A DNA stretch of 62,833 nucleotides, the filler included, from Basidiobolus ranarum (Eukaryota), in NCBI GenBank assembly GCA_040143965.1. It is 4 parts of 4 records of this genome, joined end to end, with 100 filler letters (N's around TTAATTAATTAA, not from the genome) between each part and the next. Parts side by side here need not be neighbours in the genome. Positions count along the whole stretch, not along the records: positions 1 to 15,731 come from JASJQH010000370.1; 3 more parts are not named here. One strand, written 5' to 3'. Below the pieces are notes generated by a model. That model was not told the DNA's origin. It made no database searches and saw only the letters and a program-made list of their open reading frames with translations. Positions 1-62,833 of this stretch are shown here, piece by piece. Position 1 is the stretch's first letter, and every line of letters starts with the position of its first letter. Position numbers and translations under genes: made by a program.

Positions 1-28
1 GGGGATGGGCTAGATACCTTTGGCTCTG

Positions 29-113
29 GAAATTAAGCTTGAGACAAGAGGCATTGATTATGGGAATGATCAGACTAGAAATTAAGCATGAGACAAGTGT
101 CAGTGATCAGGGA
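29..113. repeat. Imperfect direct repeat (49-bp period) upstream of the DDCC gene
   Basis: gaaattaagcttgagacaagaggcattgatta (29) vs gaaattaagcatgagacaagtgtcagtgatca (78). Confidence 0.8.
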
Positions 114-186
114 GGTTGTCAGCATGTGAGGAGTATCAAATAGCCAGATTTCCATCCCATCAGAGGTAATACTCCCAGGTTAGTCT

Positions 187-274
187 TTTTATATATAAGC
201 AAAGCATCTGCTTTTACACTTAACACTATCTTCTTCCTCTCCCACTGCCACTCTTCAAATTCTCTATCTCCAAT
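187..274 (+). promoter_or_regulatory. TATA box and pyrimidine-rich leader of the DDCC gene
   Basis: TTTTATATATAAG about 80 nt before ATG 275, CT-rich leader, AAT-ATG start context. Confidence 0.65.
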
Positions 275-694
275 ATGAAGTTCTCCTTCTCCAAAGTCAC
301 CTTGGTTACCCTGCTTGGTGTTGTTTTCATGACCAAGGTACTCTCCCTCCCTCAAGGCCAGGCTGGGCACTCACTTCAGAAAAGGGGAGGCAGAGGTGGT
401 TGGGATGACTGCTGTGATGATTGTTGTGATGACTGCTGCTGGGATGATTGCTGTGATGATTGTTGTGATGACTGCTGCTGGGATGATTGTTGTGATGATT
501 GTTGTGATGACTGCTGCTGGGATGATTGCTGTGATGATTGTTGTGATGACTGCTGCTGTGATGATTGTTGTGATGACTGCTGTGATGATTGCTGCTGTGA
601 TGACTGTTGTGATGATTGCTGCTGGAACTCTGGTAGATACTTCTTGAATAGCACTGATTGTGTTTTCCAGATCACAAAAATTTATTTGAGGTAA
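275..694 (+). CDS. Secreted Asp/Cys-repeat protein: signal peptide, KR site, (DDCCDDCCDDCC[W/C])n; last ~22 aa derive from antisense copia sequence; gene or pseudogene
   Basis: MKFSFSKVTLVTLLGVVF signal-like N-terminus, SLQKR|GG Kex2-type site, TATA upstream, repeat units vary mainly at third codon positions in this frame. Confidence 0.7.
   Translation: MKFSFSKVTLVTLLGVVFMTKVLSLPQGQAGHSLQKRGGRGGWDDCCDDCCDDCCWDDCCDDCCDDCCWDDCCDDCCDDCCWDDCCDDCCDDCCCDDCCDDCCDDCCCDDCCDDCCWNSGRYFLNSTDCVFQITKIYLR
404..625 (+). repeat. 39-bp tandem repeat (about 5.7 units, 12-bp subunit) coding 34 Asp, 36 Cys, 4 Trp
   Basis: gat gay tgy tgt gat gay tgy tgt gat gay tgc tgc tgK units. Confidence 0.97.
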
Positions 695-2735
695 AAAATC
701 TGCATTTTCAGCAAAAGCCACATTTCTGCACTTAATTAACTTCTGTTTTTTGGTATCAAACAGTCTGTAGGCCTGAGATCCATCACAGTAACCAATGAAT
801 ATGCATTATCTGCTTTTTGGTTCCAATTTAGAGCACTTTTGAGCTGGAATAAGGCAATATGCAGGGCAACCAAAGATCCTGAGATGAGGCTCACTTGGTT
901 TTGATCCATAAAGGGCTATAAATAAAGTTCACTTTGTAGCAATCTTGTTGGGCAGCTGTTTTTGATATAGACTGCAGTCAACACAGATTTAGCCCAATAT
1001 TGGTAATCTAAATTTTGATCTTTTTGCATTGATATTGCCATCTCAACTATAGTTTTATTAGCATGTTTGGCAACTCCATTATGCAGTGGAGTATAAGCTA
1101 TGCTAGTTTACTGCTTAATTCCATGTTTAATACAAAAACAAGCAAATTCTCTAGAGCAGCTTTCTCTACTATTTTCACCCATCAGTACCCTTAATTTTTG
1201 TGCTGATTCTTTCTCAGCCATTGCTTTGTAGTGCTTGAATGTAGCAAAGGCTTTAGGTATTGATTTGAGAAAGAATACCCAAGTACAACTTGTTTTTGTC
1301 ATCAATAAAGCACATAAAATACCTTTTGTGACCTAGTGTGACTCTTACATGGGCCCACATAGGTCATAATAAATCAAGGCTAAATTCTGAGTGGGAATCT
1401 CTCCAGCACTTGAAAATGGCTATCTGTGATGTTTTCCATATATTCAATCTTTACACAGATCTAATTCAGTGATATATGCAATTTCTTAGCCTGGAACAAG
1501 CTGATTTAAATCATTTGGATCAGTTTTTGTTCCCCATCATGGCCTAATCATCTATGCCACATATGACAGCTTATTTCACAGGTCTTTGCCAAGTTTGCAT
1601 GTTCAGGATGCACTTTGTTGATTTCTTTCTTGTATAAGTTTTGAGTTTTGAGCCAAGTAGCTGATTTGGTATTATTTTGATCTGTGATAGTGCATCCAGC
1701 CTTGCTGAACACAAAACTTAGTCCTTGCGTTGTTGCTTGGCTTACTGAGAGTAGATTTGTGACTATATTTGGCACATGTAGTATATCATTCAATTTTTCA
1801 GATGTTGTAGCTAGATTTTGTTCTAAACTGAGCACAAGTGCACCCTTACCAGTTGCATATAGTGCATAGTTTTCACCTCAGTAGAATTTCCTTTTTTGGC
1901 TGGGTTTTAAGCTGGAAAGCCAATCTTTCTTGTTTGACAAATGTAGGGAAGCTCCTGAATCAATGTACCACAATTCTGAGCCTTCTGCAGTGGTTACTGA
2001 TAGGGCTGACTCAAGTACATGACTCCTATCAGTGCATACATGATTTGCCTGCTCTAATTTTTGCTTGTTGGCAAATATCCTTTTTCCACATCTTACAGCT
2101 CGAAAAAATGCCTGATCTGTATTACTTTGCTTGGCATTAGATCTCCACAATTCCTCATTCAAAAGCCTAGCACCAATATATTCCATTGCTTATGGCCGTG
2201 ATCTTGGTTCTAGGGTAATTATGAGGTTCCCAAAATTGTCTGGCAGGCTCCTAAGTAGTATCTTGACTAAGTCATCTTCATTTAGAGGAGCTTCAATGGA
2301 TGAGAGCTGACCGGCCATAGTTTTGATCTGATTTATGTGATTAGCCATAGAATCATCAGAGTTATTCAGAATTGGGACTCATTTTGGCCCAAGATATAGC
2401 CCTATTGGCCAGACTTTTAGTCTCATAGAATACCCCAAGTGTTTCCCAAGCAGTTTGGATATTCTTGGCTGAGTGTATGTGCCTCAATAGAGAGTCTCTG
2501 ATATGTGGACAAGATGTACAGAGTGCTTTCCTCTGCATCTTGTTAAAGGCAAAGATAGCTTCTGGTGAACCCTTTGGCTCTATTTCTTCTCCTCTAACAA
2601 ATCCTCAAAGGTCTTTGTCTTTTAGCACTATTTGCATCTTGAACTTCCAAAGGTCAAAGCCATCACTATCAAATTTTCTATGGAAGCAAAAGTATTGGTA
2701 AGAGTACTGGTAGTTTCTCCTTTAACAGCTACCAT

Positions 2736-2748
2736 GGGACTCATAACC
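2736..2748 (-). promoter_or_regulatory. Copia primer-binding site (initiator tRNA-Met half-molecule type)
   Basis: GGTTATGAGTCCC directly after the LTR end (...TTATCA) and directly before the gag ATG at 2735. Confidence 0.85.
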
Positions 2749-2879
2749 TGATAAAAGTGTTTGGGGGATTTGGAATGTTATTTTCTATCAACTTAGAAGT
2801 TCTCAGACATAAAGTTTTGGTCAAGCTTGTGCAGGAAGTCCTAAACTTTGCACATCTGTTCCTGGGACCTTCATTAACA
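2749..2879 (-). repeat. Short (~131 bp) 5' LTR of the copia element
   Basis: TGTTAA...TTATCA termini on the minus strand, adjacent to the PBS; partner LTR not seen. Confidence 0.65.
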
Positions 2880-2989
2880 CATTCTACACATTAGTTTAGC
2901 TTATCTTGACATAACCACCAATGTGAACTTTCTACTCAAGAAAACAATGAGTGAAAACCACCCATTTCTCTAATTCTCCAAATTCCTTC

Positions 2990-3300
2990 TAGCAGGCACC
3001 CAAATACTTTAACAGTAACCACATTTCTGGGTTTAGTATGTTTTTCTTCTTTTGCACTTCTATCAAATTGATCTTTGCTTATATGGCCAGTTCTTTTATA
3101 GTAATCACATGTTGTGTTACTTTTTTTCTTGATGTGCTTTGGCACTATGTAGGAATGTTACCCATATTTTTTTATAGCATTAACTTTGTTCTTTTCATTG
3201 CCTTCTCATTTGCATATATCTTCAACCATTAACAAATCCAATATATTTAGTCCCAATCAGATTGCCAATAAATCTTTCTCCTTCTGAAGAGGATCAGAGG
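2990..3300 (-). mobile_element. Second retrotransposon gag remnant (degenerate CCHC knuckle)
   Basis: TCDYYKRTGHISKDQF resembles Cx2Cx4Hx4C. Confidence 0.5.
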
Positions 3301-3334
3301 AACAACATTTTGATACTATCAATCATGTATTGAC

Positions 3335-4920
3335 CTATATCACCAGTGCTCACAGATAGCTTCTTAGTGCCTTTAATTATGAAATTGAGCAGTTATATAA
3401 TGGTATTCAAATGAATTAATATTTTTTCAAAGCTAATATCATTATATGTATTAGTAACAATCCTGCCATCAGTAAACTTGGAGGTTTTAGTAGGCAAAAT
3501 GCACTATCTTCCTCTAGATCCTGTCAGATCAACAAAGTTTACTTTGCCAGGCATCCAAATTGCTACTATCTAAATACAACACTATGCATCATGGTTTGGC
3601 AGCATTAGGAGTTGTTTATGCAGGTTGTCAACATACTCTAATGCATCAAGCCATATTGGCAGATCCCAATAGTCACAGCAACGGTGCAAAGATTTTGTAA
3701 TTTAATATGAAAAACTTTATCACTGGTTGAATGAAGATATATGGAATCTATGCCAGTTTCAATACATTACCTGCTTCATCTTTCACAATGCTTAGAGATT
3801 ACAGGCACTTGCTATACATTCTGGAAGTTCCCATTGGAGTGTACCAGTAATGGAATGATGCTTCATGTAAAATTGTCAGTATAACTGTATGCTGATCTGA
3901 TTAATAATGGTTCAGCAAAATCAGTAATGGGTATAATGCAATGTGTATGGAGACTCCAGACTATATTAACCTTCCAACACAAGGCTCTTTTCAGTGTACT
4001 CATGGGTTTTTGCACTGTTTGAGCACAATAACAGTTACAAACCCCAATCCATGGACACACATTAATTACCACTGTGAATGGAACTATTTTGGTCATGTGT
4101 TAAAGTGACAGTCCTGGTAGCAAAGCTGCAAGACAGACTTCTTGGAGAGAGAGATCAAGAAACACAGTTTCATTCTTTTATCAATGGGGTAATCTATTTA
4201 AGCAATAACCCATCTACATATGGAAGGACATTTGTTGACCATAAGAGAAGGATATTTTGGCTGAATTCTTTGCAGAAATTTGAGATAGACCAATATACAA
4301 TGTACTGTTATTTTAGCCATGGGGTAAAAATTTGAGCAATGATGTTTCTACCTGTGCCAAGACATTTGTTGACTGCCAGTTGAGGATGTTTTGATGAATT
4401 CTCTAGGGAAATTTGCAAAAATCCAAGAGCTTACTTTCACTGTCAATGGTAACATGAGTCATCTATTTGCCAAGTGCCAGTGCTACTCCAAATATAGATG
4501 TTTAGCAATTATTCCTTCATTTGTTTGCTGCTAAAGCATGATAATGTTGTTACATTATGTCTGATCAATCAAGTATGTGCAAATGTAGAGACTAAATCCA
4601 TGGAGTTTCTTGTGTGTTTTGATTTCATTATGGCTGAAATAAAAAGCCCAAAATATCTCAATTGAGACACACACATTAATTTGAATTCCTAGATCAGTAA
4701 ATTCAGTAATATGCCATTCAAAGAGTGGTTTTTTCCAATCATTGCTGGAAATTAACTAATGCATGCCAAATTACAGGTTTAATGCTTCACCATGTATGAT
4801 TATTGCTGTAATACCATTGAGAAGCCATTATGACACCATCAAAATATCTGGTAGAATTCAAGCCACCATTATTATGATGGTCCTGTAATAGCTTTGTGTT
4901 CAAGTTTATTTTTCTTAGGG
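3335..4920 (+). mobile_element. CMC/EnSpm-like transposon, deleted 3' half including right terminus
   Basis: Colinear with 13460-15353; DSFLVPLI motif and EYEKLY/IHxLLHL-type C-terminal region; ends TTTATTTTTCTTAGGG at 4920. Confidence 0.85.
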
Positions 4921-6845
4921 AGTATTGGAATTTGTTGAATCATAAGTGCATAGTGCCTATTGGAAGCTCTGGCTCCAGCAAATCCCCTTTAAAAATATAA
5001 TCTCTGAGCTATTGCTGAACCCAAGTTTGATGTTTTACTGGCTGTGTCATGAATTGTTATCAATGAACATGTTGAAATCTAACCAGGGTTTTAATGGTAT
5101 AATCATTGTGTGTAGTGTTGTATTTGGATAGTAGTAATTTGTATTTCTGGAAGAGTAAACTCCATTGATCTAACATAATATACTGCCAGATAGTGAATTG
5201 GGCCAAAATTTGCTCATTGAGAAACCAGTCAGCCCCAATGCAAATGTAAGATCATTTGATATCTCAAAGTAACCTTGACTTTTGAGATTCTGGCAATGAT
5301 ATCCATCAGGTTTATTGGTAATACTTAGAGCTTTACAGAGTACTTTGGTACCAGATCAATGATATATATTTGTGTGATTTCATCAGAGCTAGAAGAGAAA
5401 GAATTAACATTATGTATGGCTAATATGATCACCATTTCCATGATTCAGTGAATGCCAACTGTGTGCAAGTAGTATGTGATTTCAGGTTTTTCAGATCACT
5501 GTTCAGGGCCAAACAACCATTTGGATATCAATAGAGTTGAAATGCTGAAGGATTAAATGTCACACAAATGACAAGTGTTTTCCACTTGTAACAGGTGTGT
5601 GGCAAGCAAAAGTTGCTGATTAACTGTGGTAAAGCTGGAAGAAAACCAATAAACACCTGGTTGCCAAGATTGGATTGAACTCACCACTCCTGAATAATCA
5701 AAGCTGCTTCCTTTACTGTAAGTGTTATGAGTGGACTAATGCTTGCCAACAACAAAGAGTCTGTGACAAAACTATCATCTTGTTCTGATATGTGGGCATG
5801 AGTACTGGAATAACCAATGTCAACATCTAGCAGCATGTCCCCAAAGTTTGCTGGACTTATTGATTCAACCAAAGTGGCCTACTATCTATGTTGTACTGGT
5901 CATATAGCTGTGATAACTACATGGTATCTTGAGTTTCAATAGGATTACTGTAACTATGAGGCAAAGCACAGCTAATGGACTCATCAGGTAAAACTAAAGT
6001 TGTTTTTGTACACTTGCTACAATTGAAACTCACCAGGCTTTGTGTAGCTGGTGGCTTTGTACAGTGGTTGTGCTACGGATTATTGTTTCCATGAAGCCTC
6101 CAGCTTTCATAGCACAAGAATTTGTGCCAATCATAGCATGGCCTCTTTTAACATTTACATTGTGTCATGAAAAGTACATTATAGAAAAAGGAATACCCAT
6201 TTTGAAGAGATGATGTTTTAGCTATATCCTGCCAATATCATTGGTTGACTCTGAGAGAGTGTCACAGATGTGTTATCAAGGGATCTACAAGATTGTCCAA
6301 TGATAGATTGCATTTTGGTTTATCATGAGTTGTTTCTAAGATATATCATTCAGCAAGTTTACCATCTGTGTATTTCATTGCCATTGAGAAAGTAATCAAA
6401 ATTCAAACTAAAATTGGTGTTGAAGAAGAAATCTGCTGGCAGGAATGGGAAAGAAGGTGGTAAGAACCTGGAACTTAATAAATGAGCAGTGTAGGCAATT
6501 ACTATCTACTTTTGAAGGCATTAACATGCCAGGAACTAACTCAAGAAATGATGAAGCAGTAATCATTTACCCAAACTATTGCTTTATATCAAAAGTGCCA
6601 CTGAAGATATTACAATCTTACAGTTACATGGTAAATTATTAGTCAAGCAAACAGAAACACAGTCATGACCATCAACTTCTAAAATGCTTATTTTGAATGC
6701 TATGGAATATCCCTCTGTAGACAATCAGGCTAGAATCATTACAACAAGGGAATCCTGGACAGAAGACTGTAATGAAATATATGTGCTCAAAAGCAAAAAA
6801 TACAAAGTTGCTAAACAGGCCATGATAAGTAATTTAAATGAAACT
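4921..6845 (-). mobile_element. CMC/EnSpm-like transposon fragment, inverted and more diverged
   Basis: Reverse complement aligns with ~11880-13905 (e.g. 4945-4980 vs 13843-13885). Confidence 0.85.
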
Positions 6846-6849
6846 TTAA

Positions 6850-7065
6850 CATCCGTGGATGTATATTAAACAGTTGTTTAGGTGAAATTGCCAAGATCAT
6901 TCTAATATAATTAAACTCTGCTACAGGAGCAAGTGTTTCTATATAGGCATCTCCTGGTGTTTGGGAATAGCTTTTAGCTATTTTTATAGCCTTGTACCTC
7001 TCTATATTGGCATCAGAGTTATTTTTAACTTTATTCACCCATTAGCAGCCATCTGCTTTTCAACC
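6850..7065 (-). mobile_element. Copia reverse-transcriptase (RVT_2) N-terminal fragment
   Basis: WVNKVKNNSDANIERYKAIKIAKSYSQTPGDAYIETLAPVA matches YKARLVAKGYSQ..G.DY.ETFAPV. Confidence 0.9.
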
Positions 7066-7069
7066 ATCT

Positions 7070-8892
7070 GTACATGACTGCAGGTTTTTCAGATCACCAG
7101 TGAAAGCCAAACAACCATTTGAACATGAAGGTAGGTTAATTACTGAGGGACTATAATTCATACAATTGACAAGTGTTTTCCACTAGTACCAGGTCTGCAG
7201 CAAGCAAAAGTTGCCAGTCAATTGTGGTAAAAGTGTAAGAAAACCATCAAAGACCTGGTTGCTAAGATTGGATAGAACTCTCCACTCCACAATAATGAAA
7301 GCTACTTCCTTTACTGTAAGTGTTATAAGTGGATTATTGCTTACCAATAACAAAGAGTCCATAACAAAACCATCATCTGGTTCTTCAACTTCTGATATAC
7401 TACCATCAGTACGGCAATAACCAAGTTCAACATCCAGCAGCATGTCCTCAAAGTTGTCTGGACTTACTGGCTTGAACAAAGTTAAATTTCTATCTACATC
7501 ATACTGGTCATATAACAGTGGTAACTCCCAAGTATCTTGACTTTTGGCAGTGTTACCAAATATTTGAGGCAAAGTACAGTCAGTGGACTCAGTGGGAAAA
7601 ACTAAAGTCAATTTTGTCCACTTATTACAGATGACATTCACTAGGCATTGTGCAGATGGTGGCTTTGTGCAGTAACCATGCTTGTGATTGTTTTTTCTAT
7701 GAAGCCTCTGGCTTTCATAGCACAAGATTTGTTGACAATAATAGCAAGGCTTCTTTTAATGTTGGTGTTGCAGCATGAGAAGGATATTGTGGAAAAAAGA
7801 ATACCTCCTATGTAAGGGTGATATTTTAGGCATAGCCCATCAATATTATCAGCTGCTTCACAGATGGTGTTGCAGATGATTCATCAGGGGACTTACAAGA
7901 TTTTTCCATTAATGTATGGCAATTTTGGTTAATTACAAATGTTTCTAAGCAATTTCATTACACCGAGTTTACCATCTGAAAATTTCAATGCCATTCAAAA
8001 AGCATTCGAAATCAAAATTAAAATTGCCTTCCAGCCAAAGCTTGCTGGCACAAAAGGAAAAAAACCAGCAAGAACAGAGGACTTAGTTAATGAGCTGTCT
8101 AGTGATCCACTTTCCACTTTGGCTGGCATTAACATGCCAAAAATCAAGTCAAGTAAGGATGAAGCATTAATCAGTTTACCAGATATGTCCCTTTCCAGCA
8201 ATAGTACAAGTACAGAGATCATAATCCCCCAATTATGTAGCATATCAATAGTTGAGCAAAGCTTAACCAAAACACCATCAAGACCTTCAACTTCCAACAT
8301 GGCTACTCTGCCCACTATTGAACAACCCTCCATACAAAATATGGATAGAATTATTACAACATGTGAAATACAGGCAGAACAACATAATGATTTGTATGCA
8401 ATCATAAGCAGAAACCACAAAGTTGCTATACAGGCCATGATCAGCAGTAATGCCACATAGAACAATTAATGCAGCATTTGGAAGCAACTAATCAACAGTT
8501 AGAGAGTCACTCAACAATGATACAAGACCTTCAGAATCTTGTACCTGACCTACAGCACCATGTTGCTCCCTCCATCCATTCTCATACAGGATTCAATAAA
8601 TCTCACACCATACTTATGAACATCTCCTTGACAATCAAGCAGAGCAGAATATGTGTTGGACCATTAAGCCTACACAATGTCCTGAAATTGCCTGGGCACA
8701 TGAAATTAGAAATCTCATAGGAAAACTGGCAAACCAAAAGACTCTGATTGTAAGAGCTGCTGTCACTTGCTCTGATGATGAGTGGTTAAACATTTTAGAA
8801 ACTATGTGGAATCTGGCCCAAAATCACCTGGATCTGAGCCAATTGTGGAAAAACCAAAAACCAGGTGATACTCTGAAGGTTCCTGACTTATT
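7070..8892 (-). mobile_element. CMC/EnSpm-like transposon fragment, inverted; its accessory ORF reads on + from 7939
   Basis: Reverse complement aligns with 11440-13085 and 8893-10545. Confidence 0.88.
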
Positions 8893-10764
8893 TCATGAGA
8901 TTTCTACTTTCATGTGCCCAAGCAATATGGGTTGTTGCAAAGGCTTAATGGTCCAACACATATTCTGCTCTACTAGATTGTCATGATGACATTCATATGT
9001 AAGGTGTGGTATTGATTGAAATCCCATATGAGAGTGGACAGAGGGAGCAGCATGTTGATGTAGCTTAAGTATACAATCCAAAGGTCTTGTATCATTGTTA
9101 ATTGACTCTCCAACTGTTTACTAGTTGCTTCCAAACGCTTTATTAATAGCAATATTGTGGCATTATTGCTTGTCATAGCCTGTATAGCAACTTTGTGGTT
9201 TTTACTTATGATTGAATACAAATCATTACAGTGTTCTCCCTGTAATTCCCTTGTTATCATAATTTTATCCAAATTTCCTACACAAGATTGTTCTGCAGTT
9301 GGCAAAGTAGCCATTTTGGAAGTTGATGGTCTTGATGGTGTTTCTGTTGAACTTTGCTCAACTATTAATTTACTATGTAACTGGGGTTTACAATTTCTTC
9401 ATTTACATTATTGCTGGTAAGGAACAGATTTGGTAAATTGATGAATTTTTGATCATTATGTCAGTTAGTTTCCAGCATGTTAATGCCTACCAAAGTGGAT
9501 AGTGGAATGCTAGACTGCTCCTCAATTAAGTCCTCTGTTCTTGCTGGTTTTTTTTCTGTTGAGCCAGCATGCTTTTACTTGGAAGTGGATTTTGATTTAG
9601 ATTTTGAATACTTTTAAAATGGCATTAAGATTCTTAGATGGTAAACTTGGTATAATGAAATTGCTCAGAAACAGCTTATAATAAACCAAAATTGCCATCC
9701 ATTACTGCAAATATCTTGTAAATCTGTTGATGACTCATCTGTGACACCATCTCAGAGTCAGCTGATTATATATATGGGAAATACCAAAAATACCACCTTT
9801 GCATAGGAGGTGTTCTTTTTCTACAATATCCTTCTCAAGCTGCAACACCTACATTAAAAGAAGCCTTGCTATCATTGTCACAAATTCATGTGCTATGAAA
9901 GCCAGATGATTCATAGAAAAAATAATCACAAGCATGGTCATTGTATATAGCTACCTGCTACACAAAGCCTGGTGAATATCAACAGTAATAGGTGCACAAA
10001 ATTGACCTTAGTTTAGCACACTGAGGCTGCTGGCTGTGCTTTACCTCAAAGCTTTGGCAACATTGCTGAAAGTCAACATACCTGGGATTTACCACAGTTA
10101 TATTACCAGCATGATGTAGGTAGAAATTCAACTTTGGTCAAACCAGTAAGTCCAGACAACCTTGATGCCATGCTGCTAAATATTGATCTTCGTCATTCCA
10201 GTACTGATGGTAGCATATCAGAAGATGAAGATGAAGAAGACAATGGTTTTGTTACAGATTCTTTGTTATTGGCAATTATTAGTCCACTCATGTCACTTAC
10301 AGTTAAGGAAGCAGCTTTGATTATTGAGGAGTGGAGAGTTTAATCAAATCTCAGCAACCAGGCATATATTGATTTCTTACACCTTTACCACAGTTGATTG
10401 GCAACTGTTGCTTGCCACAGACCTGGTGCAAGTGGAAAACACTTGTCAGTTGTATGACTTAAAATCCTTCAGTAATTAAACTGCCTTCATGTCCAAATGG
10501 CTGTTTGGCTTTTACTGGTGCTCTGAGAAACCAGGAGTCATGTACTGTTTGCACACAGTTGACAATCACTGAATCAGGTAAATATTGCTCATATTCAGCT
10601 TACTTATCATTGATTCCCTATCTTTAAGTCTTGATGAAATCACACAAATATAGATCATTGAACCATTACCAAACTACTCACTGTAAAGCTGATGGTATTA
10701 CCAATATACTTGATGGAATTCATTATCAGAGTCTGAAAAGTCAAGGTTCTTTTAGAACACATAA
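8893..10764 (+). mobile_element. CMC/EnSpm-like transposon fragment interrupted by insertion of the 10765-15353 copy; resumes at 15354-15422
   Basis: Colinear with 11610-13304; ...gaacacATAA | ATAAgatcatgcatttgc rejoin to match 13295-13370. Confidence 0.88.
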
Positions 10765-10990
10765 CCCTAACTGAAACTTGAGGATTGTTATTGTAGGAAA
10801 ACCATCACAATTTTAATCCATTTAGGATTGACCATTTACTTACTTACTGTCATAAAATATGCAGTTAGATTTGATTTTGATCACATTATTAAGTTACAGG
10901 AGTGAAATTTCAAGATCTCACAAAATAGTTGCACATGATTGGCTACAATTTTGGCAAACTATGGATCAATGCATGTGCAAAAAGCATAAC

Positions 10991-12390
10991 TCAAATTTTG
11001 CTTGCCTTCAACTTTGAGCTTATTTCAACACTTTGGAAAGTACCAACTGGGGTTGGAGAGCCATGAGTTTTATTTTCTGGTGATTTGGCTTGTTCAGAGG
11101 TGCCAGGTGTTAGATGAACTTCCAAATTTAGTACTCTTCCAACTGGTGTGCATGGATGCGTGGTGAAAATAAGCTTTCTTGCCTGTATATCTGACTCTGG
11201 AAATGCAGATCTTTGTAATGGTGTGGAGAATTTGGTAAGTAGGACAGTAGAGCCTAAACTCACAGGCTCTTCTGCTTTACCCTTGGGTTTACTAACTTCC
11301 TGCTCCTTAAGCACTTCTTTAGCTGTTTTTCTTTCTTTTCCAAGTCAATAATTGCACACTTTTTTGAGATGTTTCATGAATAGGCCTAGACCAGCCAATT
11401 GGCATTTGCATGCAAAAACCCACAATAGGCAACACAAATTAAGTCAAGAACTTTCAGAGTAGCACCTGGTTTTTAGTTTTTCCACAATTGGCTCAAATCC
11501 AGGTGATTTTGGGCAAGATTCCAAACAGTTTCCAAACTGTTAAACCACTCATTATCAAAGCAAGTGAAGGCGGCTCTGACATTTGGAGTCTTTTGGTTTG
11601 CTGAGTTTCCAATGAGATATCATATTTCATGTGCCCAAGCAATTTCATGTTGTTGTGTAGGCTTAATGGTTCAACACATATTGTGCTCTGCTAGATAGTC
11701 ACAGTGACACTCATATGTATGGTGTGGGATTGATTGAATTCTATATGAGAATGGACAGTGGGAGCTGCATATTGGTGTGGCTCAAGTACAGCATTCCAAA
11801 GGTCTAGTATCATTCTTGAGTGACTCTCTAACTGTTAACTAGTTGCTTTCAAATGCTGTATTGATTGCAATATTGCATCATTATTACTTATCATGGCCTG
11901 TATAGCAACTTTGTAGTTTTTACTTCTGATGGCATACAAATCATTATGGTGTTCTCACTGCAAATCCCTTGTTGTGATAATTGTATCCAAATTTTCTGCA
12001 GAGAGTTGTTCAATCATGGGTCAAGTTGCCATTTTGGAAGTTGATGGTCTTGATGTTGTTTTGGCTGAACTTTGCTCAACTATTGATTTACTATGTAATG
12101 AGGGATTACAATCTCTTTACTTGTACTATGGCTGGAAAGGAACACATCTGGCAAATTGATTAATGCTTCATCATTATTTGAGTTAGTTTTAGGTATTTTA
12201 ATGCCTTTCAAAGTGAATAGTAGATTGATAGACTGCTTGTCAATAAAGTCCTCTATTCTTGCTGGTTTTTTTCCTTTTGTGCCTGTAGGCTTTGGCTTGG
12301 AAACAAATTTTGACTTGGATTTTGAACACATTTTGAATGGCATTGAAATTTTCAGATGGTAAACTTGATGTAATGAAATTGCTTAGAAAC
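10991..12390 (-). pseudogene. Accessory ORF of the transposon (unknown function, S/T/P-rich plus coiled-coil-like segment), divergent from the transposase
   Basis: Same reading frame recoverable in four copies (6330-6845, 7939-8892, 8893-9670, here); broken by stops. Confidence 0.65.
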
Positions 12391-12479
12391 AGCTTATAAT
12401 AAACCAAAATAGCCATCCATTACCGGAAATGTCCTGCAAATCCCCTGCTGACTCATCTGTGACACCGTCTCAGAATCAG

Positions 12480-15070
12480 CTGATGATATTGATGGCCTAT
12501 ACCTAAAATACCACCCTTACGAGGGAGGTGTTCTTTTTTGTACAATATCCTTCTCATGCTGCGACACAAACATTTAAAGAAGCCCTGCTATTATTGTTGC
12601 AAATTCTTGTGCTATGAAAGCCAGAGGCTTCATAGAAAAAATAATCACAAGCACGGTCACTGTACAAAGCCGCCAGCTGCACAAAGCCTGGTGTATAACA
12701 AAGTAATAAGTGCACTAATCAACTTTAGTTTTGCCTATTGAGTCCACTGACTGTAGTTTGCCTCAAAGTTTTGGTGGACAATGGTTTTGTTACGGACTCT
12801 TTGTTATTGGCAAATATTAGTCAACTCAAAACACTTACAATAAAGGAAGCAGCTTTGATTATTGAGGAGTGGTGAGTTCAATCCAATCTGAGCAGCCAGG
12901 TGTTTATTAGCTTTCTTACACTTTGACCACAGTTGATTGGCAACTGTTGCTTGCCACAGACCTGGTACAAGTGGAAAACACTTGTCAATTGTATGACTTA
13001 AAATCCTTTGGTAATTGAACTACCTTCATGTCCAAATGGTTGTATGCCTTTCACTGGTGATCTGAAAAACCTGAAGTCATGTACTGTTTGCACACAATTG
13101 GCAATCACTGAATCAGGTAAATATTATTCATATTTGGCTCACAGACCATGGATTTCCTGTCTTTAAGTTTTGATGAAATCACCCAAATATAGATCATTCA
13201 TCCAATACCAAAGCACTCACCATAAAGCTGATAGTATTACTCATATACTCAATGGTTATTAGTACCAGAATCTGAAAGGTCAAGGTTTCTTCGAGAACCT
13301 GTATGATCATGCATTTGCACTGGCTCTTGATGGTTTCTCACTAAACAAATATATCATTGGAAAGGCTTGCTGGCCCATAATTTAATTAACTTAAATCTTC
13401 CTCCTTCTGAATGGTATAAGGGTCATAATATTTGGGTACTATCCACCATATCTAACCTAAATCACCAGTGCTCATATAGATTGCTTCTTGGTGCCTTTGA
13501 TTGCAGAATTTTAATGGTTATCTAATGGGGTTTAGATGAGTGAATATTTTATTAACGCTAATATTATTGTATGTATTGGTGACACTTCTGCCATCAGTAA
13601 ACTTGGAGATTTTTGCTGGCACAATGCAATATCTTGCTGTAGATTTTGTCAAATCAATGGAGTCTACTCAATCAGGCATATGCTTTACTACTATCCAAAT
13701 ACAACGCTAAACTCCATGATTTTACCATTAAGTGCCTGGTCAGATTTCAAAATGATCACTGATATCAATTCACCAAATAGTGAGTCTAACATCAAACTTG
13801 GGATTAGACATAAGCCTAAGATTATATTGCTGAAGGAGGTCAGTTGGAGCCAGAGCTTCCCATCAGGCACTATGCACTTATTATTCAACAACATTCCAAT
13901 ACTACTTACTTAGCTATATAGTGCAAAATTCATTATGTATGAGCCATTTGAGATAGGATCAAAGTTTGAATCAATTGGGAAAATGCTTGAACATGTCAAG
14001 ATACCATCATATTTTACCAGGACTCCCATCAATAACCACTCATCTAGGCATTTATTCAAATACAAAGACTGGAAGTATAGGATTGGTATATATTCAAGTG
14101 GAATCTTGAAAAGATCTCTGACTGATAAGTATTGGCAACATTGGGAGTTGTTTATGGATATTGTTAATATATTCTTGTGGCATCAACTCACATTGGCAGA
14201 TCTCAGGCAGATATAGTGACTGTGCCAAGATTTTGTATTTGAATATGAAAAACTTTATTACAGGTTTAAAGAAGATAGACTGAATCTATGCCAGTATTGA
14301 ATACATTCCCTGCTGCATCTCTCACAATGTTTAGAGATTATAGGCCCTTGCTATACATTCTGGGAGTTCCCAATGGAGCACACCTGCTGTGAAATGATGC
14401 TCCATGCAAAATCGTCAATATTACCTTATGCTAATCTGATTAATAATGTATCAGCAAAATCAGTGATTCATGTAATGCAATGGGTTAAAGAGACTCCAGA
14501 GTATATTAATCTTCCAACAAAGGGCTTTCTTCAATGTGCTCATGGGTTTTCACATTGTGTGAGCACAATAACAGCAACAAAGACCAATCCATGGACGCAG
14601 AGTAAGTACCTCTATAATTTGGACTAACTTGTTTGTGTAATCATCTAACAGTATTTCTGTGAAAGCTGCAGTACAGACTTCTTGGTGAGATAGATGGAGA
14701 TATACAGTATTATTGTTTTAGCCATGGGGTAATCTATTCAAGCAATGACACATCTACTTGTGTCAGGACATTTGTTGACTGCAAGTTGGGGATATATTGG
14801 CTGAATTCTTTACCAAAATTTGCCAAAATCCAAGAGCTTATTCTCATTGTGAATGGTAAAAGAGTCAGTTATTTGCCAAGCATTGGTGATATTCAAAACT
14901 TTAGATATTTAGCTATCTCTCCACAATTAGTTTGCTGGGGGCATATTGCTGTTGTTGAGTTATGTCTGATCAGTCAAGTACATGCACATGTAGAGACTAA
15001 ACACAACAAGATTCTTGTATTTTTTGATTCTCTTTACATCTGGAAAACAAAGCCTAAAATAACTAAATAA
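12480..15070 (+). pseudogene. Tnp2/Transposase_21-like DDE transposase pseudogene
   Basis: FALALDGFS, CWPII/LNLPPSE, GDTSAISK..F.WHNAISCCRFCQING, MHLLFNN, YTFWEFPMEH motifs in order. Confidence 0.85.
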
Positions 15071-15420
15071 AGGTATGTGCATTATTTCAAATTACTACAG
15101 CAGTAAACCCAATAATTTGCCATTTGAAAATTATATTTTGCAAAAATTGCCAGAAATTAATAACAAATGCCAAATATGTGGATCAATATTTTAACATATA
15201 TGAATACCATTATAATACCATCAAGAAACTGCCATCACACAATCAAAATCCCTGGCAGATTGCAAGTCACCGATATTGAGATGGTTTCTGACAGTTTAGC
15301 AATTTAGAAAGGTGGATCTGATCCAGATCAAATCGATTTTATTTTTGTTAGGGATAAGATCATGCATTTGCATTGGCTCTGAATGGTTTCTCACCAAACA
15401 AATATGGAGTTGGAAAGGCT

Positions 15421-15731
15421 TGTTGATAGTCTGGTGACTTGTGATAAAAGCAGTAATTCCTAAAGAGGAAAATATGGAATATGGTGACTGCATCTGAACA
15501 CAAAGTCTAAGGCCAATCAGTTGCTTATATAGCTGAAATGCCAAAGTACCATACATTGACAGCCTAGGTTAAGGTTCCCTAGCAATATAGGCATAGCATA
15601 CAAGGACTGGTAGCTCAGTGGTTAGACCACCTTGCTAAAGTGAAGCAGGTCCCAGGCTCAAATCCTGGCCAGACCAATATTTCTCCCTAAATAAATTCAA
15701 TAAAGCTTGCTGTCCAATAATTCAAATTAAC
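15421..15731 (+). mobile_element. Probable LTR (~311 bp) containing a tRNA-like sequence
   Basis: Starts TGTTGA where transposon homology stops; CCAAT 15513, TATATA 15526, two AATAAA ~15689-15704; ends TTAAC at the contig break. Confidence 0.5.
15604..15676 (+). tRNA. Degenerate tRNA / tRNA-derived sequence (nominal anticodon AAA; isotype unreliable)
   Basis: 73-nt cloverleaf spacing: GGACTGG/CCAGACC acceptor 6/7, TAGCTCAGTGG A box, perfect CCAGG/CCTGG T stem; mismatched D and anticodon stems, B box mutated (GGCTCAAAT). Confidence 0.75.
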
Positions 15732-15831
15732 NNNNNNNNNNNNNNNNNNNNNNNNNNNNNNNNNNNNNNNNNNNNTTAATTAATTAANNNNNNNNNNNNN
15801 NNNNNNNNNNNNNNNNNNNNNNNNNNNNNNN
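15732..15831. other. Artificial contig linker
   Basis: 100 nt: N44-TTAATTAATTAA-N44, stops in six frames. Confidence 0.97.
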
Positions 15832-17022
15832 CTGTAGAATTTATTCCCTTTCAAAGACTGAGATACTGAACACCCGGTTTATCGTCATTGAGTGAAATGA
15901 AAACAAGCGTAACCTATTATATATATACATCACTAGCATATGAAGGTTCGTTTAACCCATGCTGCTTCCATATCTTAACATGGACATTCTTAATTTTTCA
16001 CTGTATCTCATTCTTCAATAACAGTCTATTGGTTATCATCTAGAATGTTCAAGTTTTCTAACGCTGAATTCCTTTAATTAGCGAAAAAGATGGCTTATAA
16101 ATTACATACATATAATTTCCTAAAGTGAAGAGAACGTGAGCAGGCCATATTATTGGATTCGATATGCATCATATAGTATAGTTGACAACTCCAACCAAGT
16201 GGCTATCCACAACCTTCCTTTTCAGGTAGATTTCTGGAATGTTGAACATATACTAGCGTTTTAACATACAAGCTTATTCTTGTGAATGTACTACCAATTC
16301 TAGAAGTATTCCGTATGTGTCAATGGATGTAGATGATGGTGTGACAAACAATAATTACTTCTCTACGTGAAAAATACTTTAAAAAATTAGTTAAAAGCAA
16401 AGCAAAACATTACTGGTTCCGTATTATGACGCACATAGAGTCCACCAATTGAGCGAGATAAAAAGGTTTGAATACTCTAGTATAGCTTATTCATTTCAGT
16501 TCAGTTGATATAATGTTGTTTGTCTCAGTTCTTTATTCAGCAACATCAAAGCGCACAAACTTTTTTAAAGGATTCGCCATACTAAACCTTTTAATCCACT
16601 CCTTCCAGAACATTTCCTTACATAGTAACCGAAGCCTATTTACTCCCTGCCGGTAGGCTTAAGAACTTGAAATATACTAGTTTGCCTGCATAGAATATAG
16701 GTATTGTGGATTTATACAGTCTGCACTATATTTCAGAACTTCTAGAACATGCAGCGTAAGTTAGGGTAGTCATCTACATGGGGTGTGTAGTAATGTGTAA
16801 ATAAATTTTGGGTGAAAAGGGCTAATTTCTAGTTTGGAAATGATAGCACTGACTATCCGATTATTGCTGGGGAGATTACCTAGACATCACTGGTCAACAA
16901 TTATTGCTTTTAGTTGAGTGCTACAAAGACATTGGTATAAAAAAGACATGTAGACTCTGTTAAAGTTTGTCAGATATTCCTTCTATTATAGTAATCTTCA
17001 TTACTCTTTCCTCCGTTAAACG

Positions 17023-18099
17023 ATGAAATTTTCTACTACTTTGATTCTAGCCATCTCCAGTATCTTCTCCATTGTTCTAGGCCAAGACCATTCGAATCAT
17101 GGAGGTACAAGTCCCGCACCCAACAATAGTACTCTTCCTATGGACAGTCCGTGCTATACTGATCCCACAAGTGCAACTTGTGCAGATTTCAAGATGGAGG
17201 GTGCTACTTTAGATGCTAGTATTCTAAGTCTTTGTAAAGCTATGTCATACATGCCTGGATGTAGCGTTAATAAAATATGTACCGACTCGCCTACCTATAG
17301 TGCTAAACCTTGGTGCAGTAAGATGTCGATTGTGGCTAATGTCTGCCAAAATGACATGCCAAAGATGGCCGGGTGCAAAGCTTGGGTTTCATTATGCGGA
17401 AATAGCACCTCCGTAGTGAAGCAATGCAAAAGTGAACCAGAGATTTCCAACATTCCAACCACCGCAGAAGCCTCGGCATTAATCAACAGCATCTGTACCG
17501 AGATGAATATGCCAGGATGTGACAAATGTCTAGCTGTTCCTAAAGCTTGTGATAATATCTCTACTTATTCCGATTTGTGCAAGTCTATGCCCGAGATGAG
17601 CCAGTGCAAAAAATGGTCCACTATGTGCCAAGCCACTCCTGATCTCCCTTTCTGTACTAGTGGCACTACTAGCAGCGGAGAGCCTGCTCCATCCATGATC
17701 ATGTATTTCCACACTGGTATTCACGAGTACATTTTATTCAAGAATTTGATCCCCAAGACTAGTGGTCAATTGGCAGGAGCTTGGTTTGCTATTTTCTTCA
17801 TTGGTGTGCTTTACGAAGGATTTGGTGTTTTCCGCGGAAACCTCGAGTCCAAGTGGGCAATTACTAACCAACCTTGCTCTTCATTATCTTTGGGCTCCTT
17901 TACCGCCAGCTTACCACGTGATTTTATCAGATTGGCCATGAGATTTGTCGATGCTACTGTTGGTTATTGTCTCATGTTGATTACCATGACATTCAATGTA
18001 GCATTATTCTTCTCTGTCATTGCTGGATTAGCAGTTGGTAGTTTTTTGTTTGCCAAATTCCGATCAGTCTCAGTTGAACCTAAAGCTGGTTGTCATTAA
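17023..18099 (+). CDS. Ctr-family copper transporter with signal peptide and Cys/Met-repeat ectodomain
   Basis: MIMYFHTG..ILF, MLITM (MxxxM), GLAVG (GxxxG), C-terminal GCH; four CxxMxxMxxC-like motifs; intronless. Confidence 0.93.
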   Translation: MKFSTTLILAISSIFSIVLGQDHSNHGGTSPAPNNSTLPMDSPCYTDPTSATCADFKMEGATLDASILSLCKAMSYMPGCSVNKICTDSPTYSAKPWCSKMSIVANVCQNDMPKMAGCKAWVSLCGNSTSVVKQCKSEPEISNIPTTAEASALINSICTEMNMPGCDKCLAVPKACDNISTYSDLCKSMPEMSQCKKWSTMCQATPDLPFCTSGTTSSGEPAPSMIMYFHTGIHEYILFKNLIPKTSGQLAGAWFAIFFIGVLYEGFGVFRGNLESKWAITNQPCSSLSLGSFTASLPRDFIRLAMRFVDATVGYCLMLITMTFNVALFFSVIAGLAVGSFLFAKFRSVSVEPKAGCH

Positions 18100-19047
18100 A
18101 TATTCCTCGGGATTCAACATTTCTTCATCCCTTCAATCTATTGAAACCTACATACACATATACTTGATGGGGTGGGAATTATTTACCTGTTTCCATTCTA
18201 ACACCATCATGAGTTTAACCATTGCAATTGTTCTAATTATCTTTGCCACTATTGTTAATCCTTAATAAATGTGCTATTTAACATCGTTTGTGTTGATTAT
18301 TATGTCATGACAATTGGATAAAAACTATATGGGTACAGCTTCGACCCCATTATTTTTGGTTTATGCAGCAGAAAAGTTAATTCACGTTGCTTCAATATTA
18401 CGGCTGTTGACGCAGATGGTTTTTATTAGGTAATTTCCCACGTCCTGCATCTTTCAGTCTTGGTGGGCGTCAGCATACTAGCGGTGTCAATAGTCAAGCC
18501 TAAAGCTTCACCATGGTACGTACTTTCTTTACATATGCCAAGTTGCCAACAGATAAAGCAGCTCAGAAAGTATATCACATTCGCTTCCACCGAAAGATGA
18601 ACGAGATGGCACTATAGATTAAACCCATTTTTTTACTAATTATTTAAAAGAAATCAACGAACGAATTAATCCGAACAAAAATGAATAGTTCACAAAACTT
18701 GGGAATGAGTACTAAGATTAAAAAAAAGAAGAAAAGAAAACACTTCAAAGTATGGCACAAATGGATAAAGATCTAATGAATTTAGTCAAATAGAATTTAC
18801 AGGTCGTTAGCGGCAATCTCATGGTGAACATTGAGTACGGGTATTTCTGGTCTGACACTTTTCCGGTAAAGAGTGTATCCAGCAATGACCGTGACTTACT
18901 ATCTAGACTGCCATCTAATTTAGCAGTCGTATTGGCTCTGTGTGCTACAAATCGTTCACACCGAAGACTGAAGTATAAAAAGGGTACCTATATTTGGGAA
19001 CAAACTCCCTAACCACCAGAGGTAGCTGAGGTATCATAACCAGAGGC

Positions 19048-20064
19048 TCAGTACTGAAAAGAGTTTTGCCTTTTATTCCAACCATTCGGAATTGCCATGG
19101 GCATTGACATTACCATGGATGGATGTTCGAGATCAGCTATGGACGGATTACTTGCAGAGTGCGGATAGTCATAAAATATTTGAGAACCCAGTGTAGATGG
19201 GTATGAGAAGTGGCGCGACAATCGTGGATTCTGAGGCGGTGGCTGCGATTGAAAGTCCATTATGGAAGAATAGTCTAATCCATGGCACATATCGCCATTC
19301 TGTTCACCCGTATCTCGATAACCCACACCACCATCATCCAGCAAATACTCGTAGTTGGAGCAATTGTTGTCCGGAAAACCGTTGCCATAAGACATTCCTT
19401 CCTCGGCATTAAGAGATAGTAGCACTGCACCTGGATTGTGCTCATTCTTGGTGTGCTTGACTTGAATATTCTCCGACCCTTCGCCGTTGGTGGATATTTT
19501 GTATTCATTAACTATAGCAGGTTTATTCATGGAATCACTGCTACGAAAACCGTCATTAGACAATGCAAAAGTGATGATTCCTGGATAAACACTCGTACCT
19601 GGTATTTGGTGCTGATTTTCTCCTCTACAAGATTCAAAAGAGAAAGATGAGCTTGGTTATCAAAAACAAATAACATTTCTGGCACTTACCCTATTGTCAA
19701 CTGTCTTGAATTCCTTGCGGTAATACTTTTCTATCAGCCCTTCTGGATCGTCAACCGATGAATACTACAGGAGGGTGATTAGAAAATCAATTTGGAGACG
19801 GTTAGAAACCATGTATGAAAGAGTAATTACAATATGGCATGCATCTTTCGCATCAAACATCATCAGCACCACTTTACATTCACAAAGAACGGCCAGCTCA
19901 TGTGCCTTCTTAATCAGACCACATCTTCTGCGACTAAATGTGACATTCTTTTGCCTTTCATTCTCAATTGTCTTTATCTATATAAACGGTAATTTTTATT
20001 AGGAAAGCAAGGTCGAAAGCTTGGTTGGAGTTCGGTTGTATACCTTAATTTTCTTACGACCCAT
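19048..20064 (-). CDS. MEF2-type MADS-box transcription factor (Rlm1/Smp1-like), about 5 exons
   Basis: MGRKKIK (20064-20044) | IKTIENERQKNVTFSRRRCGLIRKAHELAVLCECKV (19977-19831) | YSSVDDPEGLIEKYY (19764-19690); GT-AG introns; 3' end uncertain. Confidence 0.9.
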
Positions 20065-21169
20065 GACGACCTGCTTATAGAATTGGTTTAAATGTAATCT
20101 ATGGCGAGCTGATAGATGGCAGTATTAAACGGACAATGAAGGAACAGCAGCCGAAAGCAGAGAGAAAGAAAGGAGCGATGAGTTGGTTATTGACCTAACC
20201 ATGAGAAGTGTGCTGCTTATTTATGAATAAGAATTAACTCACCTTGGTAACCATGATTGGGTGACTCTCAACAAATATTTTGTCAACTTGTTCATCCATT
20301 TTCCCATTGGCAGATGAACGGTATATGACTCGATTTCGATTCTAAAACACCTACCTTTTTTCCAAATAGCAGAGCTTTAGTGGCCCATTTCAAATGTAAT
20401 AAATTGAATTTGGATTAGACGTGTTGCGAAGCAACAAAGGGTTTATTTTTAAAACCTATGTAACCAACTCTACCACATAGCTCCCGCCCATCTAATCCGT
20501 TCCAAATCTACTGGCACATATCCCACCTATGAAATTGGCCCGGAAACTGGATTACAAAATCACTCACCAATGAACTCCAATCGCCATTGGGTTAGTGGCA
20601 GGGTTTCTATGATGTCGACAGACTAACTACAAACCATATTCCGTCAGAAAATCAACCCTAACTCGTCATACCTTCGCAGGGACGTGAAGAAATAAGGTTA
20701 GTTTCCTCACACCCACCAATGGAATGCGAGCCAACGCGTTTTTGTCCTCTCAAACACCAGATACCGATTTCAATGTTGTGCAGACCCAGCATTGATTGCA
20801 GGCACAAATTGGATTTTACCTTTAAACCCTGGACCGATACAGATTCAGGATCGGCATTCAGAGATGTTCCAATTGGGGGGGATCTTCTTTTGGAGAGAGG
20901 AAGGCGTACTTTCGTGATGATTACTAAGTTGTGAGCGGCGCGTTACGACCATCTCTAAGTACGAGGTTCTGTGTGATGATGAACAGAGATCTTTCGCAAT
21001 TGAACCTCTGACCTGCATGGAAGGATGAATGTTGCGTCTGTGAACCAGATGCTTGGGTGATCTTTGGTGGGATTTCGCCGGTTTCTTTGATTCTTGACGT
21101 TTTTACTTAATAATAGTTGGCTCGACTGATAGGTGGGAACATGAGGAAGTCATCTAATCAAGTGAATAT

Positions 21170-21350
21170 TTGATGCACGAAAGGGCTTATTTTACTATCC
21201 ACTCTGAATGAAATTACATCGTTCGACTCCTCAGAAAAGAAACTCACTTCATTGGACCCTTCCATAGGAGGCTCATTATTGAAAGAACTTATTTTTATGG
21301 AGCATGGTTTACTAAACCCATCAAGTGACATTTGTGTCAGTAACTCAAAC
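21170..21350 (+). pseudogene. Possible decayed leucine-rich-repeat gene fragment
   Basis: LNEITSFDSSEKKLTSLDPSIGGSLLKEL resembles an LRR unit; flanked by stops. Confidence 0.25.
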
Positions 21351-23108
21351 ACATTTTGAGGACTGAATGCATTCCATCACAATTGGGCCACCTAAGAAGG
21401 TGGTGATCGTCATTGATTTACTTTGAATGATCTGGTAGAAAAAAAGTGAATTCCAAGTAACACAGGTACAGTTGACCCAGCTCTTTCGGACGAACCAAGG
21501 CTGGACAACCAGGTTTCGTATATCATCAAAGCACAAATGGCCACCCCTACTTTCACCGGCGCAATACCAGATTCCCACTACCGATATCCATTTGATCTTG
21601 AGCACCGGTTAGAGTGGCGAGCAATCCCAATCTGTCAAGTATTGCTACCGCGTATTTACAATATCTCCACGGAATCATATTCATAGAAATGACCCAGACC
21701 AGAGTAATAAGATCAGTATAAATCAATTCCCTCTTTTACAAGGGCAGCCTATGATCACCATTGTTTACACCTTACGTTATTGGAATGCGATTTAATACGG
21801 TTGCTATTCAGGACAGGGAATAGCCCGCTCGGCACATCTTCTGAGTGCATCCATCAAATTGCCACATCGAAAGAACACGTTCGTTCGCTACTGAAAGCGA
21901 TAATCACCAAGGTCACAGGCCATTGCCATTGGTTACAACATGACCCTATAGATACTCAGCATTGAAAACATTGATTCCAGCATGGTACAAACAAATCACT
22001 TTGCATTGATTCTTTGAGGGACCTGAAGTCACGCTCGAGTATTTAAAAATATGGCTACTAATTCACCACGGTGGAAGTCAATCCTAGGTATCAACGTTAA
22101 TCGAGCCCTAAGGACCATCAGGAGTTTTAAGACTTCGTCTCAGGTAGTTCCTGATCTTGTATTGTCAGAAGAGTAACTCGACGTTGGGACACAACCTCAT
22201 TCATCATTTATTACTCACCATGGACCTGATCAGCCTCAGCATACGAGTGACTCAAAACTTTTGTCATTAGAAAACAATGTTGTCACGGTAATTCCGAACT
22301 ACAGGCTTTCTGTGACTTGAGTAGTAGTTGTCATAAGTGGACAACATTTGGATTCTCTCAAATTAATGAGTGTCTCCAATACAAATGTTGGGTATATCTC
22401 CAACCCATCCCCTTCAGCAAATTTCAAATTAGGGAGCATGAACATCGATGCAAATGTCACCGTTGCTTTCAGAGCCCGCTGAGCTCCCTCGCCTTCTCCT
22501 CAACATATTAGTTGCCCCAGGTTCTTAAATGTAGTCTGGGTACAATCGTTTCAGAAAGCAACTGTCAAAAGTTACATCAATCATAGGTTCTCAATGAACC
22601 CTTACTGGATGTTATTCAACGCCGTAAAATTAATCCACAGTGGCTCTCTACATAGATTGAGCATTTGTCAGATAGTGGTAATGACGTCAGTAATAGGGAT
22701 GGTGGTTTTCGTCATGCTACGTATAGAACTCATATCATCAGCAGCCGTCCCGATTGGTCCAGTGATAATAGGCAGTGCCAAGTTAACACCAACATCTTTC
22801 AGCATTCAACTCATTCTGCTTACAAACATTAGTGCTGAATTCACTAAACATTGCGTGATTCTTGAATCCGATTCCCTATTCAGCATCAGCGTGGTTGCTA
22901 CCTATGTTTCCCCAAGAGACACAAGTGCAGAGGATGCTTGCAATGCCAAAGTATGAACAAGTGAAAGTACATTAACTTAGAGAATATTTATTATATCAGA
23001 ATGAATTAGATTTTACAGATTATGAGCTAGACTAGAAATACTATAAACTAAGCAAGACTCAAGAGCTTGGTAATCAACTGTGCTTACGTGGAAGTTTATA
23101 CATACAGC

Positions 23109-23642
23109 TCAAGCTTTGTCATTGCTTGATCCAGGCTGTGGCGAGTTCACACTGGATTCGTAGGAAGGTGGTAACTCAATTTGGCCGATAGATTGATAGT
23201 CTTCCGTAGTAATATCGATCCATAACTGATCCAATTCTTGATTTTCGTGTTTCCTAGAATTTTGGTTGTAGGTATCAGAGTTGGGATGACTAACGGGCGG
23301 AGACTCGTTTAAAGATAAACGGCCAAGGTCCAGAGTTTGCTCAGGGTGAATGATGACGGGCACTTGTCTAGGGCATGGTGGTGTATAATACGAGGAATTA
23401 CTATTAAATTTGCGACACAATTTATCTTCATATTTGGCAATCTTTCTTTCATATTTCTGTTGATGTTTGATCGACTTTCTAGAGCATTTATCTTCCAATT
23501 TCGCCCGTTTCCTCTCCAATTTGGCTCTCTTTTTCTCGAACTTTCGTAGCTTTCGGTCACCTGAAGCACTCGCATGTTTAAATTTATCAGAGATGGCTAC
23601 AGAACCTAAAGCCAGGACAGCAACAATCCCAAGAACAACCAT
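23109..23642 (-). CDS. Hypothetical protein: N-terminal hydrophobic anchor, basic coiled-coil repeats, C-terminal PPSY motif
   Basis: 177-aa ORF; ATG follows a pyrimidine tract-CAG (likely upstream intron); KxExKxAKLE repeats. Confidence 0.7.
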   Translation of the reverse strand: MVVLGIVAVLALGSVAISDKFKHASASGDRKLRKFEKKRAKLERKRAKLEDKCSRKSIKHQQKYERKIAKYEDKLCRKFNSNSSYYTPPCPRQVPVIIHPEQTLDLGRLSLNESPPVSHPNSDTYNQNSRKHENQELDQLWIDITTEDYQSIGQIELPPSYESSVNSPQPGSSNDKA

Positions 23643-24941
23643 TCTGAAGAGAAAATAAGTGCAAAGCTTAAATGCAGTCTGTAAGATTGAATGGTATCAG
23701 AGGATACAACTAAAAAAAGATTCACATTGGGGCAGGACGAGGAATAATTCCTTTAAGTACTCGATAGTGTAAGGCTGAATCGGATACTCTTCCTTAATGT
23801 ATCAAGTGATGTTAAATTAGTCGAATTTCTACACCTTTTCTCATCAAGCCGTGCCTATTTGTCCATAATAATGGATCCATTTTTATCCCTAATCAGATTC
23901 AACATGTACAACCCACGGCTTCTTTTGGCCGGAAAGATCATATGAGGCTTGCATGTCGATTAGTGCCAGAACACATGAATGGATGCTGTAACCATCTGTT
24001 CATAGTTGAACAAAATCCCATCAACAAAAATCAGTCAAAAGGGGTTGATTGAAACGATAATGATAGATTATACAAACTCAATAATCATCGTAAAATTAAC
24101 TATCGATTTCGTAGATATTATCGTAATACCCTTCCACAGAAGGTGTGCTGCGGACGTATGGATTATTAAACGATAATATAGTTTCAGCCCAACATGATTC
24201 CCGACCAAGGGGAGATTTCTTGGCATAATCTCGAGACTGGTTCTACAAAAAAGGCTGCAAAGGTATCATGCCGAATCTCCCAAAGAAGAATCAAACACAT
24301 GCGAGTTGGATACCACCAAAAGTGATGTTTTTACTCCTGCAAATGTCAGCTTAGACTGTTTGTTGGTCATGTTATAGCCGAGAAGTGGAACAAGTAGGCG
24401 AGCTGCATACCTACGAAAATTCGTCATCTTAAACTCAAAGGTTATGATCAGTTGTTTAATGAAGAGTTGTAAAACTTTCAATTTAGTCGCAATAAACAAG
24501 CAACTTTGCATGTATGCAAACTTGGACTCAAAGCGGCTACACTGCTACGAATAACGTGAACCTCGCGCAAGAACATCAAGCTCTATTTTCATGTAAAACA
24601 CTCATTTGTATTTGTAAATGTGATGATGACTCGGATTTACGTTGCTCATCATGAAATAGAATTAGGGATTTCGCGTGGTGTTGGCAATATTTTTAGATTG
24701 TATTAATAGCAGCCTACTTACGAAATCTGCCGACCTAACGAACATCATTGAACATAAATGGAAATTGATCTGGTGACTTGAGACCGGTTCCACACATTAT
24801 TTACTGAGCCCTATAATAAAACTCATATCTGAATACTTGAGAAATAGACGAAATGTACCTGTCAGTACATACTTCGATATTTATTACTCTAAAAAAGTGA
24901 AGTGAAGAATGGGACAAGACAAAGAATAGTACAAAAAGTAA

Positions 24942-27638
24942 TCAAATGTATTTGTTAATACGAAAAATATGTATAAGAAATTGCGATAAAAAATTATTAA
25001 TAATTCGCATTTTGTCAGAGTAATAAGCTGCTTCTATAGTTGACGATAATTTCAATGTATTGTACCTAGCCTTCAGGCATTCTATCAATCTAACGGTTAG
25101 CAAAATGTGTGTACCATCTATAGCATGCTTTCCTAACCTGCAAGAGTTGCACTGTATTCCTGAGCCGTTTACGTCTTTATGCCATTCGGAGGATTCTTTA
25201 CTAAAACACATTGTACAAATTTTGTCGCCATTACTCCGTCGTTTACGCTAGATATAGGAGTTAGATAATGCAATCTGATAAACAGCAATAATCGGACAAG
25301 ATACCAACCTTTCTCCCAGTAGTTCCAACCAGACTATCTAGCTCATCACGGAGTTTCTTATTTGCTATCCTTAGCTGGTGTAATTCATATTGCCAATTGC
25401 TCTGATGCTCTATTCCGAGTATAGAGAATATATCATCTACCTCAGAGGCAACTTTGTTCGTCAATGGAAAAGGTGCCGAGGAAGAGTCTTTGGAGTTATC
25501 GGACGAGTGATCATCGGTAGGTATTACTTTGGATTGACATAAGACAAATGGGACACTCTCATCAGCTTCACGAGAGCTAGGATAGAAGATACTAACGACG
25601 TCGATATATTTTCCTACCCTATTTCGAATACTATGCCTTAACTTCACAGTTATCCCTTCTTTCGTTTGTTGCAATGCCCTAGTGAGTGCAGTGGCTCTAT
25701 CAGATCGAATGCATTGATAAAGTGATGTTCCCTCAAAATCATCTGGTATAATATTTAAATCTGATTGGCAAAAACTGGTAACATGAAGAATTATACCCTC
25801 CAAGGTTAATTTGGTCCAGAACTCATTTTCAGATAAGCCTCCAAAAGTCTCAACTACTTCCCGCGAGAGGCTATACTTTGGCCGTGGTCTACCAGATAGA
25901 ATTGCATTTTTTCTGTTTTTACTCCTATCGGTCAGGATTCGTCCACTAGCTTCAAACCACATGAACCCAGATTTCTTTCGTTTGATTCTATAAACAAGAC
26001 TGATAGAGTCGGCTTCACACGACATCTCCTTAAGTTCACGAAGAACTGGAATTAAGTCATTGGGGTCACAGATGGAGGAGAGGCAAGTGCTAACCAATTC
26101 TTGTGGATCATATTCCAAAATCTTTTTACAGCTAGAAGAGCAATAGAGAAATACACCTTTGAGTGAAAGGACATGTATAAAATCGTCGGATTCGTTAAGG
26201 AGGACCATGTTCCACATACGAATCGCTATATCATCATCTATACTTGAGGATACACCCATAATGTCAAGCACTTCTTTTGATGCAGCGAATTTTTCTGAGA
26301 TAATTTGTGAATTTTGGGTAAATTTCTCAATAGGGTTTCCGTTCAATCCATTAGTTGATAGAGAGGGAACGGGTGGAAGCGAAAACCCAGGGAAATAGGT
26401 TCCATCTATGAGAGATTGTTCAGTACTATTAGTAGGGCAGTATAGGTAACATGTTGATTTACCTTTCATTTTTTGAAGGATTTCATGAGGCTGATACACC
26501 ATGTCCTGTACAAGAAAGTTAGTAAATTTCAGAAATTAAAATGAAGAAAAGATGCTTACCACTTGAAATCCTACAAAATGAGTAACATCCTCGCCATTTA
26601 GAGAAATGGGGATGATGGTCATGAGATTCACGAAAGGCTGTATTTGAAAGTTAACCGCCCGTTCAATTTATGCAAGATAAAAAGTTGATTACTGCTCTAA
26701 CCTGGCCTCCCTTTTTATAATTAACTAGGGAAACTTGAACCTCTTTGGCCTTGACAATTTTACTTTTAATGCTTGTAACAACATTGTTGTCGGTGAAGCG
26801 TCTTCTTGATCCAGCAGTCACTTGGCCGTCAGGTGCTTGGAGGAATCGGCAATTTCTCCCAATGACTTCAGCAGAACTATATCCAGTTAATTTCTCAAAC
26901 GAGCGGCTAGCATATACAATAGGGTGATCGTGCCGGCGTGCATCAGCTAAATTGATGGCTTGTCAATGAGTTGGATGTTGAGACTACAATTTTGGGCAAT
27001 CATTTTCAGACAACCAGATCACTCAAATAACCGACTTACCGGTTACAAAAGAGCAACTCATATCAACCGGGCCCAGGTTTATTTGAGGATTAGGTCTTTA
27101 ATGTATAGGTTAATTGTCAATATAAATATGAAAGAATATCAAGTACAAAAGATTTGAAAAGTTTACCGTGTAACAACTTTTGACTAGTATTGAAATGGTT
27201 CGTTAATCAAAGATGCTATTTACAAGGTTGCCTTAAACGTATGTTACCATTACAGTTATCATGTCGAACCCAGAACTAGAGTAGAGGCCTGGAAAATTAT
27301 CTAAAGTGGCGTTAATACTCATATCTGTTTGTTCTTGGGGTACATTTACATGCAATATTCTTTGAGCTTAAATAGAAATGTTGGAAACAATGAGGTGGTG
27401 AGTTTCACATACCAACGTTTTCATAACTATTTTTGGGCTCCAAAGAATCCTTTGCCATACCGTTAGAAATACGATTCTCTCCAGTGACTTTAATAGCACC
27501 AATAGCTGCCGCTGCCAAAGTATTAAGATGGTTGTCTTGGGCTGTTTGTTGGTCACTACTTTCACTAGAATCTGAATTTTTAAGAGAGACGTCGTCACTA
27601 TAATTAAAATATCAGTTAGAAACTCCTCGAGTACTCAT
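24942..27638 (-). CDS. wc-1: White collar-1-like blue-light photoreceptor (LOV, PAS-B, PAS-C, divergent GATA finger); multi-exon, both ends uncertain
   Basis: GLYSSSGFDM, RPNPQINLGPVDMSCSFV, GRNCRFLQAPDG, NYKKGGQPFVN, DFIHVLSLKGVFLYCS, NWQYELHQLRIANKKL, Cx2Cx18Cx2C. Confidence 0.93.
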
Positions 27639-30278
27639 ATAAAGGCGAATTAATCTTTGGTTAGCCTGTCTTTACTATTTTGAATTATAGTATATGTAAG
27701 ATAGTGTCGAAGTTTATCTTAGCTTATAGCTGGGCGCTTGTCACGCAAAGCTAATATAAAAAAGAACTATGCAAGAAAAGAAGTTGTTAAAAAGCACTCA
27801 CAAGCCAAAACCAGATTTTTGGTTTGAAAGGTAAGATATATTGTTGGAAAAAGAGGATGGGTTCAGATTCCCGTTTGACCTGGGACTAGGATCATATTGA
27901 GAAGCGGAGTCAGAAGGGAATAGTAGATTGTCGAGATCGGAATCTTCTTTGGACATTGGAAGTAAACGAACTATCGCGAGTGGTTTGTAACGAATGTAGG
28001 CTATTCAAGTACTGAAGATATCATCCAAATGAAAAATGTGGTAAAATAACGAGTATTGAGCGCTCTTTAAGTATAAAGAGTAAAAAGCAGAGGTAAAGTT
28101 TAGGAACTGCAAAATAGCGTATATGTAAAAGCTCTTATTGAAAGGCAAAGATGTGAGTTTTCAAGAAGACGGGTGATGATGGAATAATGCAGTATAGGGA
28201 GAAGATGTCCGAAGTCATAAATATCAGAAAACAAGGAGCCGATTGTCCTACTCCATATATATAAATAAAGCTCAGTGTCGATTCCGATTTCAAGATATTA
28301 TAGAGAATGTTTTTAAAGATGAGTAAATGTATATATATTATTTTTACAAAGTTGATTGCAAGTCCAATCCATGCCATACAAGATAGGCATATTCAAATAT
28401 AAATGGACGGTAAGAGCAACTAAAATACGAGAGATCAATGGTCCCAAATGGATCCATCGAAAATATCGAGCTGAATCGATCGTAGAATTACTGTAGAGCG
28501 AAGGTATATACCAAAGTTATTGAACATCATTCAATGATTATTTAAGGAATAATGAATGAGAGGATCTATATATATTGCATGGTGTTTATTCATTTGCGTG
28601 ATCAAGATTTTCCAATTGCTCTTTGTGGAGCTAGGTAGAGTATTCTCGAATGAGAAGTGCATAGCTTGGTGCAAGGATATCGAGATCGGCCATCTCCATT
28701 GTATTTGGCGATTTCAAAGTCTTCCTTCACAAGCTTAAAATTTCTATGTTTAGTCTGCAAACCCAAATATGAATCGTTATAGTACTTGTTATAGGCATAG
28801 TACATGCATATCCAACCTTTCAGTGAAGAGCAGTGGCTATTGCATCCCGAGGTTGGACGCAAACCAGTCAATGCCAAAAGCATCACCCCACCGTTCAGTA
28901 TAGACAACGAGACTAGGATGCACAGCAACGAGGCAATATATTGGAAATCCAAATTACGGATTCTGAATAATCGATATCTTAGAATCCAGCTAGGTTAAAG
29001 ACTCCAGTTTGAGCATCATTCTGAATGTTCTATGGATGAAGGAGTATTTCTACATGAAATGAACTTTAGAGACCAGTTTCAAATTATCGATGCATCAAAT
29101 TGATGATACCAACTCACTGTGATGGCCGGTTATATTGATAGAATGGGATAGTAACAAGGGGTGGTTGGTTGGTTGGTTGGTAACATTATGGCATTGATAA
29201 TAAAACCTTTTCATCTATAATCCATTGACGTGATAAAGCATTGGGCAAGTTTCTCCAGTCAAGTTTGAATATTGCGAGTCCAAATCCACTTCCCCTTTCA
29301 ATATGATTCAAATGAAACTGTGAAAGGGCACCAAATGGACCGTGAATGACATATCAGTTCAAGAACGAATCTTCACATACTTGCTGTGATTTAATATGAG
29401 TTCCTCAATTCACACTCAGTACTTCTGGCTTGCTTGAACGGCAAGTAATGACCCACCCAATTAAGGCAGATTGAATTAATACTCTGTGATTTCGCTTGCT
29501 TGAGATTCAAGTCGAAACACGCGTTTCTCGCAGAAGTGGTCAATGATTTAAATTCTCCGCCACACCAACAATAAGCCGGCTAGCATTCGTACTCTAACGG
29601 TAATTGGGTCGATTATCTGTGACTACTTCAGAATGGTTTTAGACTACATTAGTTTAGTATGCAGGTAAGAACTGTGTCGTGCAAATCGATCTGGGGAGAA
29701 TTCAATATTATCGGCGATGCTGAAAAATAGATAATATTGATATCCAGCAGTCTATTAAGGAATTCATTTCATGTTAGCGAAGGATTAGTTGATAGACAAC
29801 ATTGTAGGAAGTGTTTGGGTAATTTAGACTAGTAGGTGTCTCAAATATAGAAGATTAACTTACTGCTTCAAGCACTACTTGCACCCTATGACAATTATCA
29901 CTACATTTCCACAATTTAGCAGAAAAACGTTGAGAATAGGGTGATTGAAATAATGTGTAATAAAGCATACGTAATATAGTAGTCGATACTGGAACCGCAT
30001 TAAACACCATATTATCGCAAATTGTCGACCATCCAATAAATAGGGTCGAGAATGTTCTGGAAAACGCATTATTTGTCATGATGGCCCATTAACCATCTTC
30101 TTAATCTTAGTGGCTGAATGATGTCAGTTTTGAACGACTTCTCCAAAGCATATTCGAATCATTTGGTACGTTGTTGTTAGAAAAATCGTGATTGCCATTT
30201 TATTTACATATATTATGTTGTCGAGCTAACATCTTGATTTTAAAACAACCTACATGTAATACATATCTCGATAAAAAT

Positions 30279-31444
30279 TTAGGCGGTTTCAACCTTAGAC
30301 AATTCGTAGCAGTAGGCACCAAGGAGCTTGATACCTTCAACATAGTTACGACGATCGATCTTTTCGTTGATGGAATGGGCGCCATCATCACAGGCTCCCA
30401 TAGGCAAAAGAAGAACGTTCTTATCAAGAGCTTCTTGGAAAGTAAGGGTAACTGGGATAGAACCTCCTTCACGGGTAAGATCAGGGTTGACACCAAATAC
30501 TTTCTCAACAGCTTGAGCTCCGGCAACATAATTCCAATGGTTGGGGGAGCTCATCCAGGCACGTCCAGCATGCATGCACTCAACATGTAGCTGATTCTTA
30601 GAGTCAAGCTTGGCAAATTCTTGCTTAACATAATCGCAAACAATCTCAGTAACCTTGTCGGTGGTCATGTCAGGGACAGTTCTGATGGAGAACTTGCCAG
30701 AGACCTTGGCGGGAATAACAGTCTTCTGACCAGGGCTGTAGAAAGCTCCTTCGATTCCGTGGAGAGAAAGAGATGGGTATCTCCAACGTGCCATTAAGGT
30801 GTTGGGGACATCATCGTGGATATTGTTTTGGGCACCAAGAGCGGATTGTAAGTCATCGATGCTGAAGTCCAAAGTGTCGTAGATCTTCTTCTCTTCTTCG
30901 GTCAAAGGTGCTACTTGATCCATGATACCAGGAATAAGAATTTCACCCTTGGGAGTAACAAGTCTGCTCATCAAATGAATCAAATCAGTCATGGGCTCAT
31001 GAACAGCTCCACCAAATACACCGGAGTGAAGATCAGCTGCAGGTCCAGTAACAACAATTCTGAAGTAAGAGACACCACGAAGTCCATAGGTGAGGCAAGG
31101 CTTGTTGCGACCTAACCAGTAGTTATCACTGATACAAACACAATCAGTGCCCTTGAACCATCCAGTGGCTTCTTTCTGGATTACTTCATCCAAACCTTCA
31201 GAACCACTCTCCTCCATACCTTCAAAGCACATCTTGAGATTTACTGGAAGCTCAAGACCAAGCTTTTGGTGAGCTTCGATCATGAGCAACCAACCAAGGA
31301 CAGGACCCTTGTCATCGGTGGAACCACGACCGTACAAGCGGCCATTCTCTTCAGTCAAAGTGAAGGGGTCGCTGTTGCATCCGTGTTCCTTCAAAGCGGG
31401 TTGAACGTCATTGTGACCATTGACTTAGACAGTTTTTTTCTTGG
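30279..31444 (-). CDS. DUG1: Cys-Gly metallodipeptidase (M20A, Dug1/CNDP2), 5'-truncated at the contig end
   Basis: [48 protein letters not shown]; last ~70 nt before the gap look error-prone. Confidence 0.95.
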
Positions 31445-31544
31445 NNNNNNNNNNNNNNNNNNNNNNNNNNNNNNNNNNNNNNNNNNNNTTAATTAATTAA
31501 NNNNNNNNNNNNNNNNNNNNNNNNNNNNNNNNNNNNNNNNNNNN
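31445..31544. other. Artificial contig linker
   Basis: Same 100-nt N/TTAATTAATTAA spacer. Confidence 0.97.
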
Positions 31545-33210
31545 AACTTCAGTGGAGGCAACCATTGTTCAGCAAACCTATCGTTAAAAAGAGAAAGGCG
31601 AGCTCAGAAGAATATTTCGAGAAGGGGGTAAGTAGCTTGAATGACTGTTTACTTTCGTCACAAATACTACGATTTGAACGATTTTAGATGCGAACAATAG
31701 AGATAATGAGTATTGATGTATATGCTAAAAAGGAATATATTTGATATTAAAGGGAAGCAAGGGGAAAGAGAAAGGACCAACAGTGTGAAAAGTACCTGAG
31801 AAGAGATATAGCAGCTTTTGATCCACTATATGCTTAATTAAACAGGATCGTTTGTCAAGCAGGAGGTTGAAATACCGCTCTTATATATAAATAAATTAAC
31901 ATTTAAGATATTTAATTCAAAGCTATAGGGTCTTCGCAACCATATTCCAACAGTTTTTTGAAACGACAAAACCTATTCGATAGATTCTTGGCGCTTTATT
32001 TTAAATAACATGTAAATCATACTCTTAACGTGACAAGGCTACATATCACATGATTCCCTGAATCAGACACTGCCTATTTCTATGGAATAAATAGGTTGGG
32101 CATGTGCAACGAAAAAACCTTGCATACATTGATTGAGAGTTAAAGTATAAATAAGATAATCCTCATTACTAGTTAAAGTCATCAAACTAGATTGAGAAGC
32201 TTAGTTTAGCGACCTGAACAAACAACAGAGTGGGCCTTAATGGGTAGTGGATGAAATGATGCTCGATATTTTAGTATTAATCTAGCTATTTCAAGCATAC
32301 TTTATTCTAAGCTTTCATTTCGGTATATATGGTAAAATCGAAATACTACGAATTTTTTTAACATAATATTCACATCTTCAATTTCATCTACGCTCATTAG
32401 CCATTGTGGTGAATGTATCTACTAATACATCCAAAGATAAGAATTATACCAGCGTATATGTTTGGATTGCTGTGAGGATTTTTCGTTGATCTGCTCCTTG
32501 GGTGTAGAATAATGATAGCACTAGCAGCAGTTTCCATATGCCAAGGTCATGGCTCCTCTAGGCATGCCAAAGAGTAGAATTTAAGAGATCAAGGAGGGGT
32601 CTATTGCTGCAGAAATAGGCTACATCGATACGATCAATGGTATCTAGAATGGATTGATATCGTTCATTGCGCCCCTGAACAGTTTATAGACCTCACTGGC
32701 GAATTCGCTCAATAAGCTATGTGCCTTCCTCTTATCCATTCCTATCTGATCAGGGATTCAAGAACGCGGCCAACTCCCTTTTGATGACCCAGGCCTAGTA
32801 TGGTAAGCAATTCAACGCATATCGTTTAGTTTACTTCGTTGGCTCTTTTTACAGTTGTGCGCCGTAACAGCTAGTGCATTCGAACTTATTACCACTGATT
32901 TGATAGAACTCTGCTGGAATGTGACTCTAGATGTCATAACATCGGTGATTATGATAAATGTAACTAGAGATAACAAGAAGAAAAACAACACATTCACCGT
33001 GTCAATTATATTAGTTTATTATCAAAATGAAAGCTTAGGTGAAAATGGGTATCAACATTATAATGAACGCAAAGAGAGGAAAGAAAAAGATTGCTCTCTC
33101 TACTGTATATCTAACCACTTTACTGAAAATTCTGAGTTTAAGATGGGCACTTAGGTTGTTCCATCCTATATTGTCCTTCTCTTCGCCAATATGAAGAAAG
33201 GAAAACGGAT

Positions 33211-34059
33211 TCATAATAACAGACTTACAGTAGCCAACAATGTAGCAAGAGTAATCATACCATTCATAGCGTGGACATTAGCACCATTCAAAATGGTGCC
33301 GGTACCTTTACCAGCATTGCTATTAGTCCCATTGTTGGTAACAAGAATACCATTATTTGAGGCACTGAATTTGGTGGAGCATAAGCTTTCATATTGGTAA
33401 GCAATATCAGTTGCTTCTCGGTCGGAGGTAAGGTTAGCAGAGATGGCAAATGGTGCAGGGTGACTTTTGTACCAAGAGACATAATAGTCAGCAATTTTCT
33501 GACTGCATTCAGTACAAAAATCAGTCTTGGTCATGGGTGTTGCTGGAGTACGAAGGGGGAGAAGGAATTGAACGAATCCCCAAAAACTCTTCTGGCTGGC
33601 AAGGTTAAATGGCAAGATAGAGAGTCTATTCATCATGTTGAGTCCTTCAACGATACAGTATTCGGTAGAGTTGTCCTTCTTGAGGCACATGCCGTCATGT
33701 TGGGGGCCAGAGGCATACCACATGAACAGCGTGGTTCCCAAATTCTCGTCAATGGGACCTGATTTGAGATCGGCCGCACAGTTTGTAGCCAAACCATTGA
33801 TTACCTGAAGGTAAGTTGCTTCTGTGCAACGAGGTTTTGCACAATAACTATCCAACAAAGGCTGAAGTATTGCTGGGTCGGTGCTATTTCCCTTAGTTAC
33901 CGCAAATTCCTGTAAACCTGAAGCTTTAAGAGTTCGACATTGCGAAAGAGCAGAATCGGTGGTGAGAGTATTGAGATAGGCTGTGCAAGGCGCAGAGTAA
34001 GCAGCCATTCCAACCCCAACAGTGGCAGAGACAACACAGGCAGCTAAGAGGAATTTCAT
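33211..34059 (-). CDS. Secreted Cys-rich, probably GPI-anchored surface protein
   Basis: MKFLLAACVV signal (alternative start 34074), spaced cysteines, N/G/T-rich spacer and hydrophobic C-terminal tail. Confidence 0.8.
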   Translation of the reverse strand: MKFLLAACVVSATVGVGMAAYSAPCTAYLNTLTTDSALSQCRTLKASGLQEFAVTKGNSTDPAILQPLLDSYCAKPRCTEATYLQVINGLATNCAADLKSGPIDENLGTTLFMWYASGPQHDGMCLKKDNSTEYCIVEGLNMMNRLSILPFNLASQKSFWGFVQFLLPLRTPATPMTKTDFCTECSQKIADYYVSWYKSHPAPFAISANLTSDREATDIAYQYESLCSTKFSASNNGILVTNNGTNSNAGKGTGTILNGANVHAMNGMITLATLLATVSLLL

Positions 34060-35944
34060 AGCAGAATAAGACAAGGCGTGCTACAAAAGAAATGGATAAA
34101 GATATGGGAGAAAGAAAGAAAACAAATTGTCTTCAGGTTGAAAGGTGGTGTACATATAACTAAACGCGACGGGGGAATTGGATCTTTTCCAGGATAGAAA
34201 ACAACCCTATTGTTACTCCTCGGACATAGAAAACTCCTATATGTGGTGATGTCCAATCAACTATACACCTGATATAGGCGAATTTGTGTGACCATCATTC
34301 GAACTGTAGGTATATTGCATTCTTGATTGGGCTGAGCGGCAAATTCTGCACAACCTTAATGTAATAAATGAATAAAATGCTAACAAACAGTAGGGTTCAG
34401 ATGTATTAGTAAACTTGTATATATAAATTGCCTTGCAATCCATGCTATTACATTGGACACCAAATGAAAAGTCACACTAGGATCATTCCCTGACTTGCAG
34501 ATGAAGCATTAAGCGAATGCATACACGTAGAAGATCATTTCCAGGATGGCATATGCTGGGATGCATATCTCATACAAGCGAGGTGGATGGTTACAATGTA
34601 TCTATTGTGAGTAGCCGATCCTCAGCAGGCACTGGCGAGTGGACCAATATCTGCTTCACTCATAAACTGGCCATTGTCATACAGCATGAATCCACAACAA
34701 CCAGACATTGAAGTCATATTTGATTTTTGTTGATGGAGGAGCAAGCTTCCATTGATTGGAGTGAGTGGCATCATTTGCAATTGGTAGGCTAAGAATAGCG
34801 ACGCCATTTCTTTGAGTACTTGAGAATTAAGAAATAGGCGGATCCACATTGGGAGTGGATGACGAAATAACACCATTGCTATATCGTGTTTGGTATTCAA
34901 AGCCGCTGTCCATAGAATACGCCGCAACACCACTCTGAACATATATTACTTGGGAATGTAAGAAAGAAAGGTACGGCACTACCTGTTACTCCGCTTATGA
35001 AACCAAATCAAACCTGTCAACGGAACACCCATTCGCAAACATCGAAATCCTTCAGCGAAGGAACATTCAACCAAATCATCTAAGCCACGAGTCTCACTGG
35101 ATATAGTAATCTCTGCTATTAATACAACAGCTCACGTTTATGTACCATCCGCTTCTATTAATATTGGTGAAAGATTCCTATTTGTGTGGACATTCGCGCT
35201 CGACTTGAATAACTTTCCATCTTCTATTGCGAAAAAACGTCAACCAAGCATTATTATCCGATACAACACAAGTTTCAAGATTTGGGGAAATGCGATCTTC
35301 GACCAATTGTTGGTGTTTATCCTTGTCAATACCAGGAAATATTGTCAATCCATCACCGACGTTTACCTTGGTAACGCCTATCATTTGTGTGGGCTGTTCA
35401 AAATAGCCAACTATGGGTATCACCTAAGCCCTAACCCTATCAATACTGGATTCAAATTTTGAAGATAACGGTCCTCGTCAAGGGTGTATTGGTTCGGTTG
35501 AGTCCATTTGGCTGTATTTGTGCAATATTCATCTTGATGTACCTCAGAAATCGCCGCCAATAACTAGTATTATTATAAGTGGTGTTCCAACACGAGTTTA
35601 TGCATGGTCACTGGTAATGAACAGGTAATTTAATTGTAAGAAGCTTGTGGAACCCTACCAGATGAGTTTCCATCTGAAGCTAAATTTCAGAACACTTAGT
35701 GACGTAATGGGCCATGCGCCAGTGGTCACATGAATTTTGCTGACCAAAAGATGAAGATGCTTATAATGGGTTACAGTCAGATGAGGCCCGGTAACTACAG
35801 GTAGAGTGATGTTTTACAAAAAATCGGTTGGAAATTGCTTGCTAATTATCGTGATTTATTGATCTCCTTGTTTGGAATATTAATATCATTGATTATAGAG
35901 CAAGCTGTAAAGATACGCAGTATGAGATTATCTTTACTGAAGTA

Positions 35945-36349
35945 CAGTGAAGCTGGGAAATATTGGTTAATTTAGAAATTTAAATGGTGCTTTTAAAAAA
36001 ATATTGGTGAAAATGAAAAAAAGATTAGTTATTTTTAAAGTGACTTTAGTGAAAGGTTGTTGAGTACTGCTAAAGCTAATCTATTCCTAGAGAATTGCCG
36101 ATGCTTGCAAAAATGTACGTGTTAGTGATCTTCTTGGTCTTTGTAGCCACTCTAAGCGTCATTTCAGTTATTGTCGAGATAAAGTAGAGTTTAATGAATT
36201 ACTTAAATATCAGAAGTGCTCAATAAAGAATTTCAAAATAACCAATCATTTTTTTGTTTTTCACCAATACTTTTTTAATAAGCTCCAAATTATTGTTTGA
36301 AAATCACCATTTAAATTTCTAAATTAACCAATATTTCCCAGCTTCACTG
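35945..36349. mobile_element. Tc1/mariner-type MITE (405 bp)
   Basis: Perfect 45-bp TIRs CAGTGAAGCTGGGAAATATTGG..., TA on both flanks, imperfect internal inverted block, no ORF. Confidence 0.95.
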
Positions 36350-39300
36350 TATATAGTTAAGCACCCAAATAGTCTGGAATCAGGTTTATCACTCATACTC
36401 TAAATATCTCTATCAACGCATGACTAGGTATTTGGTTCCCCACATATTTGACTTGAGTAGATCTGGTTCACCCCTATATATCTGCCTCGTTTTCTTTTTG
36501 AACCCCACCTCATATTATCGAATATCTTCGGTGCTCAATTAAACTACCTAATCCATTTTGTGTGTTATTAGAATTAAAGTTTGGGCGAGCAAACAATATT
36601 GATGTGTGAGAAAACATATCTCATTGTATGCACTTCTAAGAGAAAGTATTGATTGACATCCTATGATATTTACATGCAACTGGCAATACATATGAAGGAA
36701 GAAGAATACTAAGGAATTTGGTGAAGCTGGCAACAACCATTATCAACAGTTGGTATTGAGCGTACTCCATTACTCTAGAAGCGATAAAGAGGACTTCTAT
36801 ACTTGGGGCACTAGCATGCTATCAAGAGGCAAGGTAAACACTATTTTAAAATATTTCTAGTGTCAGACATAAAACTAATTATTATGTGTGGTAATAATGT
36901 TAGTATGTGAATGAACTACAAGCTCTTCAGCCTATTAGAAACAATAGAGGATTTGTCGCTACTAGTTTAGTGAGTTGAATTTATAAATTAGTAAGCTGAT
37001 GCTTGATACAATTTTGTGACAGTAGCAATGCATGTTTAGGGTGTTAGGGAAATTAGAGTGATTGAGAAAGCCCGCAATTCTCTAGCTTGCCCAAAACTTT
37101 GCGAGATTATACTCGAAAACTCGGATGCCAAGACATATGATTAAGTTTAGATACTAAACATTTTACAATACATGATTGACTTAGCTAGGTATACAACAAC
37201 TCATTATTTAGTAATTGGATTAGTTATATTCTGATTAATTAGCACTCCATTTAGGCATGCAAAAACTTAACATTATTGCTCTAATTGATAGATATATCAA
37301 TTGGATTACTTTTACCAATTTTCATCATTTTCTCAAAACTTCTTCAAACCATCTCAAATTTTCACCCATGCTTGACAAGCGTTTGCTATGGCCTGAAATC
37401 ATCCAATAGCTCTGTTTGATAGTGAACTATAAATAGAGCATATTCAATTCAGTAAATGTTAAGTGTCTAATTCAATATTCCAATTCTTGTCCAGAACACT
37501 ACAATCCTCTAAGCATTTTCAACATGATCTACTATACGAATAACTTGTTTCATTATATTTTATATATAGAACTGGATAAGGTATTCTAACCTTTAGCACA
37601 ATCGGTTTCAACCAACTGTAATATATTGCATTAAGCCAAGTTTTGATACCCTCTGACCTGATGGAAAAAATCTATACTAATGGCTAAATTATTTAGGATG
37701 TTGGTAGGGGCAAGTATCATGCATCATTGTAGTGTGGACTACACCTTTATCTTTGAGTGACAGTTGTTAACACCAACAACAATCACGGATTACTTCATCA
37801 GAGTGCTATTTTTTCTTGGAAAATGTCTGGCCAAGCCAGTATAAGGATCAGCAGTAACAAGGTTAAGCAATATCTGATATTCTGGGGGTTACCCGGCCTT
37901 TGAGAAAATCGTATCTAAGCCACTAAATTTAATGTAACCTCGATTTAGTAATTAGCATGTATCATCGCGGATATATGATCGTGGAATATAGAATTTCCAT
38001 TTTTTTAGTGACGTTTACCAGATGCTAGAGCTATAAAGTTCAGTGACTGGTATTCCAGTTAGCTTAACATCAATGAACCTTTGTCTATAAAAATAGATGG
38101 CCAGGCTCAACAAGCTCCCTTCTAATTCGTTGGTAGTGTCCAGGCTAACTCATCAGCACTCTCTTTCCTTATGGTTTTAAGGTGGGCTATATACCATTGG
38201 ACAAATAGGAAGTTCAAACTAACGTGCTGGGTAATCGAATTCTGATATGGCAAGAGAAATTGAATACTGAAAATGCTCAAGATAGAAGGCGGGCCGAGAA
38301 GAAGTTGGTATAGTCATATTTCGGCAAGTAGTACTGGTTTTTTAATCAAGACAGCGGCTATAAGGGGCAAGATATGGTTTATGCTATCAAGATGATATAT
38401 AGTGCTTTCTCGTAAAGAAATTAGATATATCTGCGAGGAAAGCGCAGTCTGTGGAGGAATACTTCGACATGACCTACGTACTCTCTGCTTTGTTCGAAAT
38501 ACTTGTCTCTTAATATTCCGCTCCTTCTGTGGAGGAGAAACTAAATGCATCGCCTTGGTAGCTTGTTAATTCTGGAAATTAGTAATGTGTTTGGTGAGGA
38601 CCTCGTTATGGTAATGAAAGAGGAGGAGATGGTTCTACTAATAAATCCGTAGCTGCTGTTTCAAATACTACGCCTAGCTTTGTGAAGACATCAGACTTTG
38701 CTAGATGTAAAGGTAGGCCTCAGTAACAACGCTGTAATTAATGCCAGTCTCCTGATGGCGAGAATGAAACATGTCACAAATTATAATTCTCAACAATTTC
38801 AACAGTCGAGATATTGACTTGTTACACTATTTTTTCTGGCTGCAGCTAATGAATGTCGGTCTTTCTAGACCCTATCCTTGAGCGGCTCAACATCCAAACC
38901 CTAATATCACTAAGTCACATAGCTGTGGTCATCACACCATTTGCTTTTTTTACCATTTACAGGCTGGCAACAATTTCATCTCCACTAGCTAGCCAATAAA
39001 AACATTTTAGTATGAATCAACAGTGCCAACTCTCGACAATGGTTGGAGGAGTCAGCTTCGATCCGTATTCGTATTTATATTTATGTTATTATAGCAGATC
39101 GATTTAAACAAGATGCCGCACGTCTTTTTTTGGCGGTTATCATGAGTTTCGAGTACAGGCAACAGTGGTCAAACAGCGGTTGATTAGTATTGGTGGCTTA
39201 GTATGTACTGGAACGAATGCAATCATGGCTTGTAAAGAGCATATTCATCCTGCCACCTTTTGTCTTTATTAAGACTGTACCTCAAGTCTTCTCGGTGAGC

Positions 39301-40425
39301 AGATATCGTAAAATTGGATAGTGGGAGTGCCATGGCCCATAATTTCGAAAAAGTTTGTCGGCCGTATAGCTCTTCACTACAAGATTTAATCATAATATGA
39401 AAATCAGCAGTCATAGTGAAGCGTGCTTTATTGAACTTGGAGTATTTAAAGTAAATAATTTGCCCATCACTATTATAGCTACAATATTTATCAACATGCG
39501 TTTCTTGGAGGCATTTCATGGATATGATAGTGCTGTGAAATTTACTTTCTCTTTAAATGTACTGTTTTGGACAGCAGAAAACCTTTACCTTGCTATACGA
39601 TTCTGCTCAACTTAGTACTGCGAAAGCTGTCTGAGGAATTAGACTCTACAATACCAGACAAGTAAGCAAAAGACCAGTGTGGACATTGAATACTTTTGCA
39701 CGATGTAAGAGCCTATTGGTGTTTAAATCCCTCGGCCTTTTCCAACAATGTTGACCAACTTTACAACTACTAGTAGGCTAATGCTATCATAATATTTGCA
39801 CAGATAACTAGGCCCATTTAATAAAGCTCTTAAAGAACAATACTAGTGGTAACAGTCTACACCGATTTTAAACGTAGACGCGCTTTCTTTACCTCTCGAA
39901 TACATCGAGCCCATATTCGGGAGCCTTCAGTTCAGTGCAAAGAATCGAAAATTTTCACGCCCATACGTATTTCATTACTATCACAGTTTGTAGCATTGAT
40001 TTGGTTCAATCTCGTGCTATAATAAATGCAAGATATGAGAAAATAACCACATCTGACTTGATTGGGGGATAAGAACTCGCTGAACATTCGCTGTCGTATT
40101 TGTGATTGAGCATGTTTCGTGTACACTAGCTCCTGTATGGTGCATCGATATTTCGATGGTTTTTCATGAACAATAAGCTATATTTAAGCCCACTTCTAAG
40201 CTTTACCTCGATAATTGACTCAGAATATGTGTGGATCCCCTCTATATTGCGTTCTTAAACTTCATCACTTGACTTTTCTAAGATCGATCCCAACGCTTTA
40301 CAAGTCCTGTAACTCAGGGTGGCCAATGTTTATACTACTTGTATGAAAACCCCGCATTTTTTTCACCTTTATAGCACAACATCAGTATTTCTTACTTGGC
40401 CCGCAACGTTATTTCCTTTACTATA

Positions 40426-41491
40426 ATGTTTTCGAGATTGTCTCAAGTCCAAAGAAGAGCTTGGAATTTGAAACTCCAGGTATATTTGTCAACTTAATGA
40501 CAGTCACATATTCGTCATCCTAGGAATTTCCAAACTAAAACTGGCTTACTTTTGCAGACTCGTGCCTTTACAAGTGGAGCTTTTTTGAAGTCAACGGTAA
40601 GTATTTTACGCAAATCCCTACTATATTTTCCCAAAGTAGCTTCAAGTAGCTAATATATCTTCTCTATAGACTTCGCCTAGCAACTCCGCAATGATTGCAG
40701 CTGGAGTCGGTGGCGCAGGTCTTGGAATTTACCTTCATTTCAACAGTACTATCTACTCTGACGCTGCTGACGAAGGGCTTCATCCTCCTTCATATCCTTG
40801 GGTGCATAATAGTCCCTTTAGCACTTTCGACCACGCCAGTATCAGGCGTGGCTACCAGGTTTATCAAGAGGTGTGCGCAGCATGCCATTCCCTGGATCTT
40901 ATTGCCTATCGTAATCTGGTGGGTGTCTCGCATTCTGAAGACGAGGTCAAAGCCATTGCAGAAGCAATTGAAGTTGAAGATGGCCCTAATGATATTGGTG
41001 ACATGTTTACAAGACCTGGAAAGCCATCAGACTATTTGCCCCGCCCATATCCCAATGAGGAAGCAGCCAGAGCCGCCAACGCTGGTGCCTATCCACCAGA
41101 CCTTAGTCTAATTGTTAAAGGTAGACATGGTGGTGGGGACTATATTTTTTCACTCCTTACAGGCTATTATGACCCTCCACCAGGTATCGAAGTGAAGGAA
41201 GGTCTATATTACAATCCCTACTTCCCTGGAGGGTCCATTGCGATGGCGCGCGCCTTGTATGATGGCATTGTCGAATATGAAGATGGGACACCGGCCACTA
41301 CCTCCCAAATGGCTAAGGATGTAGTCTCCTTCCTCTCTTGGGCGTCTGAACCGGAACATGATGAACGCAAAAAGCTTGGCTTGAAAGCAGTTTCACTTCT
41401 TACTGGCTTGTTTGTCATATCAATCTGGTTGAAAAGATACAAATGGTCTCCTCTCAAGAACCGAAAAATCATTTACAATCTACCCAAGTAG
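40426..41491 (+). CDS. CYT1: Cytochrome c1, mitochondrial (2 introns in the presequence)
   Basis: [39 protein letters not shown]; exon 1 [11 protein letters not shown]. Confidence 0.98.
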
Positions 41492-41782
41492 ATACCTGCT
41501 CTATGTCATTCAACTAACTGCGAATAAAACCATCAATTTATTCTAAAGAATTCCAATTGTGTTTGCATTCTGTCTACAAACATGGCTGATTTTTGGTATA
41601 GACGAAACAAAATTCGGTCTATAGCAATATGCTACAAGAGAACAAAGTGCTCTTATATTACTCGAATATAGGTGTATTTCTAACTTGAACTAAGTTATAG
41701 ACAACATTTGAAGAATCAATATTAGTGTTGTATAAGAGAAACAAGAAATTGCGATTGAACATGACAAGAGAAAGGAGAGGAT

Positions 41783-42358
41783 TCAATCTTTTTCGAGATT
41801 AATTGATTTGCCGAACTTCGCGTAAAGTATCACTTTGAGTTTATCCATTTGATCAGAGATATCGTCCATCTCAGTTTTCAATTGACCCACCTCCTTCTTG
41901 AGACCATCTTGTTCCTTACTCAGACGCTTCTGCGCATCTTCTAAACCCAAAGAGATGTAAGCGTCACCAACACGATACCTTTGTGAATAGACTTTGATAA
42001 ATGAACAGAACTCCTTTGGAAAAAATCAGAAAGGCTTTACATAACAGGTTCTTCCTCATCGGCCAATTCCAACTCGGTTTCAAGATCTTCAAGATATTCT
42101 AGTTCAGTCTACTGTATGTCAACAAAAGGCGAAAGATGCACAACAAATACTGGGAGAATACCTTTTTCGTTTCGTAAGTATCTTCCATATCATTAAGACG
42201 AGCATTCAAACGACTGAATGTATTGATTTTTTGCTGGTCTTCGTAGTTAACTTCAACATCAGCCTCTTCATCTTCTTTAAGCTAAAAGATAGAGTCTGTT
42301 AGAAAAATGGGTATTTGATAAGTACTATGCCAAGTACTATGCTACTCACCAAACGCAT
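41783..42358 (-). CDS. GIM3: Prefoldin subunit 4 (4 exons)
   Basis: MRL|LKEDEEADVEVNYEDQQKINTFSRLN...YRVGDAY...LKVILYAKFGKSINLE. Confidence 0.95.
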
Positions 42359-45232
42359 GCTTTAGGTCTGTCAAGTTTGTGAGTAACAAATCCTTGAAGC
42401 CCAAGAACCGTAGACATTTTTACTCGATTATTTGAATTTCTCAATCGTAGACACTCATTCTGATCTTTCGACTAAGATCCTCATTAAACAACCAAGTCAA
42501 TGCGAATGATTGAGTAAAAATTCCTTTGATGATTATTCTAGATTAGGCAGCAGGGCTCACTAATATCCTTGAAACGCTCATCTGCAAACGTTGCCATTGG
42601 CCCATTTGGCATTCAAGCTGACTAGGTCCCCAAATGGCAGGAAATTGATTCTAATTGTCAGAGGCATGCCATGTCATCAAACAAGTCTCATTGACTAGCT
42701 GGTGGTGATTAGATCTGCCTTGGGGACTGGATTCTATGAGGAAGGACAAGCTTGATTTGGACAGGATCTAGGTGGGCATCTACTCGAGAGGAGGGCTGCT
42801 GAGGTTGATTGAAAGTTAATTCGACATCAAACTCAACTCCCCAGGCGAGCTCGATGTCCTGGGTTCACTGATCATTATTTGCATCGAGTGGCGGTTTTAC
42901 AGGTTTTCAGTCAAGCTGATCCTTTGCTTCATTCCCAAACACAACTCAATTGGTGAGCGTCATGCAGGTTAGTCTCGTTCTGACCAGTAGCAGAGGAGCG
43001 GAGGTTATGGCCCATTTGGGGAGAGCGCTCCTGTTCTTGATTAAATCTTGGGGAAAGGAACTGGAGATTTAGGAAGTATTCATGCTCAATTACTGCTTAT
43101 GCAGCAATGCACATGGGATACCTGTGTTGGTGATGTCTCGAATACACTGAAGTAATTGGTCGAGCTGTACAAGACGTCATGGCTAATACTCTGTAGTCAC
43201 GGCTGTGTATCAACTAATTGAGGAATTCAAAACAGCAGCTGTTGCGTGATGTTCCAGAATTGACTGGTGCACACCATCCTGGGGATGAATCATGATGACT
43301 TCGGTCGAGAATCAAAAGCAATGCGCCAGACCTAAGTCAATAACTGGGCACCAGCTCGTAGAATGTTTACACTTTTTCATCAATGTTTAATTGCCTTTGA
43401 ATCCTGCTTTCTGTACGTGGCTACTGATTTATGCAATCGCAGCAAACCTGATTGACACGCGTATGCGTACGAATTCTAGTATGGCTTCCTTCTACATGAA
43501 ATACATGCTTGCGCTGGCCCTTTTGTGGATAGCGCGTTGTCATGGAACACCACTCCATCATGCAATCCTTTGTACTCAACGAGCTGAGGCTAATCAACCC
43601 TGGTTGGATCTCAGTGCTAGGTCTGTTCTCATACCATTGCGCGATGAACGCCACTTTGCCAAAGCAAAGCACAGCTACCCCAGCACTAGTTCCGTCAGTT
43701 GGCAGAGCTTGTCTGACAAGAATAGTCGGATATATTGGCTCTTGACTCGAAGATATTGGAGTCTATGAATAACATGGGTAATACTGATTTCTTTGTAATC
43801 AAGCTGAGGTGATTGAAAAGTCAGTGTTCTGCCACATCAGTCAATCTGTGTAGTTGCTGTGTTGCTGTTCCAATAAATCCTGTTTAGTAGAGTTTGTCAC
43901 ACTTCAGAAGATCTCCCAGTAGCCTAAATTCTGATAGGGAGAGGAGCAGCCTTCGAGTAACTAATGGGATTTGGCGGCTGAACAATAAGCCAGTATTACT
44001 AATGGCTAGCGCACTCTCTGGCGTCCTAGCTGGCTTCTCTAATCTACAGATGAAACCTCTAGTGGGCTCTTGGTTTCGTTTAATGAACACTTAGAGCTGT
44101 GATAGAAGCTCATTTAGTTGACGCCAATTCCGCAGACTAATAAATGGGAATAAATGAGTCGATTTATGCTACAGGAATGTTTTGCAACTAATGGGTTGAT
44201 CAAATTGAACTTTAGAGCTCTTATTTGGCACTGATTGTACTTCGAAACCTGCGGTAATCACTAGATACTAGAAATACCATTAACTCTCAGATCAAGTTTG
44301 GTATGATTCGTTCCAAGGACGCCGCTTCTTGATTTGGACAAATATGGATTAAAAACCATCTGAGCTTAAGATAGTATCGATTTGAGCCGAGTTGGCTAGA
44401 ATTCCCATTTATGAATCTGAGTCGTCATTTATCATCACAAAGCGCACGTTAAAAATAGATCCATACAAGATGTAAATAACCCTCGTTTCCAACGCTAAAC
44501 TTACCTACGATTTCTGGTGGTTTCCTGAGGTTGGGCATTTGTCACACCTTATGCTCTTCATTTACTATTTCCAACAACAATGACCTCCTGCTACTATTTT
44601 AGAATCTCGGGTGTTCAGCCTGCGGTGTTTTCAAAACAGATTGCAGCAAAGTTTATTCCAATTCTCTTTATTTGTTCGACAGATGCTGCGGGTCCTCTGG
44701 CATATGCCGCCCTCTTGGCATCATCAATTTTAGCTGAATGATGATTGAGCCAGAATTCTTTTTGTTGATTGAGAGAGTCTCCGCCAGTTAGATTAGTAGC
44801 AAGTGCTATCTATAGATGTAACCAAGGCATCATATTCTGGAAAATAGCAACTTTCTCCGTAGGATCGGAACATCACGCTTACTCAGTACCATTCGTATCG
44901 CATAATGATCGGGTTTACATGTTCTGAACATAACGTAAATGACATACATCACCACTCCTGTTATTATGAATCTTGTACCACCAGCTTGTATTCAAGCTTC
45001 TGATCTTAGCTCTATCATTCTATTGGGCTTTCCTTGAGCATAGCAGGATTTCAACAGATTTGGAAGGTCCTTGTTGTATTTGTTTTTCGGTGGCACCCAA
45101 ATGGTTTGAATAAAAGGCCGTCTGCTGTTCCTAGAGCACCTGTTCCTGTTCCTCTCTTGTTCTCCTTTACCTTCCTTGAGTTTATTTACGATATAATTAT
45201 TTGAGCACTTTAAACTTGATCCATCCTTCAGT

Positions 45233-46105
45233 ATGGAATGCAAAAAAACACTGTCCTCTTTGAGACCAGATATCCTTCGGCTGGCCCTTTCCATTCTCTT
45301 CATCATCTTCATCGTTTATCATATGTTCCTGGTGCAGCTACTGTCTGATCAACGGTGGACAGCGTCAAGAATTCAAGAACCACTGAGTGACCTCGGCTTC
45401 TCTACAGTACCAACATTGACGCGAGAGTGGGTTCCTGACTTTTTTGTCCTCTCTCTTCTTACTGTTACCCTCTCAAGTCTGATGTATCTGGCCCGCACAT
45501 GGCTGGAAGCTATTGTGATACTTCGACGCTTCGTTTGGCTGACTGGAACCCTTTATTTACTTCGCTCAGTCACTATTATCGTGACCACCCTTCCTTGCCC
45601 TAGAGATTGTCAACCAGTCCAAATCGAGACCTTCAGAGAATTTCTTTGGGTAGGGCTTACAATGATGGTAGGGCTGTACAAAACATGCTCTGATAACATA
45701 TTCTCGGGACACACCATGATCATTGTTTCCTGCATGACTATGTGGAGTATTTATGGGCGCAAGAAATGGGCTATCGCTTGCGCCTATGCCCATGGAATAA
45801 TTGGTATCTTAACCATTATAGCTACTCGCATGCACTATACTATCGACATATTTCTTGCCGTATTACTTACGTACGGGCTGTATTCTTTCTACTTCTCGTG
45901 CGTGAACGAGGCCTCTCAAAGAATGGCGCCCACTCTTATTAGCTTAGATGGTACCAAGGGGAGTAATGAAGCTAGCCACAAGTCTCTCGTTATGATGGAG
46001 AACAAGCTAAACTCCATTCTCTTGGATATTGTGGTGTGGGTTGATGGTCTAGATCTCCGCTTGAACGCCAACTCGTCCGTTTATCTACCGGTCTCAAATT
46101 GTTGA
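45233..46105 (+). CDS. Sphingomyelin synthase-like / PAP2_C phosphosphingolipid synthase
   Basis: PLSDLGF, LRSVTIIVTTLP, CSDNIFSGHT, HYTIDI motifs; about 6 TM segments. Confidence 0.88.
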   Translation: MECKKTLSSLRPDILRLALSILFIIFIVYHMFLVQLLSDQRWTASRIQEPLSDLGFSTVPTLTREWVPDFFVLSLLTVTLSSLMYLARTWLEAIVILRRFVWLTGTLYLLRSVTIIVTTLPCPRDCQPVQIETFREFLWVGLTMMVGLYKTCSDNIFSGHTMIIVSCMTMWSIYGRKKWAIACAYAHGIIGILTIIATRMHYTIDIFLAVLLTYGLYSFYFSCVNEASQRMAPTLISLDGTKGSNEASHKSLVMMENKLNSILLDIVVWVDGLDLRLNANSSVYLPVSNC

Positions 46106-46729
46106 ATGTAATGGAACTGATTGACCCTTGGTTGATTTACAATTTTGAAAATGTCTCCAGGGAAACTACGCCTACGTTTATGAGCAACTAGATTTGATAA
46201 CTAAACGCACTTTAATATTTTCTAATTCTAATACTCTTGAAGTTGACTCTGATAGCGTTGCCCTCCTTACGTTTCGAACTGGTTTGGTTCTTCATCGGTT
46301 AGCTGCCTTTATTTCACTAAAGCAGGAACACCCTTTGCCATGTTTTTTACCTGTACAAAAGTCTTCATCCTCTATCCAATGGTTAGAGCCTCACATGATA
46401 GAAACCAGCATTATTTCGAATTGTGTAAACCTCGACAAATATTGATAAAGTATTCTTAATTTAGTACAACATATTGTGAACCCACAGATAGACAAAATGT
46501 CATTTATGGAACCAGCACAGTTTCCATTTCTGGAAGGTTACATTTCATTGGTCACTTTAAATATTCTTTATCAAACCTCATCAAGATTCTATTGGCAAAC
46601 TTAAATTTCATTATCATCCCGGAATTGATGGTCTCTGGTCTTAGTTTTAATATGGATAATTTGGATGGTGTAGGTTGTACGGTAGGAGCTATGGCTACAC
46701 GTGAGATCTTGTTGGGGGTTTGACCAATG

Positions 46730-46900
46730 GATTAGCTGGTTTTAATGAGATCAATACGACCTGGGGCCAAATCAGCACTCAAAGTCATACTCACGGCTTG
46801 TGCTACATTCAATTTGGTTGGGTTCATTTGGATCCCCAAATATTGTAATGGTTTGTGGTAATTAGTATCTCTCATATACTTCTAACATCCCTCGGGTAGA
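46730..46900 (-). mobile_element. Possible Ty3/gypsy RNase H remnant
   Basis: NYHKPLQYLGIQMNPTKLNVAQA resembles TDHKPL.YL...KLN.RQARW. Confidence 0.35.
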
Positions 46901-47146
46901 CCCATTATGGGAGTTACTAAGTACTTTATACGTATTTCAAGGTACAATCTTTACCCTAACCCTTTTCATTACTTACTGAAGACACAGCCAGCGTCCAATG
47001 GCATTCGGTCCTAGATACCTGGGTGATGAAGCATGTGAGCTGATCCTGTATCGATGAAGGGCATGAAGGGATCTTGACATTTGCGGATAACTTCGAGCGT
47101 TCTAAATACATCCAGACTATTCAGAAGAGTGACCTGTTATAGATTA

Positions 47147-47246
47147 NNNNNNNNNNNNNNNNNNNNNNNNNNNNNNNNNNNNNNNNNNNNTTAATTAATT
47201 AANNNNNNNNNNNNNNNNNNNNNNNNNNNNNNNNNNNNNNNNNNNN
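47147..47246. other. Artificial contig linker
   Basis: Same 100-nt N/TTAATTAATTAA spacer. Confidence 0.97.
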
Positions 47247-47965
47247 GTGGAATGAGATTGACTTAGAGATTCTATTACTGATTACCAACCTCCCCAATCA
47301 AAATTCATTTTATTGTTTATCACATATTGATTTGAAAGATAGTTATTATTCTCCCCCCAAATTCTTCCCCTTTGGAAAAATCCGATGATTTTAATGCTCT
47401 GGACTCTACTAATAATTGTCCAAAAAAATTATCGTAGTATTGGTATCCTGATTGATTCTTGAGGAATTCGGTTTAAATTGTTATTTATATATTTGGTAGT
47501 ACCAAGTAGAGTCACCACACAACTATCCATGTGTGAAATAGTTGTGTCCTTGAGCTTTCCTCCAATCATTCAGGAATAATTGGTAACCAATAGACGCTCG
47601 TTTCCAGTCTCTGATCAATAAAAGCAGTGTGATCGAGTCCACCAATGGAGTACATGATTATGTTAGTCAGAGTGATAAAGTGGAATTCCAGAATGGTTCA
47701 TGTTTTTGGTATTGATTAATCAAGTTGTAACTAATTCAATTTTGATCAATCAATTATTTGGTTTGATCGACTCTAACAAGAGGCGTATGCACGGATTTTT
47801 GGGATATTCGTATTACCTTAGAAATGGCATCTAATTCTAACCAATGAAATCATACGAATGAATTAAGCTGACAATAATATCAATTACGTATGAACTTTAA
47901 CTAAATTACTCTTTCCACCAGTCAAACATTAAAACCCTCACGCTTCAAAGTATTCCTTGCTCAAT

Positions 47966-49646
47966 ATGACTCAGCTACACGAAGAAGCCGAGACTTATGT
48001 ACTCCCTGGTTTGAGAGTTTTCGACAAATATTTTGAGGTTCCACTTGGTACGTACACTTTATATTATTCCGAGGCTTCTTTAATCTCAAGAAGGATAAAT
48101 ACTTAACTGTTTACTCCTTTCAACCTATATTAGACCATAACAATGAGAGTGGTGAAAAGATTCGAGTTTTCGCACGTCAAGTAATCGCTTTGGAAAAAGA
48201 ACAAGACGTAGAGAAACTACCTTTTATTGTTTACCTTCAGGTATATTGAACAGAAATGGAATATTTTTCCAAAGAAATAAGACTAAAAATCGTTTAACAG
48301 GGCGGACCAGGTTTTGAATGTCGTTATCCTAGTAATAGTGGTTGGATGAAAGCAGCTTTTGCTAAGGGTTATCAAATTTTACTACTTGACCAAAGAGGAA
48401 CCGGTCTTTCCACTTCCATCAATACTACTTCTCTAGAAAAGTTCACCACTTCCGAAGAGAAGGCTGAATACTTAAGATACTTCCGTGCCGATTCAATTAT
48501 CAAAGATTGTGAGATAATTCGCAAAGAACTTCTTAAGAATAGAGAGAGTCAGAAATGGTCACTTTTAGGCCAAAGTTTTGGAGGCTTTTGTATTGCCACC
48601 TACCTTTCACTATTTCCGGAAAGTTTGGACTTTGCCTTGATCACAGGTGGAGTTCCACCCTTGGTGAACAATCCTGATCCTGTGTACCAACGTCTTTACA
48701 AACGAGTCGTCAAAAGAAACCAACAATATTATCAAAAATACCCCAAAGATGTAGCCAGAGTTCGAATGATTGTGGAATATTTAGCAAATAATCCTACAAA
48801 ACTTCCAAATGGTGGGGATCTTACTATTCGTAGATTCCAGCAACTTGGCCTTATGTTTGGCTTCACTGGTGGCTTCGATACGGTTCATCAAGTGGTCTTG
48901 ACTGGTGCATCCAATTTGGAGAACTTAGGGAAATTCACTTACAGATTTTTGGAAAATATACAAGAGCTTCAATCATTTGATACCAATAACCTTTATGCCA
49001 TTTTGCATGAGACTATTTATTGTCAAGGGGAATCTCACAGATGGGCTGCTGAAAGAGTACGAGCTGAATATAATCAATTTGAAAGCAATTGGGAGGTCTA
49101 TCAAAACAACTCTGAGAAGCCAATCTATTTCACAGGTTGGTACTTTCGCTCCACAGGAATATGAATCCCTTTCTCTAACCTATTTTTCTCATGAAACAGG
49201 CGAAATGGTATATTCCTGGATGTTTGATGATTATGCTGAGCTAAGACCTCTTAAGGAAACTGCCGAGATATTAGCCAACTATGACAGATGGGGACCTCTT
49301 TATAATGAAAACCGCCTTCGTGAAAACACCGTCCCCGTTGCCGCTGTATCCTACTACAACGATATGTAAGTGCATTTGCTGAATAGGGATATCATCTCCG
49401 GACACTAACGTATAAGGGACATCTATCCAGGTTTGTTGATGTGGTTCTTAGTGAGGAGACTGCAGGTACCATTAAAGGGATGCACCAGTGGATTACCAAC
49501 AAATATCATCACAAGTAAGTCCTTGGTAAGATATTCATTGATTTCCACGTAGACTCAACTCATTTATTTTCAGTGGACTTCGTGAGGATGGCTACGAGAT
49601 CTTCAACTTTCTCTATCGTTTGAAGAGTGGCGATGTTGATATCTAA
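47966..49646 (+). CDS. Proline iminopeptidase (S33 alpha/beta hydrolase), 6 exons
   Basis: FEVPL|DH, YLQ|GGPGF, LDQRGTGLS, GQSFGGF, YFT|GEM, YYNDM|FVD, HHN|GLR. Confidence 0.93.
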
Positions 49647-50407
49647 GTTGACCGACGTTACTACCCCACACTTGCCCCTACACACTTGCACCAGTTCATG
49701 CATCATTTGATTACCTCATTCCAACTTGACAATTATATAAATTACCATATTGTTAACATACTCCATATATTCTCTGCATTGGACTACCTAACCTTATTAC
49801 ATAATCGAGAATATATCGAGATGTACATGTCTCTGACCTTTTTCGTTAACGTGACCGTGATGGTGACAGTGATTCAGATTGAATAAGTAAAAAGAATAGT
49901 CCATTACAATAGATATACTAGGAAATCACTTGGTCCCAGAAAACTACGAACGAATCAATGTATAGCCCACAACTTTTTGTGAGGATGGGATTGGGTTAAG
50001 TATTTATATATTCAAGCTTAGTCTCCTCTGGAATTCTTTGTACAACTGGTGCAAATAAGGTATGACTGAATGGTGAATGGGTGGATAGTATTTGTATGGT
50101 GTATAAGGGAAGAATTTCGCTAAAATCCTGGCCCGATAAAATATGATAAATCAATTTAAATACTTCAATCTAAAAACCAGAGGATATTTTTTTTTCTTTT
50201 TTTTCTTTTCTTATTCGACCATCGTATTGATGTACCCATGTTAATGTAATGGTAAATCAGTGTGTCTAGTGAAGGTCAAGTATGAATTGGAAAAAAAAAA
50301 ATTCCTTTTTTACAATGAGTGGATTTTTTTTTTAATTAAATAAGGAGGTACGTTTCGTTTAAGTGAAAATTACTCGCCTCTCTTTCCTATATTCTACTTA
50401 TCACATT

Positions 50408-51499
50408 ATGGGTTCCAAAGTTACCGAAAAATCCCCCAAGGCCTCCAAGGTCGAGAAGACCCCTAAGAAGGAAAAGTCTGAAGACAAACTAAAGGTCAAG
50501 ACTCCTAAGGATAAGAAGGAAAAGACCCCTAAGAAGGAGAAGAAGGAAAAGACCCCCAAGAAGGAGAAGAAGGAGAAGACTCCTAAGAAGGAAAAGAAGG
50601 AGAAGAAGGTTGAATCCTCCGACTCTGAAGCCGAAGAAGAGGTCAAGGAAGAGAAGGCTGCTTCCCCCGTTCCTGAGAAGGAAGCCGAGTCTTCTGACTC
50701 TGAAGTCGAGACTCCTGCTGAGGCTGTTGCTGAGGTTGCTGAAGTTGAGCAAACCAGCACCAAGAGATCCGCTGATGATGAAGAGGTTGAAGAATCTGAG
50801 ACCAAGAAGCAAAAGGTTGAAGAAGAAGGTCCTACCACCGTCTTCGTTGGTGGTTTGTCCTGGAGCGTTGATAACGACTGGCTTCGTGATGAGATGAAGG
50901 ACTGTGGTGAAATTGTTGATGTCCGTATCATTACTGACAGAGACTCTGGTAGATCCAAGGGTTTCGGTTACGTTGAATTCGCCGATCACGCTGGTGCCCA
51001 AAAGGCCATGGAAGCTTCCGGAAGAGAGATCGATGGTCGTGCCATCCGTGTCGACTTCTCCGAGAAGAAGCCTGCCGCCAAGAAGCCCGAAAGAACTTAT
51101 GAAAGCCAAAACAACGAGCCCAGTGATACTCTTTTCATTGGTAACCTTTCCTTCAACACCACTGAAGACTCCGTTAGAGCTGCCTTCGCTGAATGTGGTG
51201 AGGTCCTCTCTATCAGACTTCCTACCGATAGAGATACTGGTAGACCCAAGGGTTTCGGTTATGTCCAATTCGCTTCCGTTGATGTTGCTAAGGCTGCCAT
51301 GGAATGGAACGGTTCCGATCTTGATGGTCGTAACATCAGACTTGACTTCGCTGCCGCTCGCCAAGAAGGTGGTGGTGACCGTGGTTTCGGTGGCGGTCGT
51401 GGTGGAGGCCGTGGTGGTCGTGGTGGTGCTCGCGGTGGATTCTCTTCCAACCGTGGTGGTGTCGGAGAATTCAAGGGTACCAGAATTACCTTCGATTAA
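50408..51499 (+). CDS. NSR1: Nucleolin-like protein (Nsr1/gar2): K/E/S-rich N-terminus, two RRMs, RGG tail
   Basis: VFVGGLSW, SKGFGYVEF, LFIGNLSF, PKGFGYVQF, GTRITFD end; strong codon bias. Confidence 0.95.
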   Translation: MGSKVTEKSPKASKVEKTPKKEKSEDKLKVKTPKDKKEKTPKKEKKEKTPKKEKKEKTPKKEKKEKKVESSDSEAEEEVKEEKAASPVPEKEAESSDSEVETPAEAVAEVAEVEQTSTKRSADDEEVEESETKKQKVEEEGPTTVFVGGLSWSVDNDWLRDEMKDCGEIVDVRIITDRDSGRSKGFGYVEFADHAGAQKAMEASGREIDGRAIRVDFSEKKPAAKKPERTYESQNNEPSDTLFIGNLSFNTTEDSVRAAFAECGEVLSIRLPTDRDTGRPKGFGYVQFASVDVAKAAMEWNGSDLDGRNIRLDFAAARQEGGGDRGFGGGRGGGRGGRGGARGGFSSNRGGVGEFKGTRITFD

Positions 51500-51827
51500 A
51501 TCGGTTCTTTCATTTTTTTAATCTTATATATAGAGTTTATTAACCAAACACCTGAAAATGTATTATGTTTAAATCATTTCACACTTGTATTTCGTCTATA
51601 TTATTCCCATTGTTATGTTGGTATATAATAAATACTTGCTACTCGCAGATAGATTCCTTTACGTATATGTTCCACAGGTTATGTATACATGCGTTTCCAC
51701 TTGCAAAACGTTTCTGTTACGTTCGAGAAGAATCATTCCTTTACCAGTTCCTACGCATCGGAGCTTTTATTCTGAAACTGGAAAACTATATAATGTTGGA
51801 TCTCAAGAGTGGTTCATCATACTAATC

Positions 51828-52232
51828 ATGAAGGTTTACTTTCTACTGGGTTTATTTCTCATTGGAGCCGCTAGCGCCGATAAAGCTGGATCGAAGTCCG
51901 AGATAAATTATCAAAAAGCCACACAAGAGCGTATTCAATTTTACACTAAAACTATCAAAGAATTCCAGACAATAGAACATAATGCCCACAAGAAAGGAAC
52001 ATTGAAAGGCTATAGGGAGTACTCTGATGGACTCTATCATTTGAAGAATTTAAAAGATATTGAGAGGCAGCTACGTAGAAAATGGGAAGATTCAAGAAGA
52101 GTACTGCTTAAAGGACATGATGATGAAAAGAAAGAAGATTTGATTGACAAACAGCAAGATCGTTTCGATGAATTAAGTGATACATTCTTCGAAGAATACG
52201 AGAACGCTGTCAATGCGGTATTGAAAGCCTAA
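51828..52232 (+). CDS. Small secreted, charged helical protein of unknown function (134 aa)
   Basis: MKVYFLLGLFLIGAASA signal, TATATAA at 51787, AATAAA after stop. Confidence 0.75.
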   Translation: MKVYFLLGLFLIGAASADKAGSKSEINYQKATQERIQFYTKTIKEFQTIEHNAHKKGTLKGYREYSDGLYHLKNLKDIERQLRRKWEDSRRVLLKGHDDEKKEDLIDKQQDRFDELSDTFFEEYENAVNAVLKA

Positions 52233-52419
52233 GTGTAGAATTTCCAAAAATAAAGCGTCTTTATCTTATTTTAAGAGTCTTGATATGATACATATTTTAG
52301 CAGCGTTATATGTACATTAGTTAAGTCCTAATAACCAAGACGAAGGGTGGAAAGGGTATAGGGAAGTGGGAAGGGAGGTCAGAGAGCAGTGGGACCATGT
52401 CTGAAATAAGTTCAAATTG

Positions 52420-54744
<2,325 letters not shown>

Positions 54745-55070
54745 TCTATCAATCAGCTGTAGAAGCCAAGGGTTAGGCCAAGCTCTGTGTCCCAAATTAT
54801 AAGAGATCGGATTAGGGGGTTGGAGAGATTAGGAAGCTTAAATAGAAGTCACAATAGTAATTGATCTGCATCCCTATACATTCCCCTACATGTTCCATGT
54901 TTGCCCTGGTTTTCTCAAACCACAGCCTTTAGATGAACAAATCAGCACGTCTACACACTTGTGCTGTTGTCCAATGATATACTATATAGTCATTGGACAT
55001 AGAGGCTAATTGATGCTGGCCAATTTGTTTTAACTGACTAGCATATTGTTTGGATTCAGTAATTCTAAGG

Positions 55071-55103
55071 ATGCGTTCCAAGAATGCGTTCCAAGAATGC
55101 GTT
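55071..55103. repeat. 13-bp tandem repeat (2.5 copies) in the divergent GH47/NDUFB7 intergenic region
   Basis: atgcgttccaaga atgcgttccaaga atgcgtt. Confidence 0.85.
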
Positions 55104-55498
55104 TTGTTATCAACACCATAGCCATCAATGCTATAAGATACTCGATTTGCTACACATCCGTCCCTCTAGAGCCGCATTTGTAAATCAAAGAATCTAAACA
55201 ATTTGTTTAACCTAATTCGGAAGAACTCTGGGGCCCCCGGATATATTGTATATAACACTAAGCACCCAAAAGTAAGATTTGTGATAAAATTGCTCCTACA
55301 ACTACCCCGCGCTGGCAATCTCAGTCAACATCAATGAGAATTCAAGAAAAAAAGAGGGGGTCTCCACCCCAAATAACCCCAACGAAAGCTAAATTACATG
55401 TCGAATACCCAAAGGTCCTAGATCTAAAAAGTTTCTAAACTAGTTGTGTTTTTCCTTGTTGTTTCGCCCTTAGTCGTTAGTGCATTATTTCCACAAAT

Positions 55499-55997
55499 AT
55501 GGCCACCGAAGCTGAAGGTATGTTTTCTGAAGTTAGCTACAATGACATACTGCACATACCTCTCCCAAACTTGTAACTCTGGACTTCATTTCTTATACAA
55601 TAATGTTTTCTACTTGTCGATTTAACAAATTCAGATTTTACCTTGGAGCCTCCACCACCAATGGTTGCCACCCAAAAGGAGATGTCGGATGCTCGTATCC
55701 CTCTAGCATATCGTGATGGTTGTGCCCATCTTCTTATTCCTTTGAATAAATGCCGTGAAGCCTCCTGGTATCTTCCCTGGAAGTGTGAAGATGAGCGTCA
55801 CGGTTACGAGAAGTGTCAGTACGATGAGTAAGTAATTTTGTGACCTTGAGAAGGGGTCGGTTATTTGATAATGGAATGAAATTTCTTAATTAACAAACCA
55901 TAAACTTGCTTTCTTTAGTTATATGCGTCGTTTTAGAAATATGCAAAAGTTGAAGCGTAAGCAAGAGTTTGAAGAGAGCCAGGCTAAGCAAGAATAA
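55499..55997 (+). CDS. NDUFB7: Complex I subunit B18 (3 exons)
   Basis: MVATQKEMSDARIPLAYRDGCAHLLIPLNKCR..PWKCEDERHGYEKCQY, twin CX9C. Confidence 0.95.
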
Positions 55998-56415
55998 ACA
56001 TGACAACCCTCACTTCTTTTCCAAGTCTATCACATGTACATGTTCTATGTTGAATTCTCATCTACAACTACTACACACTACTTTAAGATATACAACATGC
56101 ACTCCAATCTATCGCGCATTCTTTTTGGCACAATTTTTTTCAAAACCATATAAATTGACGTCATTTCACAACAATTACACTGCACTACCTTACGAATTGT
56201 ATGAATGGAATTATAGTATTTACAACACAATACCCCTAACCTAGCATATGCTTCAAACCCAGAACGGCAAGTGTGTGGTAGAGAGTATGATTGAAAACGG
56301 GCCCCATGGTTTTATTCATGTGCGATAATAAAAGGAAATATGGATTTCATGCAATAGTGATGTTTATTTGGTGATGGTTAAAGATAAAGAATGTGATGCA
56401 TTGACATTGACAGGA

Positions 56416-57811
56416 TTAAGAAGTGTAATGATTAGCCATTAACTTGGCGATAGTCTGTAGCTGAATATTGCTGGTACCTTCATAGATGGCACCAATCTTA
56501 CTATCACGAAGATATTTTTCAACTGGGAATTCTCGGGTAAAACCAACACCACCCATCCATTCAACACATTTGGAGGCGGTCTTCTCGGCTATTTGAGAGG
56601 AGTACAATTTGGCCATAGCGGCCTCTTTGACAAATGATTGACCTTGCTCCTTCAATCTGGCGGCATTGTAAGTGAGAAGTCTGGCTGCTTCGAGTTCAGT
56701 AGCGACTTGGGCATATTGGAATTGCATTCCTTGGAAGCTACCGATGGGCTGGTTGAATTGCTTACGTTGGAACAAATAAGGCATGGTGTGATCAAGGGCA
56801 CCTTGTGCTAAACCAATCATTTGGGCGGCAATTCCTACTCTTCCTTCGTTGAGAATCTCAATAGCATACTTGTATCCCTTGCCATACTCTCCTACAATAT
56901 TCTCCTTGGGTACCTTAAGGTCATCGAAACTCAAAGAGCAAGTAGATGAAGCGCGGATACCAAGCTTGCTTTCCTTTTTAGCGATTTGAACTCCCATCTC
57001 CTTCTCGGCAATGAAACAAGTGATTCCCTTGTATCCCTTGGAAGGATCAGCATTTGCGAAAATCAAAAAGATCTCGGCCTCAGCAGAGTTGGTGATCCAC
57101 ATCTTACTGCCGTTAATCAAGTAATGATCACCTTTATCTTCGGCTCTTGTAGCCAAGGCAAAAGCGTCACTACCTGACCCAACCTCAGACAAGCAGAAGC
57201 AACCGATCTTGTTTGATGCCAACTGAGGCAAGTACTTATCTTGAAGCTCCTTGGAAGCGTATTTTCTGATCAATGTGTTGACCAAAGTATTCTGAACATC
57301 ACAGAGAACTGAGACTGAGGGGTCGACCTTGGCCAGTTCCTCAACCACAATAATGGCTGAAAGGAAAGAAGCATTTGCACCTCCGTGGTCAGAGCTGGTT
57401 TCAACTCCCATTAAACCTTGATCAAATAGACCTTGGATGATACTCTTGTCCATTGTTTCTTTCTCGTCCATCTCGGATACCTTGGGTAAGATTTGTTCAG
57501 TAGCGAATCTAGAGACTACATGAATTTGATAACATTTAGGTTAATTTGTACTTCTTATATATCTAAATGATATGGAAGATCCCTACCTGCATCGCGAAAC
57601 ATGCCTTCCTCCTCAGTGAGTGAATTTAAAGAGGCGAACTGGTTAGAAGCGCCATGAGTCTGAGAGAAATATCTAATGTATGGATTAGTAAATGTCGATT
57701 GTTGTCACAAAAACAAGCAGCCACTTACCTAGCAGGTTGAATAGCGGCTAAAGCTCTGGCGGACTTCAACGTAGGAATCAAGCGTTTACCGATATTTGCA
57801 AGAGAGGACAT
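56416..57811 (-). CDS. ACADSB: Short/branched-chain acyl-CoA dehydrogenase, mitochondrial (2 introns)
   Basis: [49 protein letters not shown]; presequence [10 protein letters not shown]. Confidence 0.95.
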
Positions 57812-58614
57812 TCTTGTGACGGAAGGAGTGAAAGTTATGGCTTGAATATAGTTGAAGAAGCGACTGCGTCAATTTTGTAGATGCGGGCCACTCCTTTTAT
57901 TTAGGAGTCTCAGGACCAAGGGAATACCAATTCAACTCATGCGTTGAAATGGGATCAATATCAATATGCTGACAAGTCTCATGATCAAACATATATTATA
58001 CTACACATAAAGTAAAAAAGACTGGACAATGACGTTTCGTCAGGAGATTCACTGATCAATCTGTATTACTGCAATTTGAATTTGCATGTGATGAATTACT
58101 AGAACGGCTACCTCCAACCAGTGGCTTACTGAGGCGATCTCGAGTGCAGGCTTAAGTAATATTGATTACAATACTGGATAAGCTGAAAGCAAATCTGAGA
58201 CAATAGAAAAAAGGTAAACAATTTCTACCGTCTCCTTGATTTTTCACACAACGGAGCTTTGTAGCAAATTGGCGATGCGATAACCTACCGAACACGAGGC
58301 CGGAGCTCTAAAGCGCGGTTTCCCACGCAACGGTGAATCACTCATGGCACTTTAAACTTCTCTTTGTTCAACCATTCTAGACTTAGATTACACCTTAAAT
58401 GCTTATAGTATTAATCCGATAAAATCACACATCGATTGCGCTCTGTATCGAGAGTCATTCAATACTTGACATAGATCCCATTCCAAATACCACTAAAATC
58501 ACAACTCCGAAATAAACATCTCTCATACGGATTCAAGTATTAATTTATTGAAACGATATTTTGGCCAAACATGTTCAAGACAAGATGACAAGTGTGGTTA
58601 CATGAAGAGTAAAT

Positions 58615-59354
58615 TTATTTGTTCAAGAGAATACCATCGTACTTCTGTTTGAACCACTTCTGGGTCTCCTCCTTGGTAACACGGTGGGAGAAACCAACCT
58701 TGGATTGGCATCTCTTTCTGCGAGAGACACGGAAACCGGGACGGCCCAACACGACGAAGAAGTTCATACCGTAAATACCGATGGAAGGATCGTACTTGAT
58801 ACCCAAATCAATATGTTCTTGAATACCGAAACCAAAGTTACCAGTGCTGGAGAAGTTGGATTTCTTCAATTCGTACTCCTTAACCTTGAGACCACGTTCC
58901 AAGATTTCCTCGGCCTTAGGACCACGGACAGTAGTGTGAACAGCGATCTTTTCGTTACGACGAATGCTGAAACTACGGACGGTGTAACGAGCCTTGGAGT
59001 AGACTGGGGTTTGACCAGTCAATTGTTCCAAAACCTTAGCAGCACGGGTAAGTCTATCACCAGATTCACCAACGCAAATGTTGAGAACGAGTTTTTCAAT
59101 ACGCAATTCGCGCATGGTGTTGGTAGAGGTAGCAGAAGCTTCAGCGGCCTACATAACTTTTGATTAGCTGAATGATTCTTTTTAACAATAACACGTCTTC
59201 TGAGAATGTGAGATGTATGCATGATAGATGCAAAATGGATAAACAGCTGCCAACAGAATAAACTAACTTCTGAATGGCAGAGCTCATCTTTAATCCCTCG
59301 TGTGATAGTACTCGAGAATGTGTTGAAATAAACGACAACATAAATACGTACCAT
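58615..59354 (-). CDS. RPL11: 60S ribosomal protein uL5/L11 (ATG-only first exon, ~200-nt intron)
   Basis: [58 protein letters not shown]...GCTAAT...TAG|GCC. Confidence 0.98.
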
Positions 59355-60089
59355 TTTTAAGTATATTATACTAACGCCTTAACACGGTCTACACGCCAGA
59401 AGAGAAGGAGTAAATAGAAAAGATGGAAGAAACACTTTATTCGACCATCTCCATGCAAAATCGAGAATCAAACTTTTTAACCAATAATATATCCGGATAG
59501 CCCAGTTCAGGAGCATAAATTCTTTTTTTTCTTTGAATAAATCAAAAGATACTATTCAAACTAGAATCGAGTAAAATGTTGATTTCTTCACGGGCTACCA
59601 TTATCATCGATACACTTTTGCGAGAACTACTGGTGTTTTTAGAAATAACGTTAGTTGATGACAAGGTATACTTGTCGAGATACTGCCTTTATAACTTAGT
59701 TTAAGAGTCAGAACACTGATGATAGCCAAGTCTCAAGAGATTCGGTTTGAAATTTCGATAGTTAAATGTTGTGAATGATATCCTGCTTAATTCATTGGTT
59801 TCTTACTATGGTAGAGCATGTTTTTGAGGGAAAGTCGGTGTTTTAGATTGATAGAGCTACTCTCGAAATCACTAATATCGACTGCGCTGTTGCATGTTAA
59901 CTTTAACCGGATACATATTTATTGCCATAGAACCCATATATAATTAGAGTATACCAGCTATTTACTATCCACAGTAATGACTACTCTTTTATTATTAACC
60001 AAGTATGGTATTGAGAGTTATGGATTAGAGAAGTGATGGTATGTAATGGAGCAAGGGTAGCCCAAGCTCATGTAGCTTCAGTATTTTCA

Positions 60090-61122
60090 TTACATAAAAT
60101 CATCTTCGAAGTCTTCAGGGTTATCGTAATCCTGATTGCTTCTCATCTCATTTTCCTTAAAGATGTTGGAGTATGATTTTTGTTCGGCCAGTTTCTTTTG
60201 TTCCTCTAATTTGCGTTTCTCTTCTTCCTTGATTTTTGCTTGTTGATTACGAATTGCCATCCTTAATTCTTTATCATGTTCTTCTTTGTCTCCTTGAAGA
60301 TCCGGATACCTTTCTTGCTTGGTTTTCTCTAATCTATTGACAATTTCGTTGACACGTTTTTCTATGTAAACTCGTTTAACTAAGCGCTGGTTATGGAAAC
60401 TAACTTGTCCAGTGGACATATCGCCAGTTTTCTTTAGATTAGACCAAGGTGTATAAATGATCGTCAAGTTATTCTTCTTATTTCCTTCGATACTATTTGC
60501 TTTGACGAGTTGACCGAGGTCTATAAGCAAATCCTCTGGTATATTCTCCCATGTTTGTCCAGGGTTTAAGCGCAAGTATACGTGAGCACTTGAGAGTTTA
60601 TCAACGTGAAACTATAATACAAAATAAAGCAAAAATATAAGAACAATGTTCTCTGTAGATAACAATACCAGCCATACTGAAGGAATATTCTTACATACCC
60701 TATGATGAATTCAACAAATGACAACGCAAGATGCACTGATTAGCCAAGGAAAAGTATAGGTGATGTGTATTGCATCAGTCACCAAATATTTTTCTTCTTA
60801 ATGATAACCTACCATACGTCCTCTTCCCAACCATATTTGATTAGATTTTCGTCTAAATTTCAGACATTAGTATTGTTTGAAAGATCAAGAAGGTGTTTTT
60901 GAAGTGAATTTTGTGAGCTATATTTGAAATGGATAATGTAAAGAAATGTATACTAACTTTCATATTTGTCCTTTCCCATATAGACCAAAGCGGGAGGATC
61001 AACAACTTGAAATTGCAAACATTTGGTGTGAGTACAAAATCAATATACGAAATGTTCCAAATGAAAAAACGTTCATAGCATATACAATAGAATTTACCTT
61101 TACTAGTGAAATACAAAACCAT
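60090..61122 (-). CDS. CCDC25: CCDC25/Jlp2 (NFACT-R, DUF814) protein, 4 exons
   Basis: MVLYFTS, VYMGKDKYE|NENLIKYG, W|FHVDKLSSAHVYLR, QLVKANSIEGNK, EDDFM end. Confidence 0.95.
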
Positions 61123-61401
61123 CTTTTGTTTCGAACCTGGTTACAAGTTTGAGTCTTTACTAGCGAAAAATATAAAGAACAACGTGTTAAATCATATATG
61201 CAAAAAATTACATTCGTTTAAAATTCGTTTACTTGATTCGGCAAAAAGAATCGTGGAGATTCAGATTTGGTAGTAAATAAATATATTCTAGTCTTTATTC
61301 CAATACTATCTCAACATAATCAACAATTTAATCATTTTCGATCTCTGATGGCATAGATATTATGAAATGGGCAAGACATGTAAACAAAATAAAGAGCTCG
61401 A

Positions 61402-62016
61402 TTACTGCTTATCAACAACAGCAACACATTCAATCTCAACAAGAGCATCTTTAGGGAGACGAGCAACTTCTACAGCAGCTCTAGCGGGTCGAGCATCACC
61501 CATAAGTTCGGCATATACCTCGTTCATGGAGGCGAAGTCGTTCATATCCTTTAGAAAAACGTTGGTTTTCAAAACCTTACTAAAATCAGCACCGGCTTCG
61601 TTCAATATAGCACGGATGTTAGTAAGAGACTGGCGCTATCAAACGGTATATGTTATTAATAGATAAAATGCAATAGATGCGTGTATTGATATTTACAGTT
61701 TGTTCTTTGACATCTTGAGACTCGATATTTCCAGTTAAAGGATTGACAGGAAGTTGGCCAGATACAAAAATAAAGCCATTAGCGGTCATAGCCTGCGCTT
61801 TCGAGATAAAATAAATGGTTATTCTTTAGGTCTAAAACAAAAATATGCACACCGATTGTCGAGTGACCTATCTTATGAGAACTTACAGTAAGGTCCAATT
61901 GCAGCAGGAGCATTTTCAGTATGAATGCTAGTTGGTTTAGCACTCATGTATCTAGCCAAAACTGGTACAATACTGCGACGAGTGGCGAATGTGACTTTGC
62001 TAGTAAGTGTCAACAT
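61402..62016 (-). CDS. MMF1: RidA/YjgF enamine deaminase with mitochondrial presequence (3 exons)
   Basis: [55 protein letters not shown]. Confidence 0.93.
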
Positions 62017-62833
62017 CTTATCTTCTATACACCCAAATTAATTAGAGGTATTTTGTAGAGCTGTGTGCAAAGCCTGTACTTCAGGTTGAAATGTTATAAA
62101 AAATTTCAGCCTATCATCATTATGATAGATAAGTAGTTTCCAAGTTCACTGAAATATTTGCATAAATTATTTTGCAGATAAGCAGGGTGACCTCAGGTTG
62201 TACAAGCTTAATACTCTAATTACGCATCTCTAATGAAGCATAATTTTTTGTTTAACTAGTTTAAATGCATAAATATCACTTTTTGCCAAGAACAATCCCT
62301 TTATATGGAAACAAATTAGAATGCTATCTGATTCCAATTTGGTTACCACTGCTGTTACCTAATCCCGCATCTATTTATTTGGTTAATGTATTTCCTATTT
62401 CGACTGCAGTAACCTGAAAAATAGTAGTCCGGTGTGACATTTAGTATCACGCTTAAGAGTGCTAGAGAGCTCCAATGGCCCAATGTTACCATTGACTTTC
62501 TAGATACAAGACCCAAAGATTTCTTGAACAGGCAAATTCATCAAGCTACGATCAGATTGATTTGAAACCAAAGCCATTCAGAGTGACTTATTACCAGGAT
62601 ATAATTCACAATTAATGTAAAATGAAATTTGTGCTAGGTGATTCAACTGTTTACCACCATCCCGTTCCTCACCTTGATTATTAACCACTAAATACATTTG
62701 GAAATGTCGAACATGGGAGCTGTGCTTGTGATATCTTTACCAATGAAAGCTCGAGTTACCTGCATGCTACTACCTTATGCTAAACCTATAAAACCAAGAC
62801 GCTTACCATTATTAAATAGCCAGTCATCCTTTG

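Follow-up and report, generated by a model that had tools for sequence, protein, structure and literature searches.

Introduction

Metallothioneins are classically cytosolic proteins that lack a signal peptide and contain few or no aromatic residues. A sequence-only reading of the DNA described here had taken the lack of a signal peptide as a general property of the class; this is not absolute, as the portion of PMC2441471 available to us mentions 'small secreted metallothioneins' for the haustoria of the rust fungus Uromyces fabae. Natural phytochelatins are produced enzymatically, by phytochelatin synthase, and carry gamma-Glu-Cys linkages. A directly translated, surface-displayed 'synthetic phytochelatin', (Glu-Cys)20 or EC20, has been reported in the accessible part of PMC4611968 to bind Cd, Hg, Zn, Pb, Cu, Ni and As. 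KEPs are fungal secreted precursors with a signal peptide, KR sites and tandem repeats. One KEP pipeline, as described in the available text of PMC6339444, requires at least four fragments after KR/RR (or KK) cleavage, with the repeats lying between the sites. The number 43 stands in the Basidiobolus meristosporus row of a supplement of PMC7329392, seen in part, and we take it to be a candidate count. The string 'DDCC' was absent from the accessible portions of the supplements of two KEP surveys. Proteins of the small secreted Cys-rich effector-like kind usually have a few spaced Cys in a folded knot. In transposon-rich compartments annotation often overlooks genes for small secreted proteins, and such genes can be expressed conditionally. 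The 'two-speed genome' concept was developed for plant pathogens, and its bearing on Basidiobolus is by analogy.

We analyzed a 62,833-nt stretch of Basidiobolus ranarum DNA (GCA_040143965.1), referred to here as the window, that carries near its start an ORF dominated by Asp-Asp-Cys-Cys repeats (the DDCC ORF). The explanation that we tentatively prefer, with confidence somewhat short of even, is that the DDCC ORF is gene-derived and was built by minisatellite expansion. It would represent the 5' portion of a gene for a small secreted protein, restricted to its lineage, in a Basidiobolus-like fungus, and the present copy is probably inactive or truncated.

Architecture of the DDCC ORF

The DDCC ORF encodes 139 aa, starts with ATG and ends with TAA (275-694, plus strand). 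It consists of the following parts, listed with the elements found upstream.

26..112, plus strand: a 38-nt direct repeat present twice (26-63 and 75-112), 82% identical, upstream of the DDCC ORF
190..198, plus strand: TATA-like TATATATAA stretch, starting 85 nt 5' of the ATG
275..346, plus strand: signal-peptide-like N-terminus, residues 1-24 (MKFSFSK, a hydrophobic core and VLS), identified heuristically
347..385, plus strand: short pro-region of 13 residues ending in K36-R37 (nt 380-385), read from the sequence
386..400, plus strand: GGRGG linker preceding the array, read from the sequence
401..625, plus strand: tandem array with a 39-bp unit, 17 DDCC subunits and 75 encoded aa, from Tandem Repeats Finder and a listing of the units
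626..694, plus strand: 22-codon non-repeat tail (NSGRYF...IYLR) and TAA, with the minus-strand copia frame open throughout

The sequence-only reading had described a TATA element, a signal peptide, a KR processing site, and GGRGGW followed by 74 residues of Asp, Cys and Trp exclusively, and we found each of these at the place indicated. The hexamer TATAWA occurs within 200 nt upstream of one of the five annotated genes of the window. The 38-nt repeat pair is a possible duplicated promoter element. Signal peptides were called with our own crude heuristic filter, applied to ATG ORFs of at least 40 aa. The N-terminus of the DDCC ORF passed this filter with basic residues K2 and K7, a Kyte-Doolittle 11-residue mean of up to 2.65, and V-L-S at positions -3 to -1. 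Across the window 6 of 204 such ORFs passed, two of the six being annotated as exported or membrane proteins; on contig 1, the contig that bears the DDCC ORF, 3 of 58 passed, including the DDCC ORF itself. The KR at residues 36-37 is the sole dibasic site in the 139 aa, as RR and KK are absent, and cleavage there gives two fragments. The predicted mature part of 102 aa contains 37 Cys, and the only hydrophobic stretch of the protein is N-terminal. We found no GPI or other anchoring signal in the 22-aa tail. The tail (626-694) may be the native 3' end or an antisense copia linker.

The 75-aa core, a Trp followed by the 74 residues, is made up of 36 Cys, 34 Asp and 5 Trp, and every Cys in it lies within a CC or CCC. 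Tandem Repeats Finder reported the array at 401-618 with a period of 39, 5.6 copies, 94% matches, no indels and a score of 366. The 39-bp unit is built from 12-nt GAT-GAY-TGY-TGY subunits and a TGG or TGT spacer, and the 17 subunits fall into six sequence types. The units are ordered as four W(DDCC)3, one C(DDCC)3, one short C(DDCC)2 and a final W. The 13-aa period, described earlier as strict, thus holds for five full units and is broken by the short one. When the window was searched with a (DDCC)2 DNA pattern allowing up to two mismatches, all 13 matches fell within the array, and 100 shuffles gave none. Single-sequence AlphaFold2 produced a low-confidence model (mean pLDDT 46.6, pTM 0.16).

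Comparison with described systems

The DDCC ORF shares with metallothioneins a very high Cys content, CC pairs, small size and presumed thiolate metal binding. It differs from them in matching no metallothionein profile and in having a signal-peptide-like start, a pro-region, five Trp, about half Asp and a minisatellite period. We rejected its assignment as a metallothionein on the profile result, the signal-peptide-like start and the presence of Trp. With phytochelatins and EC20 it shares carboxylate and thiol side chains alternating on a flexible chain. However, natural phytochelatins are not ribosomal products, whereas the DDCC ORF would be translated from Asp and Cys codons into an alpha-peptide. 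Compared with EC20, (Glu-Cys)20-Gly, it has a DDCC rather than an EC pattern and is a natural candidate sequence. In its chemistry, EC20 is the closest known system.

A likeness to Kex2-processed repeat proteins had also been suggested. The DDCC ORF resembles KEPs in the layout of a putative secreted precursor, with a signal-peptide-like start, a KR site and tandem repeats, but the comparison failed on the processing sites. We rejected the DDCC ORF as a KEP, as its one KR yields two fragments against the at least four required and its repeats are not separated by dibasic sites. The ORF has the properties used to define small secreted Cys-rich proteins, being shorter than 300 aa, Cys-rich, without a later transmembrane segment and with a signal peptide by the heuristic. 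It resembles effector-like genes of that class in being small, orphan, adjacent to transposons, located in hypermutated DNA and missed by annotation. It differs from their products in its core, a low-complexity lattice with 48% Cys.

Genomic setting and the 3' junction

The window consists of four pieces of 15731, 15613, 15602 and 15587 nt, joined by N runs at 15732-15831, 31445-31544 and 47147-47246, each around TTAATTAATTAA. The lengths of the second to fourth pieces match those of the contigs on which the annotated proteins of the window are recorded. The gene content of the window is fungal. The features that bear on the setting of the DDCC ORF are as follows.

1..15731, no strand: contig 1, bearing the DDCC ORF; nested degenerate direct and inverted repeats, 72-89% identical, with no recognisable host gene
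701..2604, minus strand: degenerate Ty1/copia-type fragment identified by Pfam, in pieces in three frames and with stops
2193-2604, minus strand: copia gag (Retrotran_gag_2, E 3e-11 and 3e-7)
1551-2189, minus strand: copia Pol beta-barrel (Pol_BBD, E 2e-7 and 9e-7)
701-805, minus strand: copia integrase-C SH3-like domain (SH3_retrovirus, E 5.6e-10)
6814-7041, minus strand: RVT_2 fragment, identified by Pfam
17023-18099: Ctr copper transporter (Pfam Ctr, E 6e-27), clustering at 88% identity with a Basidiobolus ranarum protein, which places the window in or near Basidiobolus

The DDCC ORF sits in transposon debris that is nearly free of CpG, and a copia element with an internal truncation lies against its 3' side. 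Contig 1 had a CpG observed/expected ratio of 0.05, with 28 CpG in total, and ratios of 1.44 for TpG and 1.47 for CpA. The other three contigs, which bear genes, had ratios of 0.66-0.76 for CpG, 1.09-1.14 for TpG and 1.04-1.20 for CpA. The first 694 nt, the DDCC ORF included, contain no CpG at all, and the copia fragment showed TpG and CpA ratios of 1.28 and 1.46. The CpG loss on contig 1 probably reflects long-term cytosine methylation or repeat-targeted hypermutation. Among the 54 ORFs of at least 60 aa past 2.7 kb on contig 1, two matched Pfam at E of at most 0.01 and none was a host gene. One of the two was the RVT_2 fragment; the other was a weak, sub-threshold match to the IS1595 transposase zinc-ribbon (E 0.0032, 17.8 bits against a cut-off of 25.4).

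The Ctr copper transporter was considered as a linked gene and was ruled out. Since the window is four separate contigs, the transporter, which lies on a different one, is not linked to the DDCC ORF. Genes that look adjacent in the window are in fact on separate contigs, a point for caution.

The sequence-only reading had missed that the 3' end of the ORF abuts the truncated copia fragment. The Gag, Pol beta-barrel and integrase-C SH3 domains of this element stand in copia order. We did not find RVT_2 below coordinate 701, where reverse transcriptase should follow integrase. The DDCC ORF stops 7 nt short of the end of the SH3-like domain at about 701. Between the array and the Pfam-supported copia domain lie 75 nt (626-700), across which the copia frame is open and which may derive from either one. 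A search for a close copia relative, which would have placed the junction, found none. An internal copia domain lying directly against the array does not mark an insertion boundary; it marks a breakpoint left by deletion or rearrangement, or else a mis-join. We infer that the DDCC gene was truncated at its 3' end at this junction.

These observations bear on a rival explanation, that the DDCC ORF is a minisatellite ORF open by chance or the product of a mis-join at a tandem repeat near a contig end. The array region is open in five of the six frames, so that openness proves nothing. The ORF starts 274 nt from the end of its contig in a fragmented assembly, and the copia boundary is abnormal for an insertion. 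Against chance stands the combination of a TATA element, an ATG, a signal-like start (seen in about 2 of the 57 other contig 1 ORFs), a KR site and frame, for which we estimate a rough product of about 1e-3. A purely random ORF is unlikely given this combination, and we regard chance or mis-assembly as a whole as highly improbable.

The DDCC ORF is intact over its 139 codons while the adjoining copia fragment is full of stops, an observation that fits a live gene.

CpG junctions, constraint on the reading frame and decay

The sequence-only reading had noted that a silent T occupies every junction that could have been CpG and had offered this in support of function. We confirmed the pattern itself: T is the last base of all 17 first-Asp codons and, as read by eye off the unit listing, of all 11 second-Cys codons that precede G. 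The argument drawn from it did not hold. CpG is depleted over the whole contig, whereas in the annotated genes of the window 43 of the 120 two-fold NNY|G junctions carry C, and each of these genes contains 20-51 CpG. The silent T is therefore a regional mutational signature common to the transposon debris and not gene-specific selection. CpG avoidance therefore needs a regional background before it is read as selection.

Other aspects of the codons argue for the frame. Among the 17 subunits the variable columns are 6, 9 and 12 only, all of them third codon positions (P=0.018, the chance that 3 variable columns out of 12 all lie on third positions). The 39-nt register has six variable columns, every one of them at a third position (P=5e-4). 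Three invariant T columns may be held by mutation rather than by selection, since T-to-C changes there would create CpG, and a hand calculation that allowed for these columns gave 1/84. We adopted a conservative P of about 0.01-0.02 because a small number of older variants can be redistributed among the units by unequal crossing-over. At this level the third-position-only variation, as a selected gene would show, indicates past constraint on the DDCC reading frame. Identity among the array units was 91-97%, compared with 72-89% for the surrounding transposon copies; judged by this identity, the array units are younger than those copies.

The same data bear on the possibility that the lattice is an artefact of CpG decay, in which CGY/CGG Arg codons became TGY/TGG. 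The ancestral repeat would then have read (DDRR)n in the plus-strand frame; alternatively, it would have been a minus-strand (RRSS)n, which now reads (QQSS)n. The extreme regional CpG loss with its TpG and CpA excess is consistent with such decay, as is the finding that all four Arg codons left in the DDCC ORF are AGR. Moreover, the antisense (QQSS)n frame (ORF 376-675, minus strand) fits the variation at least as well, as by codon reading all differences between its units, TGG/TGT included, are synonymous. However, this antisense ORF has neither an ATG nor an upstream promoter and lies outside the copia frame. The array codons also weigh against decay, as they comprise 41 TGN with no CAN and no AAY, whereas about half His/Gln or Asn codons would be expected had decay followed amplification. 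Since both decay products are about equal in the flanks and the array is TGN-only, decay after amplification is excluded unless selection intervened. Any C-to-T change thus predates amplification, and it follows that the amplified array always read DDCC. We consider the artefact explanation very doubtful.

Searches for relatives

The exact DDCC ORF was absent from about 15 billion public proteins. All five other window proteins tested against the same set were present, and the DDCC ORF has therefore evidently never been annotated. The earlier statement that it belongs to no recognised family stood: a Pfam scan with E up to 10 returned no family, metallothionein profiles included, NCBIfam returned none, and a PDB sequence search gave one irrelevant match (E=3). 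The ESM Atlas gave no usable match for the whole protein or for residues 38-117, and the prepro region alone (residues 1-44) gave no candidate relative. In a word-indexed protein search 6 of 1826 candidates had E of at most 1, and all six matched the repeat only. HMMER against 1.84 billion representatives gave six matches at E of at most 0.001. Among these P0001 alone was array-like (77% identity over 48 repeat residues); of the remainder, the four sequences fetched were unrelated periodic proteins, with P0010 left out of this inspection. A pattern search for related loci yielded 192 metagenome and 41 genome matches, and tblastn confirmed none of them. Searches of literature text found no DDCCDDCC-type strings and no relevant Asp/Cys-rich phrases, and general searches returned nothing specific.

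Unrelated exported proteins with (DDCC)n arrays

An exact (DDCC)3 coding pattern was found at 2 loci in prokaryote genomes, 24 in metagenomes and on 1 viral contig, the viral locus being the same ORF as the locus L007. Together these represent 22 distinct ORFs, two of which passed the crude signal-peptide filter. Most of the others were short and lacked a start, or formed part of a large protein. The (DDCC)n proteins of interest from these searches, identified by our locus (L) and protein (P) numbers, are given below.

L001/L024, Thermosporothrix hazakensis: carries an LPPTG motif and lies beside a sortase gene
L002/L003: lipoprotein-like start
L012: signal peptide and long Cys-rich body
P0001: export signal, short spacer and (DDCC)n-type stretch
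P0002/P0003: homologous pair with exported layout, P0002 having HGHGHHHGH just before the array

L001 has a hydrophobic N-terminus followed by HSHH, a (DCCD) stretch, a Pro/Thr-rich spacer and LPPTG at its end. We judged it to be exported because of the LPPTG motif and the adjacent sortase gene, which lies directly downstream with a LanC-like gene beyond it. The exported look-alikes resemble the DDCC ORF in having an export signal, a short spacer and a (DDCC)n-type stretch. They differ from it in having short arrays of 3-5 DDCC, and no named family includes any of them. Outside the repeat we detected no similarity between the look-alikes and the window, the best tblastn E values being 1.1 (prepro region) and 1.6 (tail). 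On these comparisons the look-alikes reflect convergence or compositional coincidence, not homology. By analogy, the recurring layout of an export signal and a (DDCC)n stretch mildly favours a role at the surface or outside the cell, which may involve metal binding.

A broader proposal follows this layout, namely that (DDCC)n is a convergent extracellular metal-binding module, in effect a phytochelatin made on the ribosome, and that the Basidiobolus ORF represents it as a live gene, expressed under certain conditions and overlooked by annotation pipelines. The zygomycete would use a secreted peptide released by Kex2, and bacteria would use sortase-anchored, lipoprotein-type or secreted proteins, some of them with His-rich flanks. 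We hold this proposal, in both its parts, to be distinctly improbable.

Proposed origin and possible function of the DDCC ORF

In the gene-derived expansion that we prefer, a 12-nt GAT-GAY-TGY-TGY element would have been amplified by slippage or unequal crossing-over into a 39-bp unit, now in about 5.8 copies. Amplification may have produced a pure Asp/Cys/Trp lattice in frame with the signal peptide and one Kex2-type KR, whereas the original C-terminus has probably disappeared. A translated product would enter the secretory pathway and be cut after about S24 and after KR37, and a polyanionic peptide of about 100 aa with 37 Cys would be released. From its composition, the peptide would most likely bind thiophilic metals and Ca2+ through polydentate thiolate/carboxylate coordination, or else become extensively cross-linked by disulfides. 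Metal binding by the DDCC ORF product is plausible on its composition. More generally, a 'designed-looking' protein can arise by minisatellite growth inside a decaying gene.

An alternative is that the DDCC ORF is live and encodes a (DDCC)n peptide that is secreted, processed by Kex2 and chelates metals outside the cell, a ribosomally made thiol/carboxylate polymer like phytochelatin. The gene-like anatomy, the variation confined to third positions and the 36 Cys and 34 Asp in 75 aa agree with such a role, for which EC20 (PMC4611968, accessible part) serves as a working analogue. His-rich stretches precede the arrays in two unrelated bacterial proteins (P0002 and L001), and L001 has the marks of surface anchoring, its LPPTG and the sortase gene that follows. 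The argument from selection at CpG junctions fails, however, and the CpG loss is as found in silenced transposon DNA. The copper transporter on another contig lends no help, no metallothionein profile matched, and the searches found no orthologue. In the oxidising secretory pathway cysteines tend toward disulfides over free thiols, which also counts against a thiol chelator. Given the depletion of CpG across the region, the copia fragment against the 3' end, and the absence of both annotation and relatives, a conserved chelator gene that is now active is the less likely alternative, and we consider it unlikely. Should the peptide be produced, it would give the engineered (Glu-Cys)n chelators a counterpart that is natural and secreted, and would offer a gut-associated fungus a new extracellular route for handling Cu, Zn, Cd or As.

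A live gene could instead encode a structural or adhesive peptide that forms a disulfide-cross-linked, Ca2+-bridged polyanionic matrix at the wall or spore surface. The composition, with paired Cys at four-residue intervals and a charge near -34, would favour intermolecular disulfides and divalent-cation bridging; the anatomy is equally gene-like here, and export through the ER favours oxidised Cys. On the other hand, we found no homology to a wall or adhesive family and no anchor in the tail, and the doubts about activity of the locus that arise from CpG loss and the copia abutment apply equally. This role therefore seems to us quite improbable.

The lack of annotation and the location in a transposon island are weak evidence of inactivity, since live small secreted genes in such places are often missed. 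The synonymous-only variation in the array, and the occurrence of exported (DDCC)n proteins in unrelated organisms, also fit a live gene.

Sequence context of the (DDCC)n ORF

The 139-aa (DDCC)n ORF (275-694, plus strand) lies in the first of the four contigs that make up the window, which measure 15731, 15613, 15602 and 15587 nt. Gene neighbourhood across the contig joints is artificial. The joints are:

15732-15831, 31445-31544 and 47147-47246: N runs enclosing TTAATTAATTAA

The observed/expected ratio of CpG was 0.05 in contig 1 (1-15731) as compared to 0.66-0.76 in the three gene-bearing contigs, and TpG and CpA were in excess in contig 1. From base composition, this depletion together with the TpG/CpA excess suggests that repeats in this fungus have undergone strong, targeted CpG hypermutation or methylation decay. 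Degenerate repeats, both direct and inverted, were nested and densely packed between 3400 and 15700, and a search of ORFs of at least 60 aa beyond 2.7 kb returned only two Pfam matches, the second of them weak and sub-threshold:

8463-8893 and 11437-11867: example of an inverted repeat pair, 84% complementary
6814-7041, minus: fragment of the reverse-transcriptase family RVT_2
13536-13910, plus: transposase zinc-ribbon match

Upstream of the ORF, about 160-250 nt 5' of its ATG, we found two copies of a direct repeat that is possibly a duplicated regulatory element:

26-63 and 75-112, plus: 38-nt direct repeat, copies 82% identical and 49 nt apart

A Ctr-family copper transporter and the ORF lie on different contigs. 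The transporter starts with a signal peptide-like segment, has a Cys-rich N-terminal ectodomain of 227 aa preceding the Ctr domain, and shares 88% identity with a protein named from Basidiobolus ranarum:

17023-18099, plus: Ctr-family copper transporter

Similar repeat proteins and Kex2 processing

The exact (DDCC)3 coding-pattern census led to a Thermosporothrix hazakensis locus (L001), not homologous to the ORF, with the following genes:

1222-1731, plus: protein carrying HSHH, a stretch of (DCCD) type, a spacer rich in Pro/Thr, and LPPTG
1775-2485, plus: sortase, directly 3' of the LPPTG-protein gene
2568-3035, minus: LanC-like, on the strand opposite to the LPPTG-protein gene

Two metagenome proteins that matched the ORF in the repeat region only, P0002 and P0003, were homologous and bacterial-looking, shared a signal peptide (GILKRI..L.V.GLL) and ended C-terminally in (C/W)DDC-type repeats, preceded in P0002 by HGHGHHHGH. 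Neither Pfam nor NCBIfam gave a name for this family.

In the supplement of a survey on repeat proteins processed by Kex2 (KEPs; PMC7329392), Basidiobolus meristosporus CBS 931.73 has the number 43 in its row, apparently its count of KEP candidates, with no column header visible. Kex2-type processing may be common among secreted repeat proteins of the genus.
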